NCBI GenBank assembly: GCA_963666365.2
Contig: CAXXNF010000002.1
Span: 1,632,001-1,696,000, forward strand
DNA: 64,000 bases
Source: Syntrophales bacterium
GTDB taxonomy: Bacteria; Desulfobacterota; Syntrophia; Syntrophales; UBA2210
Direction: 5' to 3'
Made by a program: the position numbers and the translations under genes. This document shows positions 1 to 64,000 of the stretch, piece after piece (the first letter of the stretch is position 1; each line of letters begins with the position of its first letter). Under the pieces are notes generated by a model. That model was not told the DNA's origin, did not search any database, and was given only the letters and a program-made list of their open reading frames with translations.

Positions 1-445
1 CCTCTTCCGAACCGACGGGCATATAGTTCAGGAGTATTTCCGCACCGCTTTCCTTCAGGATTTTTACGACATCATCCCGTTCCGGTTCGGGATCGAGGGC
101 GGGAATGAATGTACAATCTTCTTCATACTCGCGCATATGTTCGGAAATGCCGTCAAGTATTCTTCCCATCTGTACGGGTACTCCCGATGAGGGAAGGTCG
201 GGACAGAAAAGGGCGGTACAGTTGGGACCGGCAAAGACAGCCTCATGGAGATCTTTCCCCACTTTTCTCCTGTCGATATCGAAGGCCGCAACGACTTCGA
301 TGTCGCCCGGCTTAAATCCACCGATATCCCAGTGCATCAATCCGATCGCCTCTTCAGCATCCTTGTGCATATAGTAGTGAATACCCTGTACGAGAGAACA
401 GGCACAGTTTCCCACTCCTGCCACGGCAATTTTTATGCTATCCAC
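1..445 (-). CDS. ino1: Inositol-3-phosphate synthase (5' part; runs off the window)
   Basis: Manual translation from GTG at 445 (RBS GGAG upstream): (M)DSIKIAVAGVGNCACSLVQG...VAAFDIDRRKVGKDL...LLNYMPVGSEE, typical of bacterial MIPS. Not in the ORF track because it is truncated. Confidence 0.9.
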   Translation of the reverse strand, partial: MDSIKIAVAGVGNCACSLVQGIHYYMHKDAEEAIGLMHWDIGGFKPGDIEVVAAFDIDRRKVGKDLHEAVFAGPNCTALFCPDLPSSGVPVQMGRILDGISEHMREYEEDCTFIPALDPEPERDDVVKILKESGAEILLNYMPVGSEE

Positions 446-618
446 GGATCATCAACTCCCTTCTCACGAACTACCACCCTTTATACACTCAGAAAGAACC
501 ATCTCATGCTGACGTGAGTGATATTGTACATAAACATCATTTAAAAGCAAGTGTCTTGGCAGAGACGAAGGGGGAGGTGAGTTATTTCCTGAAGCGAGCG
601 GGCGGATGGGATCGATCG

Positions 619-666
619 ATCCCTTGCAACTCCCTGCCCCTTAAGCCGCAGGGAGTTGCAAGGGAT
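619..666 (-). terminator. Long perfect hairpin after the TRAP operon
   Basis: ATCCCTTGCAACTCCCTGC / GCAGGGAGTTGCAAGGGAT 19-bp inverted repeat just after the dctM stop; no clear U-tract. Confidence 0.6.
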
Positions 667-681
667 GTCCACACCGGTTGG

Positions 682-2013
682 TTAATCGATAATCATTCCG
701 GGCAGCCACATAATCGCATCCGGGAAGAACGCGCATATTAAAAGACCTATAACCATCAGTACCACAAAGGGTATAATACCCCGGTACACCTTTCTGATAT
801 CGATCCTGTCGGGATCGACGCCCTTGATGTAGAAGAGGGCGTATCCGAAAGGCGGCGTGAGGAACGACGCCTGAAGGTTCACCGCCATCATCACGACAAA
901 CCAGATTGGATCGAAACCGAATTGTTTGGCAATAGGCAGAAAGAGAGGAAAACAGATGAGCACGATGCCGATCCAGTCGATGAACATTCCCAAGAGAAAT
1001 ACAATCGCCATCATGACCCAGAAGGTTCCCCATTTGCCCAGCCCCAGTCCCAAGACAAAGTCCGTCACCACATCGCCCCCGCCGACGCCGAGAAACACGC
1101 CGGTGAAACAGGTGGCACCGCAGAGAATTATGATCACCATGGTATTGGTTTTTGCCGTCTGGACCACGGCCTTGGCAAATCCCTGCCATGTAAATTTCCC
1201 GTAGGCAATCACCATGAGAAAGGCCAGAAAGGCGCCCACCCCTGAGGCCTCGGTCGGCGTGGCAATGCCAAAAAATATTGAACCCAGCACACCGAGTATG
1301 AGAATCATAGGCGGCACAAGAGATTTCAGGACCATGAAGCCAACCTGGGCATTGGTGACCCCGGCTCTCTCTTCCTTACTGATGGGCGGTCCGAGTTCGG
1401 GCTTGATATAGCATTTCACTCCCACATACACCAAGTAAAGCACAGAAAGGATGATCCCCGGAAACACCGCTCCGGCGAACAACTTTCCCACAGAAAGCGT
1501 CGCCTGGCTGGCCATGACGACCAGCATGATGCTCGGTGGAATCAATATTCCCAAGGTCCCCCCCGCACATATGGAACCGTACGACAATTTCTCGTCATAC
1601 CCGTATTTTCTCATCATGGGTATTGCCAGAAGCCCCATGGTGACCACGGAGGCACCGATGATGCCGGTGCAGGCGGCGAAAATCGTGGACACCGCGATGA
1701 CCGCCAGCGCGATGCCGCCCCGCGTCTGGCCCATCAGATAGTGCAAGGCCTTGAAAAGCTCTTCGGCGACCCCTGACTGGTCGAGGAGTTGCGCCATGAA
1801 TATGAAGAGGGGAATGGCAAGAAGGACATAGTTGTCCATGGTCCCCCAGATCCGATTCATAAACACATAAAACACCGACGGCCCCCAGCCCAGATATCCG
1901 AATATCACCGCCAATCCACCCAAGACGAAGGCAAGGGGATGGCCCATGAACAGTCCTATCAAAAGACCGCTGAACATCAGAATTGTGATCAATTCAGGGC
2001 TCATATCTATCAT
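682..2013 (-). CDS. dctM: TRAP transporter large permease (DctM family)
   Basis: 443 aa, highly hydrophobic, motifs GTLGILIPPS, ATPTEA, LTPPFG. Confidence 0.95.
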   Translation of the reverse strand: MIDMSPELITILMFSGLLIGLFMGHPLAFVLGGLAVIFGYLGWGPSVFYVFMNRIWGTMDNYVLLAIPLFIFMAQLLDQSGVAEELFKALHYLMGQTRGGIALAVIAVSTIFAACTGIIGASVVTMGLLAIPMMRKYGYDEKLSYGSICAGGTLGILIPPSIMLVVMASQATLSVGKLFAGAVFPGIILSVLYLVYVGVKCYIKPELGPPISKEERAGVTNAQVGFMVLKSLVPPMILILGVLGSIFFGIATPTEASGVGAFLAFLMVIAYGKFTWQGFAKAVVQTAKTNTMVIIILCGATCFTGVFLGVGGGDVVTDFVLGLGLGKWGTFWVMMAIVFLLGMFIDWIGIVLICFPLFLPIAKQFGFDPIWFVVMMAVNLQASFLTPPFGYALFYIKGVDPDRIDIRKVYRGIIPFVVLMVIGLLICAFFPDAIMWLPGMIID

Positions 2014-2519
2014 AGCTCAACCCCCTTAATGAGGTATATTCTCTTAATAACTTCCGATATCCCCTGTATGAAAAGCAGTATGAACGATATGATGATAACC
2101 GTTTTAATTGGGTACACCGGCGGCGCAAAGACGCTCCAGGTGGTTTCCTTCATCGCCCATGACCGTGCGGCGAAGGAATAGCCCTGCCAAGTGCATACGA
2201 TCACGAAAGGGAAGAAGAAGATAACGTAACTTATGATGTCAAGTATGGCCTTTTTCTTTTTTGAAAGGACCATGGTAAAGACATCGACCGACACATGGGA
2301 GCCGTAGAGTAGGCCAAAGCCGGCGACAATCATAAAGTGAAGGCCGTAGAGTTGCTTGAGCACCTCGAAACTCCATATGGTGGGCGAGTTGAGAAATCTG
2401 CGGAGTATCACCTCCATCACCGTAAGCAGCACAAGAGGAACGATAACCCAACTGAAGATCCTTCCTGTCCACTCGTTGATTGCGTCGCAGAATTTTGATA
2501 ATTGTTTTGCAAAATTCAT
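2010..2519 (-). CDS. dctQ: TRAP transporter small permease (DctQ family)
   Basis: Four TM segments, HVSVDV motif, overlaps the dctM start; start placed at MNF after GGAGG. Confidence 0.92.
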   Translation of the reverse strand: MNFAKQLSKFCDAINEWTGRIFSWVIVPLVLLTVMEVILRRFLNSPTIWSFEVLKQLYGLHFMIVAGFGLLYGSHVSVDVFTMVLSKKKKAILDIISYVIFFFPFVIVCTWQGYSFAARSWAMKETTWSVFAPPVYPIKTVIIISFILLFIQGISEVIKRIYLIKGVEL

Positions 2520-2729
2520 AGGAACCTCCGTCCTGTTCCGCACATGCCGACACGATGTATCGGCATCATCATGTAACGATTGGAACGACTTAAAATTACC
2601 AATTCATCCCGACTCTGATGGATATCCTCCATGGACATTGAAGCTCCTGTCATTACGCTGGAAGGGATGTCCGAGTGTCAAGGAATTGTCTGTATTTCTG
2701 TTTGCTATATTTTTGATCAAAAAATAATA

Positions 2730-2763
2730 TAGAGGTCCCGCGTAACGGCATTGGGGACCTCTA
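2730..2763 (-). terminator. Hairpin after dctP (terminator or mRNA stabiliser)
   Basis: TAGAGGTCCC...GGGACCTCTA inverted repeat. Confidence 0.5.
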
Positions 2764-2797
2764 CGGCGGTTTTTACCTACCTTTTAATCCTTCGCTA

Positions 2798-3898
2798 TTA
2801 ATCAAGGTTAGGGTAGGCGTCCGGGCTCGGGTTATATCCGAAGCTAAAGGGACTTTCCATGGAACGCCATCTTTCATAGGCTTTCCTGTATTCAACCTGA
2901 GATTTCATGGATTTCTTGAAAAGCGGGTTCGCCTTGGCCGATGCCTCGGTATGGGGCTTAATCAGTTTTTCTATGGTAAGCAGATCCTCATCGGGGTAAC
3001 GGGTAACCTTTATGCCCTTGTCGATGAATTTCTGAGTGTACTCAATCGCCATATAAAACTGTCTTGTGCTCTCCTCCATTGCGGTCGCCTTGGCGGCGTA
3101 CTGGAGGTTCTCTTTGGTATCGGCATCGAGCTTATCCCATTCCTGTTTATTGATCATCACCCCCAAAACCGATGCAGGCTGGTGCCATCCGGGAACGGCC
3201 CAGAATTTGGTTACTTCCTGGAAACCCATGCCCCAATCACAGGAAGGACTGGAGAATTCGGCTGCATCCACCACGCCCTTCTGAAGGGCCTGATAGATTT
3301 CCTGGCCTGACATCGCTGTCTGTGCAGCCCCCAGATCCTTCAGGAGTTTTCCCTGGTGTTGTCCTGACATTCTGATTTTCATCCCCTTGAGGTCCGCAAG
3401 AGAATTAATAGGCTTGTTGCTGCGGAGACCGCTTTCCATGGTGGTCACTCCATATAACAGGTAGACCATGTTGTATTTGCCATAGGCCTCGTCATAGATC
3501 GCCTTCCCGCCGCCATGATAGTACCATACCAGGTAGTCGATGGGAGTAAGCCCCATAGGATAGGAACCGAGGGTATCGAACACGGAGTTTTTACCTGCCC
3601 AGTAGTTGGGCCAGTCACCGGAAGCCTGAATGGTTCCCTTGCTCACCGCATCGAATACTTCATAGGAAGGCATAAGGCTTCCACCCGGGAAGAATTTAAT
3701 CGAAAGCTTGCCCTTGCAGAGATGATTTGCAGCCTCTACGAAGGCCTTGTCAATCTCCATAAAGTTGATGGACGGCGGCCATGTGGATGTCATCTTCCAC
3801 TTCAGTTCTTTTCCCGCGGCCATAGCCGTTGACGCAGCCAACACCATTCCAAAGACAAGAGCTGCCGCTAGGGCAATAACGAACACTTTCTTTCTCAT
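2798..3898 (-). CDS. dctP: TRAP solute-binding protein (DctP; TakP-like monocarboxylate/keto-acid type)
   Basis: Signal peptide, WKMTSTWP, EVFDAVSKG, PGWHQP; start MRKK after GGAGG. Confidence 0.93.
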   Translation of the reverse strand: MRKKVFVIALAAALVFGMVLAASTAMAAGKELKWKMTSTWPPSINFMEIDKAFVEAANHLCKGKLSIKFFPGGSLMPSYEVFDAVSKGTIQASGDWPNYWAGKNSVFDTLGSYPMGLTPIDYLVWYYHGGGKAIYDEAYGKYNMVYLLYGVTTMESGLRSNKPINSLADLKGMKIRMSGQHQGKLLKDLGAAQTAMSGQEIYQALQKGVVDAAEFSSPSCDWGMGFQEVTKFWAVPGWHQPASVLGVMINKQEWDKLDADTKENLQYAAKATAMEESTRQFYMAIEYTQKFIDKGIKVTRYPDEDLLTIEKLIKPHTEASAKANPLFKKSMKSQVEYRKAYERWRSMESPFSFGYNPSPDAYPNLD

Positions 3899-3972
3899 TG
3901 TGATACCTCCTCTTTCTTGTATGTTGATGTTACGTGAAAAAAATACAGATACCCTCGAATTGCTCTTTTCCC

Positions 3973-3988
3973 TGCAATTTTCAGACCA
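3973..3988 (-). promoter_or_regulatory. Sigma-54 promoter of the TRAP operon
   Basis: Minus strand TGGTCT-GAAAA-TTGCA with correct -24 GG / -12 GC spacing. Confidence 0.75.
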
Positions 3989-4160
3989 ATGCATTAGTAA
4001 ATCGGAAAAACGTGTCTATTGTACAATTTCAATAGAACATCACGCTGCACCTCAAAAAAAAGTTGACATTGATAACACCGAATAAGTATACCGATTGTAA
4101 CATGTAGGTTCTTTGCTACACTTTTTGGATCATTCACTAGTACACGGACAGAGGTGAGAA

Positions 4161-5609
4161 GTGACATCAGAAAATGCACGCAAGGCCTTAAAGCACATAA
4201 AAGATCAGCTTGAAATCTTTTCACTTATTTTCGACAGCATCCACGACGGAGTCGTCGTCACCGATGCGGAAGGATTCGTAACTCATTTCAATAAACCTTA
4301 CGGCAGATTCCTCAAATTAAACCCCGAAGAGCAGATTGGCAAGCACTGCACAGAAGTGGTTGAAAATTCGAGGATGCATATAGTGGCAAAAACGGGCGTA
4401 CCAGAGATCAACCATTCTCATTTGATAATGGGACAAAATATGGTAGTGCAGCGTATTCCCATCAAGAGGGACAACAAGGTGATCGCCGTATACGGTCAGG
4501 TGATGTTCAAGAATGCAAAGGATTTAACAAAGCTGGCCAAAAAACTTTCTCAACTGGAATCGAAGGTAAGAGAATACGAAAAAGAACTTCTCACCCTTCG
4601 CGCACGGCGCTTCACCTTTGACAGCATTATAGGGGTAAGCAGCGCAATGATTTCCCTGAAAAAAGAGGCCGAAAAAGCCGCTGCAAACTCTTTTCCCGTG
4701 CTGATCACAGGGGAGAGCGGCACAGGGAAGGAACTTTTCGCCCACGCCATCCACAATGCAAGCTCCCGAAAAGTCTATCCTCTGGTGCGAATAAATTGTT
4801 CTGCCATTCCGAAGGAATTGATCGAAACGGAGTTATTCGGATATGACAAGGGGGCCTTCACCGGCGCCAGCGCAACAGGGAAAAAAGGTAAATTCGAACT
4901 GGCGGACAACGGCACGATATTTCTCGACGAAATCGGCGACATGGCGCTTGAAATGCAGCCCAAGCTGTTGAGAGTGCTTGAAGAAAAGGAATTTTCCCGA
5001 GTGGGGGGCACATCGGTAATCCGTTCCGACTTCCGTCTCATCGCAGCGACGAATCAGAACCTTCAGGAAATGGTACCGGAAAAGAGATTCAGGATCGATC
5101 TTTTTTACCGGTTGAACGTCATACCACTTCATATCCCTCCCCTGCGTGAACGAAGAGAGGACATCATCCCCTTAGCGAAACACCTGCTACAGAACCTTGC
5201 GGAAGAAACCAATATCGGCAACATATCGATTTCTCCTGAAGCCGAGGAAATCCTGACATTTAACAATTGGCCAGGGAACACTCGGGAACTCCAGAATGTA
5301 CTGGAGCGCACAATGTCATCGCTGGAAGGCACTACCATTCGTGTCGAAGATCTTCCTTTCTATCTGAGACATCGCCCCCATGGCATGCATAGAGAAAAAC
5401 AAAACACCACCATCAATAAAAACAGGGACTGCCTCAAAGACATCCAGGAAGCGACAGAAAGAGAGGCGCTTGTTCACACACTCCACAGCACGAATTATAA
5501 TAAGAGAAAGGCTTCGCAGATCCTGGGCATTCATCGTACTCTCTTGTACAAAAAGATGAAGAAGTACAATATTCCGCTTCAGGGACAGGAAGAATCCTTT
5601 CATCCTTAG
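4161..5609 (+). CDS. PAS-domain sigma-54-dependent activator (Fis HTH)
   Basis: PAS, Walker A GESGTGKE, GAFTGA, C-terminal HTH LGIHRTLLYKK. Confidence 0.95.
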   Translation: MTSENARKALKHIKDQLEIFSLIFDSIHDGVVVTDAEGFVTHFNKPYGRFLKLNPEEQIGKHCTEVVENSRMHIVAKTGVPEINHSHLIMGQNMVVQRIPIKRDNKVIAVYGQVMFKNAKDLTKLAKKLSQLESKVREYEKELLTLRARRFTFDSIIGVSSAMISLKKEAEKAAANSFPVLITGESGTGKELFAHAIHNASSRKVYPLVRINCSAIPKELIETELFGYDKGAFTGASATGKKGKFELADNGTIFLDEIGDMALEMQPKLLRVLEEKEFSRVGGTSVIRSDFRLIAATNQNLQEMVPEKRFRIDLFYRLNVIPLHIPPLRERREDIIPLAKHLLQNLAEETNIGNISISPEAEEILTFNNWPGNTRELQNVLERTMSSLEGTTIRVEDLPFYLRHRPHGMHREKQNTTINKNRDCLKDIQEATEREALVHTLHSTNYNKRKASQILGIHRTLLYKKMKKYNIPLQGQEESFHP

Positions 5610-5739
5610 CAACAATGATACACTTTTGTTCATAACCGCTTTTCCTCCCCCCTTTCATCAACATGATATTGCAGCTATGAAGAAATGGAGAGGTGAGATA
5701 CTCTTTCTCTCACAGGATATACCCTGTCAATATAATTAA

Positions 5740-5755
5740 TGGCATGTTATTTGCT
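5740..5755 (+). promoter_or_regulatory. Sigma-54 promoter of the maoC/CoA-transferase operon
   Basis: TGGCAT-GTTAT-TTGCT. Confidence 0.85.
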
Positions 5756-5820
5756 TAGAATAATTATCGAGCCAAGATTCAGTAACCGATACGCTTGTAT
5801 CTCTCCGAGGGAAAGGGCAT

Positions 5821-6243
5821 ATGCACGGCAAGACCATTGATGAGCTTACAGTAGACGATTATGAGGAGTTTGCGAAGACAATTTCCGAGGCAGACGTCTA
5901 TCTTTACGCGGGCATAAGCGGCGATCATAACCCGGCACACATTAACGAGGAGTACGCGAAACATACCTTTTTCAAGACCCGAACCGCACAGAGCATGCTT
6001 TCGGCCAGTTTTATTTCGGCGGTAATCGGCACGAAACTGCCGGGACCGGGGACCGTGTATCTCGACCAAACTCTCAAATTCCTTGCACCGGTACGGATAG
6101 GCGACACAATCGTCGCAAAGGTTGTAGTTATTGAAATCATGGTAGAAAAAAATAAGGTGCGCCTTAAAACCACCTGCACCAACCAGGATGGAGTTATCGT
6201 ACTGAGAGGAGAGGCCGTGGTAAGCCCTCCTACACCGATGTGA
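5821..6243 (+). CDS. MaoC/PhaJ family (R)-enoyl-CoA hydratase
   Basis: Hydratase-2 motif SGDHNPAH, LPGPG, FLAPVRIGD. Confidence 0.9.
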   Translation: MHGKTIDELTVDDYEEFAKTISEADVYLYAGISGDHNPAHINEEYAKHTFFKTRTAQSMLSASFISAVIGTKLPGPGTVYLDQTLKFLAPVRIGDTIVAKVVVIEIMVEKNKVRLKTTCTNQDGVIVLRGEAVVSPPTPM

Positions 6244-6309
6244 CAGAGACGCACTTCTTTATCGCAGGTTGACAACATAGCGGCTTCGACAAGAATGAGG
6301 AGGTATTTT

Positions 6310-8310
6310 ATGACATCTAATCAAAGATCATCCGTAAGGACAAGCGGCCACCCCGTGCTCCTTGGCACTATGCGGACAAAAAACAAGGTAGTAACGGCGG
6401 AAGAAGCCATTCAGCTGATCAATGACGGGGATACGGTCGCAACAAGCGGATTTTGCGGAAGCGCCTTTGCCGAAGAACTTGCGATCATGATCGAAGAGAC
6501 ATTCTTGAAAACCGGACATCCACGGGACTTAACCCTGATTTTTGCAGCCGGCCAGGGAGATGGCGGCGACAGAGGCCTCAATCACTTTGCCCGTGAAGGT
6601 CTCTTAAAGGGGTTTATAGGGGGGCACATGGGCCTTACCCCTAAACTGGGGAGAATGGCAACGGAAAACAAGATCATCGCCTACAATCTGCCTCAGGGAG
6701 TCATATCTCACATGTACAGAGATATCGCAGCCCATAAGCCAAGAACAATCACGAAAGTTGGGCTGGGAACATTTGTAGACCCGAGGAATGGCGGGGGAAA
6801 GGTAAATGATCTTACTAAAGATGAAATCGTGGAACTTGTCGAGTTTGATGGTATAGAGTATCTTGCCTATAAGCTCCGACCCATAAATGTCGGGCTTGTA
6901 CGAGGTACGACGGCCGATACCGACGGCAATATCACCATGGAAAGAGAGGCGTTGACCCTGGAAAACCTTTCCATTGCAACCTCCGTAAAAAATTCGAACG
7001 GCATTTTGATCGTACAGGTTGAAAGAATTGCCGAGAAGGGGACATTGGATGCCAGGCAAGTGAAGATACCGGGAATTATGGTGGATTGCGTAGTGGTGTC
7101 TCATCCGGAAAACCACTGGCAGACATTTGCAGAAATCTATAATCCTTCTTTCAGTTGCGAAACAAAAATTCCCCTGCAATCCATGCCTCCCATGGATATG
7201 GACGCGAGAAAGATCATCGCCCGCAGGGCGGCCTGCGAACTGAAGGCCAACGACATTGTCAACCTGGGAATCGGCATGCCCGAGGGGGTTGCCAATGTAG
7301 CCAACGAGGAAAAAATCCTTAATTATTTTACCCTTACCGCGGAGCCGGGCGTGATCGGGGGAGTGCCCGCAGGCGGATTGAACTTTGGCGCCGCCACCAA
7401 CACCGATTGTCTTATCGATCAGCCCTATCAATTCGATTTCTACGACGGCGGCGGTCTGGATATCACCTGCCTCGGCATGGCGGAAACAGACAAGGACGGC
7501 AACGTCAATGTGAGCAAGTTCGGCCCGAGGCTCGCGGGATGCGGAGGATTCATCAACATCAGCCAGACTGCCAAAAAATGCATATTCGTGGGGACCTTTA
7601 CGGCGGGGGGGCTGAAAGTGTCCGTAGACGATCACAAGCTTATCATTGATCAGGAAGGCAGAACAAAAAAGTTTGTCAATCAGGTCGAACATATGACCTT
7701 CGGCGGCAGGTACAGTGCCGAGCAGGGTCAGTATGTACGCTACGTGACCGAGAGGTGCGTCTTCTCGCTCACCAGTGCGGGAATGGAACTGATCGAAATT
7801 GCGCCGGGCATCGATCTTGAAAAAGATATTCTTGCGCTCATGGACTTTAAGCCCATAATAAAAAAATTGGCGCTGATGGATGAAAGGATCTTCTCTCCGG
7901 AACCGATGGGCCTTGAAAACGATCTTCTGAGCATACCGCTGGAAGAACGGCTCACCTATTATCCGGAAGAAAACCTCTTCTTCGTAAACTTTGAGGGATA
8001 TCACGTAAAATCCAGCCAGCAAATCCAGGATATCGATCGGGCAGTGCGGACCATCCTCGAACCGGTGGGTAAAAGGGTCTATACGATCGTCAATTACGAC
8101 AATTTCAACATCCTGCCGGATCTCATCGATGAATACACGGAACTCGTCAAGTATATAGTGGAAAAATTCTATGTCAACACAACGCGGTACACTACCAGCG
8201 CATTTGCGCGAATGAAACTGGGAGAGGCGCTTGCGGAAAAGAAGTTGATACCCCATATGTATGAGAGTAGAAAAGAAGCGGAAAAGGCGTTAAAAACAGC
8301 CGATTGTTAA
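6310..8310 (+). CDS. Acyl-CoA:acetate/3-ketoacid CoA-transferase (propionate CoA-transferase/YdiF type) with C-terminal extension
   Basis: NLGIGMPEG, catalytic Glu in TAEPG, FDFYDGGGLD, GGFINISQ; start after GAGGAGG. Confidence 0.92.
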   Translation: MTSNQRSSVRTSGHPVLLGTMRTKNKVVTAEEAIQLINDGDTVATSGFCGSAFAEELAIMIEETFLKTGHPRDLTLIFAAGQGDGGDRGLNHFAREGLLKGFIGGHMGLTPKLGRMATENKIIAYNLPQGVISHMYRDIAAHKPRTITKVGLGTFVDPRNGGGKVNDLTKDEIVELVEFDGIEYLAYKLRPINVGLVRGTTADTDGNITMEREALTLENLSIATSVKNSNGILIVQVERIAEKGTLDARQVKIPGIMVDCVVVSHPENHWQTFAEIYNPSFSCETKIPLQSMPPMDMDARKIIARRAACELKANDIVNLGIGMPEGVANVANEEKILNYFTLTAEPGVIGGVPAGGLNFGAATNTDCLIDQPYQFDFYDGGGLDITCLGMAETDKDGNVNVSKFGPRLAGCGGFINISQTAKKCIFVGTFTAGGLKVSVDDHKLIIDQEGRTKKFVNQVEHMTFGGRYSAEQGQYVRYVTERCVFSLTSAGMELIEIAPGIDLEKDILALMDFKPIIKKLALMDERIFSPEPMGLENDLLSIPLEERLTYYPEENLFFVNFEGYHVKSSQQIQDIDRAVRTILEPVGKRVYTIVNYDNFNILPDLIDEYTELVKYIVEKFYVNTTRYTTSAFARMKLGEALAEKKLIPHMYESRKEAEKALKTADC

Positions 8311-8330
8311 AAAAACAGGCAGCACGTTAC

Positions 8331-8521
8331 GAGATCTTTGCATAATTGCGAATACGGTCATTGAGAGGAGCAACGCGACTCGGCAATCTCTTTCATTATC
8401 AGTATGTTCATCCCGACCGCAGGCGGTCGGGATGAATGGGGCCGCGCCTTTCGCCGCGGCCCCATTATGAGATTGTTTCACTTCGCTCGCAATGACAATG
8501 TAGGGAGTATGCAACGTTCTC
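8331..8521. mobile_element. MITE-like element (degenerate GAGACCTTTGCA termini) enclosing a GTCATTG...CAATGAC REP-like palindrome
   Basis: Ends GAGATCTTTGCATA and TATGCAACGTTCTC resemble the perfect IRs at 63539/63660; inner palindrome 8357-8496. Confidence 0.6.
8407..8464 (+). repeat. 58-bp double-hairpin element (short copy of the G|TT-inserting family)
   Basis: TTCATCCCGACCGC-AG-GCGGTCGGGATGAA then TGGGGCCGCG...CGCGGCCCCA; homologous to 32032-32176 and 30081-30185. Confidence 0.85.
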
Positions 8522-8589
8522 GTTATTTAGAATGAAGTGGGTTGTGTCGCCGTTCCACAAATTAGAACAGATAAGAAAGGAGACCTGAA

Positions 8590-9105
8590 ATGGCACTTAA
8601 GATAAAGAAGATTCTTTACGCAACGGATTTGTCACTGAATTCCGCTTACGCCTTTCGTTTCGCCGCGGATCTCGCAAAAAACCACAAAGCGGAAATAATT
8701 CTTCTCCATGTTGTTGAAAAACTCCCTCCTTCGCAAGAAGCATTGGTTAAATACTATATCGAAGATAAGGACCCGCGGCATTACGAGAAACTCATAGTAG
8801 ATTCGATAGCGCGTGCGAAAAAACGAATAGAAGTGTTCAGGAACAGGGAACTTTTAGAACATCCGGAAGTAATCAGTGAACATACCCACATAGAAGTAAT
8901 AGAAGGCTATCCTGCCATCGAGATTTTAGAGAAAGTCAAACAGTATGAATGTGATGTCATTGTCATGGGAACCCACGGCAAAGGATTCCTCAGCCACTCC
9001 CTGCTGGGAAGCGTGGCGGAAAGAGTCATGCGAAGGACCGACAAGCCGGTTACGATCGTTCCCCTGCCGGAGGGGAAAACGGATCTGTCAATTCCCGAAT
9101 TCTAA
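8590..9105 (+). CDS. Universal stress protein
   Basis: KILYATDLS...IVMGTHG...LLGSVAERV. Confidence 0.93.
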   Translation: MALKIKKILYATDLSLNSAYAFRFAADLAKNHKAEIILLHVVEKLPPSQEALVKYYIEDKDPRHYEKLIVDSIARAKKRIEVFRNRELLEHPEVISEHTHIEVIEGYPAIEILEKVKQYECDVIVMGTHGKGFLSHSLLGSVAERVMRRTDKPVTIVPLPEGKTDLSIPEF

Positions 9106-9165
9106 GAGCTCGGGGTTGCGTTATCAATTATATCATCATCCAGATGATTAGGTGCCGGGGAACAG

Positions 9166-9576
9166 TCAGGTGTTGATCCCTTCCGCGACAAGACTTTCAT
9201 CCTGGTTTCTTATTCGCCATTTGTAGGTGATCAAACCGCCGCCTCGTTTGGATGCTTTTTTTGCGATCGGTTCAACCTCGGCCGAAATTCGATCGCCCGG
9301 CACTACCGGGGTCTTGAATGAAATGTCGGTGGCACCCGACCATACCGCATCGGCCAAGAATCCCTGCTTCGCCATTAAGCCCATCATACAGGCGATGAGA
9401 TACGCTCCCGGCGTCACCCGATCTTTAAAACCCCAGCCCCGTGCAAAATCCGCATTTAGAAATCCCGGAAGATCCATTCCCGACATCTGGGCCACCATAT
9501 CAATTTCCGTTCCTGTAATCGGCTTGGTCAAATTGGATTTATACACCCTGCCTTCTTCAATCTCGTCATACCGCAT
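9166..9576 (-). CDS. MaoC-like hotdog-fold dehydratase (possibly read through TGA to TAA at 9148)
   Basis: FKTPVVPGD...IRNQDESLVAEG hotdog signature; strong RBS AAGGAGG. Confidence 0.8.
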   Translation of the reverse strand: MRYDEIEEGRVYKSNLTKPITGTEIDMVAQMSGMDLPGFLNADFARGWGFKDRVTPGAYLIACMMGLMAKQGFLADAVWSGATDISFKTPVVPGDRISAEVEPIAKKASKRGGGLITYKWRIRNQDESLVAEGINT

Positions 9577-9677
9577 AAGAACACCTCCTTTTTAATTTGA
9601 TTGCCTGAATTCGATTTAATTGATCGTTCATGTCACGGATTTTATGCGTTCATTTATTTTTCTAAATCTTCTTTTCC

Positions 9678-10185
9678 GATATTGTCAACTATTTTGTGTG
9701 AAATTTATTTCTGCCAATTTTTTTAATGACGTCAGGTCCTCAGGCACCTTGCAACTGGGATTTGATCTCCAATGGACTTCCATCTTCAAACATACAAACG
9801 TAAGGAGCATATAGCAGGACCGTTCGCCGGCAAAGATCTCCATCGGCTTTGTCCTGCGTTTACACTCTTTGTTGACCCCTTCGATGACATTGGTCGTACG
9901 CAGGCATAACCATTTATCTTCCGGGAATTGTAAATAGGTGAGGCATGATTCCAACAAGTTTTCGAGACATTTTACCACAGATGGAATCTCTTGTTCCCAG
10001 GTATCCTTAAACTGTTCAAAGAATTCAAGGGCTTTTGCCTTTCAGGATACGTAAAACATGGAACGAACTTCATCCCCAATTTGCTCTTTCAGTTTTTTCG
10101 GAACCTTTGCCAATATGTTCCGCGCCACGTGGACCTGGCACTGCTGGGTCTTGGCTTTCGGAAACTCCTCTTTATGGATGATTTC
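9678..10185 (-). pseudogene. IS256-family transposase 3' remnant with right end
   Basis: QQCQVHVARN and LRTTNVIEGVNKECKRRTK motifs, internal stop, end TTTCACACAAAATAGTTGACA. Confidence 0.85.
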
Positions 10186-10863
10186 CCTGTACCCAGAAGA
10201 ACGTCCATCGCCCGGTAGAGATGCTGAAGATCAATCGGTTCAGGATTTCCCAAAGCAACATCTTCTCGGATCCAATCCTCAACACCGCCTTTGGAGTCGG
10301 GCGCCAAAGCCCGATTGGCCGTCATGGAAAGGCCGCCCACTCCACCGGCAACGTAAAGGACCTTCCCTTCAGACAATCTTTCAGAACCGCATGAAGGCTC
10401 AACCTCTCCCATAGTGAACGCAGAAGGTAGGCGCCGCCCTTCGGCACGCTTTTGAGGAAGGTCTGTGGAACGGTTTCCCCTTAGGAGATAGCCCGCGTCT
10501 GAATGGCCACTTCCGAGGAGAAAAAACGGCAAAGGCTTCGGGGCAATCTCTTGATTGCCGTCACATCCAGATCATCGGATCGGCCAAAGGTGTGTAGAAC
10601 GTTTGCCTTGGGCTGACCCGACTTGGAATCGCGGACATTGTGGGTGAGCTGAACGTAGGTCACGGTGGAGCCGTCTTTGTTTTTCCGGGACATCGTTCTT
10701 ACGTACATGTCTACTCCAATAACGTGCACGACCAGCGCCTTCAAGTAATAAAATCATATTCGCATCCCTACTCGTTTTTCGGTTTTTCGGATGTCAGACC
10801 AATGAATTTCAATAACTTGCGACGCCCAAAAGGCTAAAATATATTTACAATTGTCGAACCCGG
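10186..10863 (-). pseudogene. IS1634-family transposase 5' remnant (frameshifted)
   Basis: MYVRTMSRKNKDGSTVTYVQLTHNVRD... and LQHLYRAMD motifs; putative left end CCCGGGTTCGACA. Confidence 0.75.
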
Positions 10864-11114
10864 GAGGCCGTTCTTCTCCCGTGCAGAGAGCGGCCTTTTT
10901 TTCATCTCGGCAGACCGCAGGCGCGATGACGCAATGTAACCCGCACCCGAGTGACAATCGATATTTCACTATAAAAAAAAGTTCTCCTACCGCTATCAAT
11001 GTATAATCTGGCATGATGTACTTTTATACATTCAAAAAAGATAATGCCTGTACAAGATAATGCTTGACTTTCAAACTCGGTAAAGGCACGGTAACCGAAT
11101 AGTGGTGGGGCCTT

Positions 11115-11261
11115 GGAATCTTTGCAGAATCGCACAAAATCATGAATTTTGTCATACCGGCAGATCCGGGATCAAGGCCGCAAGGCATCTAGTGTTTTCA
11201 GTTGCTTTCGGGTTTCTTGTTACTCCGGAATTGACGGAAAAGGAATCCAGGCAACGGTCTC
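11115..11261. mobile_element. Degenerate copy of the MITE at 63539-63671
   Basis: Colinear similarity: CTTTGCAGAA...GTCATACCGGC...CCGGAAT(T)GAC.GAAAAGG...GCAACGGTCTC. Confidence 0.65.
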
Positions 11262-11342
11262 TCTGTGATGCCTGTTCTTTCACGTGTCTATTTTCTTTTG
11301 GCTGCCTTTCAGCCATTTTTCCTGTAAAGGTAAGGGATATCG

Positions 11343-11732
11343 ATGAGTTCCAAAGAAGAAACACCACGTGACAACAAAAAAATCCACAAAAATAGAATCA
11401 AAGGGCTGCCGATTCTGAAAACCGCCGAAAGCATTTTCGCGGAAAAGGGCTTTTACGAGGCAATCATCGCCGACATCGCACGAGAGGCTCATGTTTCAGA
11501 AGCAACGATGTATGAGTGTTTCGGTTCAAAGAAGGATCTGCTTTTTTCCATTCCTGCGGAAGCAATCAGTCAATCTCATCAGAAAAGCAAGGAGATACTC
11601 GAATACCTCGTTGGATCGGCACACAAGCTTTCGACACTGATCTGCCGTCACCTGCGCATCTATATGGACAATCCCGACTGCGCCAATGTATTTTCATTAA
11701 AGATCGAGCATATACAAAAAACGACACCCTAA
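11343..11732 (+). pseudogene. TetR/AcrR regulator, C-terminally truncated
   Basis: TetR HTH (FAEKGF...IADIAREAHVSEATMY..FGSKKDL); only 129 aa. Confidence 0.7.
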
Positions 11733-11849
11733 AGTGACGTTCTATCTGAAGGGTGGAGGGAGGTGATAGCTTTACATAAGCAATCCGAAAGACTCGACGA
11801 CATCTATAACAAACCGTAAACGGGAACACTTACTCTAAGGAGGGATATC

Positions 11850-13073
11850 ATGAAACAAACCGCACGCTATGCAGTTGTTGTTATGTCAGTATGTGCCTTG
11901 ACGGTTTTCGGAATGGGGTTCTTGGGGGGCGCCCTTTCCACCGCATCGGCAGACACCATTCATATCGGCTTTTCCGGTCCCCTGAGCGGCGGCGCCGCCA
12001 AGTACGGGAACAACTGCCTGACAGGGCTCAAGATTGCCGTCGAGGATGTCAACAAAAAAGGGGGCATCACGGTGGGCGGCAAGAAATACGACCTCGAGCT
12101 GACCGCCTACGACGACATGTACAAACCGGCCAATACCATCGCCAATGTACGAAGGATGATATCGAAAAATAAGCCCATCGCCGTATATTGCCCGCACTCG
12201 GGCGGCATTCTGGCACTTGAAAAAATTAATGAGAAAGAAGGTTTCATTATCAGCGGGTACACCACCAATATTGCCATCATCAGCCAGGGAAACAAGCTCG
12301 TCTTTTCCGTCCCCGCCCGCGGGGATTTGGCCTATGGAGTCGAGCTGGTAAAGAGGGCAAGAGATTTCGGCTCAAAACTCGCCCACTTGACAGGCACCCA
12401 CGAAGCCGGGGTTGCCTGGACCAAAATCGCCGACGAGGCATGGAAGAAGAACGGCGGAGAGGTGATCGCAAAGGATTCGGTCAATTATATGGGTGTGACC
12501 GACTTTTATCCTTACCTCACCAAAATTCTTAATGAAAAACCGGATGTCATCAATCTGTACGGGCCATCCGAACCGACGGCCATGATTGTCAACCAGGCCC
12601 GCGAGCTTGGGTTCAAGGGTGGGTTCCTTCTGGGAGATCAGATCAAACTGGATGAAATGGCGAAATTTGCTAGCATGGAAAACCTCAACAATTCCATAGG
12701 AGTGTGTCCCTTTGACATGCGGCCGCTCCCCCTCGCCCAGGCCTTCGGCACCCGCCTGAAAAAACTCTACGGCGAGGATTATGTCCCCACCTACGAGTCC
12801 GCCGCTCATTATGAAGTCGTCTGGCTTATTGTGAAGGCCATTGAAAAGGCCCAGAACAAAGATGATCCTTATAAAATTTTTGCCGAAATTCAGAATGTGC
12901 TGCCTGTCGGCGAGTACGCCACGACCATGCGGGACGGCATCGGCCCCCACGGAGAACTGCTCGGCGTCACCTTTGGTATGGCGGTGAAAAACAACAAGTT
13001 TACCGAACCGATCGCTCTGATCTGGGGCAAGGAATTCTATCCTCCGGGAAAAACATCGGCCTGGAAAGAGTAA
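11850..13073 (+). CDS. Branched-chain amino acid-type ABC substrate-binding protein
   Basis: Signal peptide, IGFSGPLSGGAA, LivJ-like fold motifs. Confidence 0.9.
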   Translation: MKQTARYAVVVMSVCALTVFGMGFLGGALSTASADTIHIGFSGPLSGGAAKYGNNCLTGLKIAVEDVNKKGGITVGGKKYDLELTAYDDMYKPANTIANVRRMISKNKPIAVYCPHSGGILALEKINEKEGFIISGYTTNIAIISQGNKLVFSVPARGDLAYGVELVKRARDFGSKLAHLTGTHEAGVAWTKIADEAWKKNGGEVIAKDSVNYMGVTDFYPYLTKILNEKPDVINLYGPSEPTAMIVNQARELGFKGGFLLGDQIKLDEMAKFASMENLNNSIGVCPFDMRPLPLAQAFGTRLKKLYGEDYVPTYESAAHYEVVWLIVKAIEKAQNKDDPYKIFAEIQNVLPVGEYATTMRDGIGPHGELLGVTFGMAVKNNKFTEPIALIWGKEFYPPGKTSAWKE

Positions 13074-13313
13074 CATTACGCAACATTACCGGGAATTTTT
13101 ACACAGATACCCGGGGGACTCGATAGAGCATGACACATATCGAGACGATGATCACACTGCGCCGGTTATCGTCTCGATATGACGCTCGCGATCTCACGGC
13201 ATCTTCAAATACTCCATTCAGCAGAGTGAAACAAAGAGGCCTTCAAGAGTCGGGACAGGAGGTCCGGAAAAGAGAACGGAGCAGTTCCTGAAGAAAAATG
13301 GAGGAGTCTAATC

Positions 13314-14177
13314 GTGTCGCTATTCATGCAACAAATTTTAAACGGAATCATGGTTGGCAGCATCTACTCCCTGGTGGCCCTCGGTTTGACCCTGGAATAC
13401 GGCATACTCAACATCCCTAATTTTGCCCACGGGGTTCTCTATACCGTGGGGGCCTACATCGCCTTTCTCTGCGTTATGTCATTGGGATTTAATTACTGGA
13501 TAGCCATACTCTGCGCCATGGCCGTCCTCGCAGTTATCGGGATCATCATGCATCGCCTGGTATATCATCCCCTTGTCAAAGCGCCTCACTTGAATTCCTT
13601 CATTGCCGCCATTGGACTGATTTTCATGTTCAAAGCGGGAATGCTGATTATCTGGGGATCCGATTTCAAGAGGTTCTCCAATATCAACGAAGGCGTATTC
13701 AACATTGCAGGCACCATCATCACCACGCAACGCATCGTTATCGTCGTGGTGGCGGTGGCGCTTATCGTTCTGCTCAATCTGTTCATCAAAAAAACAATGA
13801 TGGGCGCCACGATAGAGGCTCTTGCCCAGGATCGCGAAGGCGCCCTGCTTGTGGGAATCAACGTAAACCGGGTCGAAACAATGGTATTCGCCGTAGGGTC
13901 GGCCCTGGCGGCGGTCGCCGCGGCCCTGATCGCTCCCATATTTCTTGTCTACAATACAATGGGCGACGCAGTTATATTAAAGGCCTTTGTCATTATTATT
14001 CTGGGAGGCATGGGGAGCATCCCCGGGGCAATCATCGGCGGATACATGATCGGTCTGGTGGAAAGCCTCGGCGGCGCTTACGTAAGCACCGATTTCAATG
14101 AAATCATCGCCTTCGGCATTCTGATTGCCGTGCTTGCCTTCAAACCTACCGGACTGTTCGGAGCGAGGTCACACTGA
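13314..14177 (+). CDS. livH: ABC permease, LivH type
   Basis: NFAHG, ILGGMGSIPGA. Confidence 0.9.
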   Translation: MSLFMQQILNGIMVGSIYSLVALGLTLEYGILNIPNFAHGVLYTVGAYIAFLCVMSLGFNYWIAILCAMAVLAVIGIIMHRLVYHPLVKAPHLNSFIAAIGLIFMFKAGMLIIWGSDFKRFSNINEGVFNIAGTIITTQRIVIVVVAVALIVLLNLFIKKTMMGATIEALAQDREGALLVGINVNRVETMVFAVGSALAAVAAALIAPIFLVYNTMGDAVILKAFVIIILGGMGSIPGAIIGGYMIGLVESLGGAYVSTDFNEIIAFGILIAVLAFKPTGLFGARSH

Positions 14178-15157
14178 TGAATATGCGAGAAAACATACAT
14201 TCAATAAAATGGTGGCTCTATGTCCTCCTCCTTGCGGCTTCATTGGCGCTGCCGCTTGTAGTGAAGGACAGGTATATTCTTCATATAGTCATTCTCATCT
14301 GCATCTGGGGAATCTCGGCGCAGTCCATGAATCTCATCATGGGCTACACCGGGCAGGCCAATCTGGCCCTGGGGGGGTTTTTCGGGATAGGGGCCTATGC
14401 CACTGCCCTCCTCATGCTCAAGGTGGGGATAAACTTCTGGCCCGCCCTTCTTCTGGGAGCACTGCTTACGGCCCTGATCGGATTTCTGATCGGCCTCCCC
14501 ACACTCAGAACCAAGGGATCCTATTTTGCCATCGGCACACTCTGCTTCAACGTCATCGTCTTTATTGCCGTTGAGCGGTGGGAATCCCTGACGGAGGGCG
14601 CCCGCGGCGTCATGGGCATCCCGGGGCCGTCACCGATTCCCCTCCCCTTCGGGTTTTCCCTTTCTTTTGAGTCACTCCCGGCGATGTACTTTCTGGTCCT
14701 TGCCTTTCTGCTGTTAACAATTCTCGTTATATACCGCGTCGTCCGCTCGCTCGTGGGAAGAAGCCTTATGGCGGTAAGAGAAAATGAGGATCTGTCAAAC
14801 TCGATCGGGATCAATACAATGAAAGCGAAATTGCTGGCCTTCGTACTCAGCACCTTTCTTGTGGGTATCGCCGGAGGATTGTATGCCGTCTACATCGGCT
14901 TTCTTGATCCGGAAATCACCAGCCATCATGTAACCTTCGAAGTGCTCCTCTTTGTCGTACTCGGAGGAATCGGCACTATATGGGGGCCACTGGTCGGTGC
15001 GATCGTGATCACCATTCTCGGCGAATTGCTCCACTATCTCGATGCCTACCGCCTGGTCGTCTACGGTCTGATGCTGGTGCTGTTTATCATATTTCTTCCT
15101 GAGGGAATCGTAGGCGGACTGCGCAATTTGTGGGCAAAGGCAACCCAGAAAGCATAG
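14177..15157 (+). CDS. livM: ABC permease, LivM type
   Basis: GYTGQ, LRTKGSYFAIGTL, VLGGIGTIWGP. Confidence 0.9.
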   Translation: MNMRENIHSIKWWLYVLLLAASLALPLVVKDRYILHIVILICIWGISAQSMNLIMGYTGQANLALGGFFGIGAYATALLMLKVGINFWPALLLGALLTALIGFLIGLPTLRTKGSYFAIGTLCFNVIVFIAVERWESLTEGARGVMGIPGPSPIPLPFGFSLSFESLPAMYFLVLAFLLLTILVIYRVVRSLVGRSLMAVRENEDLSNSIGINTMKAKLLAFVLSTFLVGIAGGLYAVYIGFLDPEITSHHVTFEVLLFVVLGGIGTIWGPLVGAIVITILGELLHYLDAYRLVVYGLMLVLFIIFLPEGIVGGLRNLWAKATQKA

Positions 15158-15170
15158 ATGAGGAGCAGCC

Positions 15171-15932
15171 ATGTTAGAAACACGACAGGTATCTAAATAT
15201 TTTGGTGGACTGGCGGCGGTCAGCGATATGAGTTTTTCCATCGAGCGGGGTCAGATTGTCAGTGTGATCGGCCCGAACGGCTCCGGAAAGACAACCCTTT
15301 TCAACCTTATCACGGGGGTGCATCAACCGACGGGCGGCAAAATTTTTGCCGGCGGAAAAGAAATTACCCATCTGAAACCCTTTCAGATCGCCCAACGGGG
15401 AATTGCACGCACCTTCCAGCACACAACGGTATATTCACAAAAAACGGTCCTGGACAACCTGATCATCGGGTACCGTCTCAGGACCAGGTCGGGACTTATG
15501 GGCGTTCTTTTCGGAACTGCACGCGCACAGAAAGAAGAACGTGAAAGTGTCCACAACGCCCGTGAAGTCGCCGCATTTATAGGCCTCGAAGCAAAACTGG
15601 AGAAAGTGGCAGACCTCCTGACCCAGGAAGAACAAAAACGACTTGCCATCGGTCTCGCCCTCGCCACCCGGCCGCAATTGCTCCTGCTCGACGAACCGAC
15701 GGGGGGCGTTACGGATCAGGAAATCGGCGCGCTGATGGACTTGATCGGCAGAATCAAGGATTCGGGTATCACGTTGTGCCTTATTGAGCATAAAATGCGG
15801 GTGGTGATGAGCATCTCCGATCGGGTGGTGGTGCTCAATTACGGCAAGAAAATCGCCGAAGGCACACCCGATGAAGTGAGTAGGAACCGGGAGGTTATCG
15901 AAGCCTATCTTGGGGAGGGATACCATGCTTAA
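15171..15932 (+). CDS. livG: ABC ATP-binding protein, LivG type
   Basis: GPNGSGKTT, LLLDEP, IEHKM, EAYLG. Confidence 0.92.
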   Translation: MLETRQVSKYFGGLAAVSDMSFSIERGQIVSVIGPNGSGKTTLFNLITGVHQPTGGKIFAGGKEITHLKPFQIAQRGIARTFQHTTVYSQKTVLDNLIIGYRLRTRSGLMGVLFGTARAQKEERESVHNAREVAAFIGLEAKLEKVADLLTQEEQKRLAIGLALATRPQLLLLDEPTGGVTDQEIGALMDLIGRIKDSGITLCLIEHKMRVVMSISDRVVVLNYGKKIAEGTPDEVSRNREVIEAYLGEGYHA

Positions 15933-16632
15933 GATCAGAGACGTCAATGTATTTTACGGCAATGCTCAGGCGCTGAAAGATGTGTCAATCGAAGTGAATG
16001 ACAAAGAAGTGGTGGCGATTCTGGGCGCCAACGGCGTAGGTAAAAGCACTCTTCTCAAGGCCATTTCCGGATTGGTGCGCCCCGCGTCGGGACGCATCGA
16101 ATTTCAAAGCAGGGAAATCAATCATCTCAGCCCGAATCAGATCGTTACCCTCGGCATCTCACAATGTCCCGAGGGGAGAAAACTCTTTCCGGAAATGTCG
16201 GTGTATAAAAATCTGATGCTTGGAGGGTACGTCTTCAGAAGGGACAAAAAAAAGATAGCCGAGATCATGACCACGATATTTGATCTTTTCCCTATATTGT
16301 ACGACCGGAAAGAACAGACGGCGGGCACGCTCTCAGGCGGCGAGCAACAGATGCTGGCCATCGGTCGCGCCTTGATGCCCAATCCCCTGCTTTTGCTTCT
16401 GGACGAAACATCACTTGGACTCGCACCTATTATGGTGGAACACCTTTTCACGGCGATAAAAAATATAAATGAACGGGGAATTACCGTTCTTCTGGTCGAA
16501 CAAAACGCTGCGAAGGCTCTGGAAGTGTCACAAAGAGTCTACGTGCTCGAATCGGGAAGCGTCGTCATATCCGATTCCAGCGACAACCTTCTGAATGATC
16601 CCAAAATCAAGGAGGCCTATCTGGGCATTTAA
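15925..16632 (+). CDS. livF: ABC ATP-binding protein, LivF type
   Basis: GANGVGKST, LSGGEQQMLAIGRAL, LVEQN. Confidence 0.92.
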   Translation: MLKIRDVNVFYGNAQALKDVSIEVNDKEVVAILGANGVGKSTLLKAISGLVRPASGRIEFQSREINHLSPNQIVTLGISQCPEGRKLFPEMSVYKNLMLGGYVFRRDKKKIAEIMTTIFDLFPILYDRKEQTAGTLSGGEQQMLAIGRALMPNPLLLLLDETSLGLAPIMVEHLFTAIKNINERGITVLLVEQNAAKALEVSQRVYVLESGSVVISDSSDNLLNDPKIKEAYLGI

Positions 16633-16705
16633 AAAGGACATTCTCTGTAACCGGGATATTGCACAGGCACGGCAGTGAAGGCCGTGCCTGTCTGTGAGGA
16701 ACGCA

Positions 16706-17203
16706 TTACCCTTTATAGCCACGTTTCCCCCGCCTGCCTGCGGCAGCATTGTCCACCTCATCCTGCCATCCGTTTTTTGAGGTGACGATGTAATCGAATT
16801 TTGCGGTATAAGGCTTGATATCGATAAGCGGCGTACCATCCAATATATCCACGCCGTCGCAGTAAAGTTCGTTCCCTTCACAGTGTATCAGTTCCACGAT
16901 GCTCAGCCCGATACTGTTCGGCCGACAGGGCGCCCGCGTCGAAAACACCCCACGCACAACGTCCTGCAGGAAAGGCTTCACCAGCAACTTCACCGCTCCT
17001 CTCCTGTGAAACTGATAGAGAAGAAATATGTGGGAGAAACCTTCCAGATCGCGCAAACCTTCCACATACTCCGGAAAAACCTCAACCCTGCCCCTACACC
17101 CCCGGGCGTATACCGGCTGTATCGGCGTTTCTTCCGCTGCCGTATGCTCACTGTGGATCACACCGATAGGCCGGTACACTATGGGGTCACTCATAGCCGC
17201 CAT
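16706..17203 (-). CDS. tsaA: TsaA/TrmO family SAM-binding protein (tRNA m6t6A methyltransferase-like)
   Basis: GVFSTRAPCRPNSIGLS, DGTPLIDIKPY. Confidence 0.88.
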   Translation of the reverse strand: MAAMSDPIVYRPIGVIHSEHTAAEETPIQPVYARGCRGRVEVFPEYVEGLRDLEGFSHIFLLYQFHRRGAVKLLVKPFLQDVVRGVFSTRAPCRPNSIGLSIVELIHCEGNELYCDGVDILDGTPLIDIKPYTAKFDYIVTSKNGWQDEVDNAAAGRRGKRGYKG

Positions 17204-17220
17204 TCCCTTGCCGCATTTCG

Positions 17221-17616
17221 CTAGTCCTCCGAAGCGCCGGTTTCAAGCTCATCAAGACGCTTTCTGATCGAATCCAACTCCGACTGCAACACCTCGGCTT
17301 GACCTTTCAACGCCTGTTTCTCCATCTCCGGGGCGGGCGCACGCGAAGCTCCTTCCGGTCCGTAATAGGGCGCATCATATGCACCGAACGCTCCCCACCA
17401 TCCCGGTCGACCCGTGGCGTAGAACCGGTGACGCCATCCACGACCACCGCCAAAGCCGCTGCCCCAGAAGCCCCGACCCCAGCCGGCGCCTCTTCCGAAA
17501 CCACGTCCCGGCACTGCACTCATGAATCCGGGCGCTCCAAAACCCGCACAATAACCGGCTCCCCGTCCTGTCATCGGACCCATTCCTGCGGGTCCCGTTC
17601 TATCTCCTCTAGGCAT
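17221..17616 (-). CDS. DUF5320-type Gly/Arg-rich protein
   Basis: MPRGDRTGPAGMGPMTGRGAGYC, C-terminal coiled coil. Confidence 0.8.
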   Translation of the reverse strand: MPRGDRTGPAGMGPMTGRGAGYCAGFGAPGFMSAVPGRGFGRGAGWGRGFWGSGFGGGRGWRHRFYATGRPGWWGAFGAYDAPYYGPEGASRAPAPEMEKQALKGQAEVLQSELDSIRKRLDELETGASED

Positions 17617-17634
17617 ACTCACACCTCCTTGTTG

Positions 17635-18240
17635 TTATTCTCTTACCATCGTGGTCCCACACTGGGGACACCCGCGTTCCACACAGGGGACACCCCGCGC
17701 ATGCGGTTCCCTGTGTCCGCACTGAGGACACAGGCAATATCCTGACGGCCCCGCTCCGGCAGCGCCCCCCATACGTCCGGGCCCTCTGCCGCCGCGACCC
17801 TGACCGCGACCCCCTCCGGACCCGCCTGTTCCACTTCTTCTACCATTCATTTTCCATTCCTCCTGATACATCCCTTGCATACCTCGACCGCCTCTTCGCC
17901 GCCCCGCGATGCATCCCGGCATGGCAAAGGCGTTCCCCCGCAGTTTCCCTTGCAACCAGGCCTGCATCACCTGGCCCACATCACCTGCAATAAACGGCAC
18001 TACCTGTATACCATAGGCCGTAACCATCTCATGCACCGGACGGGAAATAGCACCGCATACCAGCACTCCCACACCCAGTTCCGCCAAGCGAAGCGCTTTC
18101 TGAACCGGAAGATCGTCCAGAAGCATCTCCTGACGCTCACTGATGACATGCCCCGAATCAACTTCAATGACCAGTACATGCTTGGCAACATCAAAGACCG
18201 GGGCAATGCGGTTTTCCCATCGGGCAAAGGCGGCTCTCAC
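17635..18240 (-). CDS. NifB/NifX-family cluster-binding protein fused to a Gly-rich linker and Zn-ribbon
   Basis: RIAPVFD, LVCGAIS; C-terminal CLCPQCG...C...CPQCG. Confidence 0.8.
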   Translation of the reverse strand: MRAAFARWENRIAPVFDVAKHVLVIEVDSGHVISERQEMLLDDLPVQKALRLAELGVGVLVCGAISRPVHEMVTAYGIQVVPFIAGDVGQVMQAWLQGKLRGNAFAMPGCIAGRRRGGRGMQGMYQEEWKMNGRRSGTGGSGGGRGQGRGGRGPGRMGGAAGAGPSGYCLCPQCGHREPHARGVPCVERGCPQCGTTMVRE

Positions 18241-18278
18241 GTGCGCATGTCCTTTATATGTGTTCTGACTTTATGAAA

Positions 18279-18294
18279 AGCAATAGACGTGCCA
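18279..18294 (-). promoter_or_regulatory. Sigma-54 promoter
   Basis: Perfect TGGCAC-GTCTA-TTGCT. Confidence 0.9.
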
Positions 18295-18379
18295 TACCAT
18301 TCACTCATCGAGACAAGAATATAATAAATTGATATCACTATATTTATCAGCATATAATGCAATGCCGAATAATTAGAAA

Positions 18380-18397
18380 AGTCGCATATAAGCGACT
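18380..18397. promoter_or_regulatory. Candidate upstream activator sequence
   Basis: AGTCGC-ATATAA-GCGACT palindrome about 90 bp upstream of the -24 box. Confidence 0.55.
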
Positions 18398-18419
18398 CAA
18401 TACACTGATTTTGAGTGCA

Positions 18420-19829
18420 TTATTGCTTCTTTTTTCCTGATTTTGAGGAACGGCCGTCTTGACGGGGAGGAACAATTCCCAGTTTTTTTATCTTTCTGAA
18501 AAGCGTCGATTTATGAATGCCCAGCTCTTTTGCTGCAGCCAGACGGTTAGACTGATGCCGTTCCAGCGCAGCTCTAATAACCTGCGCATCGAGAAGGTCA
18601 TGGGCGGACCGCACGTCCGAACGAGCACCGGCGGAAACACCTTGCAGCGTCAATTCCTCAGGCAGATGATGCAGTCCGACAAACCCATCCCGGCAGAGAA
18701 TGAATGCCCGTTCTATGACATTCTCAAGCTCTCTGACATTTCCCGGCCAGTCGTGCGCCATGAGGAGCGACAGTGCTTCGGCGTCGATGCCTTGAATGGC
18801 TTTTCGCTGCAGCCGGTTAAATCTGTCTATAAACTGTTCGGCCAGCAGCGGAATGTCTTCCTTTCGCTTTCTCAGGGGTGGCAATTCCACACGCACCACA
18901 TTTATCCGGTAGTAGAGATCTTCCCGAAAGGCGCCCTTGCGCATTTCGGCGGCCAGATCCTTATTGGTGGCCACGATCACCCGCACGTCGGCGGTCTCCG
19001 AACGTGTACTTCCGAGCGGCTCATAGATCCTGTCCTGCAGGACTCGCAGAAGCCGCACCTGAAGGGCCTGGCTCACCTCGCCTATCTCATCGAGGAAAAT
19101 CGTGCCCCCTTTTGCAAGGGAGAATCGTCCCGGCTTATCTTTATTCGCCCCGGTGAAGGCGCCGGCCTTGTAGCCGAACAGTTCCGATTCCAGCAGGGTG
19201 TCCGGCAGCGCGCCACAGTTCACTGCGACAAACGCACCCTTGCGGCGCGGACTCAGGCTGTGAATTGTCCGGGCCATCAGTTCCTTGCCGGTACCGGTGT
19301 CTCCGAGTATCAGCACCGTACTCGGACTGGCGGCAATGGCGGGAAGCACCTCAAAGACTTTCTGCATCAGCGGACTTCTACTCGCGAGATCGCCGACCCT
19401 GAATTTACCCTCCAGCTCACTGCGCAGGGCCTCTACCTCGGAAAGATCTCGGAAAGTCTCTGCGCCGCCGATCATGGCGCCCTCTGCATCTTTCAGCACT
19501 GCCGTGGATACACTGATGGGAATGCGCTTTCCGCCGGCATCGACAATATATCCCGATTTACCCACAACGGGCTTTCCCGTTTTCAGCGTCTGTTGCAGAG
19601 CGCATTGATCGCCGCACATGCTTGAACGAAACACCTCGGAACAGCGCCTGCCGAGCGCTTCTTTCACCGGCACACCGGTAATCTCCTGAGCGGCCCGATT
19701 GAAGGACGTAATATTCCAGTCCGAATCGACCGTAAAGACACCATCGGAAATGCTTTCGAGAATCGCCTCCGTCGGCGAGAATGGCACACTGTTTTTTTTA
19801 TCTTTTTTTGAAACTGTTTTTTTTGACAT
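18420..19829 (-). CDS. PAS-domain sigma-54 activator, OrpR-like
   Basis: PAS with C-X8-C-X3-C, GDTGTGKE, GAFTGA, Fis HTH. Confidence 0.9.
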   Translation of the reverse strand: MSKKTVSKKDKKNSVPFSPTEAILESISDGVFTVDSDWNITSFNRAAQEITGVPVKEALGRRCSEVFRSSMCGDQCALQQTLKTGKPVVGKSGYIVDAGGKRIPISVSTAVLKDAEGAMIGGAETFRDLSEVEALRSELEGKFRVGDLASRSPLMQKVFEVLPAIAASPSTVLILGDTGTGKELMARTIHSLSPRRKGAFVAVNCGALPDTLLESELFGYKAGAFTGANKDKPGRFSLAKGGTIFLDEIGEVSQALQVRLLRVLQDRIYEPLGSTRSETADVRVIVATNKDLAAEMRKGAFREDLYYRINVVRVELPPLRKRKEDIPLLAEQFIDRFNRLQRKAIQGIDAEALSLLMAHDWPGNVRELENVIERAFILCRDGFVGLHHLPEELTLQGVSAGARSDVRSAHDLLDAQVIRAALERHQSNRLAAAKELGIHKSTLFRKIKKLGIVPPRQDGRSSKSGKKKQ

Positions 19830-19978
19830 GAACGCCCCTTAACCGCAACTCCGGCGCGTGGTAGGTCGCACTTCACAGGCACTTTGAAAATCACTGAACT
19901 GTGCATTTTTTACCACAGCGACCGATTCCGCGCAATCTGTTTTCCAAATCGGCTATCGGAGCTCAATAAATGAAAGAC

Positions 19979-21238
19979 TTATTGGGATCCCGATGAACGG
20001 CTGTCTCTATCATTCTGCCATGGCGATCGCAACAGGACGGTCAGCACGATGCCTGCAACGGAAAGGAACGCACAGACAATGAAGGCGGTTCTATAGCTTT
20101 CCGATAGATCAAAAATATAACCGGTCAGCCACGGACCAAGCGCGCCCCCCAGGGCAAATCCGCAAGAGATGAGCCCCAGAATGGCCCCGTGCTCCTTCAG
20201 GCCGAACAGAAAGGCCACCAGGGGCGATTCCGCAGTCACTCCCCCACCATAGGCGATGCCGAAAAGCGCGGCAAAAAAATAGAGCGCCCACGCGCTCCGT
20301 GCGCCGACCAGCAGCATCAGTGCCCCCGCCATAAGGATCAATCCCACGAGAAATATGGTCCTGCTCCCGAACACATCGGCGAGTCTTCCCAGAAGAAGTT
20401 TCCCCGCTATACTGAACCCTCCTATAATGGCGAGGATGCGTGCCGCCCTTGCAGGTGAAAAGCCAAGTTCCATGGCATGGGGGGCGGCATGAACCATCAC
20501 CGAAAACACAGAATAACCGAAACAGATGATCATGGTGAAGTAGAGCCAGAAACGCACGGTGTGCAGGACTTCTCTTCTCATAAGACCTTCCAGTTGCACA
20601 TCGAAATCTCTCACGACAGCGGAGTGAGTCGCTCCGTCGGCGCACTGGCCCGTTTCTGAAGGATCACGCCTGAGAAACTGCGCTGCAAGCAAAACCACTC
20701 CAAGCAGCACTCCCCCAAGGATGACATAGGAAGTCCGCCATCCATAGAGTGTGATAAGACGATGGGCCAGCGGCGGCCCCACCACGGCGCCGATGCCGAT
20801 TGCCGCTGCGATCACGCCCGTCATCATACCTCTTTTACGCTCAAACCAGCGGACTACCGTGGACATGAGGGGCACAAATCCTCCGACCATGCCGGTCCCC
20901 ACGATAAGCCCGTAAAAAAGATAGAGCTGCCACGTGCTGTGCACCATGGACATCAGCATGTACCCGACGCCCAAACATATCCCCGACATGGACATCACGA
21001 AGCGCGGGCCATAGCGGTCGTTCATCCTGCCCACGGCAATCCCCGTCACGCCCATGATCACGGACGAAAGCGAAAAGGCGCCCGAGATCGACGCACGGGA
21101 CCAGCCGAATTCATCGAGCATGGGCTTAAAAAAAACGCCGAAGGAATAGTAGATCCCCCACAGCGCGATCATGATCACCGAGGCGGCGCCGATAATTACA
21201 TAGCCGTAAAATATTTTTGGTTGACGGTGTTGTTTCAT
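19979..21238 (-). CDS. MFS transporter (monocarboxylate/oxalate:formate antiporter-like)
   Basis: 12 TM, GRMNDRYGPR, WFERKRG; start could be 21274. Confidence 0.88.
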   Translation of the reverse strand: MKQHRQPKIFYGYVIIGAASVIMIALWGIYYSFGVFFKPMLDEFGWSRASISGAFSLSSVIMGVTGIAVGRMNDRYGPRFVMSMSGICLGVGYMLMSMVHSTWQLYLFYGLIVGTGMVGGFVPLMSTVVRWFERKRGMMTGVIAAAIGIGAVVGPPLAHRLITLYGWRTSYVILGGVLLGVVLLAAQFLRRDPSETGQCADGATHSAVVRDFDVQLEGLMRREVLHTVRFWLYFTMIICFGYSVFSVMVHAAPHAMELGFSPARAARILAIIGGFSIAGKLLLGRLADVFGSRTIFLVGLILMAGALMLLVGARSAWALYFFAALFGIAYGGGVTAESPLVAFLFGLKEHGAILGLISCGFALGGALGPWLTGYIFDLSESYRTAFIVCAFLSVAGIVLTVLLRSPWQNDRDSRSSGSQ

Positions 21239-21568
21239 ATAGTTGGGTAGATATGTACCATTTATTACATACAAATGCGACTTTATTCAGCACTTTCGCG
21301 TTTCAGGAAACATGGAAACCGCTGATCGACGCCATGGCGGAAATCGGATTTTTCGGGTACTGCCCCTGCACTGCCGATTCTTTTATTTTCAATTTTGCCC
21401 ACATTCCCACAAATAGCTTGATTTCGACAAAAAAAATGTTATTATCCCGAATTAACAATGCTCTGCCTGCCAAGCGGAACGATTTTTTTCTGAAGGAACA
21501 CGTCAGGTGTGCCTGAACATCCTCCAGTTTAAAATCTTGTTATCAAATCATTAAAGGAGGATGTGCTC

Positions 21569-21769
21569 ATGGCAAACGGTACCGTAAAGTGGTTCAATGA
21601 CAAAAAAGGATTCGGCTTCATCGAGCAGGAAGGCGGACCTGATGTGTTCGTGCACCACTCGGCAATCAACGCAAGCGGTTTTAAAAGCCTGAAGGAAGGC
21701 GACAAGGTTTCTTTCGAGATCGAGCAGGGGCAAAAGGGTCCCTCTGCAGTCAATGTGACGGTAAAATAA
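21569..21769 (+). CDS. csp: Cold-shock protein
   Basis: [15 protein letters not shown]...DVFVHHSAI. Confidence 0.97.
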
Positions 21770-21782
21770 TCGTTTTTTTTCG

Positions 21783-21824
21783 AAAGGTCTCTCCCTTTGC
21801 AGGAAGGGGGAGCCTTTTGTTTTT
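21783..21824 (+). terminator. Rho-independent terminator after csp
   Basis: AAAGG(T)CTCTCCCTT...AAGGGGGAGCCTTTT followed by T-rich tract. Confidence 0.75.
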
Positions 21825-21931
21825 CAGGCATCATCTCCAAGGAGCTCGAATATCCCCACCTGCAGTATACCGCAGGGGCGGTAATGTTCTGAGCTGCACC
21901 CTTTTTCGAATATACAAGAAAGGATTATAAA

Positions 21932-22216
21932 ATGAATATTTATATAGGTAACTTATCCTTCAGCACCTCGGAAGAATCATTAAAAAAACTGTTCGACGAG
22001 TTCGGAAACGTCGAAACGGCGAAGTTGATTAAAGACAACTACACCGGCAGGTCGAAGGGGTTCGGATTTGTTGAAATGCCCGACAATTCAGAGGCGGATA
22101 AGGCGATCAAAGCCCTCAACGGAAAGCTGATAGACGGGAAAAATATCAAAGTGAACCAGGCAGACTCCGGCAGCAAGAAAAAATCAAAAAAAACGTTTAA
22201 AAGAAGGAGTTACTGA
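21932..22216 (+). CDS. RRM (RNP-1) RNA-binding protein
   Basis: IYIGNL (RNP2) and RSKGFGFVEM (RNP1). Confidence 0.95.
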   Translation: MNIYIGNLSFSTSEESLKKLFDEFGNVETAKLIKDNYTGRSKGFGFVEMPDNSEADKAIKALNGKLIDGKNIKVNQADSGSKKKSKKTFKRRSY

Positions 22217-22388
22217 ATATCGTCGACATTCACGCATGGCACATGCCATGCAATAGTTCCGTCAGGGAACGCGCCGTTTTCCCCCCGCTTTTTTTCATCG
22301 AGCAGACACCCCTTGACGGCTGACTCCCGCAGCGCCACAGCGCATTTCCCGCATACGATTATTTTATGCTGCACGCGTTCACGCCTCA

Positions 22389-22859
22389 TCATGATTCCAA
22401 AGCTTCCCGCACTTTCACCTCCAGGGTACGGCTGGAAAAGGGTTTCTGGATGAAATTCAATCCCTCATCCAGCACACCCCGGTGAGCGATGACGTTTGCC
22501 CTATAGCCGGACATGAAAAGAACCTTGAGCTTGCCCACCCCGCCGATGGCATCCCGGGCATTGCCACACAGATTGGCCAGGAGCTGGTCGAGTTGGGCGG
22601 GGTCCACGAAAACCGGCATGCGGCCGGTCCCGGACCGTCAGAACAGGTCGATGTCCTCGCCGATGAGCCGGCGCAGCATTTTGAGCATCCCTTCCACGGT
22701 TTTATTCAGTTCTATCACCTTGGGATCAATGGTCTGCCTGCCGGCAAAGGCCAGTAACTGACGGGTGATGTCCGCAGAACGCCGGGCTGCGTTGAGAACT
22801 TCCTCCAGATCCTCGCGCAGCCTGGCGTCCGGTGTCATCTTCCGCAGGGCGCAGAACAA
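22389..22859 (-). pseudogene. Collapsed hybrid histidine kinase remnant
   Basis: HisKA/HATPase fragments joined directly to the receiver C-terminus; internal stop; paralogous to 26684-28120. Confidence 0.85.
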
Positions 22860-23053
22860 AAAAAATAGAAAACCGTCCTGCGATTCATTCAGAAGAAATC
22901 CGCTGACGGCATCCGCCGGGCCTGCGGTCCTTCGCCTTCCAGAAATTATCTGTGGGCACAGGTTTCGTCAATATCGTCAATAAAAAAATTAAAGATCTCT
23001 CACTGCAAATGTGCTACAAGGCTTCTAATTATATAATTGCCAAGTGATTATTT

Positions 23054-23662
23054 ATGAACAAAATCCTCATTCTCTTTGCCCACCCGCGGTTTGAAAAATC
23101 AAAAATCAATCGCGCTCTGCTTGCGAATATCGGACAGATGCACGAAGTTTCACTGCACGATCTGTACGAGGAATACCCCGATTTCAATGTCGATATCGAA
23201 CGTGAAAAAGAATTGCTGCGGGCACAGGACATCATTGCCTGGCATCACCCTTTTTACCTGTACAGTGCGCCGGCACTGCTCAAACAATGGATGGACATGG
23301 TACTGGAACACGGGTGGGCGCACGGAAGCCGCGGAAATAATCTTAAGGATAAACTAATCTTCAATGTGCTTACCATCGGAGGAACCAGAGAAGCCTACAC
23401 TGCCCAGGGCCACAACAAATTTACCATCGGAGAATTTCTCACCCCCTTTGAGCAGACCGCCAATCTGTGCAAAATGACATACCTGCCGCCCTTTGCCGTC
23501 CACGGCACCCACCTTTTAACCGAAAACGATCTGGCCGGTTATGCCCGCCTTTATGAGACGCTTTTAGAGAGGCTTGCCCAGGGCGCATTTGAAGTTGAAA
23601 CAATCCGAAACTATGCGTACCTCAACGATTGGCTCGCTGAAGAAACGGGGACAACTTTATGA
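23054..23662 (+). CDS. kefG: KefG/KefF-like NAD(P)H oxidoreductase (flavodoxin-like)
   Basis: ILFAHP, HDLYEEYPDF, YSAPALLKQWMD; overlaps the antiporter gene. Confidence 0.88.
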   Translation: MNKILILFAHPRFEKSKINRALLANIGQMHEVSLHDLYEEYPDFNVDIEREKELLRAQDIIAWHHPFYLYSAPALLKQWMDMVLEHGWAHGSRGNNLKDKLIFNVLTIGGTREAYTAQGHNKFTIGEFLTPFEQTANLCKMTYLPPFAVHGTHLLTENDLAGYARLYETLLERLAQGAFEVETIRNYAYLNDWLAEETGTTL

Positions 23663-25539
23663 GCGCCTCATTCTTGCACGACGCGGTACTGTACCTGGCT
23701 GCTGCCGTATTTTTCGTCCCGGTCGCCAAAAGGCTGGGAATGGGCTCCGTATTGGGATATCTGATAGGCGGCATCATCATCGGACCTTTTTTTCTGGGTT
23801 TTGTCGGCGAAGAGGGAAAAGACATCATGCACTTTGCCGAATTCGGCGTGGTAATGATGCTTTTTCTCATCGGGTTGGAACTGGAGCCGACCGCGTTCTG
23901 GCGGATGCGCAAAATTATCTTCGGCACAGGCATACTGCAGATGGGCGCGACCACCCTTTTATGCTTTGCGGCCTTATTATTACTGGACTTTCCCTGGCAG
24001 GCGGCCTTAGCCTGCGGGCTGGCTCTCTCCATGTCTTCCACGGCAATTGTAATGCAAACGCTCCGGGAAAAGGGACTTACCAAAACGCAATCAGGCCGGA
24101 GCTCCTTTGCCGTGCTCCTTTTTCAGGACATTGCGGTAATCCCCATTCTGGCCCTCCTGCCGCTTCTTGCCTCGTCAGGGATCCCCGTGTCTTCAGCAGG
24201 GCATGCGTCGTCGTTAACGGAAGGATTGCCCGGATGGGCTCAGACCCTCGTTCTGCTGGCTGCCGCAAACGCGGTAGTCCTTGCCGGCAGATTCCTGTTT
24301 GTACCTTTTTTGCGCTTTATCGCCCGTATACGTCTGCGGGAGTTATTCACGGCGGCGGCATTGCTGATCGTTATCGCCACGGCCGATCTGATGACCATCG
24401 TGGGCCTGAGCCCCGCGCTGGGAACATTTCTTGCGGGTGTGGTTCTGGCAAACAGCGAATTCCGCCACGAATTGGAAAGCGACATCGAACCATTTAAGGG
24501 GGTGCTGCTCGGATTGTTTTTCATTGCTGTCGGGGCCTCCATAAATTTCACGTTAATTCTCGCGAATCCATTCACCGTTGCCCTTCTGGTTTTCGGTCTC
24601 ATGGCAATTAAGGCAACGGTTCTTTTCACCACCGGTAAATTCTCGCGCCTCAGTTTTGACCAGAATATGATTTTCACTTTGGGATTGTCGCAAGTAGGAG
24701 AATTCGCTTTTGTTCTTTTCGCATTCATATCACAGCTCAAAATACTCTCGGCCCATTGGACGGACATGATGATGGGTGCGACCGCCATCAGCATGACGGT
24801 GACGCCGCTTCTTTTACTGGTCAATGACCGTCTTGTGCTGCCCAGGTTTGGCACAAAAGAATCGGCCGACGAAAAAGAAGCTGATATAATTGACGCACGC
24901 GACCCGGTAATAATCGTGGGATTTGGTCACTTCGGCAGCACCGTCGGCCGTTTTCTCCGTGCCAACGGCGTAAATGCCGTTATTTTGGACAACGATTCCG
25001 ACCGGGTGGATCTTTTAAGGAAAATGGGGTGTAACGTCCACTACGGTGATGCCACGCGCGTAGACATCCTGAAAAGCGCGGGGGCTGCTGAGGCTCAACT
25101 GCTTATTGCCGCCATCGATTCGCCGGAAACAAATTTTTTCCTTGTGAATACAATAAAAAAGGAGTTTCCTCACCTGAAAATCATGGTCCGGGCAAAAAGC
25201 AGAACGGACGCCTACGAACTGATCGACGCGGGCGTGGAAAACATTTACCGCGAATCGCTCGATACATCGGTGCGCCTTGGCATTGACGCGCTGGTTGCGC
25301 TTGGTTTTCGTAAATACAGCGCCACCCGTGCGGGTCAAAACTTTATCAAATATGACGAGGCGGCATTGAAAAAACTGGCAGCCCATCGTCACGATCAGGA
25401 TGCCTATATCTTCAATTCTCGCGAGCAGATTGAGCTTCAGGAACAATTGCTGACCAGCGACCGAGAAGCGAGTCCCAATCTTAACGATCACGCCTGGGAC
25501 AGCGAATCGTTAAAGAAAAATATTTCAAAAGAACCATAG
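23659..25539 (+). CDS. kefB: KefB/KefC-type CPA2 potassium/proton antiporter with KTN domain
   Basis: FAEFGVV, LLFQD, HELESDIEPFKG, GFGHFG, YGDATR. Confidence 0.9.
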   Translation: MSASFLHDAVLYLAAAVFFVPVAKRLGMGSVLGYLIGGIIIGPFFLGFVGEEGKDIMHFAEFGVVMMLFLIGLELEPTAFWRMRKIIFGTGILQMGATTLLCFAALLLLDFPWQAALACGLALSMSSTAIVMQTLREKGLTKTQSGRSSFAVLLFQDIAVIPILALLPLLASSGIPVSSAGHASSLTEGLPGWAQTLVLLAAANAVVLAGRFLFVPFLRFIARIRLRELFTAAALLIVIATADLMTIVGLSPALGTFLAGVVLANSEFRHELESDIEPFKGVLLGLFFIAVGASINFTLILANPFTVALLVFGLMAIKATVLFTTGKFSRLSFDQNMIFTLGLSQVGEFAFVLFAFISQLKILSAHWTDMMMGATAISMTVTPLLLLVNDRLVLPRFGTKESADEKEADIIDARDPVIIVGFGHFGSTVGRFLRANGVNAVILDNDSDRVDLLRKMGCNVHYGDATRVDILKSAGAAEAQLLIAAIDSPETNFFLVNTIKKEFPHLKIMVRAKSRTDAYELIDAGVENIYRESLDTSVRLGIDALVALGFRKYSATRAGQNFIKYDEAALKKLAAHRHDQDAYIFNSREQIELQEQLLTSDREASPNLNDHAWDSESLKKNISKEP

Positions 25540-25542
25540 TTG

Positions 25543-26010
25543 CTAATTGTCCTCGAAATCATCCTCGTCACCAGGATATTGCGGTGGAGCTTCACCAACA
25601 GCCTTGATAAGTCTTACCCTTTTTCTATTATTTTCAATCTCTATAACCTTTTCCACGCGAATGCGATGCCACCAATCATCACCAAAGTCAAACAAGTAGT
25701 GAAAAACATCCCTTTCAGCCAAATTAGCGCTACCTATTTTAGTGTTTGAAGCTGATTTTTTCTTTTTCCCGTATCCCATCATACCTTCAGTATTGTGAGG
25801 ATGGGTAATTTCCGGAGCATTTATTATAGATCTCATACTTTGAGTATCCGCTTTTGTCACATAGAATGAATATAAATGCGGATCATATCGATTAAAGGCA
25901 TTAAATATAGCCTTATGCAAATCATCAAATGTGCAATTCTCGCTGACTTCAATTATTCTGTACAATTTTGGAATGCCGATTATTGATACTTTCAATTCGT
26001 AATTCTTCAT
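25543..26010 (-). CDS. pRiA4b ORF-3 family protein
   Basis: TFDDLHKAI, HLYSF, YLFDFGDDWWH. Confidence 0.8.
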   Translation of the reverse strand: MKNYELKVSIIGIPKLYRIIEVSENCTFDDLHKAIFNAFNRYDPHLYSFYVTKADTQSMRSIINAPEITHPHNTEGMMGYGKKKKSASNTKIGSANLAERDVFHYLFDFGDDWWHRIRVEKVIEIENNRKRVRLIKAVGEAPPQYPGDEDDFEDN

Positions 26011-26408
26011 ACCGCGATCCTTTTCACGCCCTTAAAAGTCGGCTTTTAATTTAAAAAAACCCTGCCTCTCTTATCGAAAATAGTGCTTATGCCTTCAAAT
26101 CACATTTTCCTCTGCGCTATGAAGGTTTCAGTATGTATGTAATCTGATGAAATTGAAGAAATACTTAGAATTTAACTAATCCCACATTCAAGGTTTGTCA
26201 AGCTTTCAAACTATTTTTCCAATCACGATCAACCGGGTCTCTATTACTTCCCTGCCGGTATGCCGGTACATCGATGGTATGTACATGCGGCGGCTTCAAC
26301 TCCACTTTTTGTTGCGGGATCGAACTACAGGGTTTACTATCACTCAATGAAGATGTTTTTATACTGTCAGAACAGGCATTTACGTCGTGGATATTTGAAC
26401 AGGACGAG

Positions 26409-28120
26409 ATGTTTTTCCTGGCACTTGGATTGTTGTGCAGTCTGTTTGTGCCGACGGCGGTCATGGCGCAAAGTCCGATCCTCTCCGCCTTAGAGATCAA
26501 TTATCCGCCTTTTTGCTTTGTCGATGATGATAGCCGGGCCGGGGGTTTTTCAGTGGAATTGATGCGCGCGGCCTTGGCCTCCATGGGCCGCACTGTTACC
26601 TTTCGAACCGGCCCCTGGGCTGAAGTCAGGGGATGGCTGGAGCGTTGATTTGAGCAATAATACCTGCACATGGTCGGACAAAGTTGCCGATATTCATGAG
26701 ATGCCCAGGTGCTATGTACCGTCCCCTACTGGACGGCATAAATTTTTACGCCCCGGAATGGCGGGATAAGATTATGCAGGTTTTCGCGGATTGTGCCGAA
26801 AAAGGCATCCCCTATGATGAAGAAATGGAAATTATCACCCGCAAGGGAAGGCGGGTCTGGGTTCGAGCCACGGGAGAAGCCATTCGAAATGAAAAGGGTG
26901 AAATTGTAGAGGTTCAAGGATCGTTCCAGGACATCACCGACCGCAAACGGGCCGAGGAAGAACAGGATAAACTCCAGGCGCAGCTTATCCAGGCCCAGAA
27001 GATGGAATCCGTGGGCCGCCTGGCCGGGGGCGTGGCCCACGATTTTAACAACATGCTGGGCGTGATCATGGGCAATGCGGAGTTGGCACTGGAAAAAGCG
27101 GTGCCGAATGATCACCTGCATGAAAATCTGAGGGATATTATCGATGCGGCCCGCCGTTCCTCGGATATCACCCGGCAACTGCTGGCCTTCGCCCGTAGAC
27201 AGACCATTGACCCCAAGGTGATCGACCTGAATAAAACCGTGGAAAAGATGCTCAAAATGCTGCGCCGGCTTATCGGCGAGGACATTGATTTTTCCTGGCA
27301 GCCCTTTTCAGGTTTATGGCCCGTAAAAATGGACCCGTCCCAGCTCGATCAGCTTCTCTCAAATCTTCTGATCAACGCCAGGGCCGCCATCGAAGGGGTG
27401 GGTCGGGTCACCATTGAAACAGACAATGTGACTTTTGATGAGGCCTACTGCAATGACCACGCAGGCTTTGTGCCCGGCGATTTCGTTTTGCTGGCCGCCA
27501 GCGACGGCGGCTGCGGCATGGACAGGAACACCCTCGAGAATATTTTTGAACCGTTTTTTACTACAAAGGCCGTAGGCCAAGGCACCGGCTTGGGATTGTC
27601 CACGGTGTACGGCATTGTCAAACAGAATGACGGGGTCATCAACGTGTACAGCGAGCCGGATAAGGGCACGACCTTCCAGATCTATCTGCCTCGGCATGGG
27701 AGGGAAACCGCCGTGATCACGGCGAAAGACCAAGAGAATGTTCCGGTTAGCCAAGGCGAAACCGTGCTGATCGTTGAAGATGAAATATCCTTATTAGATC
27801 TGACCCGAAGGTTCCTCGACAGGCTGGGCTACGCGGTGCTGGAGGCATCTACCCCGGCCCGGGCTATGGATCTTGCCAGGGATCATAAGGGGAAGATCCA
27901 CCTTTTGATCACCGACGTGGTGATGCCTGAAATGAATGGCAAAGACCTGGCCGAACGTTTGCAAGCCCTTTACCCGGATCTCAGGGGGTTGTTCATGTCC
28001 GGGTACACGACCAATGTCATCGCCCATCGAGCAGTGCTGAATGAGGGCGTGCATTTCATGCAAAAGCCGTTTTTCATCAAAGACCTGGCGGTTAAGGTGC
28101 GCGAGGCATTGGATGGATGA
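26409..28120 (+). pseudogene. Degraded hybrid sensor kinase (solute-binding fragment, broken PAS, intact HisKA-HATPase-REC in ORF 26684-28120)
   Basis: NYPPF...PWAE solute-binding start stops at 26648; [30 protein letters not shown] downstream. Confidence 0.75.
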
Positions 28121-28550
28121 GTTCAAGCAAAGAAAGTATGACGGCCCTGTATTTTAAAATTCCACAGGCCAGCTCTCCGACGACTAATGGAGGTGCGACA
28201 TCCCTTCGCCGTAACGCCGATGACCTCAAGCACAGGAACTTTCTCTACAATCCAAAAGCAGCATAAATTGTCAAATAACTAAGTTGCTACCAGTAATTTA
28301 CAATTATGTCATTTACTGTTTGCCACTTTCCTCGTAATATGCTAAGTATTTCCTGTAGATTCAATATGTTGCAGGTGAACGACATGGCACATGCACAAGA
28401 CCACAAGATCGGTTACATTTTCGATCCCTGGCGACAAAAGCCATGTGCATGGCATCATCATAAAGGAGACAATGCAATTACTATATGGGGATAAAAAGTC
28501 AAATACTGAATAAAGAATCCTATTGCAAAAAGTAACTAGACAATCGGCTA

Positions 28551-28928
28551 TGCATTGTGTGCGGTACGTTCTCGGCCGATTTTTTTGTCAATCCCGAATC
28601 ACTTTAAGATCCCTACGATTTCATTGTCTCCACAGAGGTCACCGAACACTTTCATCGGCCGGCCGAGGAGTTCGCTCGTTTCAACCGGATGTTGCACCTC
28701 GACGGATGGTTGGAGCTTATAACCTGCTTCCACGCGGACAACGACAGTTTCGAAACCTGTCTTTACCGTCACGATCCGACTAATGTGGTGTTTTTTCGTG
28801 AGGAGAGAATGCGTTACATTGCGCGCCGGTTCAGGTGGCGCTGTGAAATGCCTTTAAAAGATGTTGCATTGATGCAAAAACCCTATGACACAAAAATCAC
28901 GCACAAGGGAACCTGTCATCATGAGTGA
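28551..28928 (+). pseudogene. Class I SAM methyltransferase remnant
   Basis: CIVCG start, then after a stop YDFIVSTEVTEHFHRP...YRHDPTNVVFF; the SAM-binding motif is missing. Confidence 0.65.
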
Positions 28929-29263
28929 TTCAATTGACCTCGAATATTTCAAAAAGCACCTTGAGCAGCGTCTGAAAGAGATCACCGACGGCCAGAAGGC
29001 GGACCGCCCCCTGGAACTGGACCAGTCGCGCATCGGCCGGCTGTCCCGCATGGACGCCATGCAACAGCAGGCCATGACCCAGGCCGGCCGCGCGTCTAGT
29101 CGCAATTGAGGAACAGCGCATCCGAACGGCGCTCAAGCGCATGGCTGCCGGTGACTACGGATATTGCATGCGTTGCGATGAAGAGATCGCCGAAGAGCGG
29201 CTGCGGGTGGACCCGAGTGTCCTTACCTGCATCGCCTGCGCCCGGGCCGAGGACAATGGATGA
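28921..29263 (+). pseudogene. TraR/DksA C4 zinc-finger gene, frameshifted
   Basis: LDQSRIGRLSRMDAMQQQAM in one frame, YGYCMRCDEEIAEERL...CIACA in another. Confidence 0.85.
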
Positions 29264-29294
29264 CTCGTGATGCGCAAGGAATGGAGGTAACAGA

Positions 29295-30074
29295 ATGATC
29301 GGTGCTATCGCCGGCGATATTATCGGCTCGGTATACGAAGCCCATCCCATCAAAACCAAGGATTTCAACCTTTTTCATCCCCGGAGCCGCTTCACCGACG
29401 ACTCCGTGCTTACTATTGCGGTGGCTCAGGCGATTTTGACCGATGGCGATTACCGCCGCTGGGTATGGGAAATCGGCCGTCGCCATCCCCATGCCGGATA
29501 CGGGGGAAGCTTCATCGCTTGGCTCCATTCCAGCGATCCCCAACCCTACAACAGCTGGGGCAACGGGGCGGCCATGCGGGTCAGTCCCGTAGGGTGGGCC
29601 TTTGACACCATCGATGATGTCTTACGCGAGGCGGCTCGGACAGCGGAAATTTCGCACAACCATCCCGAAGGGATCAAAGGTGCCCAAGCCGCCGCGCTTT
29701 CCGTTTTCCTGGCCAGAACGACACGGAACAAGGAATTGATTAAAAGTGAAATTTTTGAAAGATTCGGTTACGATCTTGACCGTACGGTGGATCGTATCCG
29801 GCCGTCCTACAGCTTTGATGTATCCTGCCAGGGAACGGTGCCGGAAGCCATCATCTCCTTTCTGGAGGCAGACTCCTACGAGGATGCGGTCCGAAACGCA
29901 ATATCTTTAGGGGGCGACAGCGACACGCTCGCCTGTATCACGGGCGCCATTGCCGAAGCATGCTACGGGGAGATCGGACAGCCTGTCATGGAAAAAGTGA
30001 AAACATACCTGACGCCGGACCTTTGGTCGATAACAGAAGAATTTTGCCGCAATTACGTTGGTCAAAAAGACTGA
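29295..30074 (+). CDS. ADP-ribosylglycohydrolase family protein
   Basis: GAIAGDIIGS, FTDDS, GNGAAMR, GGDSDT. Confidence 0.93.
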   Translation: MIGAIAGDIIGSVYEAHPIKTKDFNLFHPRSRFTDDSVLTIAVAQAILTDGDYRRWVWEIGRRHPHAGYGGSFIAWLHSSDPQPYNSWGNGAAMRVSPVGWAFDTIDDVLREAARTAEISHNHPEGIKGAQAAALSVFLARTTRNKELIKSEIFERFGYDLDRTVDRIRPSYSFDVSCQGTVPEAIISFLEADSYEDAVRNAISLGGDSDTLACITGAIAEACYGEIGQPVMEKVKTYLTPDLWSITEEFCRNYVGQKD

Positions 30075-30080
30075 CTTCTT

Positions 30081-30185
30081 TTTTCAGAGGACGACAGATC
30101 ATGCCGCGTGTTCGTCCGCCGCAGGCGGCGGCAGGCATTGTAAGTCACGGCCTCGCTCATCCCGACCGCCTGCGGTCGGGATGAA
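30081..30185 (-). repeat. Truncated long copy of the G|TT-inserting palindromic element
   Basis: Begins G|TTCATCCCGACCGCAGGCGGTCGGGATGA and shares TGCCGCCGCCTGCGGCGGACGAACACGCGGC with 32032-32176. Confidence 0.8.
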
Positions 30186-30482
30186 CATTGTCTGGACGGG
30201 TCAGCATAAGAATCGCTAATACATTTTTACAGCCGCACCACATGCAATAACGTACACATACGCCGGTATTGGAAAACAGGCGTGTGTCTAAAAAAATGGG
30301 GGAGGTGTGTTTCATATAAGCAGATGCGCAACCGACTTGATTAACAAAAGTTGATGGTCGGCGCAAAGCGCCGAACAGCATGCCGATGGTAATTCGCGGG
30401 GCCGATGGCACGGCGCGCAGCGTCCGTGCCATTGTATTTCTCAGCGGCAAGTAAAACGAGTCTGAAGAAAAATGTTGGCCCA

Positions 30483-30866
30483 TCATTTTTTATAGGCAGG
30501 CTTCAAACCTTTGATCATAGGGTAATGTTTAACATTTAAAGTCTTAAATTTTGCATTTTCTTTGTCAGCCGTTGCCGCCAATATTGCATCCGCCAGACCA
30601 ACTCCATGAGATTTGCCGAAATCACGTTTGTATAAACCTCCTGCTTTGGCGATCTCAGAGTCTATCGGAACTACACGGAAGAGGGAGACAAAATTATCTA
30701 ATACAGTTAGCTCATTAGTTCCCTTCACACCTGCGTATAATTCGGCAATGACTATTGGAGATAGGATGATATGAGCAGAGAATTCATCAATAAAAGAAAT
30801 GGCTTTATCGTTGCCACGCAAGAAATCAACCAAAATATCGGTATCTACAAGTATCGCGTTTGGCAT
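30483..30866 (-). CDS. vapC: VapC PIN-domain toxin
   Basis: LVDTDIL, AELYAG, ADAILAATA, TLNVKHY. Confidence 0.92.
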   Translation of the reverse strand: MPNAILVDTDILVDFLRGNDKAISFIDEFSAHIILSPIVIAELYAGVKGTNELTVLDNFVSLFRVVPIDSEIAKAGGLYKRDFGKSHGVGLADAILAATADKENAKFKTLNVKHYPMIKGLKPAYKK

Positions 30867-30871
30867 GCCAA

Positions 30872-31102
30872 TTACCTGTCCCATTCAGATCGAATTGCCC
30901 TGAAATCAGGAAGGTCGTCTCGATTTTTCCAGATTCCAGCAGCTTCTTTCAATGCCGCATTTTTTCGGTTTCGTCCGGTTTGATCAATGAATCGATCAAT
31001 AGCCTCACGAATAATTTCGCTCTGCTTTTTTCCCATATTTTCCGCTATTACGGCAAGTTTTGCACGCTGCTTGTCGGTAAGGTAAATTTGGGTACGTATC
31101 AT
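30872..31102 (-). CDS. CopG/RHH antitoxin
   Basis: MIRTQIYL...SEIIREAID; directly upstream of vapC. Confidence 0.88.
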   Translation of the reverse strand: MIRTQIYLTDKQRAKLAVIAENMGKKQSEIIREAIDRFIDQTGRNRKNAALKEAAGIWKNRDDLPDFRAIRSEWDR

Positions 31103-31161
31103 ACAGCACCTCAATATTTAATGTATACATCACACATATACATTGCATCGTTGATTTGTCA

Positions 31162-31250
31162 AGTTAACGTCACAAATCACCGGCGGCAAAAAATAGAGCG
31201 AGGAACGAGCTGCGTTTTTTGCCGTCCGAGTGCATTTGCCTTGTTAGGGC
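31162..31250 (-). mobile_element. Integron attC site
   Basis: GCCCTAAC...CAAAT[G]CAC...GTGATTTG...GTTAACT; imperfect hairpin with extrahelical bases, 1 nt after a stop codon. Confidence 0.9.
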
Positions 31251-31251
31251 A

Positions 31252-32019
31252 TTATCTCCTTAGTACTGAACAGCTGTTTGAATTTCTAAAAAATGTGGTG
31301 TTATGTGATGTGTGATACACCATACCGTCTTCTGAACGAATGAACAGAGCTCTACCGCCACGAAGAACTTGATTCTTTTTGTAAATCCAGACTTCGTAAT
31401 CGCCGTTCTCGCCTTCACAATAGTATTTTTCCATTGGATCCCCTATATACGTAATTAGGTCTTCCTTAGACATGCCTCCATATGCCATGAAGGCTTTTCC
31501 TTTATCGTCCGCATTTTTTCCTGCATCAAGTCCTGCTGCTCTGAGAAAAGGCCACGTAGCGATTGCAACTGGGATAAGCGGTGCGTACGACAAAGCCTCA
31601 GCAGATTCTTCTTTTGCTTCGCCGGTTGTTTTCCCTTTGGGCTTCACCTTTATCCACCGAATGCTTTGGATTTCCGTGATCTGGACTATTTTCACTTTCA
31701 CCTCTTGTCCATGCGCGTCTTTTACGATCACATCTTCTGGGTCTGCAACCTGTTTTACTTCCGAAATTCCATCAAGGTTCTGTGCTCTTATAATAATTTG
31801 TACCTTCTCTCCCTCGTTTACGGATGCTGACGACAGGATCTTGCGCAAAGAAATATTTGGAAGTTTCTTCACCTCCTCAATAGAGAACTTCCAAGTCCCA
31901 TACGAAGTTTTTTTCCAATAAGGCGTCTTTGTTGTTGCGCAACCAGACAGTAACAGTAATATTACTGCTGATAATGCGGATACAATTACCCAATTAGATT
32001 GATCACGGCAACACATCAT
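31252..32019 (-). CDS. Hypothetical lipoprotein (gene cassette)
   Basis: Hydrophobic stretch and lipobox LSGC; cassette starts TTAGGGC, complementary to its attC GCCCTAAC. Confidence 0.75.
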   Translation of the reverse strand: MMCCRDQSNWVIVSALSAVILLLLSGCATTKTPYWKKTSYGTWKFSIEEVKKLPNISLRKILSSASVNEGEKVQIIIRAQNLDGISEVKQVADPEDVIVKDAHGQEVKVKIVQITEIQSIRWIKVKPKGKTTGEAKEESAEALSYAPLIPVAIATWPFLRAAGLDAGKNADDKGKAFMAYGGMSKEDLITYIGDPMEKYYCEGENGDYEVWIYKKNQVLRGGRALFIRSEDGMVYHTSHNTTFFRNSNSCSVLRR

Positions 32020-32031
32020 TCTTTGCCCTAA

Positions 32032-32176
32032 TGGGGCCGCGGCTGAGCTGCGGTCCGAGGAAAATTGTAATTTTCTGAGGGCCGGCAGATCAAGCCGCGT
32101 GTTCGTCCGCCGCAGGCGGCGGCACGCGGCGATAGTCGCGGCCCCATTCATCCCGACCGCTTGCGGTCGGGATGAA
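32032..32176 (-). mobile_element. 145-bp ORF-less palindromic element inserted at the attC G|TT crossover
   Basis: Removing it restores attC R' GTTAGGGC; same termini as 8407-8464. Confidence 0.8.
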
Positions 32177-32230
32177 CGCTACAAATCAGCCGCGCTACTT
32201 TTGGCGTCGGCTGCATTTGTTTTGTTATGT
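32171..32230 (-). mobile_element. Integron attC site
   Basis: ACATAAC-AAAAC-AAAT[G]CAGCCG[A]CGC...GCGCGGCTGATTT-GTAGC-GTT. Confidence 0.9.
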
Positions 32231-32242
32231 GATTCACTATCA

Positions 32243-33625
32243 TTAATATTTTTCAATAAGCCGTCGCATCCTCTTAATGGGTATATCTCTTAAATTACTA
32301 TAAAATATCCTTCTGAATTTGGGAATCTTGGTTAACAACATCATTATGGCCGTGGCAATTCGAACACCATAATCTTTCTGAGGAAAGTCATACTTTCCAT
32401 GTTCTTTAAAATACCTGTGATCGGACTGCCATATCATGCGAAGCCGGCCCCAGATATCATCACGAAATATTTTATGACCGCCGACTCCAAGAAAATTTTT
32501 TGGTTTGATATAATTTTGTTCGGAAAAACGTACCAACCGTTCTGCAAAATTCTGTAGTAGGTTATCTATTTCAAGGGAATCTTCACTTTCGTCGGTTATG
32601 ATATCAACATGATTTGAATCCTGCCTGGCAAATGAAGATGCTTCAAGATACTGAATGAGATTAGGTGTCTGGCTCAGGGGACCGGAGATGATGTACCCCA
32701 TTTGCTTACCAACCAGTGACGGCGTGTGATTCCAGAAAAAAGCCCGGTCGTAGAATGTCTTCCATTCGGAGGACAAAAATCGTCCTTTGACAGATCCGGC
32801 GAATACTATAATATCCGATGTTCGGACCTGATTATTATAAAAATCTGCAAATCCGTCCTTATACTGACAATTATAGTCGTATCCACATCGCATGCATCCC
32901 AGGCATCCACCTTTTATATCGATATCATCAAGTTGAACCACTTCCACATTATTCTCTAAATCAAATGATTCCAGAAATCTATTGACCATTTTCATTAGAT
33001 TTGAATTACTATCTGATGAATCCGTTAAGACAATGACTTTTTTACCTCTGGGACTGACTCTATTTGTCGCAGGTGATGGGTGATAGTTAAACTCACTGTA
33101 TGTCAGGGGCTTAAACAATTTCGAGGTTGCGTAGTGATTCTGAATCGCATTAAAAAAATTTTCAGCAAAGGTAACAATAGTTTTCCTTTCATCTTCTTTT
33201 CTAAGGTCAATAAGATCAAGTGAAAGACCATCTGAGTATTTCATCTCGAGATCTTCAGCAACAGATCTGATATAGTTATGAGCAGTATGATCAAAATAGT
33301 GAATTGAGGTTGATAATGCTGCTGTATATTTGTTTTTGAAAGCATCTTGAGCTGATCTTTCTGAAATCAATTCTATAAATCGCATATACTGAGCAGATAC
33401 AACCAGCACCCATAAGCCAAAAGCCCACAAGATGCCATCTGAGTTTTTAATTTCATCGATTATTGTCCCAAAATAATCACTATCTTTCTCCAACTTTATG
33501 ATATTTTTGGCAACATTAAAAACTTTGAACTCGTGCTGGGGAAATTTTTTTTGGATAAATTTCACATATTGCAGAGTGATGCTCGATTCACCTTTTGGGC
33601 TTCCATTTAGCACAGTAATTTTCAT
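32243..33625 (-). CDS. NAD(P)H-dependent oxidoreductase with two flavodoxin-like domains and an iron-sulfur flavoprotein Cys motif (gene cassette)
   Basis: VLNGSPK; CLGCMRC...C; visibly AT-rich; bounded by attC sites. Confidence 0.8.
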   Translation of the reverse strand: MKITVLNGSPKGESSITLQYVKFIQKKFPQHEFKVFNVAKNIIKLEKDSDYFGTIIDEIKNSDGILWAFGLWVLVVSAQYMRFIELISERSAQDAFKNKYTAALSTSIHYFDHTAHNYIRSVAEDLEMKYSDGLSLDLIDLRKEDERKTIVTFAENFFNAIQNHYATSKLFKPLTYSEFNYHPSPATNRVSPRGKKVIVLTDSSDSNSNLMKMVNRFLESFDLENNVEVVQLDDIDIKGGCLGCMRCGYDYNCQYKDGFADFYNNQVRTSDIIVFAGSVKGRFLSSEWKTFYDRAFFWNHTPSLVGKQMGYIISGPLSQTPNLIQYLEASSFARQDSNHVDIITDESEDSLEIDNLLQNFAERLVRFSEQNYIKPKNFLGVGGHKIFRDDIWGRLRMIWQSDHRYFKEHGKYDFPQKDYGVRIATAIMMLLTKIPKFRRIFYSNLRDIPIKRMRRLIEKY

Positions 33626-33651
33626 TGCATATTTCCTTTAAAATCATATTC

Positions 33652-33709
33652 ATATAACGTGGCCTTTAGCGGCGCTTTTTTTGCGTCCGCTGGAAGGCAT
33701 AGGTTAGAT
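33652..33709 (-). mobile_element. Integron attC site
   Basis: ATCTAAC...GCCTT[C]CAGCGG[A]CGC...GCGCCGCTAAAGGC...GTTATAT. Confidence 0.88.
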
Positions 33710-33718
33710 GTGTTCGAT

Positions 33719-34996
33719 TCATAGCAACGTTTCACGACTTCGATCATTCATCATCAACAATGATATGACGCTTACCACAGCCAACGAAGACAAATAGAAG
33801 GCTGGAACTGATAGCACCGAGGTCTTGTCGATCAGCCAAGTTGCGACCATTGGTGTTGTTCCTCCCACCATTCCTATTCCAATGTTGAAGGTGACAGAGT
33901 ATCCTGTCAAACGATCATCGGTTGGAAATAGTTCAACCAGAAGAGCAGGTGCCGATCCCAGAGGAAAAACAATCAGCACTGCAAAGATCAACTGTGCCGC
34001 CAGCACCTGAGCGTATTCACCACTTAGAATTAATTCAAACATGGGATAGGCTAATATGGCTAATAGAAAGAAACCTATAGCCAGGAAATGGGTACGCCGA
34101 ATGAAACGGTCACCGACCCAACCGGATACGGGAATGAGAACCAAAATCATAGCCGTGGCTATGGTATTAATCTGCATGGCAGTGTCCAAAGACATACTGG
34201 TATTTCGCTGAATATAATTAGGCAGATATACCAACGGGATGTAGAAAGTAACACCATATCCTGCTGTGAAAGCCAAAGCTTGAAAGGTTTTCTTCTTATC
34301 TTTAGTAAATGCTTCTTTAAGTGGAGACCGGGATTTATGCTTTTTATCCCTACGGCTAATATGCCCCTCGTGTAATCTCTTAACTTGGGACCAAGCGAGT
34401 ATGCCCAGCAGCAGACCTACTAAAAATGGAATACGCCACCCCCAAGTTTCCGCGAAATGCTGCGATGAAAAAGTAGTAACCACTGTTGCTGCCCCTGAAC
34501 CCAAAAGTAGCCCGGCAGTGCTGCCGACGTTTGCCCAACTGCCTGCCAACCCACGCCGGTTTTGTGGGGCCGTTTCGACCATGTATGTAACTGAACCGCT
34601 AAACTCTCCACCGACAGAGAGTCCCTGAATCAATCGCAGTGCAATGAGGAGCAATGAGGCTGCAATTCCGATCTGTGCATATGTCGGCAGGGCACCGAGA
34701 ACAAAGGTTGGTACGGTCATCAACATGACTGAAAGGACGAGAACCTTGCGACGACCAATGCGATCACCAATATATCCGAATATGGCACCACCCAAAGGCC
34801 TCATCAGGAACCCGCAGGCAAACACAGCCCATGTTGCCAGCAAGGCACTTGTCGTATTACTGTCTGGAAAGAATGCGGCTGAGATGTACGGTACGAAATA
34901 GCCGAATAGCGCGAAATCGTACCACTCCATCACATTGCCTATCAATCCTGCAACGATGCCGGAACTTGACTGGCTTTTGTGGATATTGAATTTCAT
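33719..34996 (-). CDS. MFS transporter, MHS family (ProP-like); probable gene cassette
   Basis: GNVMEWYDF, RPLGG..FG..GDRIGRR, QGLSVGGE, WGWRIPF; attC 9 bp after the stop. Confidence 0.9.
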   Translation of the reverse strand: MKFNIHKSQSSSGIVAGLIGNVMEWYDFALFGYFVPYISAAFFPDSNTTSALLATWAVFACGFLMRPLGGAIFGYIGDRIGRRKVLVLSVMLMTVPTFVLGALPTYAQIGIAASLLLIALRLIQGLSVGGEFSGSVTYMVETAPQNRRGLAGSWANVGSTAGLLLGSGAATVVTTFSSQHFAETWGWRIPFLVGLLLGILAWSQVKRLHEGHISRRDKKHKSRSPLKEAFTKDKKKTFQALAFTAGYGVTFYIPLVYLPNYIQRNTSMSLDTAMQINTIATAMILVLIPVSGWVGDRFIRRTHFLAIGFFLLAILAYPMFELILSGEYAQVLAAQLIFAVLIVFPLGSAPALLVELFPTDDRLTGYSVTFNIGIGMVGGTTPMVATWLIDKTSVLSVPAFYLSSLAVVSVISLLMMNDRSRETLL

Positions 34997-35251
34997 CAGG
35001 TAAATTTCTCCTATACATTTTCGTAAATTATCTCAGAATCACAGGTGAGTCCGTTGATTATACCATCAATAGTTTGTGGATTGTTTCTCAAGCTTGCTTG
35101 CCGCTTATCAGCTATAAAAATAGATCCTTGTTGCGCAATACAGTCATTGGCGGTCTTTATTATTTTGTTATTATTAGAACAAGCACGATATTTCTATTTA
35201 TTTTTATTTCGATTGATTCACGCCGAAGTTTATCTTTCTATCATATAAGAA

Positions 35252-35423
35252 CACTAGTGTCCGGAAAAAGTTAAATTCATAGATAAATGTCTTGTAAGTA
35301 CTTGAATTATTTGATCCGGCTTTCGCAAATAAAATTGAAGTCGACGCACTCGTTAAATGTTCGTAAGCTGTTGTATTATAAAGATTAAATGCTAGTATCT
35401 GTCGATTATTCCGGACACTAGTG
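35252..35423. mobile_element. MITE with 15-bp perfect terminal inverted repeats containing CTAG
   Basis: CACTAGTGTCCGGAA ... TTCCGGACACTAGTG, no ORF inside. Confidence 0.75.
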
Positions 35424-35451
35424 ATACAGTATATAAAAATAATCGTTCAGG

Positions 35452-35529
35452 GTAACCTATGTCCTGACACCAAAATCGGCTTTAAAAGTAACCTATGTCA
35501 TGACACTTTTGGGTAACCTATGTTATGAC
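35452..35529. repeat. Three GTAACCTATGT..TGAC repeats, probably an IS481-type end
   Basis: Copies start at 35452, 35488 and 35513. Confidence 0.55.
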
Positions 35530-36334
35530 CTTTGACAATTATTAAATGAAATCTGTTAAAGAGTGCTGGATCGAGAGAGCACCTCCTTCTGCTATGGCTG
35601 TGCGAAGAAAGCCCCCGCCGGGAACGAAGCACAGATACGTGTTGGTGGTTACGGAAGACACCAATTCCGAAAAGATCATTCAGACCTGGGAAGGTGATAG
35701 ATGAAATTTCCTCGGGGCGGTTCAGGAAACGGGGATCTGCGATCGTAAGGCGATTATGGATTTTTATGCCAACGAATATGCCTATCCCAATAAGTTGTTC
35801 GATAGGTTTGCATCGGGAGGAATGATCACAACCATCCCTGTGGATAAATGACCCCCCTTTTTTACAAAGGGCTTGAATAACGCAAATAGCGTTATCGCGC
35901 TGATTCACGTTCCCGGAGCTACCACCCGCGATTCGGTGGCAGCTTCGGGAAATATCAGGCAGTTAAGTCAGCCCCGAAAGCACATAAAAAAAACCCTTTC
36001 CATTTTCCAATAAAAAGACTAGAATAACAGCAACTTCGTCGGTTGAAATCTATACCGTCACGGAAAAACGCACAGACAATGGGTGGACTCGATTACATCC
36101 ATGAGATCATTCGTGTAAACAATCAAATAAGCTCTCCTGCAACTCATTTTAGACAATATTCTCCGAATTTATACCCCACCCACTTTCGCCTGCGATGAGA
36201 AACGGTATCTATCGGATATTCAGCAATGTCTCCAATGAGTGAATTGTTCCTGATTTACCATTCAAAATTATTCTTCTGTGGTGTTCTGTAAAACAAACCG
36301 AAAATCAAAAGATTTTTTTATAGAGGACAGGACC

Positions 36335-39300
36335 ATGGAGAAATCATTAAAGAACTTTAGGATGTTCCCGATTCTTTGGCGAGTGTTGTCTCGCTATTCT
36401 CTATATGCCGGATGCAGACAATCCGACTACCACTTAATTACACGACGCTTTCATACGGTCGCGGCGGTTGTTTCCGTCATGTCGTTCCTGGCTTTGATGT
36501 TAACAGTGCCCCAGGCAAGTGCCGAATGGGCGGTCAGAGCGACGGGGACAACCCAACATCTCAGGGGCGGTTGGATTGCGCCGGACGGATCGATGTTCGC
36601 GGTGGGAGACGGAGGAACGATCCTGCAATCTGCCGGCAATGACTGGGTTATCATGGATTCCGGCACCAGCAACGCCCTCTACGACGTTTGGGGCTGTTCC
36701 ACCGACAATGTAGTTGCCTCGGGCGTCGATATTATACTGCGTTACGATGGGACATCCTGGGGACCGATCGCCACCTCTGACACCGAATCGATATACGCAC
36801 CGGTGTGGATGACGCCCGAAGGCGACAAGATTTTTGCGGTCAGCCCGTCCTTTACGGGAGGATATCTGCAGGTGTATCACGTGGACACCGAAAGCTGGGA
36901 GGGATGGGGGCGCTTTGTCGGAACCGTTTTGGCTTTCGCCGGAGTCAGCAACGATGTCACCATGGTCCAGAGTGACGGCAACATTGAGCGATTAGATAAC
37001 GATCTGGGGACCACCGAATTCATATACAACATTTACGAACAGGAGTCTCCCCCATTTTCACAACTGGGAGCCGCCTGGATCAATCCTGCCGACTGTCGCG
37101 AAGTTTTCGCGGCGAGTCAATGGAGTGCGAATATTTATCACTTTAACGGCACGGTCTGGACCAATATGAATGCCGGCATTTCTTCCGGTACCAGCATATT
37201 CGCAATAACCGGGAGAAGCGCCAACGACATCTATACGGTAGGCGTGAATGGAACTGAAGGGGTGGTTTGGCACTACGACGGCAACAGTTGGACCCAGGAA
37301 ATCACCCCCGAGATCTCCGGTCTCATCGATGTGGCCGTCGGAAGCCCGGCCAACGCCTGGGGAGAATACGGTCTTCATTTGTATGAGGTGTGGCCGGCTG
37401 CGGATCTGACTATTGAAAAGAACGCCGGTCAGGCAGGCTACATGAAGGGAGACGTGGCCGAGTTCACCCTCACCGTCACCAATAACGGGCCGGCGGATGC
37501 CAGCGGCGTACAGGTATTCGATACGCTCCCGGGCGGACTAGAACCGGTCCGATATCCCGATGGCAGTCTCGCAGCTGAAGCGTCAAATTTTGCTACAATC
37601 GGTTATGATGCCGATTCCGGGCTTCTCAGTTCCTTCCTCGGGGATATGGGGGCGGGAGCAACTGTGGAAATCAAGATGTCGGTGCAGACCGCTTCCGCCG
37701 GAGAGTTCACCAATACGGCAACGGTCATCGGAATGGTGGCCGACCCCGACAGTGAAAACAACAGCAGCGATTTTCAATATCGCGTGGTCGATCCCGAAGC
37801 AACGGCGACCAGCGGCAGCAACTTTCCGAGCAGCGCTACGGCCGGCGATCCCGTCAACACATTCACGGGAGAACTGATCATCAGGGAAGCATCGGATCTT
37901 TTCCTTCCCGGACCTATGCCGGTTTATTTTCAGCGCTACTATGCCTCCGGTTTGCGGCGGGCGTTCGTAGTCTCCCGCGTGGGCGACAACTGGCGTCACA
38001 ACTTTGACTGGACCATTCACTGGGTGGGCAATGTGCTGGCCATCAAAACGAACGAGGGCCTTGTTATCCGATACCTGAAATCCGACACCGTTGCAAATAC
38101 CTGGGTGCAGCAAAACAATCTCGCGTCTCCCCACGAGGTCATCCAGGTTACGCAAGAGTCCGTGACTTCCTTCTTCGTGCTCGATCCTCAGACAAACCAT
38201 ATCCTGCGGTTCACCGTGCCGAGCGGTTTTCATTCTTTCCGCCTTACGGAAATCCGAAACGGAAGGGGCTGCAGTGTGGCCCTCAGCTACAATGATGACG
38301 GCGATCTCGTGGAAGTCACCGACGGGTTGGACCGCACATTGACCTTTACCTACGACGAAAATGCGAACAACGCAGCACGCAAGCTGAGAATCATAAGCGA
38401 CGGCATCCGTTCCGTCCAGCTTACCTATGACGGCGACCTGTTGACTCAGGTCAGAGATCCCACCGGCAGCTTTACCGAGTACGCCTACGATAAGGCCCAT
38501 ACCGACTCGGGACTGCTGAAATACAAGCAACTGCCCGGAGGCACCATCCCCATCAAATATATGTGGGATGACATAGGAAAAGTCGCCAGCCAGACCGATG
38601 CAGAAGATCATTCGACCACTTTCAGTTATGTGTACGGCATCGGAGGCGCCACCACCACCGTCACCGGTCCTACAGACAAGACATCCACCCACGAGTTCGA
38701 CGCCAGCGGCAGGCTCACCAAGGCAACGAATGCGGCAGGAGAAGCCCGGGAAACCGGCAATGACGCCATCGGATTGCGAAGCTCGGTAACGCAGCCTCTC
38801 GGGGGTATTTGTTCCACCACATTCGATTCGGCCACCGGCAACCCCCTTTCCGCCACCAATGCCGCCGGCACCACCATCCGGAACGAATACGTTGAGCGGA
38901 CCGTCTCCCCCGGTTTTACCTTCAGGGAACTCAGCGCCGTCCGTTATCCGGACGACCGGTCGCTTACCTTCACATATGATACTCACGGATATCAGGTAAG
39001 CTACACGGACCGCGGGGGCAATACCTGGACGCGTACCTTTAACGATTGGGGACAGCTGTTGACGGTAACCAACCCCCTCGGGGGTGTCGAAACCCACACC
39101 TACAATACGGACGGCACCCGTGCCACCACCACGGATGCCGCCGGGAACACCACGAGTTACGAGTACGACACCCTCAAACGTCTCACCCGAACCATCCATC
39201 CGGACGAGACCTTTCGCAGTTTCACTTACGACAATGCCAACCGGCTGACTTCCGTTACCGCTGAGAGCGGGGCCTCCACCCTCTTCACCCACGACCAGGA

Positions 39301-41896
39301 CGGGGCCGTCATGTCCGTCGAGGATCCGAACGGCAACACCGAGACCCGCACCTATGACAGCAACGGGCGTCTTGCAAGCGTCACGGACCGAACCGGTGCA
39401 ATGCGCACCTTCTCCTACAATTCGACGGGACTGCTCGAAACGCTTACCTTGAGCAGCGAGGAAGTCTACAGTGTCGGGTACGATGATGCCGAGAGGTTGA
39501 CATCGCTGGGGTTACCGGACGGAAGTTCCTACAACCGCTCCTACGACACCAACGGCCGCCTGACCGGCAACAGGAGCCGCGGCGGCGGAAACGAAACGGT
39601 CACACTCAGCAATACGGGTCAAATTCTTACGCGCACCGACGCCGAGGGCTATGCGACCGAATTCACCTACGACGTATTAGGCCGCATACTGTCCCGCACC
39701 TCTCCCACCGGCAAGCAGGAAGTCTATACCTACTCCGACAACGATACGATCGAAACCTTCACGATCCAACCTCTTGGGCTCTCGACAAGCATGCAGTACA
39801 ATGCCCTGAAACGGTTAACCTCTCTTACCGATCCCAACGGCAATACGTGGACATATACCTACGACGACCAGGGGCGGACCTTATCTTCCACCGACCCGTT
39901 GGGAAATACGATGGAATTCAGTTACAACAGCCGCAACAGGCTTTCCGAAACCGTCTTCCCGGGAGAGTTGGGAGCCATGAACGCGTCCTACAATGCCTCC
40001 GGTCATCTGACTCGGAGACTGTTTACCGATGGAACGGACATAAACTTTTCCTACGACAGTCTCGGCCGGTTGACGGCGCTGGAAGGCGTAACCCTTTACT
40101 ACGATGCCGAAAGCCGGATCGTCGCCTGTAACGGGATCGCCGCCAACTACATCCCGGACTGCCATCGGATGTCGACACTAACCCTCGCTCCGGGAAAAAC
40201 AGTGACCTACACCTACAATACGGCCGGTCAAGTAACCCGGATACAAGACTGGGCTGACGGAGAGCTGTCTTTTACCTACGATTCGGAGGGACAAATCGCG
40301 ACGATTGCTCGTTCCAACGGCACGGAAACCGCCTTGACCTACGACGCCAACGGTCGCGTCATCAATATCTGGCACGGATCTCTGGCCGATATTTCTCTGA
40401 CGCGAGATGCGAGCGGCCGGCCAACAGCCGCGATGCGGGATCTTCCGGTCAGCTTCCCTATGCGTCTGCTCGACGATACCCATTCCTATTCCTACGATGA
40501 GGCCGGACATATCACGCAGTTCACATACGATGACCTTGGCCGGCTGATCGAAGACGACCGAGGCACCTACGCCTGGGATCTGGCATCCCGTCTGAAGAGT
40601 TACACGCGGGCCGGAAAGACCGTAACCTTTACCCAAAACGGCTTCGGCCATCTGCTCACTCGGACGGCCCGGGGAACCACACGTTCTTTTGTATGGAATT
40701 ACGCCTTTCCCTTCCCAGCAATCAGCATCGTCCGCGAGGCCGGAAACGACCAACGCTACTTCGTCCATCATCCTTACGGGATGCTTCTCTACAGTATTTC
40801 GGCAACAGATAATTCGCGGTGGTTCTATCACTTCGATGAACGGGGGAACACGGTTCTCATCACCGACAGTGACGGCGCAGTTATTGCGGCATACGCCTAC
40901 TCGCCTTACGGAGCGATACAGACCACCAATAAAGATATTGACAATCCCTTCACCTTCGGCGGTCAATATGGCGTTATACAAGAGGCTAACACAGGACTTT
41001 ACCTCATGACAGAGCGTTTTTATGACAGTCAAACCCAGCGATTTTTATCCATGGAACCTCTTACCCCCTACCTTCATCCCCTCACCACCAACCCTTATCA
41101 GTATGCTGCAGCAAATCCCATGTCCCATGTCGATCCCCTCGGAAAGCTCCCCAATGAAACCGATGCCATCGCACAGGAGGCTGGTGGCGGTGATGCGCTC
41201 GGTACATTTTTCACCGCATCCGGACTCATTACCAATGCGATTGACTCGGTCGGGACCGTTCTGGGAAACATGGCGGAGGAAACAGCAAAGGCCGCCAGCC
41301 GGGCTCTGGGCAGCAGTCTCACATTAGGGCATGCAGCGGGAGAGTTCATTGATGCTCACCTTGGCGGCAACGAGATGAGTCGCAAGGTACTGCGAAGGGC
41401 TGAGGAATACATGGACGAATTCACCCGTCTTGATAAACAGGCGAACCGATTGGCTGGCACAAGCGACTCCCTAAAAACAGTTGGAAAGATAGGAGACGGC
41501 TTAGGTGCCTTAAGCGCCGGTTACGAGGTCTGGAAATTTCGAGAAAAGAGTTCAAGGGGCCTGGAAGGTTATAAGCGGCTCACCAGATCAATCATGCGCA
41601 CATGGAGACGATGCGATGCTGAGGCGTTCGAGACCTTCGAAAAGCAGAAAAATTCGGAATACTGGCTGAGGAAACGGCTTATCATAAACAAATACAATGC
41701 GAAGAGGAACTTACTCAGCGCCGAATTAGATTTCTATGATAATTTGGGAATCAATCTTTTCACGACAGTGGGAGATGCCATGTGGAACGCCGTTCCTTAC
41801 GGAGATGCGGTAGGTCTTTTCGGAGGAACGGAGGCGATAGCCAACTGTGCCCATCGCCACATCTGGGCACCTATTTATAATAGCAGTGGTGAATAA
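36335..41896 (+). CDS. Large RHS/YD-repeat protein (signal-like segment, propeller-like repeats, DUF11 Ig domain, DUF6531, RHS core, C-terminal tip)
   Basis: ADLTIEK...TVTNNGP (DUF11), GDPVNTFTGE, many YD repeats, NPYQYAAANPMSHVDPLG. Confidence 0.9.
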   Translation: MEKSLKNFRMFPILWRVLSRYSLYAGCRQSDYHLITRRFHTVAAVVSVMSFLALMLTVPQASAEWAVRATGTTQHLRGGWIAPDGSMFAVGDGGTILQSAGNDWVIMDSGTSNALYDVWGCSTDNVVASGVDIILRYDGTSWGPIATSDTESIYAPVWMTPEGDKIFAVSPSFTGGYLQVYHVDTESWEGWGRFVGTVLAFAGVSNDVTMVQSDGNIERLDNDLGTTEFIYNIYEQESPPFSQLGAAWINPADCREVFAASQWSANIYHFNGTVWTNMNAGISSGTSIFAITGRSANDIYTVGVNGTEGVVWHYDGNSWTQEITPEISGLIDVAVGSPANAWGEYGLHLYEVWPAADLTIEKNAGQAGYMKGDVAEFTLTVTNNGPADASGVQVFDTLPGGLEPVRYPDGSLAAEASNFATIGYDADSGLLSSFLGDMGAGATVEIKMSVQTASAGEFTNTATVIGMVADPDSENNSSDFQYRVVDPEATATSGSNFPSSATAGDPVNTFTGELIIREASDLFLPGPMPVYFQRYYASGLRRAFVVSRVGDNWRHNFDWTIHWVGNVLAIKTNEGLVIRYLKSDTVANTWVQQNNLASPHEVIQVTQESVTSFFVLDPQTNHILRFTVPSGFHSFRLTEIRNGRGCSVALSYNDDGDLVEVTDGLDRTLTFTYDENANNAARKLRIISDGIRSVQLTYDGDLLTQVRDPTGSFTEYAYDKAHTDSGLLKYKQLPGGTIPIKYMWDDIGKVASQTDAEDHSTTFSYVYGIGGATTTVTGPTDKTSTHEFDASGRLTKATNAAGEARETGNDAIGLRSSVTQPLGGICSTTFDSATGNPLSATNAAGTTIRNEYVERTVSPGFTFRELSAVRYPDDRSLTFTYDTHGYQVSYTDRGGNTWTRTFNDWGQLLTVTNPLGGVETHTYNTDGTRATTTDAAGNTTSYEYDTLKRLTRTIHPDETFRSFTYDNANRLTSVTAESGASTLFTHDQDGAVMSVEDPNGNTETRTYDSNGRLASVTDRTGAMRTFSYNSTGLLETLTLSSEEVYSVGYDDAERLTSLGLPDGSSYNRSYDTNGRLTGNRSRGGGNETVTLSNTGQILTRTDAEGYATEFTYDVLGRILSRTSPTGKQEVYTYSDNDTIETFTIQPLGLSTSMQYNALKRLTSLTDPNGNTWTYTYDDQGRTLSSTDPLGNTMEFSYNSRNRLSETVFPGELGAMNASYNASGHLTRRLFTDGTDINFSYDSLGRLTALEGVTLYYDAESRIVACNGIAANYIPDCHRMSTLTLAPGKTVTYTYNTAGQVTRIQDWADGELSFTYDSEGQIATIARSNGTETALTYDANGRVINIWHGSLADISLTRDASGRPTAAMRDLPVSFPMRLLDDTHSYSYDEAGHITQFTYDDLGRLIEDDRGTYAWDLASRLKSYTRAGKTVTFTQNGFGHLLTRTARGTTRSFVWNYAFPFPAISIVREAGNDQRYFVHHPYGMLLYSISATDNSRWFYHFDERGNTVLITDSDGAVIAAYAYSPYGAIQTTNKDIDNPFTFGGQYGVIQEANTGLYLMTERFYDSQTQRFLSMEPLTPYLHPLTTNPYQYAAANPMSHVDPLGKLPNETDAIAQEAGGGDALGTFFTASGLITNAIDSVGTVLGNMAEETAKAASRALGSSLTLGHAAGEFIDAHLGGNEMSRKVLRRAEEYMDEFTRLDKQANRLAGTSDSLKTVGKIGDGLGALSAGYEVWKFREKSSRGLEGYKRLTRSIMRTWRRCDAEAFETFEKQKNSEYWLRKRLIINKYNAKRNLLSAELDFYDNLGINLFTTVGDAMWNAVPYGDAVGLFGGTEAIANCAHRHIWAPIYNSSGE

Positions 41897-41953
41897 TTCA
41901 GGAACATCTGCCTCTTCGGTAAACCGTCACGGGCAGTGTTGATGGGGGAAAAA

Positions 41954-42310
41954 ATGAAACGTTTATATTATCTATGCCTTTCTTTACTGATACTGGCGAT
42001 GCTTGGGGGAATTTATCCGTCCTTGATGTACGCCGAGAGCTACACCTATGACAGTGCAGGCCGGTTGACAAAGGTAATCTACGATGACGGCTCGACGACA
42101 ACGTACAGTTACGATAATTCAAGTAATCTTTTGAAGCGGGCGTTGACTGTCGAGGTCTCTCTGGCAGATGTCATCGTCGCCCTCCAACTCATGGCCGCTA
42201 TCGAGCCTTCAGGGATGCTCTCGCAGGAGGCGGATGTAAATAGAGACGGCAAAGTCGGTCTGGAAGAAGCGTTGTATGTCTTGCAGAAGGTTTCCGCACT
42301 AAGAGATTAA
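41954..42310 (+). CDS. Small secreted YD-repeat protein with dockerin-like C-terminus
   Basis: Signal peptide, YTYDSAGRLTKVIYDDG, LADVIVALQ...ADVNRDGKVGLEEALYVLQ. Confidence 0.8.
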   Translation: MKRLYYLCLSLLILAMLGGIYPSLMYAESYTYDSAGRLTKVIYDDGSTTTYSYDNSSNLLKRALTVEVSLADVIVALQLMAAIEPSGMLSQEADVNRDGKVGLEEALYVLQKVSALRD

Positions 42311-42678
42311 AGGTCGCTCCTCGTTCCTCGCCGCTCTACTTTAAACCGCTCGTTATTTACGACATTACGATTATAGAATGACATCTACTATGTTTTCTCA
42401 ATTCTATCGTTAATTGCTTTCATGAATGAGCAGAGGGCAACCTAATCCCGGAAACAGGCCTTCACAACCTTGCGCCTTTCAACCCGTACTCAATGCCCAT
42501 GCCGGAGTTGTCGTGGTGCGACTTTGTCTTTGAAATTAAGCATGTAAAGGAAACAGCGATAATCTCTATTTCGGAAAGTTATGTGACCTGACAATAACTG
42601 TGTAGTCTAATTCAACCTTTCACAAATTAAAACGCCTTTATCCGAAGTTATAAAAGTAATGCAAAGAGAAGTATTGAA

Positions 42679-43281
42679 TTGTATGCCAGTTCCGTGTGGC
42701 GTTTACAACGCTTTTACAATAAGCCGCTAGAAGATATCACCGAAGAGGAACTGCGTCAATATTGGCTTTGTTGTCAAAGTGAATTCTGCTGGAGCGATGC
42801 ATCGTTGCGAATCAGTTACGCCGGAATCCAGCATTTTTTCACCAGGATACTTGTCAGGTCCTGGAACATTTTCAATGAAATCAAGTGGAAGCGTGACCAG
42901 AGGCTCCCCACTATCTTAAGCCTTCAGGATACGCGAGTACTATAAAAGCCATCGCAATCCAAAATGGATCTTTCCCGCACTGGGTCACAACGGAGGCAAA
43001 GATGCACAATTTGCAAAAGCACATGTCAGCGACAGCGGCGTCCAGGGGGTTCTGCAACGCACATTGAAGCGTCTGGGGTTTAAAAAACATATTCATCCCC
43101 ATGTCTTTCGCCATGCCTATGCAACTCACCTGCTGGAAGCCAATATCCCATCGGGCATGTCCAAAAAATATTGGGCCACAAAGTGTTACGAAGCACCATG
43201 GTGTATCTGCATGTGACCACTCAGGCCCAAACCGATTCTCATACAAGGGTCTACCGGGTGATGCAGGGGGTGTTGTCATGA
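42679..43281 (+). pseudogene. Tyrosine recombinase remnant (IS91-associated type)
   Basis: N-terminal SAM-like domain ending LPTILS, later HPHVFRHAYATHLLEA and LGH..STMVYLHV in shifted frames. Confidence 0.8.
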
Positions 43282-43543
43282 GCGCTATTCAAAAATCTTC
43301 CAGATATATGGGCCGCACTATCGGGCGCTGTATGGCAACCGAATGCCGCACATTCATAAAAAAGCCATGCAGGATATCACTGATTGCCGCAGTGGTTCTT
43401 TCGGAACGATTGTGTATGGCTGTCATGACTGTGGCGCCATACAGTCCATTCCCTGTTGCTGCGGGAATCGCCACTGTCCGACCTGTCAGCATGATAAAAG
43501 GGATCAATGGCTTCACACACAGATGGAACAGCTTTTGCCCTGA
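43278..43543 (+). pseudogene. IS91-family transposase zinc-binding N-terminal remnant
   Basis: CRSG...CHDCG...CGNRHCPTCQ...LLP. Confidence 0.85.
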
Positions 43544-43615
43544 ATTAAGTATACTGTCCCTGGAATTACGGCATTAGTAAGCGACTGCCTCACCGATCTT
43601 GATGGGTTAAAAAAA

Positions 43616-43659
43616 CTGCAATATTCCTGCAATATTACTACAATATTCCTGCAATATTC
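43616..43659. repeat. Four tandem 11-bp repeats (CTGCAATATTC)
   Basis: ctgcaatattc ctgcaatatta ctacaatattc ctgcaatattc, abutting TTGACA. Confidence 0.85.
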
Positions 43660-43660
43660 C

Positions 43661-43690
43661 TTGACAAAACGCCGTTAACAGAGTTACTTT
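43661..43690 (+). promoter_or_regulatory. Sigma-70-like promoter
   Basis: TTGACA, 18-nt spacer, TACTTT. Confidence 0.55.
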
Positions 43691-43771
43691 TTCCTATAGC
43701 ATGCCAATCTTGAATGCATTTGTTTACTTCTGAACAGCTGTAACCCAAGGGGGGATTATGGTCTGATTATT

Positions 43772-43816
43772 CAAAGCCCTGTTTCTCGAAGAGAGAGATG
43801 GGGCTTTGGTTTTTTT
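43772..43816 (+). terminator. Leader terminator (attenuator) upstream of the C45 gene
   Basis: CAAAGCCCTGTTTCTC...GAGAGATGGGGCTTTG followed by a T run. Confidence 0.7.
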
Positions 43817-43923
43817 GCAGGCAAGTGGGGGTAACATTGTAGAAAATGGCACCAAACCATCATGCATCAGATTTTCTCACAAATCAAACGCTGGAAAAAC
43901 TAAACCATACAGGAGGTGACATC

Positions 43924-45243
43924 ATGAACAAAAGGCTTATTGCAGCATGTATTATTTTCGTAATGGCCGTTTGCTTCCCAGTCAGCGTCGCGTTTTGTGG
44001 TAATGTAACGATAACCGATAAGGAACGTTACTGGGAAGTGGTGATGGACTTCGCAGGGGACACATCTTATTATGAGATGGGAACGATGTATGGGCAGGCG
44101 GTGCGAGAGAAAATGCCTGATTACCCTGCTACAACCGATGCGTACCTCGCAAACATGCTCCCGCAGTTTTATGCGGATATGTGCATCAAACGGTTTGCCA
44201 GTGTTAAAGTACCACAGGACTATCTGGACGAACTAAACGGGATTTGTGATGCGCTTGGCACTATCGAGGAGAACAAGCTTGGAGACGGCAAACTTTCTAG
44301 GGACGAATTTTTTCTCAACAATTATATTTCGGATGTGGCGTCGATGACCGAGTGTTCGGGAATCGCTGTTTGGGGAAATCGCTCACAAGACGGGACGACA
44401 ATCGTTGGAAGAAATCTCGATCTGCATACCAGCAATCGCTTAGGAACGGCAAAAAGCAATGCATTGATTATAGTAAGAAATGGTGAAAAATCCTATTGTT
44501 CAGTTGGCTATTTGGGATTCATGCCAGTGATGACTGCCTTCAAACCAAATGGTCTTTTTGTCGCTGTTTTTGACTCCGGGTTGACACGACCAAAAGCACT
44601 TCCCGATGATCCTCAAAATCCGGTTATCGTTCCGGCAAACTACAAAAAAGTCGTGCCTTCATGGCTTTACAGCGTGCGATATTCCATCGAAAATTGTTCA
44701 ACGATCGATGAGGTGGTCCGCTACATGACCTCGCACGATTATCACTGGAACCACAATATCATGGTGGCGGATACCAAACACGCCGTAGTCATCGAAAACA
44801 ACATCAGCGGTCCTGAAGGGTGGCAGGGCAAGCAACTTGTAAGGGATGAAAAGACTGAAGTTAATTACGGTGTTGAACCCTGGGAACTCAACAACTCCAT
44901 GGGTCTTGTCAACTCTTTCGTGGCAAAAGGAAATTACGATAATCATACGAATGCCCTTAGAAATGTAAGAAGGCGTCACAATCAAATGAAGCTCCTCAAG
45001 GAAAAGGGTGAGACGGTAAGTTTTGACGATATTGTGGCAATTCAGAGCTGGTATAAGGGGGACAAACCTGGCTCGATTTTTTCAGGGGATCTGTTTAATT
45101 ATGATTGGCGAATTTATACTGCCCACAGCTTGGTTTTTTGTCCGAACACACTTAAATTGAAAGTGTTTTTTGACAATGGAGTGCCAAAGGACGGTTTGCC
45201 TGTTAAACCACAGTATGAGGAGATCAAAGTAAACTTCAAATAG
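43924..45243 (+). CDS. Exported C45-family Ntn hydrolase/acyltransferase
   Basis: Signal peptide after AGGAGG, nucleophile CSGIAV, GRNLD. Confidence 0.85.
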   Translation: MNKRLIAACIIFVMAVCFPVSVAFCGNVTITDKERYWEVVMDFAGDTSYYEMGTMYGQAVREKMPDYPATTDAYLANMLPQFYADMCIKRFASVKVPQDYLDELNGICDALGTIEENKLGDGKLSRDEFFLNNYISDVASMTECSGIAVWGNRSQDGTTIVGRNLDLHTSNRLGTAKSNALIIVRNGEKSYCSVGYLGFMPVMTAFKPNGLFVAVFDSGLTRPKALPDDPQNPVIVPANYKKVVPSWLYSVRYSIENCSTIDEVVRYMTSHDYHWNHNIMVADTKHAVVIENNISGPEGWQGKQLVRDEKTEVNYGVEPWELNNSMGLVNSFVAKGNYDNHTNALRNVRRRHNQMKLLKEKGETVSFDDIVAIQSWYKGDKPGSIFSGDLFNYDWRIYTAHSLVFCPNTLKLKVFFDNGVPKDGLPVKPQYEEIKVNFK

Positions 45244-46273
45244 CGCGGCTCGGCATGAAGGAATTTCAGGCCTTGACTATTGACCAGGAGGCACCGGTTT
45301 TGGGGCTTTTGTGTCAACAGACAAGGCCTGGCATCATTCACTTTAGGGAAAACGAGGGACATCCATGGGGAATTAGGTACACTCCCCTATTTTTCTGCAA
45401 ATTTCTTTTTCCCCGTTTTGCTTTCTCCGTCTTTCCCCTTATAACTCGAGAAGGGGAAGGGTAGCCCTCCCCCCTACTCGAGTTTGTGATTGGACAAGGG
45501 TGACCGATCAATATAGCAGCATAAAATGAATCCGGGAAGCGTCCCTCTGTATTTACAAGCAATCATTGTATTGTCAGGTACGCAGATTTTGTGACATCCT
45601 GATTTTTAGAGGTCACAGGAGAACCAAATGAGTAACCAAGAAGAATCCGAGACCCCAGACCCTCTCAGCAGATTGAGTCACAGGCTGGTTTGGTTGCAAA
45701 TCAATATAGCACGGCAGGAAGCGCTAGAGCAGGTGCAATAACAAACAAAGAGATTTTAGAGTCGTATGTATGAATGCAAAAGGTTATCAGCTTCGTCCCA
45801 TTACCACTGGTGAGCTCGTATTTTCTGTTGTAACTCTTCCAATCGCTATTCCCTTTGCTATTATTGGGGCAGAACCTGAAGACTTCTATTGACTATTATT
45901 ACTATGATAAAATATCACACGTTCATAAATAGGAGAATGAACTTACAACAAATACAGGATTAGTCCTGAGTCGAAGAACGTGTATCGATTATCAGGTTGT
46001 GGGATACTTTAATCCACTACCATCTTTTCACCGGCATAAGGCTTGGTTATCTGATGCTGTCTCTGTGTCGCCTCGCTTCGCTTCCGGTTGGCTTGTCTGT
46101 TCCTGGATGCGCAGCTGGACGAGTTGCTGTTGGAGATAGATAAGAAAACACCCATAAATTTTCTGAGGGGAACCGTATGTCCCCCAAGCATCAACAAGCG
46201 CCTGTTGTACTGGCGAAAATTCTATTGTTTTGTATCTAATTTTCAAAAGTGGCAATATAGTGGCAAATATTGA

Positions 46274-46334
46274 CCACTCAAAGAAAAAGGGGTTAAGCTT
46301 CAATAGCCTAACCCCTCAATATTCATGGCTCCCC
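46274..46334 (-). repeat. att-like repeat A: tRNA-Asn 3' end plus terminator
   Basis: 58/61 identical to 48074-48134; ends TGGCTCCCC; hairpin AGGGGTTAAGC/GCCTAACCCCT. Confidence 0.85.
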
Positions 46335-46541
46335 AAGCGCAACTGTTGTCGTAATTGTGGGGTAGTATATTTAGCAACCGGAGAATCGTCGATCTGGCGA
46401 TCTTTGAACGAGGAGGTGTGCGGGCAGGCCTCCGAGCTCATGACACTGAGACATCAACGCATTTAACTCTGTTCGCTATCGGAAATAACGCAGGCAGTTG
46501 AAACCACCGGGTTCAGAGCGAAAAAATCTCGACTCGGACTG

Positions 46542-46811
46542 CTACTTGTAGACATTCCTTCGATGACCAACGCGCAGAACAAGAATCAGAAGAGCATCAT
46601 CTTCAATCTTGGCAATAATACGATATTCCCCCAAGCGATATCTCCAATACTCCCCAAATTTTGGTCCTTTGAGAGCATCTCCAAGGCTCCGGGGATCACT
46701 GAGTGGAGCAATCCTTTCATGCAAATACTTTACGATGCGCCCGGCTGCCGGCTGGCCAATTTTATCCAGTTCCTTTTTTACCGCTGGTGCAATATCAATC
46801 CTCCATGCCAT
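46542..46811 (-). CDS. relE: RelE/ParE family toxin
   Basis: PRSLGDALKG, WRYRLGEYRII, VGHRRNVY. Confidence 0.92.
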   Translation of the reverse strand: MAWRIDIAPAVKKELDKIGQPAAGRIVKYLHERIAPLSDPRSLGDALKGPKFGEYWRYRLGEYRIIAKIEDDALLILVLRVGHRRNVYK

Positions 46812-47019
46812 AGTGTTTCATCACTTTTTCCAAAGGCATGGGTATGCTTTTCCCGGCGCGAATATCTTCATATCGTTCTTCTGCCAGATAAATGTCTTCG
46901 AGGGTATCAAGGTATTCGAGAATCGCTTCTCTAGCATAATATGTCTTGGTGCGACCGGTTTTCTCAGCCAGTGCATTCAGCCGTTCTTCAATATCCTCGG
47001 GCAACCTGATTGCTAACAT
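46795..47019 (-). CDS. relB: RelB-type RHH antitoxin
   Basis: MLAIRLP...TGRTKTYYAREAI...LEDIYLAE. Confidence 0.9.
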   Translation of the reverse strand: MLAIRLPEDIEERLNALAEKTGRTKTYYAREAILEYLDTLEDIYLAEERYEDIRAGKSIPMPLEKVMKHYGMED

Positions 47020-47151
47020 GTGGCCACCTCCTTTGATATACGTGTATAGCAAATCCCCTCACCTGCGTCAATAACATTGTGAGTCAGGTCTTCAGTAGAG
47101 AATTTCACATCACCTCTCCCCGTATGGGTAAGTCTTCTTCCTGACCTCGGT

Positions 47152-47277
47152 TCAGATCCTCCATATCAGCAAGTTACTGATTGGGTATTCCCGCAGAATT
47201 GAGTCGAAGAGGCGGAAGATCTGATCCTCGCTCCAGACAAAGGGCCGTTGGATGTTGGGCAACCAGAAGCCGCCGTC
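47152..47277 (-). pseudogene. DUF262 (GmrSD-like) N-terminal fragment
   Basis: FWLPNIQRPFVW...LFDSILREYPI; no start, fused to the att duplicate. Confidence 0.75.
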
Positions 47278-47313
47278 CTCCCCAGCGCGGACTCGAACCA
47301 CGGACCCGATGGT
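47278..47313 (-). repeat. 36-bp exact duplicate of the tRNA-Asn 3' half (att site)
   Basis: Identical to 53332-53367. Confidence 0.92.
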
Positions 47314-47524
47314 GGTGATGCTAACCAGGACAATAAAATTGGTATAGCAGAAGCTATTTATGTACTTCAACATGAAGCGGAATTAAGGTGAGATAGCTAT
47401 AATTAAATCTGACAGCTACAGCATAGGCGGACATTGGCTCTTAGCAAGGGCAGCTGTCAGAGGAGATCCTAGCTAGTACGCCTTAAATCCCAATCATAAT
47501 CGCACGCTTACCCCATAAGTAACT

Positions 47525-47680
47525 TCATGCCTCTTTTTTTTCTTCGTATTTCTTCAAAAGATCCCTAATGGCTTCTTCGAGAAGGTCGTTTTGACGTTTT
47601 TCCAGTTTTGCGACAAGAATGCGAAGCTCTTTCTCCAGATCAGTACGGAGCGATGTATTATAACTCTTTCGTGTACCACC
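47525..47680 (-). pseudogene. Small ribbon-helix-helix regulator (no clear start)
   Basis: RKSYNTSLRTDL...NDLLEEAIRDLLKKY at the end of ORF 47525-47962. Confidence 0.55.
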
Positions 47681-48073
47681 GGAAACAATGGCAAGGGAGG
47701 TGGCATAAAAGAAAGCAACGTCGCAGGCTAGGCGTGCCAGCACCGAAAAAATAAGAGAATAATCAGTTTGCATGAGCGGGAGAAATTTCACTGTAGCCGA
47801 TCCCATTCTTTTCGAGGACGGCTTTGTACTCACTTGCAACTGTTTACGCCGTGTTAAGAGTTGGATTACCACCCTTACCCCGCTCCAACCTTGCACCTGC
47901 CTTGCGCTGGGTGAACCATTTAACACCGTTCTAAATGGCATTTTAGTAAGGTGGATCAGCAAGGCTTCTCTGAACAGTATTCTCGCTTACCGTACCGCCA
48001 ATTTCGGTTGACGAAAATTCCTATTTTTTTGTTTATTTTTTTCAAAAGTGGGGACAGAGTGGGGATAAAAACC

Positions 48074-48134
48074 CCACTCAAAGAAAAAGGGGTTAAGCTT
48101 CAATCGCCTAACCCCTCAATATTTCTGGCTCCCC
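48074..48134 (-). repeat. att-like repeat B: tRNA-Asn 3' end plus terminator
   Basis: Near-identical to 46274-46334, exactly 1800 bp apart; preceded by AGTGGGGA direct repeats. Confidence 0.85.
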
Positions 48135-48209
48135 GACCCATCCACTCAGCGAATCAAATCCGTATCAGAGATAATCCTCTGTTTTTTAAAATATAGTCAC
48201 AAAAAAAAG

Positions 48210-48590
48210 ATGTTTGTCAAGGGTAAAAAACCCGCCCAATTTGCCCCGAACAGAGCCGTTACACAGAAGGAATGGGAAAATTCCTTGCGTCTTGAAAAGG
48301 AATATTCAAACCCTATAGAAATCGGTTTTAAATTTGTTCAATACCTCAAGGATCACCCCGATTCGACATATGATGAACTTGCAGGTATGTCCGGCGTCAG
48401 CAAAGCCAGGATATGTCAGATGCTCGCCCTGCATAATAGGTTGCCCGCCCCCATAACGGATTATTTGATAAATACTGATGACCCTGAGATCCTGAAATAT
48501 TTTACCGAGAGGAGGCTAAGACCTTTAACCTTATTGGCGTCTGATGATGACAAGCTCAGGAAATTCGATGAGATGAAAGAAGCGATGTGA
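48210..48590 (+). CDS. HTH-containing hypothetical protein (ParB C-terminal-like)
   Basis: TYDELAGMSGVSKARICQML...TERRLRPL; frame is open back to the att core at 48126. Confidence 0.65.
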   Translation: MFVKGKKPAQFAPNRAVTQKEWENSLRLEKEYSNPIEIGFKFVQYLKDHPDSTYDELAGMSGVSKARICQMLALHNRLPAPITDYLINTDDPEILKYFTERRLRPLTLLASDDDKLRKFDEMKEAM

Positions 48591-48638
48591 GTTTTTAATT
48601 GACATGGACAAGGCGCATGATAGTATTATCAACAATAA

Positions 48639-49289
48639 GTGACATGTATAGGTATTTTTATCATGAGTTCTCAAGAAACATATGCGCCTGATTCCCGATT
48701 CACCAGGGCAGCAAAAATTTTTCAAAAGCATGGCGGTATCCTCAGGACATCGCAAGCGCTTAAAGCCGGCATTCATCCGACAACGCTTTATGCCATGAGA
48801 GACTCAGGGGAAATTGAAGTGATCAGCCGAGGGGTGTTTCGTCTTTCAGATATCCAGCCACTTGGCAATCCGGATCTGGTAACCGTGGCAACCCGGGTCC
48901 CGCACGGTGTTATCTGCCTGATTTCCGCTCTATCTTTTTACGAACTGACCACCCAGATACCCCACGAAGTTCACGTAGCGCTGCAGCGAGGCGCGGAAGA
49001 ACCCCGCCTGGATTATCCGCCCATTAAGACATATCGCTTCACCGGCGAAGCCTTCACGGCAGGTGTGAATATTCATGAACTCGACGGTATTGGTGTGCGT
49101 ATTTATAGCCCGGAAAAGACCCTTGCCGACTGTTTCAAGTTTCGGAACAAGGTCGGCCTCGATACTGTAATAGAAGCGATCCGTTTTTACCGTGAAAGAA
49201 AAAAAATCAAAGTGGACGATCTTATGCGTTATGCCACTATCTGCCGTGTGAACAAAATCATGCGCCCCTACCTTGAGGCAATCCTGTAA
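48639..49289 (+). CDS. abiEi: AbiEi type IV antitoxin/regulator
   Basis: GGILRT, ISRGVFRL, ICLISALSFYELTTQIP, IYSPEKTLAD; start may be ATG 48663. Confidence 0.9.
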   Translation: MTCIGIFIMSSQETYAPDSRFTRAAKIFQKHGGILRTSQALKAGIHPTTLYAMRDSGEIEVISRGVFRLSDIQPLGNPDLVTVATRVPHGVICLISALSFYELTTQIPHEVHVALQRGAEEPRLDYPPIKTYRFTGEAFTAGVNIHELDGIGVRIYSPEKTLADCFKFRNKVGLDTVIEAIRFYRERKKIKVDDLMRYATICRVNKIMRPYLEAIL

Positions 49290-50206
49290 TGGCTGGAAAA
49301 ACGAAAAATATCGCCGCTTCAGTACATCAGCGTCTTTTGAACAAAGCCAAAGAATCTTCACGCCCATTTAATGAAATTCTCCAACACTTTGCTATCGAAA
49401 GATTCCTATATCGATTTTCTAAAAGTCCACACGCAGACAGGTTTGTATTAAAAGGGGCCTTGATGTTTTCAGCATGGACCGGATCAATGTCCCGCCCCAC
49501 CATGGATATCGATCTTCTCGGCAATATCGAGAACAGCATCGATTCGGTCGTCACTGTTTTCAAAGATGCCTGTGACACGGAAGTCGAGAATGACGGCATT
49601 GTTTTCCATAAAGACACTGTCACCGCTACCAGGATTACCGAGGATGCGGATTACAAAGGTGTTCGGGTTTTGCTCCGCGGCAGTCTCAGCAGCATACGGC
49701 TCTTTCTCCAGGTAGATATCGGCTTTGGCGATGTGATCATCCCTAAACCCGGCAAAGTCAAATATCCTGTGGTCCTTGATTTTCCTAAGCCTGAACTGGA
49801 CGGATATACAATGGAGAGCACCGTGGCGGAAAAATTTCAAGCGATGGTTAAGCTCGGCTTGCTGAACAGCCGCATGAAAGATTTCTACGATATCTGGTTT
49901 TTGTGCCGCAGGTTTGACTTCAAGGGGAAAACCCTGGTTGAGGCGATTGAGAAAACGTTTGAAAAAAGGAAAACCCCGCTCATCAGCGAACCCACGATCT
50001 TTAATCCCACGTTCATGAAGGATGACACCAAGCAAGCTCAATGGCAGGGATTTATAAAGAAAACAAAGCTTACCGACACACCGGACTCCTTTGAGGATAT
50101 TGTATCATATATCAAAACTTTTTTACAACCGGCTGTAGCCTCAATAATCGATCGGAAAGCCTTCGGTTTTTTTTGGAAAGCGCCAGGAGGTCCTTGGCGC
50201 AAGTAG
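49289..50206 (+). CDS. abiEii: AbiEii nucleotidyltransferase toxin
   Basis: FVLKGAL, RPTMDIDL, AEKF, NSRMKDFYD. Confidence 0.92.
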   Translation: MAGKTKNIAASVHQRLLNKAKESSRPFNEILQHFAIERFLYRFSKSPHADRFVLKGALMFSAWTGSMSRPTMDIDLLGNIENSIDSVVTVFKDACDTEVENDGIVFHKDTVTATRITEDADYKGVRVLLRGSLSSIRLFLQVDIGFGDVIIPKPGKVKYPVVLDFPKPELDGYTMESTVAEKFQAMVKLGLLNSRMKDFYDIWFLCRRFDFKGKTLVEAIEKTFEKRKTPLISEPTIFNPTFMKDDTKQAQWQGFIKKTKLTDTPDSFEDIVSYIKTFLQPAVASIIDRKAFGFFWKAPGGPWRK

Positions 50207-50284
50207 CCAAGAGTATTCGGTGTAATTAAAAATTGAAGAGAAATGAAAATATAATGCGAGGCAGCATTAAGGTGTAAATATTTC

Positions 50285-53212
50285 ATGGAATATCAGGACT
50301 TGCTTGGAAAATACAATATACTGTTAAAAGAAGTAAACCGATTAAAAATTGAAAACAGGCAGTTAAAAGCCAATCTCGGTTTGAGAGAATATCAATCATC
50401 CCCAAATACACCTCCGGTGGTTCAACAGGAAAAAGGAATCTCTGCCGATGAACCAAATGCTGAAAACCAATGCATCGATGTAAACAATTCTTCGGATTCT
50501 TTTTCAAAGATTCATCTGTTTAAGTCACTTTTTAAGGGCCGCGAGGATGTTTATGCGAAACGATGGGAAAACAAAAGTAAAGGGAAATCGGGTTATACTC
50601 CAGCCTGTCTGAATGAATGGCAACCAGGGATATGCGGAAAGCCCAAAATTTCCTGCTCAAAATGTAATAATAAAGCATATGCCGAATTGAATGATAAAGT
50701 TATTGAGAATCATTTGAGAGGCAATACCGTTATCGGCATTTATCCCATGTTGCCGGATGAAACATGCCGTTTTCTGGCAATGGATTTTGATAAGGATAAT
50801 TGGGAAAAGGATGTCACGGTCGTGCGGGACGTATGCAATGAGTTCATGATCCCCATAGCCGTTGAGCGCTCACGTTCCGGTAAGGGCTGCCATGCCTGGT
50901 TTTTCTTTGAACATCCGGTTCCTGCCGTCCTGGCCCGTAAATTCGCTACGGCCGTTTTAACCTTTGCCATGAGCAGACGGCATGAAATCAAATTCAAAAC
51001 CTATGATCGGTTGTTCCCCAGCCAGGATACCATGCCCAAGGGCGGTTTGGGGAATCTGATCGCACTGCCATTGCAAAAAGAAGCAAGGGAAAACGCCAAT
51101 AGCGAATTCATTGATGATGATTTTCAATCGTACCAAGATCAGTGGGCCTTTCTTTCCGGAATTCAAAAGATATCGAAAAGCCGCATAGAACATCTTATTC
51201 CTATGATTTCCCCCGGGAATGAACTGGGCGAGTTGAAGATCGATGAAGAAGAGGAAAAACCTTGGGAAACGTATAAGCCCATAGTCATCCTGGATAAAAG
51301 CGATTTTCCGGATAACGTCATTATTGTCAAGGCAAACATGCTGTTTCTTCCTAAAGCAGGCATCTCTCAGCGGGCGTTGAATCGAATAAAGCGTCTCGCG
51401 TCCTTTAAAAACCCGATGTTTTTCAGACAGCAAGCCATGCGTTTGCCGACACATAACCATCCAAGGGTCATTTCCTGTGCGGAGGAAACACAAGATTATC
51501 TGTGTTTGCCCAGGGGGTGCGAGACTGACCTGGTCAATGAACTCGACAAACTCGGAATAGCCATCGAAATGATCGACAAGACCTTTACCGGCAAACCAAT
51601 AAAGGCGGAATTCAAGGGTCATCTCCGGGGCGAACAAAACCTGGCTCTCGGCCAATTGCTCCGGCATGACACCGGCATACTTTCGGGGACTACGGCTTTT
51701 GGCAAAACCATTGTGGCGATCAAACTGATAGCAGAGAAAAAAATAAACACACTGATCCTGGTGAACAAAGTCAGCCTGCTGTCGCAATGGAAGGAAAAGT
51801 TGTCCGAATTTCTCGAAGTCAACGAAAGCGTATCCGAGGGACCGATCATCGTTGCCAAGAAAAGGGGACGTAAAAAGATCAAACACGTAATTGGGCAAAT
51901 CGGCGCCGGCAAGGATACCTCAAGCGGCATCATCGATATTGCGGTAATGCAATCGTTAAGCAGACAAAGAGAGGTCAAGGATTGCGTAAAAAATTACGGC
52001 CTAATTATTGCCGATGAGTGTCACCATGCATCGGCACTCACCTATGAACAAATTCTGAAAACAACCCCGGCGAAATATGTTTATGGCCTGACCGCCACCC
52101 CGGCACGAAAGGACGGGCACCACCCGATCCTGTTCATGCAATGCGGCCCCATCCGATATCGGGACAATCCCAAAAGACAAGCGGAAAACAGGCCCTTTGA
52201 CCACTATATAATCCCGCGATTCACTCCCTTGAGAATGCCCTTGGACATTGACCCTAAGGACCTGACCATTCAGGCATTATATACTGAGATCATGGAAAAT
52301 GATTTCAGGGATCAGCAGATCATCGAAGATGTATTGAAAAACCATCATCAGGGCAGAAATTGTCTCGTGTTAACCCTCAGAACAGCCCATGTCGAGAATC
52401 TCGCAAGGAAATTGAAAGAACATATTCCGGACGTGATAAGCTTGACAGGTGGAATGGGCAGAAAATCAGCGCGGAGAGCTTTTGAAGGCATAAACGATAT
52501 TCCCGCCGATAACCCTATCGTTCTAGTGGCAACCGGCCATTTCATCGGCGAAGGTTTTGACGAACCCCGCCTCGATACGCTTTTCCTGGCCATGCCCATA
52601 TCGTGGAGGGGAACCCTGCAGCAATATGCAGGCAGGCTCCACCGCCTGTTCAGTACGAAAAAAGAGGTGAGAATCTATGACTATGTAGATATTCAGATAA
52701 AGATGCTGGAAAAAATGTATCAAAAGCGGCTAGCCGGATACGCTTCAATGGGATATAAAGCCAAGGGTGAAGTGGCAACGGACGCGCCTCCGGATATCAT
52801 CTTCGACAAGGATAATTTTTTGCCTGTTTTCAATCAGGATATTGTTGCCGCAAAAAAGGAGGTCTTTATCGTAAGCCCGTTTGTCAGGAAAAGGCGTACG
52901 CAACAAATGGTACGGAATCTAAACGTCGCAACCAGTAAACATATCCATATCACTGTCGTAACTCGTCCAAAAAAGGATTTTCCAGAGAAGGATCACCTTG
53001 CTATGCAAAAAGCCTTGGATCTCTTAATCGACAATGGACTTAACATTATGTTCAAATCAGATATCCACCAGAAGTTTGCCATTATGGATCAAAAGGTTGT
53101 GTGGTACGGAAGTATCAATCTGTTGAGTTATGGCAGCGCCCAAGAAAGCATCATGCGCATTGAAAGTTCCAATATTGCGAATGAATTAATGAAAACCATT
53201 GAACGTAAATAA
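50285..53212 (+). CDS. AEP primase-like (TOTE type) + SF2 DEAD/DEAH helicase + PLD-like nuclease fusion
   Basis: MDFD, ERSRSGKGCHAW, GNLIALPLQ; TAFGKT, DECHH, GLTATP, QQYAGRLHR; HQKFAIMD and GSIN. Confidence 0.85.
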   Translation: MEYQDLLGKYNILLKEVNRLKIENRQLKANLGLREYQSSPNTPPVVQQEKGISADEPNAENQCIDVNNSSDSFSKIHLFKSLFKGREDVYAKRWENKSKGKSGYTPACLNEWQPGICGKPKISCSKCNNKAYAELNDKVIENHLRGNTVIGIYPMLPDETCRFLAMDFDKDNWEKDVTVVRDVCNEFMIPIAVERSRSGKGCHAWFFFEHPVPAVLARKFATAVLTFAMSRRHEIKFKTYDRLFPSQDTMPKGGLGNLIALPLQKEARENANSEFIDDDFQSYQDQWAFLSGIQKISKSRIEHLIPMISPGNELGELKIDEEEEKPWETYKPIVILDKSDFPDNVIIVKANMLFLPKAGISQRALNRIKRLASFKNPMFFRQQAMRLPTHNHPRVISCAEETQDYLCLPRGCETDLVNELDKLGIAIEMIDKTFTGKPIKAEFKGHLRGEQNLALGQLLRHDTGILSGTTAFGKTIVAIKLIAEKKINTLILVNKVSLLSQWKEKLSEFLEVNESVSEGPIIVAKKRGRKKIKHVIGQIGAGKDTSSGIIDIAVMQSLSRQREVKDCVKNYGLIIADECHHASALTYEQILKTTPAKYVYGLTATPARKDGHHPILFMQCGPIRYRDNPKRQAENRPFDHYIIPRFTPLRMPLDIDPKDLTIQALYTEIMENDFRDQQIIEDVLKNHHQGRNCLVLTLRTAHVENLARKLKEHIPDVISLTGGMGRKSARRAFEGINDIPADNPIVLVATGHFIGEGFDEPRLDTLFLAMPISWRGTLQQYAGRLHRLFSTKKEVRIYDYVDIQIKMLEKMYQKRLAGYASMGYKAKGEVATDAPPDIIFDKDNFLPVFNQDIVAAKKEVFIVSPFVRKRRTQQMVRNLNVATSKHIHITVVTRPKKDFPEKDHLAMQKALDLLIDNGLNIMFKSDIHQKFAIMDQKVVWYGSINLLSYGSAQESIMRIESSNIANELMKTIERK

Positions 53213-53297
53213 CCAGAAAAAAGGTCCGCAGGTGGGTGAACCGGTAGGTTTTTTATGGTTACCGAAAAGGCAATATAACTGGTTGATATAAAAAGAA

Positions 53298-53320
53298 ACC
53301 CTGCCAATATTTGGCAGGGT
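53298..53320. terminator. Bidirectional terminator downstream of tRNA-Asn
   Basis: ACCCTGCCAA-TAT-TTGGCAGGGT with A and T tracts on either side. Confidence 0.75.
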
Positions 53321-53328
53321 GTTTTTTT

Positions 53329-53404
53329 TGGCTCCCCAGCGCGGACTCGAACCACGGACCCGATGGTTAACAGCCATCTGCTCTACCAACTGAGCTACTG
53401 GGGA
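53329..53404 (-). tRNA. tRNA-Asn(GTT)
   Basis: 76 nt cloverleaf, anticodon loop CTGTTAA, GGTTCGAGTCC, CCA end. Confidence 0.97.
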
Positions 53405-53491
53405 ACACTATGTCTAAAGAACGTCTCCCTTGCGGAAGTCTGGGTTAATATCAGAGTGACTTTCTATTTTCAACTACTTTTTTATTAATTA

Positions 53492-54199
53492 TTATCTGCA
53501 GCTCACGCAGGTGGTCAGTTCGGCGAAGGGAACTCCGCTTTTTGCACTTATGTATTTGAGCTGATCTTCGGGAGCAAAGAATCTTCCGCACACAGCACAG
53601 GGCACCATCTTGAACACTTTGTCCCAGATGATCCGCTTGTCGTCGACTTCTTCCATGGTCACGTAGCCCGTGGGACATACATAGGCGCAGGAACCGCAGC
53701 CGATGCAGGCATCCGGATCGAAATCAATGCGGGGCTCCGGCACGTCTCTGCCCACTCCACGATCAAGAAAGCTGAGGGCCTTGACGCCGACGATCTCGCT
53801 GCATGCCCGCACGCAGAGTCCGCAAAGAATGCATTCGTGCTCTTCCCCCTTTTCCGGATATACATCCACGCCGAGCGAGCCAGCCATTTGGCGAACCGCC
53901 TCCGTTTCGGGGTACTTCGCATAGAGAAGCGCCGCAGCCAGTTTTCTGCTTTCCTTTACGTTGTCGGAATCGGTCTTTATCTCCATTCCCTCTTCGACCG
54001 GCGTTGTGCAGGAAGCCGCAAGCTGCCACTTTCCGTTTGTCTTTACTTCAACCGTACAAAGCCGGCAGGCGCCAAAAGGGCTGAGGTCCTTATGGTAACA
54101 AAGAGTGGGAATCGCGATATTCAATTCCTGAGCGTTTTCCAGTACCGTCGAGGCCTCTTTGGCCTTCACTTTCCGCCCGTCTATAACTATGGTAACCAT
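53492..54199 (-). CDS. 2Fe-2S/4Fe-4S protein (NuoG/SfrA N-terminal-like)
   Basis: IPTLCY...GACRLCTVE...ASC; CILCGLCVRAC; CIGCGSCAYVCP. Confidence 0.9.
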   Translation of the reverse strand: MVTIVIDGRKVKAKEASTVLENAQELNIAIPTLCYHKDLSPFGACRLCTVEVKTNGKWQLAASCTTPVEEGMEIKTDSDNVKESRKLAAALLYAKYPETEAVRQMAGSLGVDVYPEKGEEHECILCGLCVRACSEIVGVKALSFLDRGVGRDVPEPRIDFDPDACIGCGSCAYVCPTGYVTMEEVDDKRIIWDKVFKMVPCAVCGRFFAPEDQLKYISAKSGVPFAELTTCVSCR

Positions 54200-54238
54200 T
54201 CTTTTCCCCTTTATATAAAAGAATCCTTAAAGACTGCT

Positions 54239-56158
54239 TTACTTTTCCCAAACCACAACCCGGTAACACCGCAGGCAGCGCTTCGCCTCTTCCATGGCCG
54301 CCGATGTGGAAAAACCGCCTTCCACCTCGTCGAAGCAGGCTTTCCTTTTCTTTACATCCATAAGATCAACGTCAAAGGCGGACTTTTTCGCCACATATCC
54401 GGCGCTCCGCACTTTCTTTATGTCGACGCCGCCAAAGGTCAACGCATCCGACAACGCACAACCGCCGAGGTAGGCATCGATGTTTTCCGCAGCCCTGTTC
54501 CCTGCGTCGAGGGCTTCGATGAGGGTTGCGGCGCCTGTGACACAGTCGCCACCGGCATAGACGCCGGGAATCGCCGTTTCGAGGGTGATCGGATGTGCAT
54601 CGATGGTCCCCCAGGATGTCAATTCAAGCGTTTTCGCGCCGCCCACTACGGGCAGTGCAGGACTCTGGCCTATGGCTGCAATAATCATATCCGCTTTCAC
54701 CGAAAATTCGGATCCTTCAATCGGCACGGGTCGCCGTCTTCCGCTTTCATCCGGTTTTCCCAGCTTCATCTTGCAGCAATTGACCGCCTTGAACGCCCCC
54801 TCCTCCGCCATAATCGAAACCGGTGCAGCTAGGTAGCTTACTTTCACGCCTTCTTCTACAGCGCCTTCAATTTCTTCATCGCTTGCGGGCATTTCTTTCC
54901 TCGAGCGACGGTACAGAATCTCCACCTCTTTAAAGCCGAGACGCACGCAACTGCGGGCGCAATCCAGGGCCACGTTTCCGCCGCCGACGATAATGACTTT
55001 CTTTTTAGGTTCGATCTTTACACCCAGATTCATGTCGCGTAAAAATTCCACGCCGTCTACAAAGCCGTCACACTGGGCATCTTCTCCCTCAACGCCCATG
55101 TCGTTTCCCTTGTGGGCGCCCACGGCAATGAAGAGCGCTTTATACCCTTCCTTCTGCAGACCCTTCCAATCGAGTTTCTCCATGGGGGTATTGTAGCGAA
55201 TATCAACACCGGTTCGTTTAATGAGATCGACTTCGTGGTTGAGTATGTCCGTAGGAACCCGGTATTCTGGAATGCCCACCGCAACCATGCCGCCGCCGCG
55301 CGGCAACGCTTCAAACACGGTAACACCGTATCCCTTGGCTCTGAGCCGATATGCCGCGGCGAGTCCTGCCGGCCCGGCGCCGATAATAGCGACTTTTTCG
55401 CCTTTTTGCACGGCCGCTGTCGGAAGGGAACCGGCGCCGCAGGAGAGTTCTTTATCCGCAGCCGACCGCTTCAGAAGCCGGATGGCAAGGGGTTCGTCGA
55501 TGTCGCTGCGGACGCAGGCTTCTTCACAGGGATGGGTGCAGGCGCGACCGATGATGCCGGGCATAATGCATTTCTCCCGGATAAGGTCGAGTGATTCGGC
55601 AAAGCGGTTGTTCTTGATCAGTTCAATGTATCCGGGAATATCCAGACCTGCCGGGCAGGCCTCCATGCAGGGCGCCGTGACGGTGGTCGCATATTCCTTC
55701 TTTTCACCTTTTCGCTCACCGGAACCAAAGGCCTGAAAATCGGCCTTAAAATGCCTTATCGCGTCCAGGACAGGGATCAGTGCCGACTGTCCGAAAGAAC
55801 ACTTGCTCGTTGCCGAGACCTGTTTGATTATCGAGTCTATTTCCGCCAGAACGGCCTTGGCGCTGCTCCCGTTCTCGAGCTCGTCAAAAAGATCGAGAAC
55901 GGCGTCGATTCCGAGCATACACACGGAGCACTCCCCGCAGGAAATCTTTCTAATTTCGTTGAGATACTCTACCGTAAGGGAAACCACATCGGTCTTCGGA
56001 TCAACCACCACCAGCCCGTTCCATCCGATGAGCGATTTCAGCTCATCGCCGGATCGAAGTGAGGGGAATTCCATGTTGCCTGCGGGCGCTTTAGAGGCCT
56101 TCGCCTTTCTGTTATCGATGATCTTCCCGTTCCAACTGCTGAATGCAATTTTGTCCAT
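54239..56158 (-). CDS. SfrB-like FAD/NAD(P)H oxidoreductase (NuoF-type 4Fe-4S domain + GltD-like domain)
   Basis: FSSWNGKIIDNR start, CGECSVC, CMEACP, GRACTHPCEEAC, GAGPAG, GGGNVALD, YRRSR. Confidence 0.85.
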   Translation of the reverse strand: MDKIAFSSWNGKIIDNRKAKASKAPAGNMEFPSLRSGDELKSLIGWNGLVVVDPKTDVVSLTVEYLNEIRKISCGECSVCMLGIDAVLDLFDELENGSSAKAVLAEIDSIIKQVSATSKCSFGQSALIPVLDAIRHFKADFQAFGSGERKGEKKEYATTVTAPCMEACPAGLDIPGYIELIKNNRFAESLDLIREKCIMPGIIGRACTHPCEEACVRSDIDEPLAIRLLKRSAADKELSCGAGSLPTAAVQKGEKVAIIGAGPAGLAAAYRLRAKGYGVTVFEALPRGGGMVAVGIPEYRVPTDILNHEVDLIKRTGVDIRYNTPMEKLDWKGLQKEGYKALFIAVGAHKGNDMGVEGEDAQCDGFVDGVEFLRDMNLGVKIEPKKKVIIVGGGNVALDCARSCVRLGFKEVEILYRRSRKEMPASDEEIEGAVEEGVKVSYLAAPVSIMAEEGAFKAVNCCKMKLGKPDESGRRRPVPIEGSEFSVKADMIIAAIGQSPALPVVGGAKTLELTSWGTIDAHPITLETAIPGVYAGGDCVTGAATLIEALDAGNRAAENIDAYLGGCALSDALTFGGVDIKKVRSAGYVAKKSAFDVDLMDVKKRKACFDEVEGGFSTSAAMEEAKRCLRCYRVVVWEK

Positions 56159-56190
56159 GCCTGAATCACCTTATTGAGTCGTTTCTATGG

Positions 56191-57153
56191 TTAATCCTGT
56201 AACAATTCTTCCCAGGAGTGAAGGTTGTCGACCTTGTCGAGCAGTTTATTATACTCAAGAATCACCCGTTCCTGTATGGCGGCAATCTGCTCCGGCTTCA
56301 GGTGCCTGAATCTTCCCTGGCTCTTGATGTAGTCTTCCACCGGCTTTATCTCTTCCGGCCTGTAGGTCATTCGGTACTTGCCGTCTTCCACTTCATAGAG
56401 GGGGAAGACGCCCGTTTCAACAGCCAGTCGCCCCATCTTAATGGCATGGGCTGAAGGAACCCTCCACCCTGTGGGACATACCGAAAGGCAGTGGATGAAG
56501 CTTGGCCCGTCGACCTTTCGCGCTTTTTTGACCTTGTTCATAAAATCGATGGGATAGCTGTGACAGGCTGTCGCCACATAGGGCACATTGTGGGCAACCA
56601 TAATTTCCGTTAAATTCTTCTTCCACTGCCCCTTTCCAAGGCTCGCCACACCGGCGGGATTGGTGGTGGTGGACGCGCCGAAGGGGGTCGCGCTGGAACG
56701 TTGGATACCGGTGTTCATGTAGGCTTCATTGTCAAAACAGACATACAGTACGTTATGGCCGCGCTCCATGGTGCCGGAAAGCGCCTGAATGCCAATGTCG
56801 AAGGTCCCGCCGTCGCCGCCGATCGCTACGGTCTGGACATCGCGGTCGGCAATGCGGCCCTTTCGCCGCAGCACTTTCAATCCTGCCTCCACCCCTGCCG
56901 CCACCGCCGCGGCATTCGGAAAGGCCACGTGAATCCAAGGCAGATTCCATGCCGTGGTCGGATACATGGTCGATATGACTTCCATACATCCCGTTGCATT
57001 GACAACAATCGTGTCCTTGCCGAGGGCCTTGCACATCAACCGTATTGCAAGCGCTTCGCCGCATCCCTGGCAGGCACGATGTCCCGCACTGAAGTATTCT
57101 TCCTTATCTACGAGCCTCGGGGCATATAGATCAAAGTTTTCAACTATACTCAT
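56191..57153 (-). CDS. porB: Pyruvate/2-oxoacid:ferredoxin oxidoreductase beta subunit
   Basis: GHRACQGCG, TPP motif GGDGG...DNEAYMNTG. Confidence 0.93.
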   Translation of the reverse strand: MSIVENFDLYAPRLVDKEEYFSAGHRACQGCGEALAIRLMCKALGKDTIVVNATGCMEVISTMYPTTAWNLPWIHVAFPNAAAVAAGVEAGLKVLRRKGRIADRDVQTVAIGGDGGTFDIGIQALSGTMERGHNVLYVCFDNEAYMNTGIQRSSATPFGASTTTNPAGVASLGKGQWKKNLTEIMVAHNVPYVATACHSYPIDFMNKVKKARKVDGPSFIHCLSVCPTGWRVPSAHAIKMGRLAVETGVFPLYEVEDGKYRMTYRPEEIKPVEDYIKSQGRFRHLKPEQIAAIQERVILEYNKLLDKVDNLHSWEELLQD

Positions 57154-58328
57154 GATCCCCTCACACCAAATATTTCGTATTCTTCTTTCGGTTTCGTCTT
57201 CAGGGCCTGTGCCGCTTTTTCGATGATCTTCTTGAAATCGCTCACGGGAACATCACGTCCGCCCAATCCAATTATTTCATTGATAATTACCGGCCTATCC
57301 GCCTGATCGTACATGGCGGAACGCACTTCCGAAAAGACCGGACCACCCGGACCGCCGTAGGATACCGCCCTGTCAAGCACTGCCAGCACCTTGCATCCTT
57401 TGAGCGCCTTTCTCAGTTCTTCGAAGGGGAAGGGCCGCCACAGCTTCAATTTCAAAAGCCCCACGGACACTCCTTCTTTTCGCATTTCTTCCACGGCGAC
57501 TTCCGCCGTCTCCCCCATGGACCCCATGGTCAGAAGGAGTATATCGGCGCCGCGCGCCTTATGCGAAATGATGGGTTCGTACTTTCTCCCGAATTTCTCC
57601 TCCCATTCCTTCCATACCTCCAGAATGATCTTCTTGGAGTCCTTCAGCACTTCGTCTTTCACCTTGGCTGTTTCGTTGAATATCTCCGGCAGCGCCAACG
57701 TTCCCATTGAAACGACATTGTCGGGATGCACGGCCGCGAAGGGCTTGTAGGTGGGGAGAAAGGCATCGACTTCTTTTTGGTCGGGCATTTCCATGGGTTC
57801 CACCACGTGGGTGAGTTGGAATCCGTCCAGATTGAGATTGACCGGCAGCATGACATCGCGGTGTTCGGCAATCTTGAATGCCTGAATGGCCATATCGATC
57901 ACTTCCTGGCCGTTGTCGGCAAACAGCGAAATCCAGCCGCAGTCCCTCTGGTACATGATATCGCTCTGATCGTTCCAGATATTGATGGGGCCTGAAAGGG
58001 CGCGATTTCCTACGATCATCACCACCGGAAGCCGCATGGACGACACGATGGGAACAACTTCCGACATATAGGCAAGTCCCTGGGAACTGGTTGCCGTAAA
58101 AGCCCTGGCGCCCGCGCCCGATGCACCGCAGCAGGCGCTCATCGCGGAATGTTCCGACTCGACACAGATAAAATCAGCATCCAGCCTTCCTTCGGCCACG
58201 ATATCGGAAAGATGTTCCGGAATATGTGTGTTGGGGGTAATGGGGTAGGCGGCAATGACATCGGGTTTGCAGAGGGCAACCGCCTCGGCGGCTGCAAGCG
58301 CTATTTCCATACCAATTCGCTTTGACAT
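57150..58328 (-). CDS. porA: Pyruvate/2-oxoacid:ferredoxin oxidoreductase alpha subunit
   Basis: AYPITP, VESEHSA, ATSSQGL. Confidence 0.93.
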   Translation of the reverse strand: MSKRIGMEIALAAAEAVALCKPDVIAAYPITPNTHIPEHLSDIVAEGRLDADFICVESEHSAMSACCGASGAGARAFTATSSQGLAYMSEVVPIVSSMRLPVVMIVGNRALSGPINIWNDQSDIMYQRDCGWISLFADNGQEVIDMAIQAFKIAEHRDVMLPVNLNLDGFQLTHVVEPMEMPDQKEVDAFLPTYKPFAAVHPDNVVSMGTLALPEIFNETAKVKDEVLKDSKKIILEVWKEWEEKFGRKYEPIISHKARGADILLLTMGSMGETAEVAVEEMRKEGVSVGLLKLKLWRPFPFEELRKALKGCKVLAVLDRAVSYGGPGGPVFSEVRSAMYDQADRPVIINEIIGLGGRDVPVSDFKKIIEKAAQALKTKPKEEYEIFGVRGS

Positions 58329-58332
58329 CGTT

Positions 58333-58626
58333 CTAACCCTCCTCAATCATCGTGATGGCCTTTGGCCAGCACTCGTGCGCACAGATTCCGCACCCCTTGC
58401 AATAATCAAGGTCCGCTTCAAAATATCCGTTTTTCTTTTGGGTCACGCATCCTTCGGGGCAGAAGATGTAGCATACGCCGCACTGGATGCATCTGCTCTC
58501 GTCAAAAATGGGCCGTTCGGCTCTCCAGGAACCCGTGTGATACTCCCGCGCACTGCCCGGATTGAACACCATACAGCCGGGATTCAGATCCTGCCAGTCT
58601 TCCGGCCACTTCTTCTTTTTTTCCAT
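58333..58626 (-). CDS. porD: Pyruvate/2-oxoacid:ferredoxin oxidoreductase delta subunit
   Basis: TGSWR, two CxxCxxCxxxC motifs. Confidence 0.93.
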   Translation of the reverse strand: MEKKKKWPEDWQDLNPGCMVFNPGSAREYHTGSWRAERPIFDESRCIQCGVCYIFCPEGCVTQKKNGYFEADLDYCKGCGICAHECWPKAITMIEEG

Positions 58627-58646
58627 TGGACATAATCCTCAATCGT

Positions 58647-59201
58647 TTAGGCTGCTTTTGCTGTTTTCAACTCATCGTAGGCTCTGTTCATCGCCTTGAT
58701 GTTTCTCGGAGCCAGTCGACCGAACCGTTCCTGCAGAGGGGCCTCGGCTGACGTCATTTTCACCAGCTTCGTCGCCTTCATCACCGCACCAAGCATCGTC
58801 GTGTTCGTAATGGGTACGCCCAACTCCTCCCGGGCGATTTTTGCCGCGTCCACCGTTGCCACCGTTCCCGGAAAATTCATTTCCTTTTTTATCTCTTCCG
58901 GAGATTTGGTTGTGTTGACAATCAGAATGCCGTCTTCTCTGAGACCTTCGACCACATTCACCAGACCAACCAGGCTCGGATCAAGCACCACGACCACATC
59001 CGGCTGATAGATCCCAGATCTCACCTTAATACGTTTGTTGTCGATCCGATTGAAGGCAACCACCGGCGCACCCCGCCGTTCGGGACCGAAACTGGGGAAA
59101 CCCTGTGCGAATTTGCCCTCCTCAATAGCCGCCAGCGCCAGCATCTCCACCGATGTGACCGCGCCCTGACCGCCTCGTCCGTGCCATCGTATTTCAACCA
59201 T
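58647..59201 (-). CDS. porC: Pyruvate/2-oxoacid:ferredoxin oxidoreductase gamma subunit
   Basis: EIRWHGRGGQG, FGPERRGAP, NTTMLGA. Confidence 0.93.
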   Translation of the reverse strand: MVEIRWHGRGGQGAVTSVEMLALAAIEEGKFAQGFPSFGPERRGAPVVAFNRIDNKRIKVRSGIYQPDVVVVLDPSLVGLVNVVEGLREDGILIVNTTKSPEEIKKEMNFPGTVATVDAAKIAREELGVPITNTTMLGAVMKATKLVKMTSAEAPLQERFGRLAPRNIKAMNRAYDELKTAKAA

Positions 59202-59343
59202 AAAGAAATCTCCCTGGACAGTTTTAAAGGGGTTTCTATATATTACTCGTCTGTTTTTTGTCAATATGTCTTTTTAAAAATTCGTCAAAAAATAACTGCT
59301 GAACGGTTTTTTCTTCTCCATCCCCTGCGGCAAGGAGACTTCA

Positions 59344-59901
59344 CTACAGGCGCTCGTTTCCGGTCATGACCGCGTCATAGAGGTCGCGTCCTTCGGCGTC
59401 ATTAATTACAATAAGGGGAAAATCGATAATATCCAGCCTCCTGATCGCCTCGGTTCCCAAATCCTCGTAGGCGATCACCTCGGCGGCGGTGATACATTGA
59501 GACAGCAGTGCCGCAATGCCTCCCATGGCGCCGAAGTAGACGGCCCGATGCTGACGAATCGATTCTCTTACTGCAGCGGACCGTTTCCCCTTGCCGATCA
59601 TCCCCTTCAGGCCGGCCTCCAGCAGAATCGGGGTATAGGCATCCATCCGACCCGACGTAGTGGGCCCTACCGACCCGATCACCCGCGTAGGCGGCGCCGG
59701 CGTGGGGCCGGCATAGAATATGATTTCTCCCTTAAGAGGCACCGGCGGGTCATCTCCCTGATTGAGGGCTTCGCAGATTCTTCGGTGCGCCACATCGCGA
59801 GCCGTAATGACTGCGCCGCTTAAAAGGACCACATCGCCGGTTCGAAGTTCCCTGCAGATTTCGTCGGTCAGGGGCGTGTATATTCGGGACGCTTTCTTCA
59901 T
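59344..59901 (-). CDS. Fe-S fumarate hydratase/tartrate dehydratase beta subunit
   Basis: TARDVAH, GPTTSGRMD, MIGKG. Confidence 0.92.
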   Translation of the reverse strand: MKKASRIYTPLTDEICRELRTGDVVLLSGAVITARDVAHRRICEALNQGDDPPVPLKGEIIFYAGPTPAPPTRVIGSVGPTTSGRMDAYTPILLEAGLKGMIGKGKRSAAVRESIRQHRAVYFGAMGGIAALLSQCITAAEVIAYEDLGTEAIRRLDIIDFPLIVINDAEGRDLYDAVMTGNERL

Positions 59902-59902
59902 C

Positions 59903-60754
59903 TTATATAATCGCTTCCCTGTGCCGTGCCACATGACATTGAATGTTGACCGCCACGGGAAGGCTCGCAATGTGGCAGGGCGCCATCTCGACATGCACCG
60001 CCAGGGCCGTGGTTCTACCGCCGTACCCCTGAGGTCCGATTCCGAGGGCGTTTATTTCAGCCAGAAGTGTTTCCTCCAGTTCCGCCAGTCGCGGATCTTT
60101 AGCGTTTGGAAGACCCAGTGTCCGCGCGAGGGCCTTTTTTGCCAGGATGGCAGATGTTTCCATTGTGCCTCCGATTCCTACGCCCACGACGACTGGCGGG
60201 CAGGGATTGGGTCCTGCCTGCCTGACCGTTTCAATTACCTGTTGTAGTATTCCCTCGACCCCGTCGGAAGGCGTAAGCATTTTTACCGTGCTCATATTCT
60301 CGCTTCCGCCCCCTTTCGGCATGGCAACAATCCGGAGACGGTCGCCTTCAACAATTTCCGTGTGGATTACCGCCGGGACATTGTCCCCCGTGTTTTCCCT
60401 CGACAGAGGATCACAGACCGACATGCGCAGGTATCCGTCCCGATATGCCTCGCGCACCCCCTGATGAATCGCATCGTTCAGGGCGCCTCCCGTCAGATGG
60501 ACGTCCTGGCCGATTTGCACGAACAGCACGGCAAGGCCCGTGTCCTGACAGAGCGGCAACGATTCTTTTCGCGCCACCTCGACATTTTCGATGATCTTTT
60601 CGAGCGCCCAGCGCCCCAGATCGGAATCTTCAGAAAGGGACGCCTTGGTGAGGGCGCCGGTCACATCGTCGCCGAGCATCCTGCTTGCCTCCAGGAAGAG
60701 CTCACGCACCCTTTTGGTAACGACACTGACCGATATTTCGCGCACTGCACTCAT
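59903..60754 (-). CDS. Fe-S fumarate hydratase/tartrate dehydratase alpha subunit
   Basis: PLCQDTG, KGGGSEN, NPCPP, HIASLP. Confidence 0.92.
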   Translation of the reverse strand: MSAVREISVSVVTKRVRELFLEASRMLGDDVTGALTKASLSEDSDLGRWALEKIIENVEVARKESLPLCQDTGLAVLFVQIGQDVHLTGGALNDAIHQGVREAYRDGYLRMSVCDPLSRENTGDNVPAVIHTEIVEGDRLRIVAMPKGGGSENMSTVKMLTPSDGVEGILQQVIETVRQAGPNPCPPVVVGVGIGGTMETSAILAKKALARTLGLPNAKDPRLAELEETLLAEINALGIGPQGYGGRTTALAVHVEMAPCHIASLPVAVNIQCHVARHREAII

Positions 60755-60763
60755 GGCCTGACG

Positions 60764-61363
60764 TTACGCTCCCCGACGAAATTCAATGGCCTTTGCCATG
60801 GTCATCTTGTCTACATATTTCAGGCTGCCTCCCACGGGCACGCCCAAGGCGATTCGGGTAATTGAGAGGGGAAACCCCTCGAGCACCCTTTTAATAAGAA
60901 GGGCCGTCGATTCACCCTGCACGCTGGGATTGGTGGCGATGAACACCTCTTTGATGCCGTCTCCCTCAACCCGCCGCACCAGCTCGGCGAGTCGCAGCTG
61001 ATCGGGACCGATCCCCTCGGCTGGAGAAAGGACGCCGTGCAACACATGATAGGTTCCTCGAAACCCCCCGCTCTCTTCAATTGCGACAAGGGCATCGGTA
61101 TCCTCCACCACACAGATGATTCCCCTGTCTCTTGATGGGTCACTGCATATTTCACAGAGTTCTTTTTCCGTAAGGTTGAAACAGACAGGACAGAGTTTGA
61201 TTTTCTTCTTCACCTCCATCACGCTCTGGGCGAACCCGGCCATGTCGGTCTCGGAAGCCTGAAGTACGAAGGTGGCCAATCGCGCCGCCGTCTTTTCGCC
61301 GATGCCGGGAAACTTGGCAAATTCTGCAATCAGCCGACGAATAGGAAGTGGATAACCCGTCAT
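60764..61363 (-). CDS. recR: Recombination mediator RecR
   Basis: PGIGEKTAARL, C4 zinc finger, TOPRIM ATNP. Confidence 0.96.
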   Translation of the reverse strand: MTGYPLPIRRLIAEFAKFPGIGEKTAARLATFVLQASETDMAGFAQSVMEVKKKIKLCPVCFNLTEKELCEICSDPSRDRGIICVVEDTDALVAIEESGGFRGTYHVLHGVLSPAEGIGPDQLRLAELVRRVEGDGIKEVFIATNPSVQGESTALLIKRVLEGFPLSITRIALGVPVGGSLKYVDKMTMAKAIEFRRGA

Positions 61364-61370
61364 CGCGTTT

Positions 61371-61685
61371 CTACATCAACCCCGGAATATTAATGCCGCC
61401 GGTGAGTTTCGCCATTTCTTCCTGCGTCATTTCCTGAACCTTGCGGAGCCCTTCGTTGACCGCCGCCATCACGAGGTCCTGAAGCATGTCGATGTCGTCG
61501 GGATCAACCACATCCCGCTCGATACTCAGCGACACCACTTCATTCTTCCCGTTTACCACCGCCGTGACCATGCCGCCGCCCGAGGTGGCCTCAACGGTCT
61601 TGTTGGCAAGTTCCTCCTGGAGCTTCAGCATTTTTGACTGCATCTGCTGTGCCTGTTTCATAAGTTTTCCGAAATTCTGCACCAA
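61371..61685 (-). CDS. ybaB: YbaB/EbfC nucleoid-associated protein
   Basis: MKQAQQMQ, SGGGMV, LQDLVMAAVN; TTG start after AGGAGG. Confidence 0.93.
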   Translation of the reverse strand: MVQNFGKLMKQAQQMQSKMLKLQEELANKTVEATSGGGMVTAVVNGKNEVVSLSIERDVVDPDDIDMLQDLVMAAVNEGLRKVQEMTQEEMAKLTGGINIPGLM

Positions 61686-61745
61686 CGCATCTACCTCCTG
61701 ATTATTTGGCGCCCGTCGTCTGTCGACTCCCGCGACAGGCAATCC

Positions 61746-63479
61746 CTATTTCTGATCCTTGATTTTCACATCCTTTATTTCCGCACCTTCAAACGTATCC
61801 ATCACTTTTTGCACCAGGGGATGCCGCAGCGCGGTGCTTCGAATCTCATCTAGCGACCGCGCCTTTTCCGCTCCACCATTGAGCCCGTTGTAACTGCTCT
61901 CCTCGCTCACCTCGATTTTCACCTCCACCTCGACGCCGGCACACTCACTTATCACACGGTTCATCTGACTGAGGTGTTCTTCATCTCGTATGCTGTCAAG
62001 AAACACATGTCCCGGAGGAAAGCCGATTTTCAGATGCCCCTGATCAAACCCGATGAACTCGCCACAGGTCACTTTTGAACAGAGGATCGGATTTTCTCTC
62101 TTGAGGCGTTCTTTGAAATGTTCCCACTGGGCCTGCCCTGTTTTTTCCCGGGAAAGGTCATAGACTTCCCTCTTTTCCGGCGCGGTGCCTTTATCACGGG
62201 ATTCTTCATCTCCGCGAAGAGAGGAATCAGGCGCCTCTTTCGGCACGTGCGCTCTTTCGCCCTCCGCTATTTTCGCGTCGGAGGACCGGGAAGCGCCGGC
62301 GCCCCGCGAACGGGGGTGCGCTTCTCCCGTCAAAGTCAGTCGTTGTTCCAGTTCTTCCAGTCGCGACACCATTTCATCAATGGGTATCAGGGGTTCGAGA
62401 GAGGCCATCTTAACCAGCACATACTCGAAAAAAAGCCGCGGTTCTTCTGAACGCCGCATATCATCCTCACCGGCCATCAACATATCCAGCAGGCGTTGTA
62501 CCGTTTTCCCTGAAACGCCCTGAATCTGCTTCTTCAGCTCGGCCCGTTCCTCCTCAGCGAGATCGGCGAGCAGTCCCTCGTGATTCGACAGTGCGGCCAC
62601 CAGCAGATTCATAAAATGATGTGTGAAAAGTTGATAAAACTGCTTCAAATCAACGCCGGAGTAATACATCTCATCGACGAGGGCGAGACACTGCCCCGCT
62701 TTTCGTTCCAGCACCGCCTGTGCGAGCCCGCTCAGGTAGCGCCGATCTTTCAAGCCGAGCACCTCCTCGATATCCTCGTCGGCAATTTCGTAGCCGGCAT
62801 AGGATATGACCTGGTCGAAGAGGCTTTGGGCGTCCCGAAGACTCCCTTCACCTGCACGGGCGATCCAGGCAACGCCCCGTCCGCTGATGGATATTTTTTC
62901 TTCCTTTGCGATATGGGCGAGATTTCCGGCGATTTGCTCAAGTGAGATCCTCTTAAAATCGAAGTGCTGACAACGGGACAGAATGGTCGCCGGCACCTTG
63001 TGGATTTCGGTGGTTGCAAAGACAAACACCACATGGCGGGGCGGTTCTTCGAGGGTCTTGAGAAGGGCGTTAAAGGCCTCTTTCGTCAACATATGCACTT
63101 CATCGATAATGTATATTTTATAGGTCGAAGAGGCCGCGGAAAATTTTATGTTTTCTTTTAGCTCCCGGATTTCGTCGATGCCCCGGTTAGAGGCCCCGTC
63201 AATTTCACGTACATCCAGGGACGCGCTGTCCGTAATTGCCCTGCAATTCGCGCATTGATTGCAGGGTCTGTCGGTTGGACCTTCCTCACAGTTCAATGCC
63301 TTGGCAAGGATGCGCGCCACCGTTGTTTTGCCGGTGCCGCGGGGACCGCTGAAGAGGTAGGCGTGGGCGGTGCGATTCATGGCAATGGCATTGCGCAGTG
63401 TTTTTACGACGTGATCCTGTCCCACCACATCTTCAAAGACCTGGGGTCTCCATTTACGGGCCAGAACGAGGTATTCCAT
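61746..63479 (-). CDS. dnaX: DNA polymerase III gamma/tau
   Basis: LARKWRPQ, GPRGTGKTT, IDEVHML, ILSRCQ. Confidence 0.97.
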   Translation of the reverse strand: MEYLVLARKWRPQVFEDVVGQDHVVKTLRNAIAMNRTAHAYLFSGPRGTGKTTVARILAKALNCEEGPTDRPCNQCANCRAITDSASLDVREIDGASNRGIDEIRELKENIKFSAASSTYKIYIIDEVHMLTKEAFNALLKTLEEPPRHVVFVFATTEIHKVPATILSRCQHFDFKRISLEQIAGNLAHIAKEEKISISGRGVAWIARAGEGSLRDAQSLFDQVISYAGYEIADEDIEEVLGLKDRRYLSGLAQAVLERKAGQCLALVDEMYYSGVDLKQFYQLFTHHFMNLLVAALSNHEGLLADLAEEERAELKKQIQGVSGKTVQRLLDMLMAGEDDMRRSEEPRLFFEYVLVKMASLEPLIPIDEMVSRLEELEQRLTLTGEAHPRSRGAGASRSSDAKIAEGERAHVPKEAPDSSLRGDEESRDKGTAPEKREVYDLSREKTGQAQWEHFKERLKRENPILCSKVTCGEFIGFDQGHLKIGFPPGHVFLDSIRDEEHLSQMNRVISECAGVEVEVKIEVSEESSYNGLNGGAEKARSLDEIRSTALRHPLVQKVMDTFEGAEIKDVKIKDQK

Positions 63480-63538
63480 TAAAGACTCCCACGATTCGCA
63501 TCAATAGGGTAAAATATTCTGCAGCATGCTGCCGCATG

Positions 63539-63671
63539 GAGACCTTTGCAGAACCTCATAAAATTATAAATTTCGTCATACCGGCTAAGACCGGTATCCA
63601 GTTTTTTCAAGCACTTTCTGGATTCCGGGTCAAGCCCGGAATGACAGAAAAGGGAATTATGCAAAGGTCTC
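63539..63671. mobile_element. MITE with 12-bp terminal IRs (IS5-like ends) enclosing a GTCAT.CCGG...CCGGAATGAC REP
   Basis: GAGACCTTTGCA ... TGCAAAGGTCTC. Confidence 0.75.
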
Positions 63672-63681
63672 GCATAAAGAC

Positions 63682-63784
63682 TGACAGCCAGGTTACCCCG
63701 GAGCAAACGTCGAAATTGCTGCCGCTGCTTCCTTCCGGACCTGACGGGGTTCACAATACGCCGTTCCCCGGGACCTGGCTGTCA
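63682..63784 (-). ncRNA. ffs: Signal recognition particle RNA (4.5S)
   Basis: Domain IV CAGGTCCGGAAGGAAGCAGC, terminal stem TGACAGCCAGG/CCTGGCTGTCA, upstream of dnaX. Confidence 0.95.
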
Positions 63785-63803
63785 TTTCGCGCCTGAAATA
63801 AAA

Positions 63804-63898
<95 letters not shown>

Positions 63899-63945
63899 GT
63901 AGAATCTCTATAAGACCAGGCGCACCGGGCGCCTTTTTCATCAAA

Positions 63946-64000
63946 TGGCGGAGAGAGGGGGATTCGAACCCCCGTGAGGGCTTTTGGCCCCCAAGTCGAT
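63946..64000 (-). tRNA. tRNA-Ser, 3' part (anticodon outside the window)
   Basis: T-arm, long variable arm, same acceptor end TCTCTCCGCCA as the neighbouring tRNA-Ser. Confidence 0.85.

Follow-up and report, generated by a model that had tools for sequence, protein, structure and literature searches.

A 145-bp gene-less hairpin element in Syntrophales genomes, probably an integron cassette reduced to its recombination site

The stretch of DNA analysed here, a window of 64,000 nucleotides from a Syntrophales bacterium, contains a short cassette array that is read on the minus strand and is without an integrase (Table 1). The attC sites were scored with a covariance model, referred to as R1, built from 13 canonical attCs of 53-60 nt; ten of these are themselves left flanks of the element described below, for which the model is accordingly circular, and it is also narrow, in that a genuine 83-nt attC scores only 24 bits. 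The three attCs of the window follow the usual plan, with AAC...GTT, spacers that are left unpaired and a 5' arm bearing one bulged base. The site behind the FMN-reductase-like gene has its R'', ACATAAC, at 32230-32224, together with a bulged G, unpaired spacers and a crossover at G32177. A homologue of this gene in genome G077 (81% nucleotide identity) has no recognisable attC behind it. The R'' of the lipoprotein-like cassette, GCCCTAAC, lies at 31250-31243, and the crossover of its attC is at G31168|TT. The attI of the array was not located, since no GTTAGAT partner for the R'' of the MFS cassette is present in 34900-37000. The integrase remnants of the window comprise a match to Pfam PF13495 on 42679-42945 and TIGR02249 fragments of 37 and 20.8 bits at 42932-43230.

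Table 1. Coordinates and characteristics of the array, the element and its additional copies in the window
Feature	Position	Strand	Remarks
MFS transporter gene	34996-33719	-	Array
attC after the MFS transporter gene	33656..33709	-	Marks where the recognisable array ends upstream; R1 53.2 bits, but a training sequence
FMN-reductase-like gene, 460 aa	33625-32243	-	Cassette upstream of the focal element
Canonical attC of the FMN-reductase-like cassette	32177..32230	-	k=18 (constrained fold); R1 56.9 bits, but a training sequence
Probable gene-less mini-cassette, focal copy, T...A variant	32032..32176	-	145 bp; read from the sequence and ssDNA fold
Hairpin 1: TTCATCCCGACCGC-AA-GCGGTCGGGATGAA	32147..32176	-	Perfect 14 bp; sequence, fold and compensatory changes
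Long closed stem P1 with inner hairpins P2 and P3/P4	32033..32146	-	Fold and covariation; attC-like body of the putative cassette
TTAGGGC, opening bases of the next cassette	32025..32031	-	Complement of that cassette's R'' GCCCTAA(C)
Lipoprotein-like ORF, 254 aa	32016-31252	-	Cassette downstream of the focal element
attC of the lipoprotein-like cassette	31168..31250	-	k=21; R1 24 bits, E 0.001, outside the training set
RHH-PIN toxin-antitoxin pair	31114-30483	-	Array
Degenerate copy, tail of the array	30081..30185	-	85% identity over 107 nt; left junction AATG|TTCATCC, right part decayed
Internally deleted 58-bp mini copy	8407..8464	+	Junctions TATG|TTCATCC ... GGCCCCA|TTATGAG
Tyrosine recombinase/integron integrase remnants	42679..43230	+	N-terminal SAM-like domain and C-terminal fragments, no intact gene

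On the minus-strand reading, the focal element separates the G from the TT at an attC crossover, the attC ...GCAGCCGACGCCAAAAGTAGCGCGGCTGATTTGTAGCG ending with G32177 and the element occupying the 145 bp from 32176 to 32032. The original prediction, made from the sequence, described an ORF-less palindromic element of this length at the crossover, and the minus strand indeed reads as G32177|...|TTAGGGC. The prediction also stated that removal of the 145 bp restores the complement of the next cassette's R'', which is borne out in that G and TTAGGGC, when joined across the element, form the exact complement of GCCCTAAC. The element opens with hairpin 1, in which TTCATCC, representing the 3' part of the element's own R', pairs with an R''-like GGATGAA, and in which the pairing extends to 14 bp. 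The long stem, P1, then proceeds from T32146 through one arm, GGGGCCGCG (32145-32137), approximately 95 nt, and a second arm, CGCGGCCCC (32041-32033), to a closing A32032. Across the family the 5' end starts with TT, and the 3' end is G or, in a minority, A. The first 7 nt are the complement of the element's own R''-like GGATGAAC, and between TTCATCC and GGATGAAC there is nothing but the 7+7 paired bases and a loop of 2-3 nt, which leaves no payload. The only ORF to cover the element, 31252-32151, reflects a chance continuation of the downstream cassette gene's frame in the upstream direction, and a TAA interrupts this frame in G067-type copies, as read from the copy sequences. Terminal inverted repeats are absent, since TTCATCC... 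at one end and ...GGCCCCG at the other bear no inverted-repeat relation to one another. Searches of the window against Rfam at gathering score returned only SRP RNA and two tRNAs, with no group II intron at the element, and a permissive scan of 31950-32300 gave only sub-threshold, chance-level matches of the snoRNA/rmf-like kind. A blastn search of a plasmid collection with the element gave no match.

When folded as single-stranded DNA, the focal element has a predicted energy of -55.1 kcal/mol (z -8.0) for the top strand and -59.6 kcal/mol (z -10.5) for the bottom strand, and none of 200 shuffles folded as well. The adjoining attC folds at about -14 kcal/mol, the element being some four times more stable than the neighbouring attCs; values range from -50 to -69 kcal/mol among the 14 closest copies versus -6 to -23 kcal/mol among 13 neighbouring attCs. 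The bottom strand is the more stable in all 17 copies folded, by a mean of 4.7 kcal/mol. Neither an unpaired spacer nor a bulged base is predicted around the element's crossover, whereas the neighbouring attCs show both, and in the predicted circular form hairpin 1, of 13-14 bp, is continuous with the long stem, of 10-15 bp, producing one helix of ~24 bp with G|TT at its middle. The helix is thus uninterrupted through the R box, in keeping with an earlier observation that the unpaired spacer and extrahelical bases are lacking, and the canonical attC arrangement of R and L boxes with an unpaired central spacer and extrahelical bases is absent from the folds of the element's own site. This site gave no match to the narrow R1 model at E<=1 in the window.

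The hairpin 1 14-mer occurs six times in the window with up to two mismatches, against an expectation of 0.70, and none of 100 shuffles reached six. Blastn of the whole genome (4.0 Mb, 2 contigs) revealed three full-length copies, namely the focal copy, C2:558962-559106 and C2:1854043-1854187, together with seven shorter or decayed copies. The second and third of the full-length copies are identical over 145 bp, yet are preceded by different attCs and followed by different cassettes. All three are preceded by the last G of a canonical attC and followed by TTAG. Relatives of the focal copy that are full length have 94-97% identity to it within the genome and about 83% in other genomes. The additional copies that were predicted at 8407 and 30185 both exist, as a 58-bp mini copy and a degenerate copy, respectively. 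The mini copy lies outside arrays, between a CoA-transferase gene and a universal-stress-protein gene, and the R1 model has no match near 8407-8464.

Beyond this genome, the element was found in five of 101 related genomes, the present one included, the others being one of the same genus, one of the same family and two from other families of the order, one of which has at least nine matches, their identity being about 83%. A pattern search through 185,579 species, each represented by a single genome, identified 15 loci in six MAGs, all of which carry delta-proteobacterial, Syntrophales or Desulfobacteraceae labels, and a metagenome scan identified 29 loci. The set of 40 distinct copies used below is drawn from this genome, the six MAGs and the metagenome contigs, with duplicates removed, hairpin 1 present and the true orientation assigned. 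The same-genus genome, G001, has the element in common with the present genome but not the flanking cassettes; when empty sites were sought there for the copies at C2:558962 and C2:1854043, both sets of flanks were missing and only the element matched. What comes closest to an empty site is a contig from a marsh metagenome, which carries the upstream cassette and its attC with six differences (98% identity) as far as window position 32175 and is unlike the window thereafter, the likeness running through the TT at 32175. Neither a circle junction nor a precise empty site was seen among the assembled contigs of the four sequencing runs aligned to the locus, which break inside the repeat. As a separate observation, one low-depth joint in these contigs skips 133 nt, from 32179 to 32313, in one contig with 26 other letters.

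Alignment of 17 full-length copies was collinear and in one orientation, with a mean column identity of 87%. The consensus structure is paired in 96.2% of cells, as opposed to 32-51% in slid controls, and double-sided changes are present at 12 of 49 pairs, a value reached by none of 500 shuffles, although the copies are related and their independence is overstated by this comparison. Compensatory changes fall in hairpin 1 (alignment columns 5/26, 6/25 and 8/23) and in the inner hairpins (87/133 and 91/129), and covarying columns are found in P1 (31/146, 34/143 and 35/142). The pairing of TTCATCC with GGATGAA is retained in 17 of 17 aligned copies, and the element therefore obeys the cassette rule that the 5' end complements the cassette's own R''. 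The same rule is evident in the ordinary neighbour in the window (TTAGGGC/GCCCTAA).

The AAT/ATT core that was originally proposed for the element is present in the focal copy but is not a trait of the family. The base that follows GATGAA covaries with the element's final base: the combination is C...G (AAC / G|TT) in 20 of 25 copies, T...A in four and C...A in one. The AAT/ATT of the focal copy is thus a compensated minority state, which lengthens the long stem by one pair. With the conserved locus left out, an A at the left junction is found in two of four T-variant copies versus none of 31 C-variant copies, with a hypergeometric p of ~0.01 that derives from small numbers and related copies. 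According to published work on IntI1, the sole requirement on the GTT triplet is that its first base be identical in both partner sites (Frumerie et al. 2010), and the A-left junctions of the T variant are in line with this rule. The focal copy and that at 8407 have G on the left, which constitutes a mismatch under the same rule.

Among the 40 distinct copies, 35 have G immediately to the left of the element and five have A, three of the latter representing one orthologous intergenic locus and the others C2:1069785 and L089. The right end can be defined in 25 copies, of which 23 are followed by TT and two by AT, and the bases after the TT are A (15/25), G (15/25), G (12/25) and C (13/25). The left G is preceded by C or T in 36 of the 40, giving a junction consensus of YG|TTRRRY, the form of the integron core site, with no fixed 4-5-mer on the left flank. 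The element thus shares with integron cassettes, in nearly all copies, a G|TT boundary on both sides. In order to score attC-likeness, flanks were subjected to a constrained fold and the pairs in register counted. Of 40 left flanks, 17 scored at least 14 and 13 scored at least 17; for 600 GTT sites drawn at random from this genome, the corresponding numbers were 51 and 22. R1 additionally recognises six left flanks on which it was not trained, with the 3' end of the match at the junction (L074, L099, L077, L060, L069 and L061). By score and by model, then, the enrichment at attC R' sites that was anticipated in the original prediction is found. Three other detectors were set aside: an energy-only attC score gave no separation from random GTT sites, a crude attC regular expression was too narrow and found almost only occupied sites, and a strict pairing detector missed most sites.

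The element is also encountered at attI sites. Locus L059 encodes an intact IntI of 355 aa (TIGR02249 474.5 bits; cut-off 265) that is read towards attI ...ATATATACAGTAG|TTAGCC, behind which two ordinary cassettes, each opening with the complement of its own R'' (TTAGCC/GGCTAA and TTAGGC/GCCTAA), precede the element as third cassette. In L065 the element is located exactly at CAGTAG|TT of the same attI sequence, and in L061 an ordinary cassette occupies the same attI point. Integrase gene remnants are present 165-180 bp upstream in L067/L100, L068 and L097, where the element is the first cassette. Overall, the element is the first cassette at attI in four loci, beside intI, an intI remnant or an L059-type attI. 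The left flanks of L060, L062 and L066 have 55-104 bp in common with the attI region of L067, and no integrase was detectable alongside these three. As with cassettes generally, the element is therefore positioned in arrays behind attI or attC and in one orientation.

There is no intact intI in the present genome, in which the best TIGR02249 match is 141 bits against the cut-off of 265 and only remnants are found (C2:1858042-1858143, C2:1791544-1791738 and window 42679-43230). The copies in this genome may be relics, or may have been moved by an integrase that has since been lost. Among the 101 relatives, intI above cut-off is present in 34, the element in five and both in two, which amounts to no enrichment of the kind raised in the original prediction, only two of the five carriers having intI over the cut-off.

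Shortened forms of the element keep both ends and have lost the inside. They include forms of 83-87 bp (C2:1069785 and L097) and of 46-58 bp (L066, L089, G001, window 8407 and L086). The end-points of the deletions, as read from the sequences, lie within short direct repeats, GCCGCG / GCGGC, that are made by the palindromic arms, and recurrent slippage explains the short forms on this basis. Fusions to ordinary attC halves or to ORF-bearing cassettes are also found (L038, L039, G001:C84 and C2:1834917), as are loci with hairpin 1 alone behind an attC (L060, L067 and C2:1826523), which simple cassette excision does not explain. Copies outside integrons comprise that at window 8407, C2:1069785 and one orthologous intergenic locus represented in five contigs (L071/L073/L081/L082/L096). 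At 8407 and the conserved intergenic locus the junctions are G|TT or A|TT in ordinary intergenic DNA.

Since the element starts with TT, ends before the next TT and has seven 5' bases complementary to its own R'', it is interpreted from these sequences as a cassette in its own right rather than as an invader of cassettes, the putative unit being TTCATCC...hairpin...GGATGAAC-stem...stem-G, without payload. It seems likely, with a probability that we place at roughly 0.85, that the element is an integron cassette stripped to its recombination site and moved by IntI, and that it is probably a selfish, non-autonomous passenger. The original prediction of a mini-cassette or integron parasite moved by IntI therefore stands as far as boundaries, attC and attI sites, 5'-R'' complementarity, orientation and the absence of coding are concerned, but not in describing the element as inserted into an attC, since it is the cassette itself. 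No new enzyme or mechanism is required.

Under this interpretation, excision would follow from IntI recombining the site at the 3' end of the element with the upstream attC in its folded form. The excised circle of ~145 nt would be almost wholly self-paired, the two helices merging into a helix of ~24 bp, and the folded strand, most likely the bottom one, would be reintegrated either at an att site (attI or another attC) or, more seldom, at an ordinary G|TT in the chromosome. In the replicative-resolution model of cassette recombination, one daughter chromosome retains the cassette and the circle can re-insert, and copy number could rise by this route. Neither the spacer nor the bulges could then govern strand choice, and the only asymmetries left are the inner three-way junction and the stability of the strands; the greater stability of the bottom strand in 17 of 17 copies fits the strand-stability idea of Nivina et al. 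(2016, PMC5027507). Since only a hyper-stable site is carried, and since palindrome-prone deletions leave the ends intact, the element would be expected to behave as a selfish passenger of IntI. Several findings count against movement as an IntI cassette, namely two identical copies in a genome with no intact intI, the A to the left in five of 40 copies and the AT to the right in two of 25, the copies outside integrons, the solitary hairpin 1 loci, the lack of intI enrichment among the carriers, and an own site that has neither the unpaired central spacer nor the extrahelical bases of canonical attCs and goes undetected by the narrow R1 model.

The identical copies could be accounted for if the element were a non-autonomous transposable element, MITE-like or REP/PATE-like, that is moved by an enzyme other than IntI with a preference for attC, although we consider this improbable, and equally so its component proposals that the enzyme is an HUH Y1 transposase/RAYT, an IS110/IS1111-type DEDD enzyme or a duplicated XerD-like recombinase of 313 aa, and that insertion proceeds at TT with a 2-bp duplication or beside hairpins. 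Genes for such enzymes are indeed nearby in places: a Y1_Tnp-like gene is ~0.8 kb from a partial copy in G067:C27, IS200-like and IS110-like genes are 0.7-1.8 kb from a partial copy in G067:C130, and the XerD-like recombinase, part of a duplicated 2.5-kb unit, is ~2.7 kb from the C2:1854 copy. Y1_Tnp genes are found in all five carrier genomes, but they are found also in 80 of the 101 relatives, so that the association says nothing, and IS110-type genes are present in only two of the five carriers; the counts are uninformative on the co-occurrence with HUH or IS110 transposases that was originally put forward. Duplication of TT by a transposase, offered originally as the alternative reading, formally fits the junction G-TT-[element]-TT when this is taken alone, but is unlikely given the use of attI and a GTTRRRY-like target. 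The attI sites are not hairpins and are used at the exact base at which ordinary first cassettes join, the target resembles the core site YG|TTRRRY with no fixed tetranucleotide, and the left TT is paired within hairpin 1 in 17 of 17 copies. Identity as a MITE was rejected, there being no terminal inverted repeats and the right-hand TT of the supposed duplication being missing in two of 25 copies. Rfam shows no group II intron or other family, and the known attC-targeting IS elements and introns (PMC3001079) use the other end of attC in the other orientation. Still less credible is that the element is immobile and that its copies stem from segmental duplication or gene conversion of the unusually long attC of one cassette family. 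Some copies are fused to attC halves or ORF cassettes, as this would allow (the four fusion loci listed above), and in Vibrio, paralogous non-coding cassettes have been proposed to undergo gene conversion (PMC1382264). The flanks, however, differ in essentially every copy, and similarity breaks off precisely at G| and |TT; L060 and L067 have about 100 bp of attI-like sequence in common on the left side, with no likeness farther upstream; and identity of about 83% is maintained across different families while the surrounding cassettes are unrelated.

A further question is whether a mobile cassette of this type is useful rather than selfish, acting perhaps as a mobile promoter or as a stable RNA or DNA hairpin that insulates or stabilises transcripts or paces recombination. 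This is possible but doubtful. Gene-less cassettes of Vibrio and Treponema are described as showing promoter activity (PMC11014356), and a sigma-70-like TTGATC-18-TACAAT at 32093-32064 is directed at the downstream cassette, with a similar TTGAGC-17-TAAATT readable in other subfamilies of the alignment. The match to the promoter consensus is nevertheless 9/12, with four such matches in the region against 4.2 expected from shuffles, and the G067 subfamily has only a weak -35-like hexamer. The element frequently opens an array or directly precedes an ORF cassette, and the compensatory changes at 87/133 and 91/129 maintain the inner hairpins beyond the needs of a recombination site; conversely, forms of 46-87 bp drop the promoter-like part and the inner hairpins while keeping the ends, as expected if only mobility were selected.

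The closest known counterparts of the probable mini-cassette are the gene-less cassettes of Vibrio, of which highly paralogous sets of up to 45 copies are reported in V. vulnificus CMCP6 (Boucher et al. 2006, PMC1382264), with more than 80% identity between species in which the coding cassettes differ, and which have been proposed to be selfish or to be promoters (PMC1382264). Many gene-less cassettes are reported to have promoter activity (Blanco et al. 2024, PMC11014356). The element is of the same kind, being without an ORF, repeated, and conserved while coding cassettes differ, but it has a new architecture and host range. The Vibrio cassettes are described as a non-coding body with an ordinary attC, whereas the present element has no body, with 2-3 nt from the remainder of R' to R'', pairs over 14 bp at the R box and lacks both an unpaired spacer and extrahelical bases, its fold energy being -50 to -69 kcal/mol. 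Its hosts are Desulfobacterota MAGs, in which several arrays per genome are occupied, and copies lie both at several attI sites and beyond arrays altogether. With the canonical attC, as presented in PMC5027507 and PMC4889954, the element has in common an AAC...GTT R box, the G|TT crossover, an imperfect single-stranded palindrome and a variable terminal structure, and with the canonical cassette a 5' end complementary to its own R'' and a position behind attI or attC. The three unpaired features that are said there to set strand choice are mostly missing, in that the central spacer is paired and there are no bulges. In the laboratory, attCaadA7 and attCoxa2 tolerated loss of the extrahelical bases, although recombination of the top strand went up (Nivina et al. 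2016, PMC5027507), whereas only a single orientation is observed for the element.

Insertion of cassettes by IntI outside attI and attC, at 'attG', has been reported (bioRxiv 10.1101/2022.09.11.507474); that work used ordinary cassettes, and the likeness to the copies at 8407 and the intergenic locus resides in the G|TT junctions seen here and not in a site consensus. The known attC invaders, IS1111-attC elements and group IIC-attC introns, resemble the element in being inside cassette arrays, tied to attC and orientation-specific. They are found near the 5' end of attC in antisense, are kilobases in length and encode their own DEDD transposase or reverse transcriptase (Léon and Roy 2010, PMC3001079), the last in agreement with what the original prediction said of them; the element encodes nothing, with no conserved ORF, and is located at the 3' crossover, in sense orientation, and also at attI. 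Identity with IS1111-attC was rejected on the grounds of the 145-bp length, the absence of a conserved ORF, the 3' crossover and the sense orientation, and identity with a group IIC-attC intron was rejected since no Rfam family is found at gathering threshold. Integrase-less arrays (CALIN) are common, according to Cury et al. (2016, PMC4889954). A search of the literature for attC-only or empty cassettes, conducted largely outside the subscription journals, found no payload-free cassette of such a kind.

Integron recombination sites are defined by structure and not by sequence. Laboratory work credits strand choice and efficiency to three unpaired features of attC, yet here is a natural site without two of the three that has been inserted dozens of times, always in one orientation, with insertions that span attC, attI and plain G|TT. 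The element consequently offers a natural test of the rules of strand choice and a candidate minimal substrate for IntI, and the T-A variant provides a natural example of changed target specificity that fits the first-base identity rule. A bolder proposal, which we regard as speculative and rather unlikely, is that the element is a self-propagating 'naked attC', a selfish dumbbell, payload-free and hyper-stable, that has become adapted to the exploitation of integron integrases, with consequences for strand choice, targets and the seeding of attCs. If that were so, strict strand choice would be kept without the spacer and bulges that are thought to set it; the T-A variant would have shifted the crossover base to A|TT and hence its preferred targets; and landing at G|TT near chromosomal genes would seed attC sites, a first step, made of DNA only, towards new cassettes and integrase-less attC clusters.

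The finding is of moderate to high interest for students of integron recombination. It indicates that cassettes can be pure passengers, and it bears both on the accumulation of repeated non-coding cassettes in chromosomal arrays and on the origin of attC clusters in genomes without an integrase. If the copies at ordinary genes can recombine, they would provide a simple route by which a gene may acquire an attC.

Copies of the 145-bp element can be interleaved with ordinary cassettes, as on a 6.7-kb metagenome contig (L075-L078) that carries four copies, and on a 228-kb contig (L090/L091/L097) where an intI remnant is followed by four copies inside 4 kb. At locus L063 (G067:C19, another genome), unrelated sequence interrupts one copy after about 58 nt; this sequence bears its own inverted repeat (GGGGACAGTATACAC...) and is possibly the end of an insertion sequence. 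Hairpin 1, the 14-bp hairpin that opens the element, also occurs alone, with the rest of the element absent, at three sites (Table). These solo copies of about 31 nt (G|TTCATCC...GGATGAAC) are immediately preceded by canonical attCs, and their origin is not obviously explained by simple cassette excision or slippage.

Alignment of five contigs (L071, L073, L081, L082 and L096) revealed a diverged copy of the TTCAGCCC... subfamily in intergenic DNA flanked by two conserved genes, apparently at the same orthologous position in each. The junction base varies among the contigs (G or A), as does the base 3' of GCTGAA (C or T). This copy is a non-integron insertion, both old and fixed.

Feature coordinates
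Feature	Location	Strand	Remarks
Three ACATAGGTTAC direct repeats	window 35440-35560	-	
1872-aa ORF	window 36278-41896	+	RHS repeats, DUF11, DUF6531
SRP RNA and two tRNA genes	window 63683-63780, 63807-63898, 53332-53404	-	Rfam
Duplicated 2.5-kb unit	G000:C2:1855359-1857876 and C2:438262-440780		
Solo hairpin 1	L060, flipped position about 1816; L067, about 1855; G000:C2:1826523-1826584		
L101	G077:C95:6254-7608		

Within the window, the sequence upstream of the MFS gene contains ACATAGGTTAC three times as direct repeats inside a span of about 90 bp, which could constitute a binding array for a recombinase or regulator. A search of 34900-37000 for GTTAGAT as the match to the MFS cassette's R'' revealed no attI crossover partner. 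The cassette array is separated from the integrase remnants by an RHS-repeat ORF encoding an RHS/YD-type polymorphic-toxin-like protein. The SRP RNA and tRNA genes are ordinary. Elsewhere in the same genome (G000), a 2.5-kb unit is present in two copies with 99.3% identity, both outside the window, and encodes a 313-aa XerD-like tyrosine recombinase from which the integron-specific insertion is absent. Immediately upstream of one copy lies the C-terminal remnant of an intI together with its attI-like sequence (...AATTGTAG|TTATGAC).

Finally, a genome belonging to another family carries a gene (L101) homologous to the FMN-reductase-like cassette gene, with 81% nucleotide identity over 1355 nt. 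No recognisable attC was found behind the gene at this locus; the gene therefore occurs in cassette form and, apparently, also as an ordinary gene.
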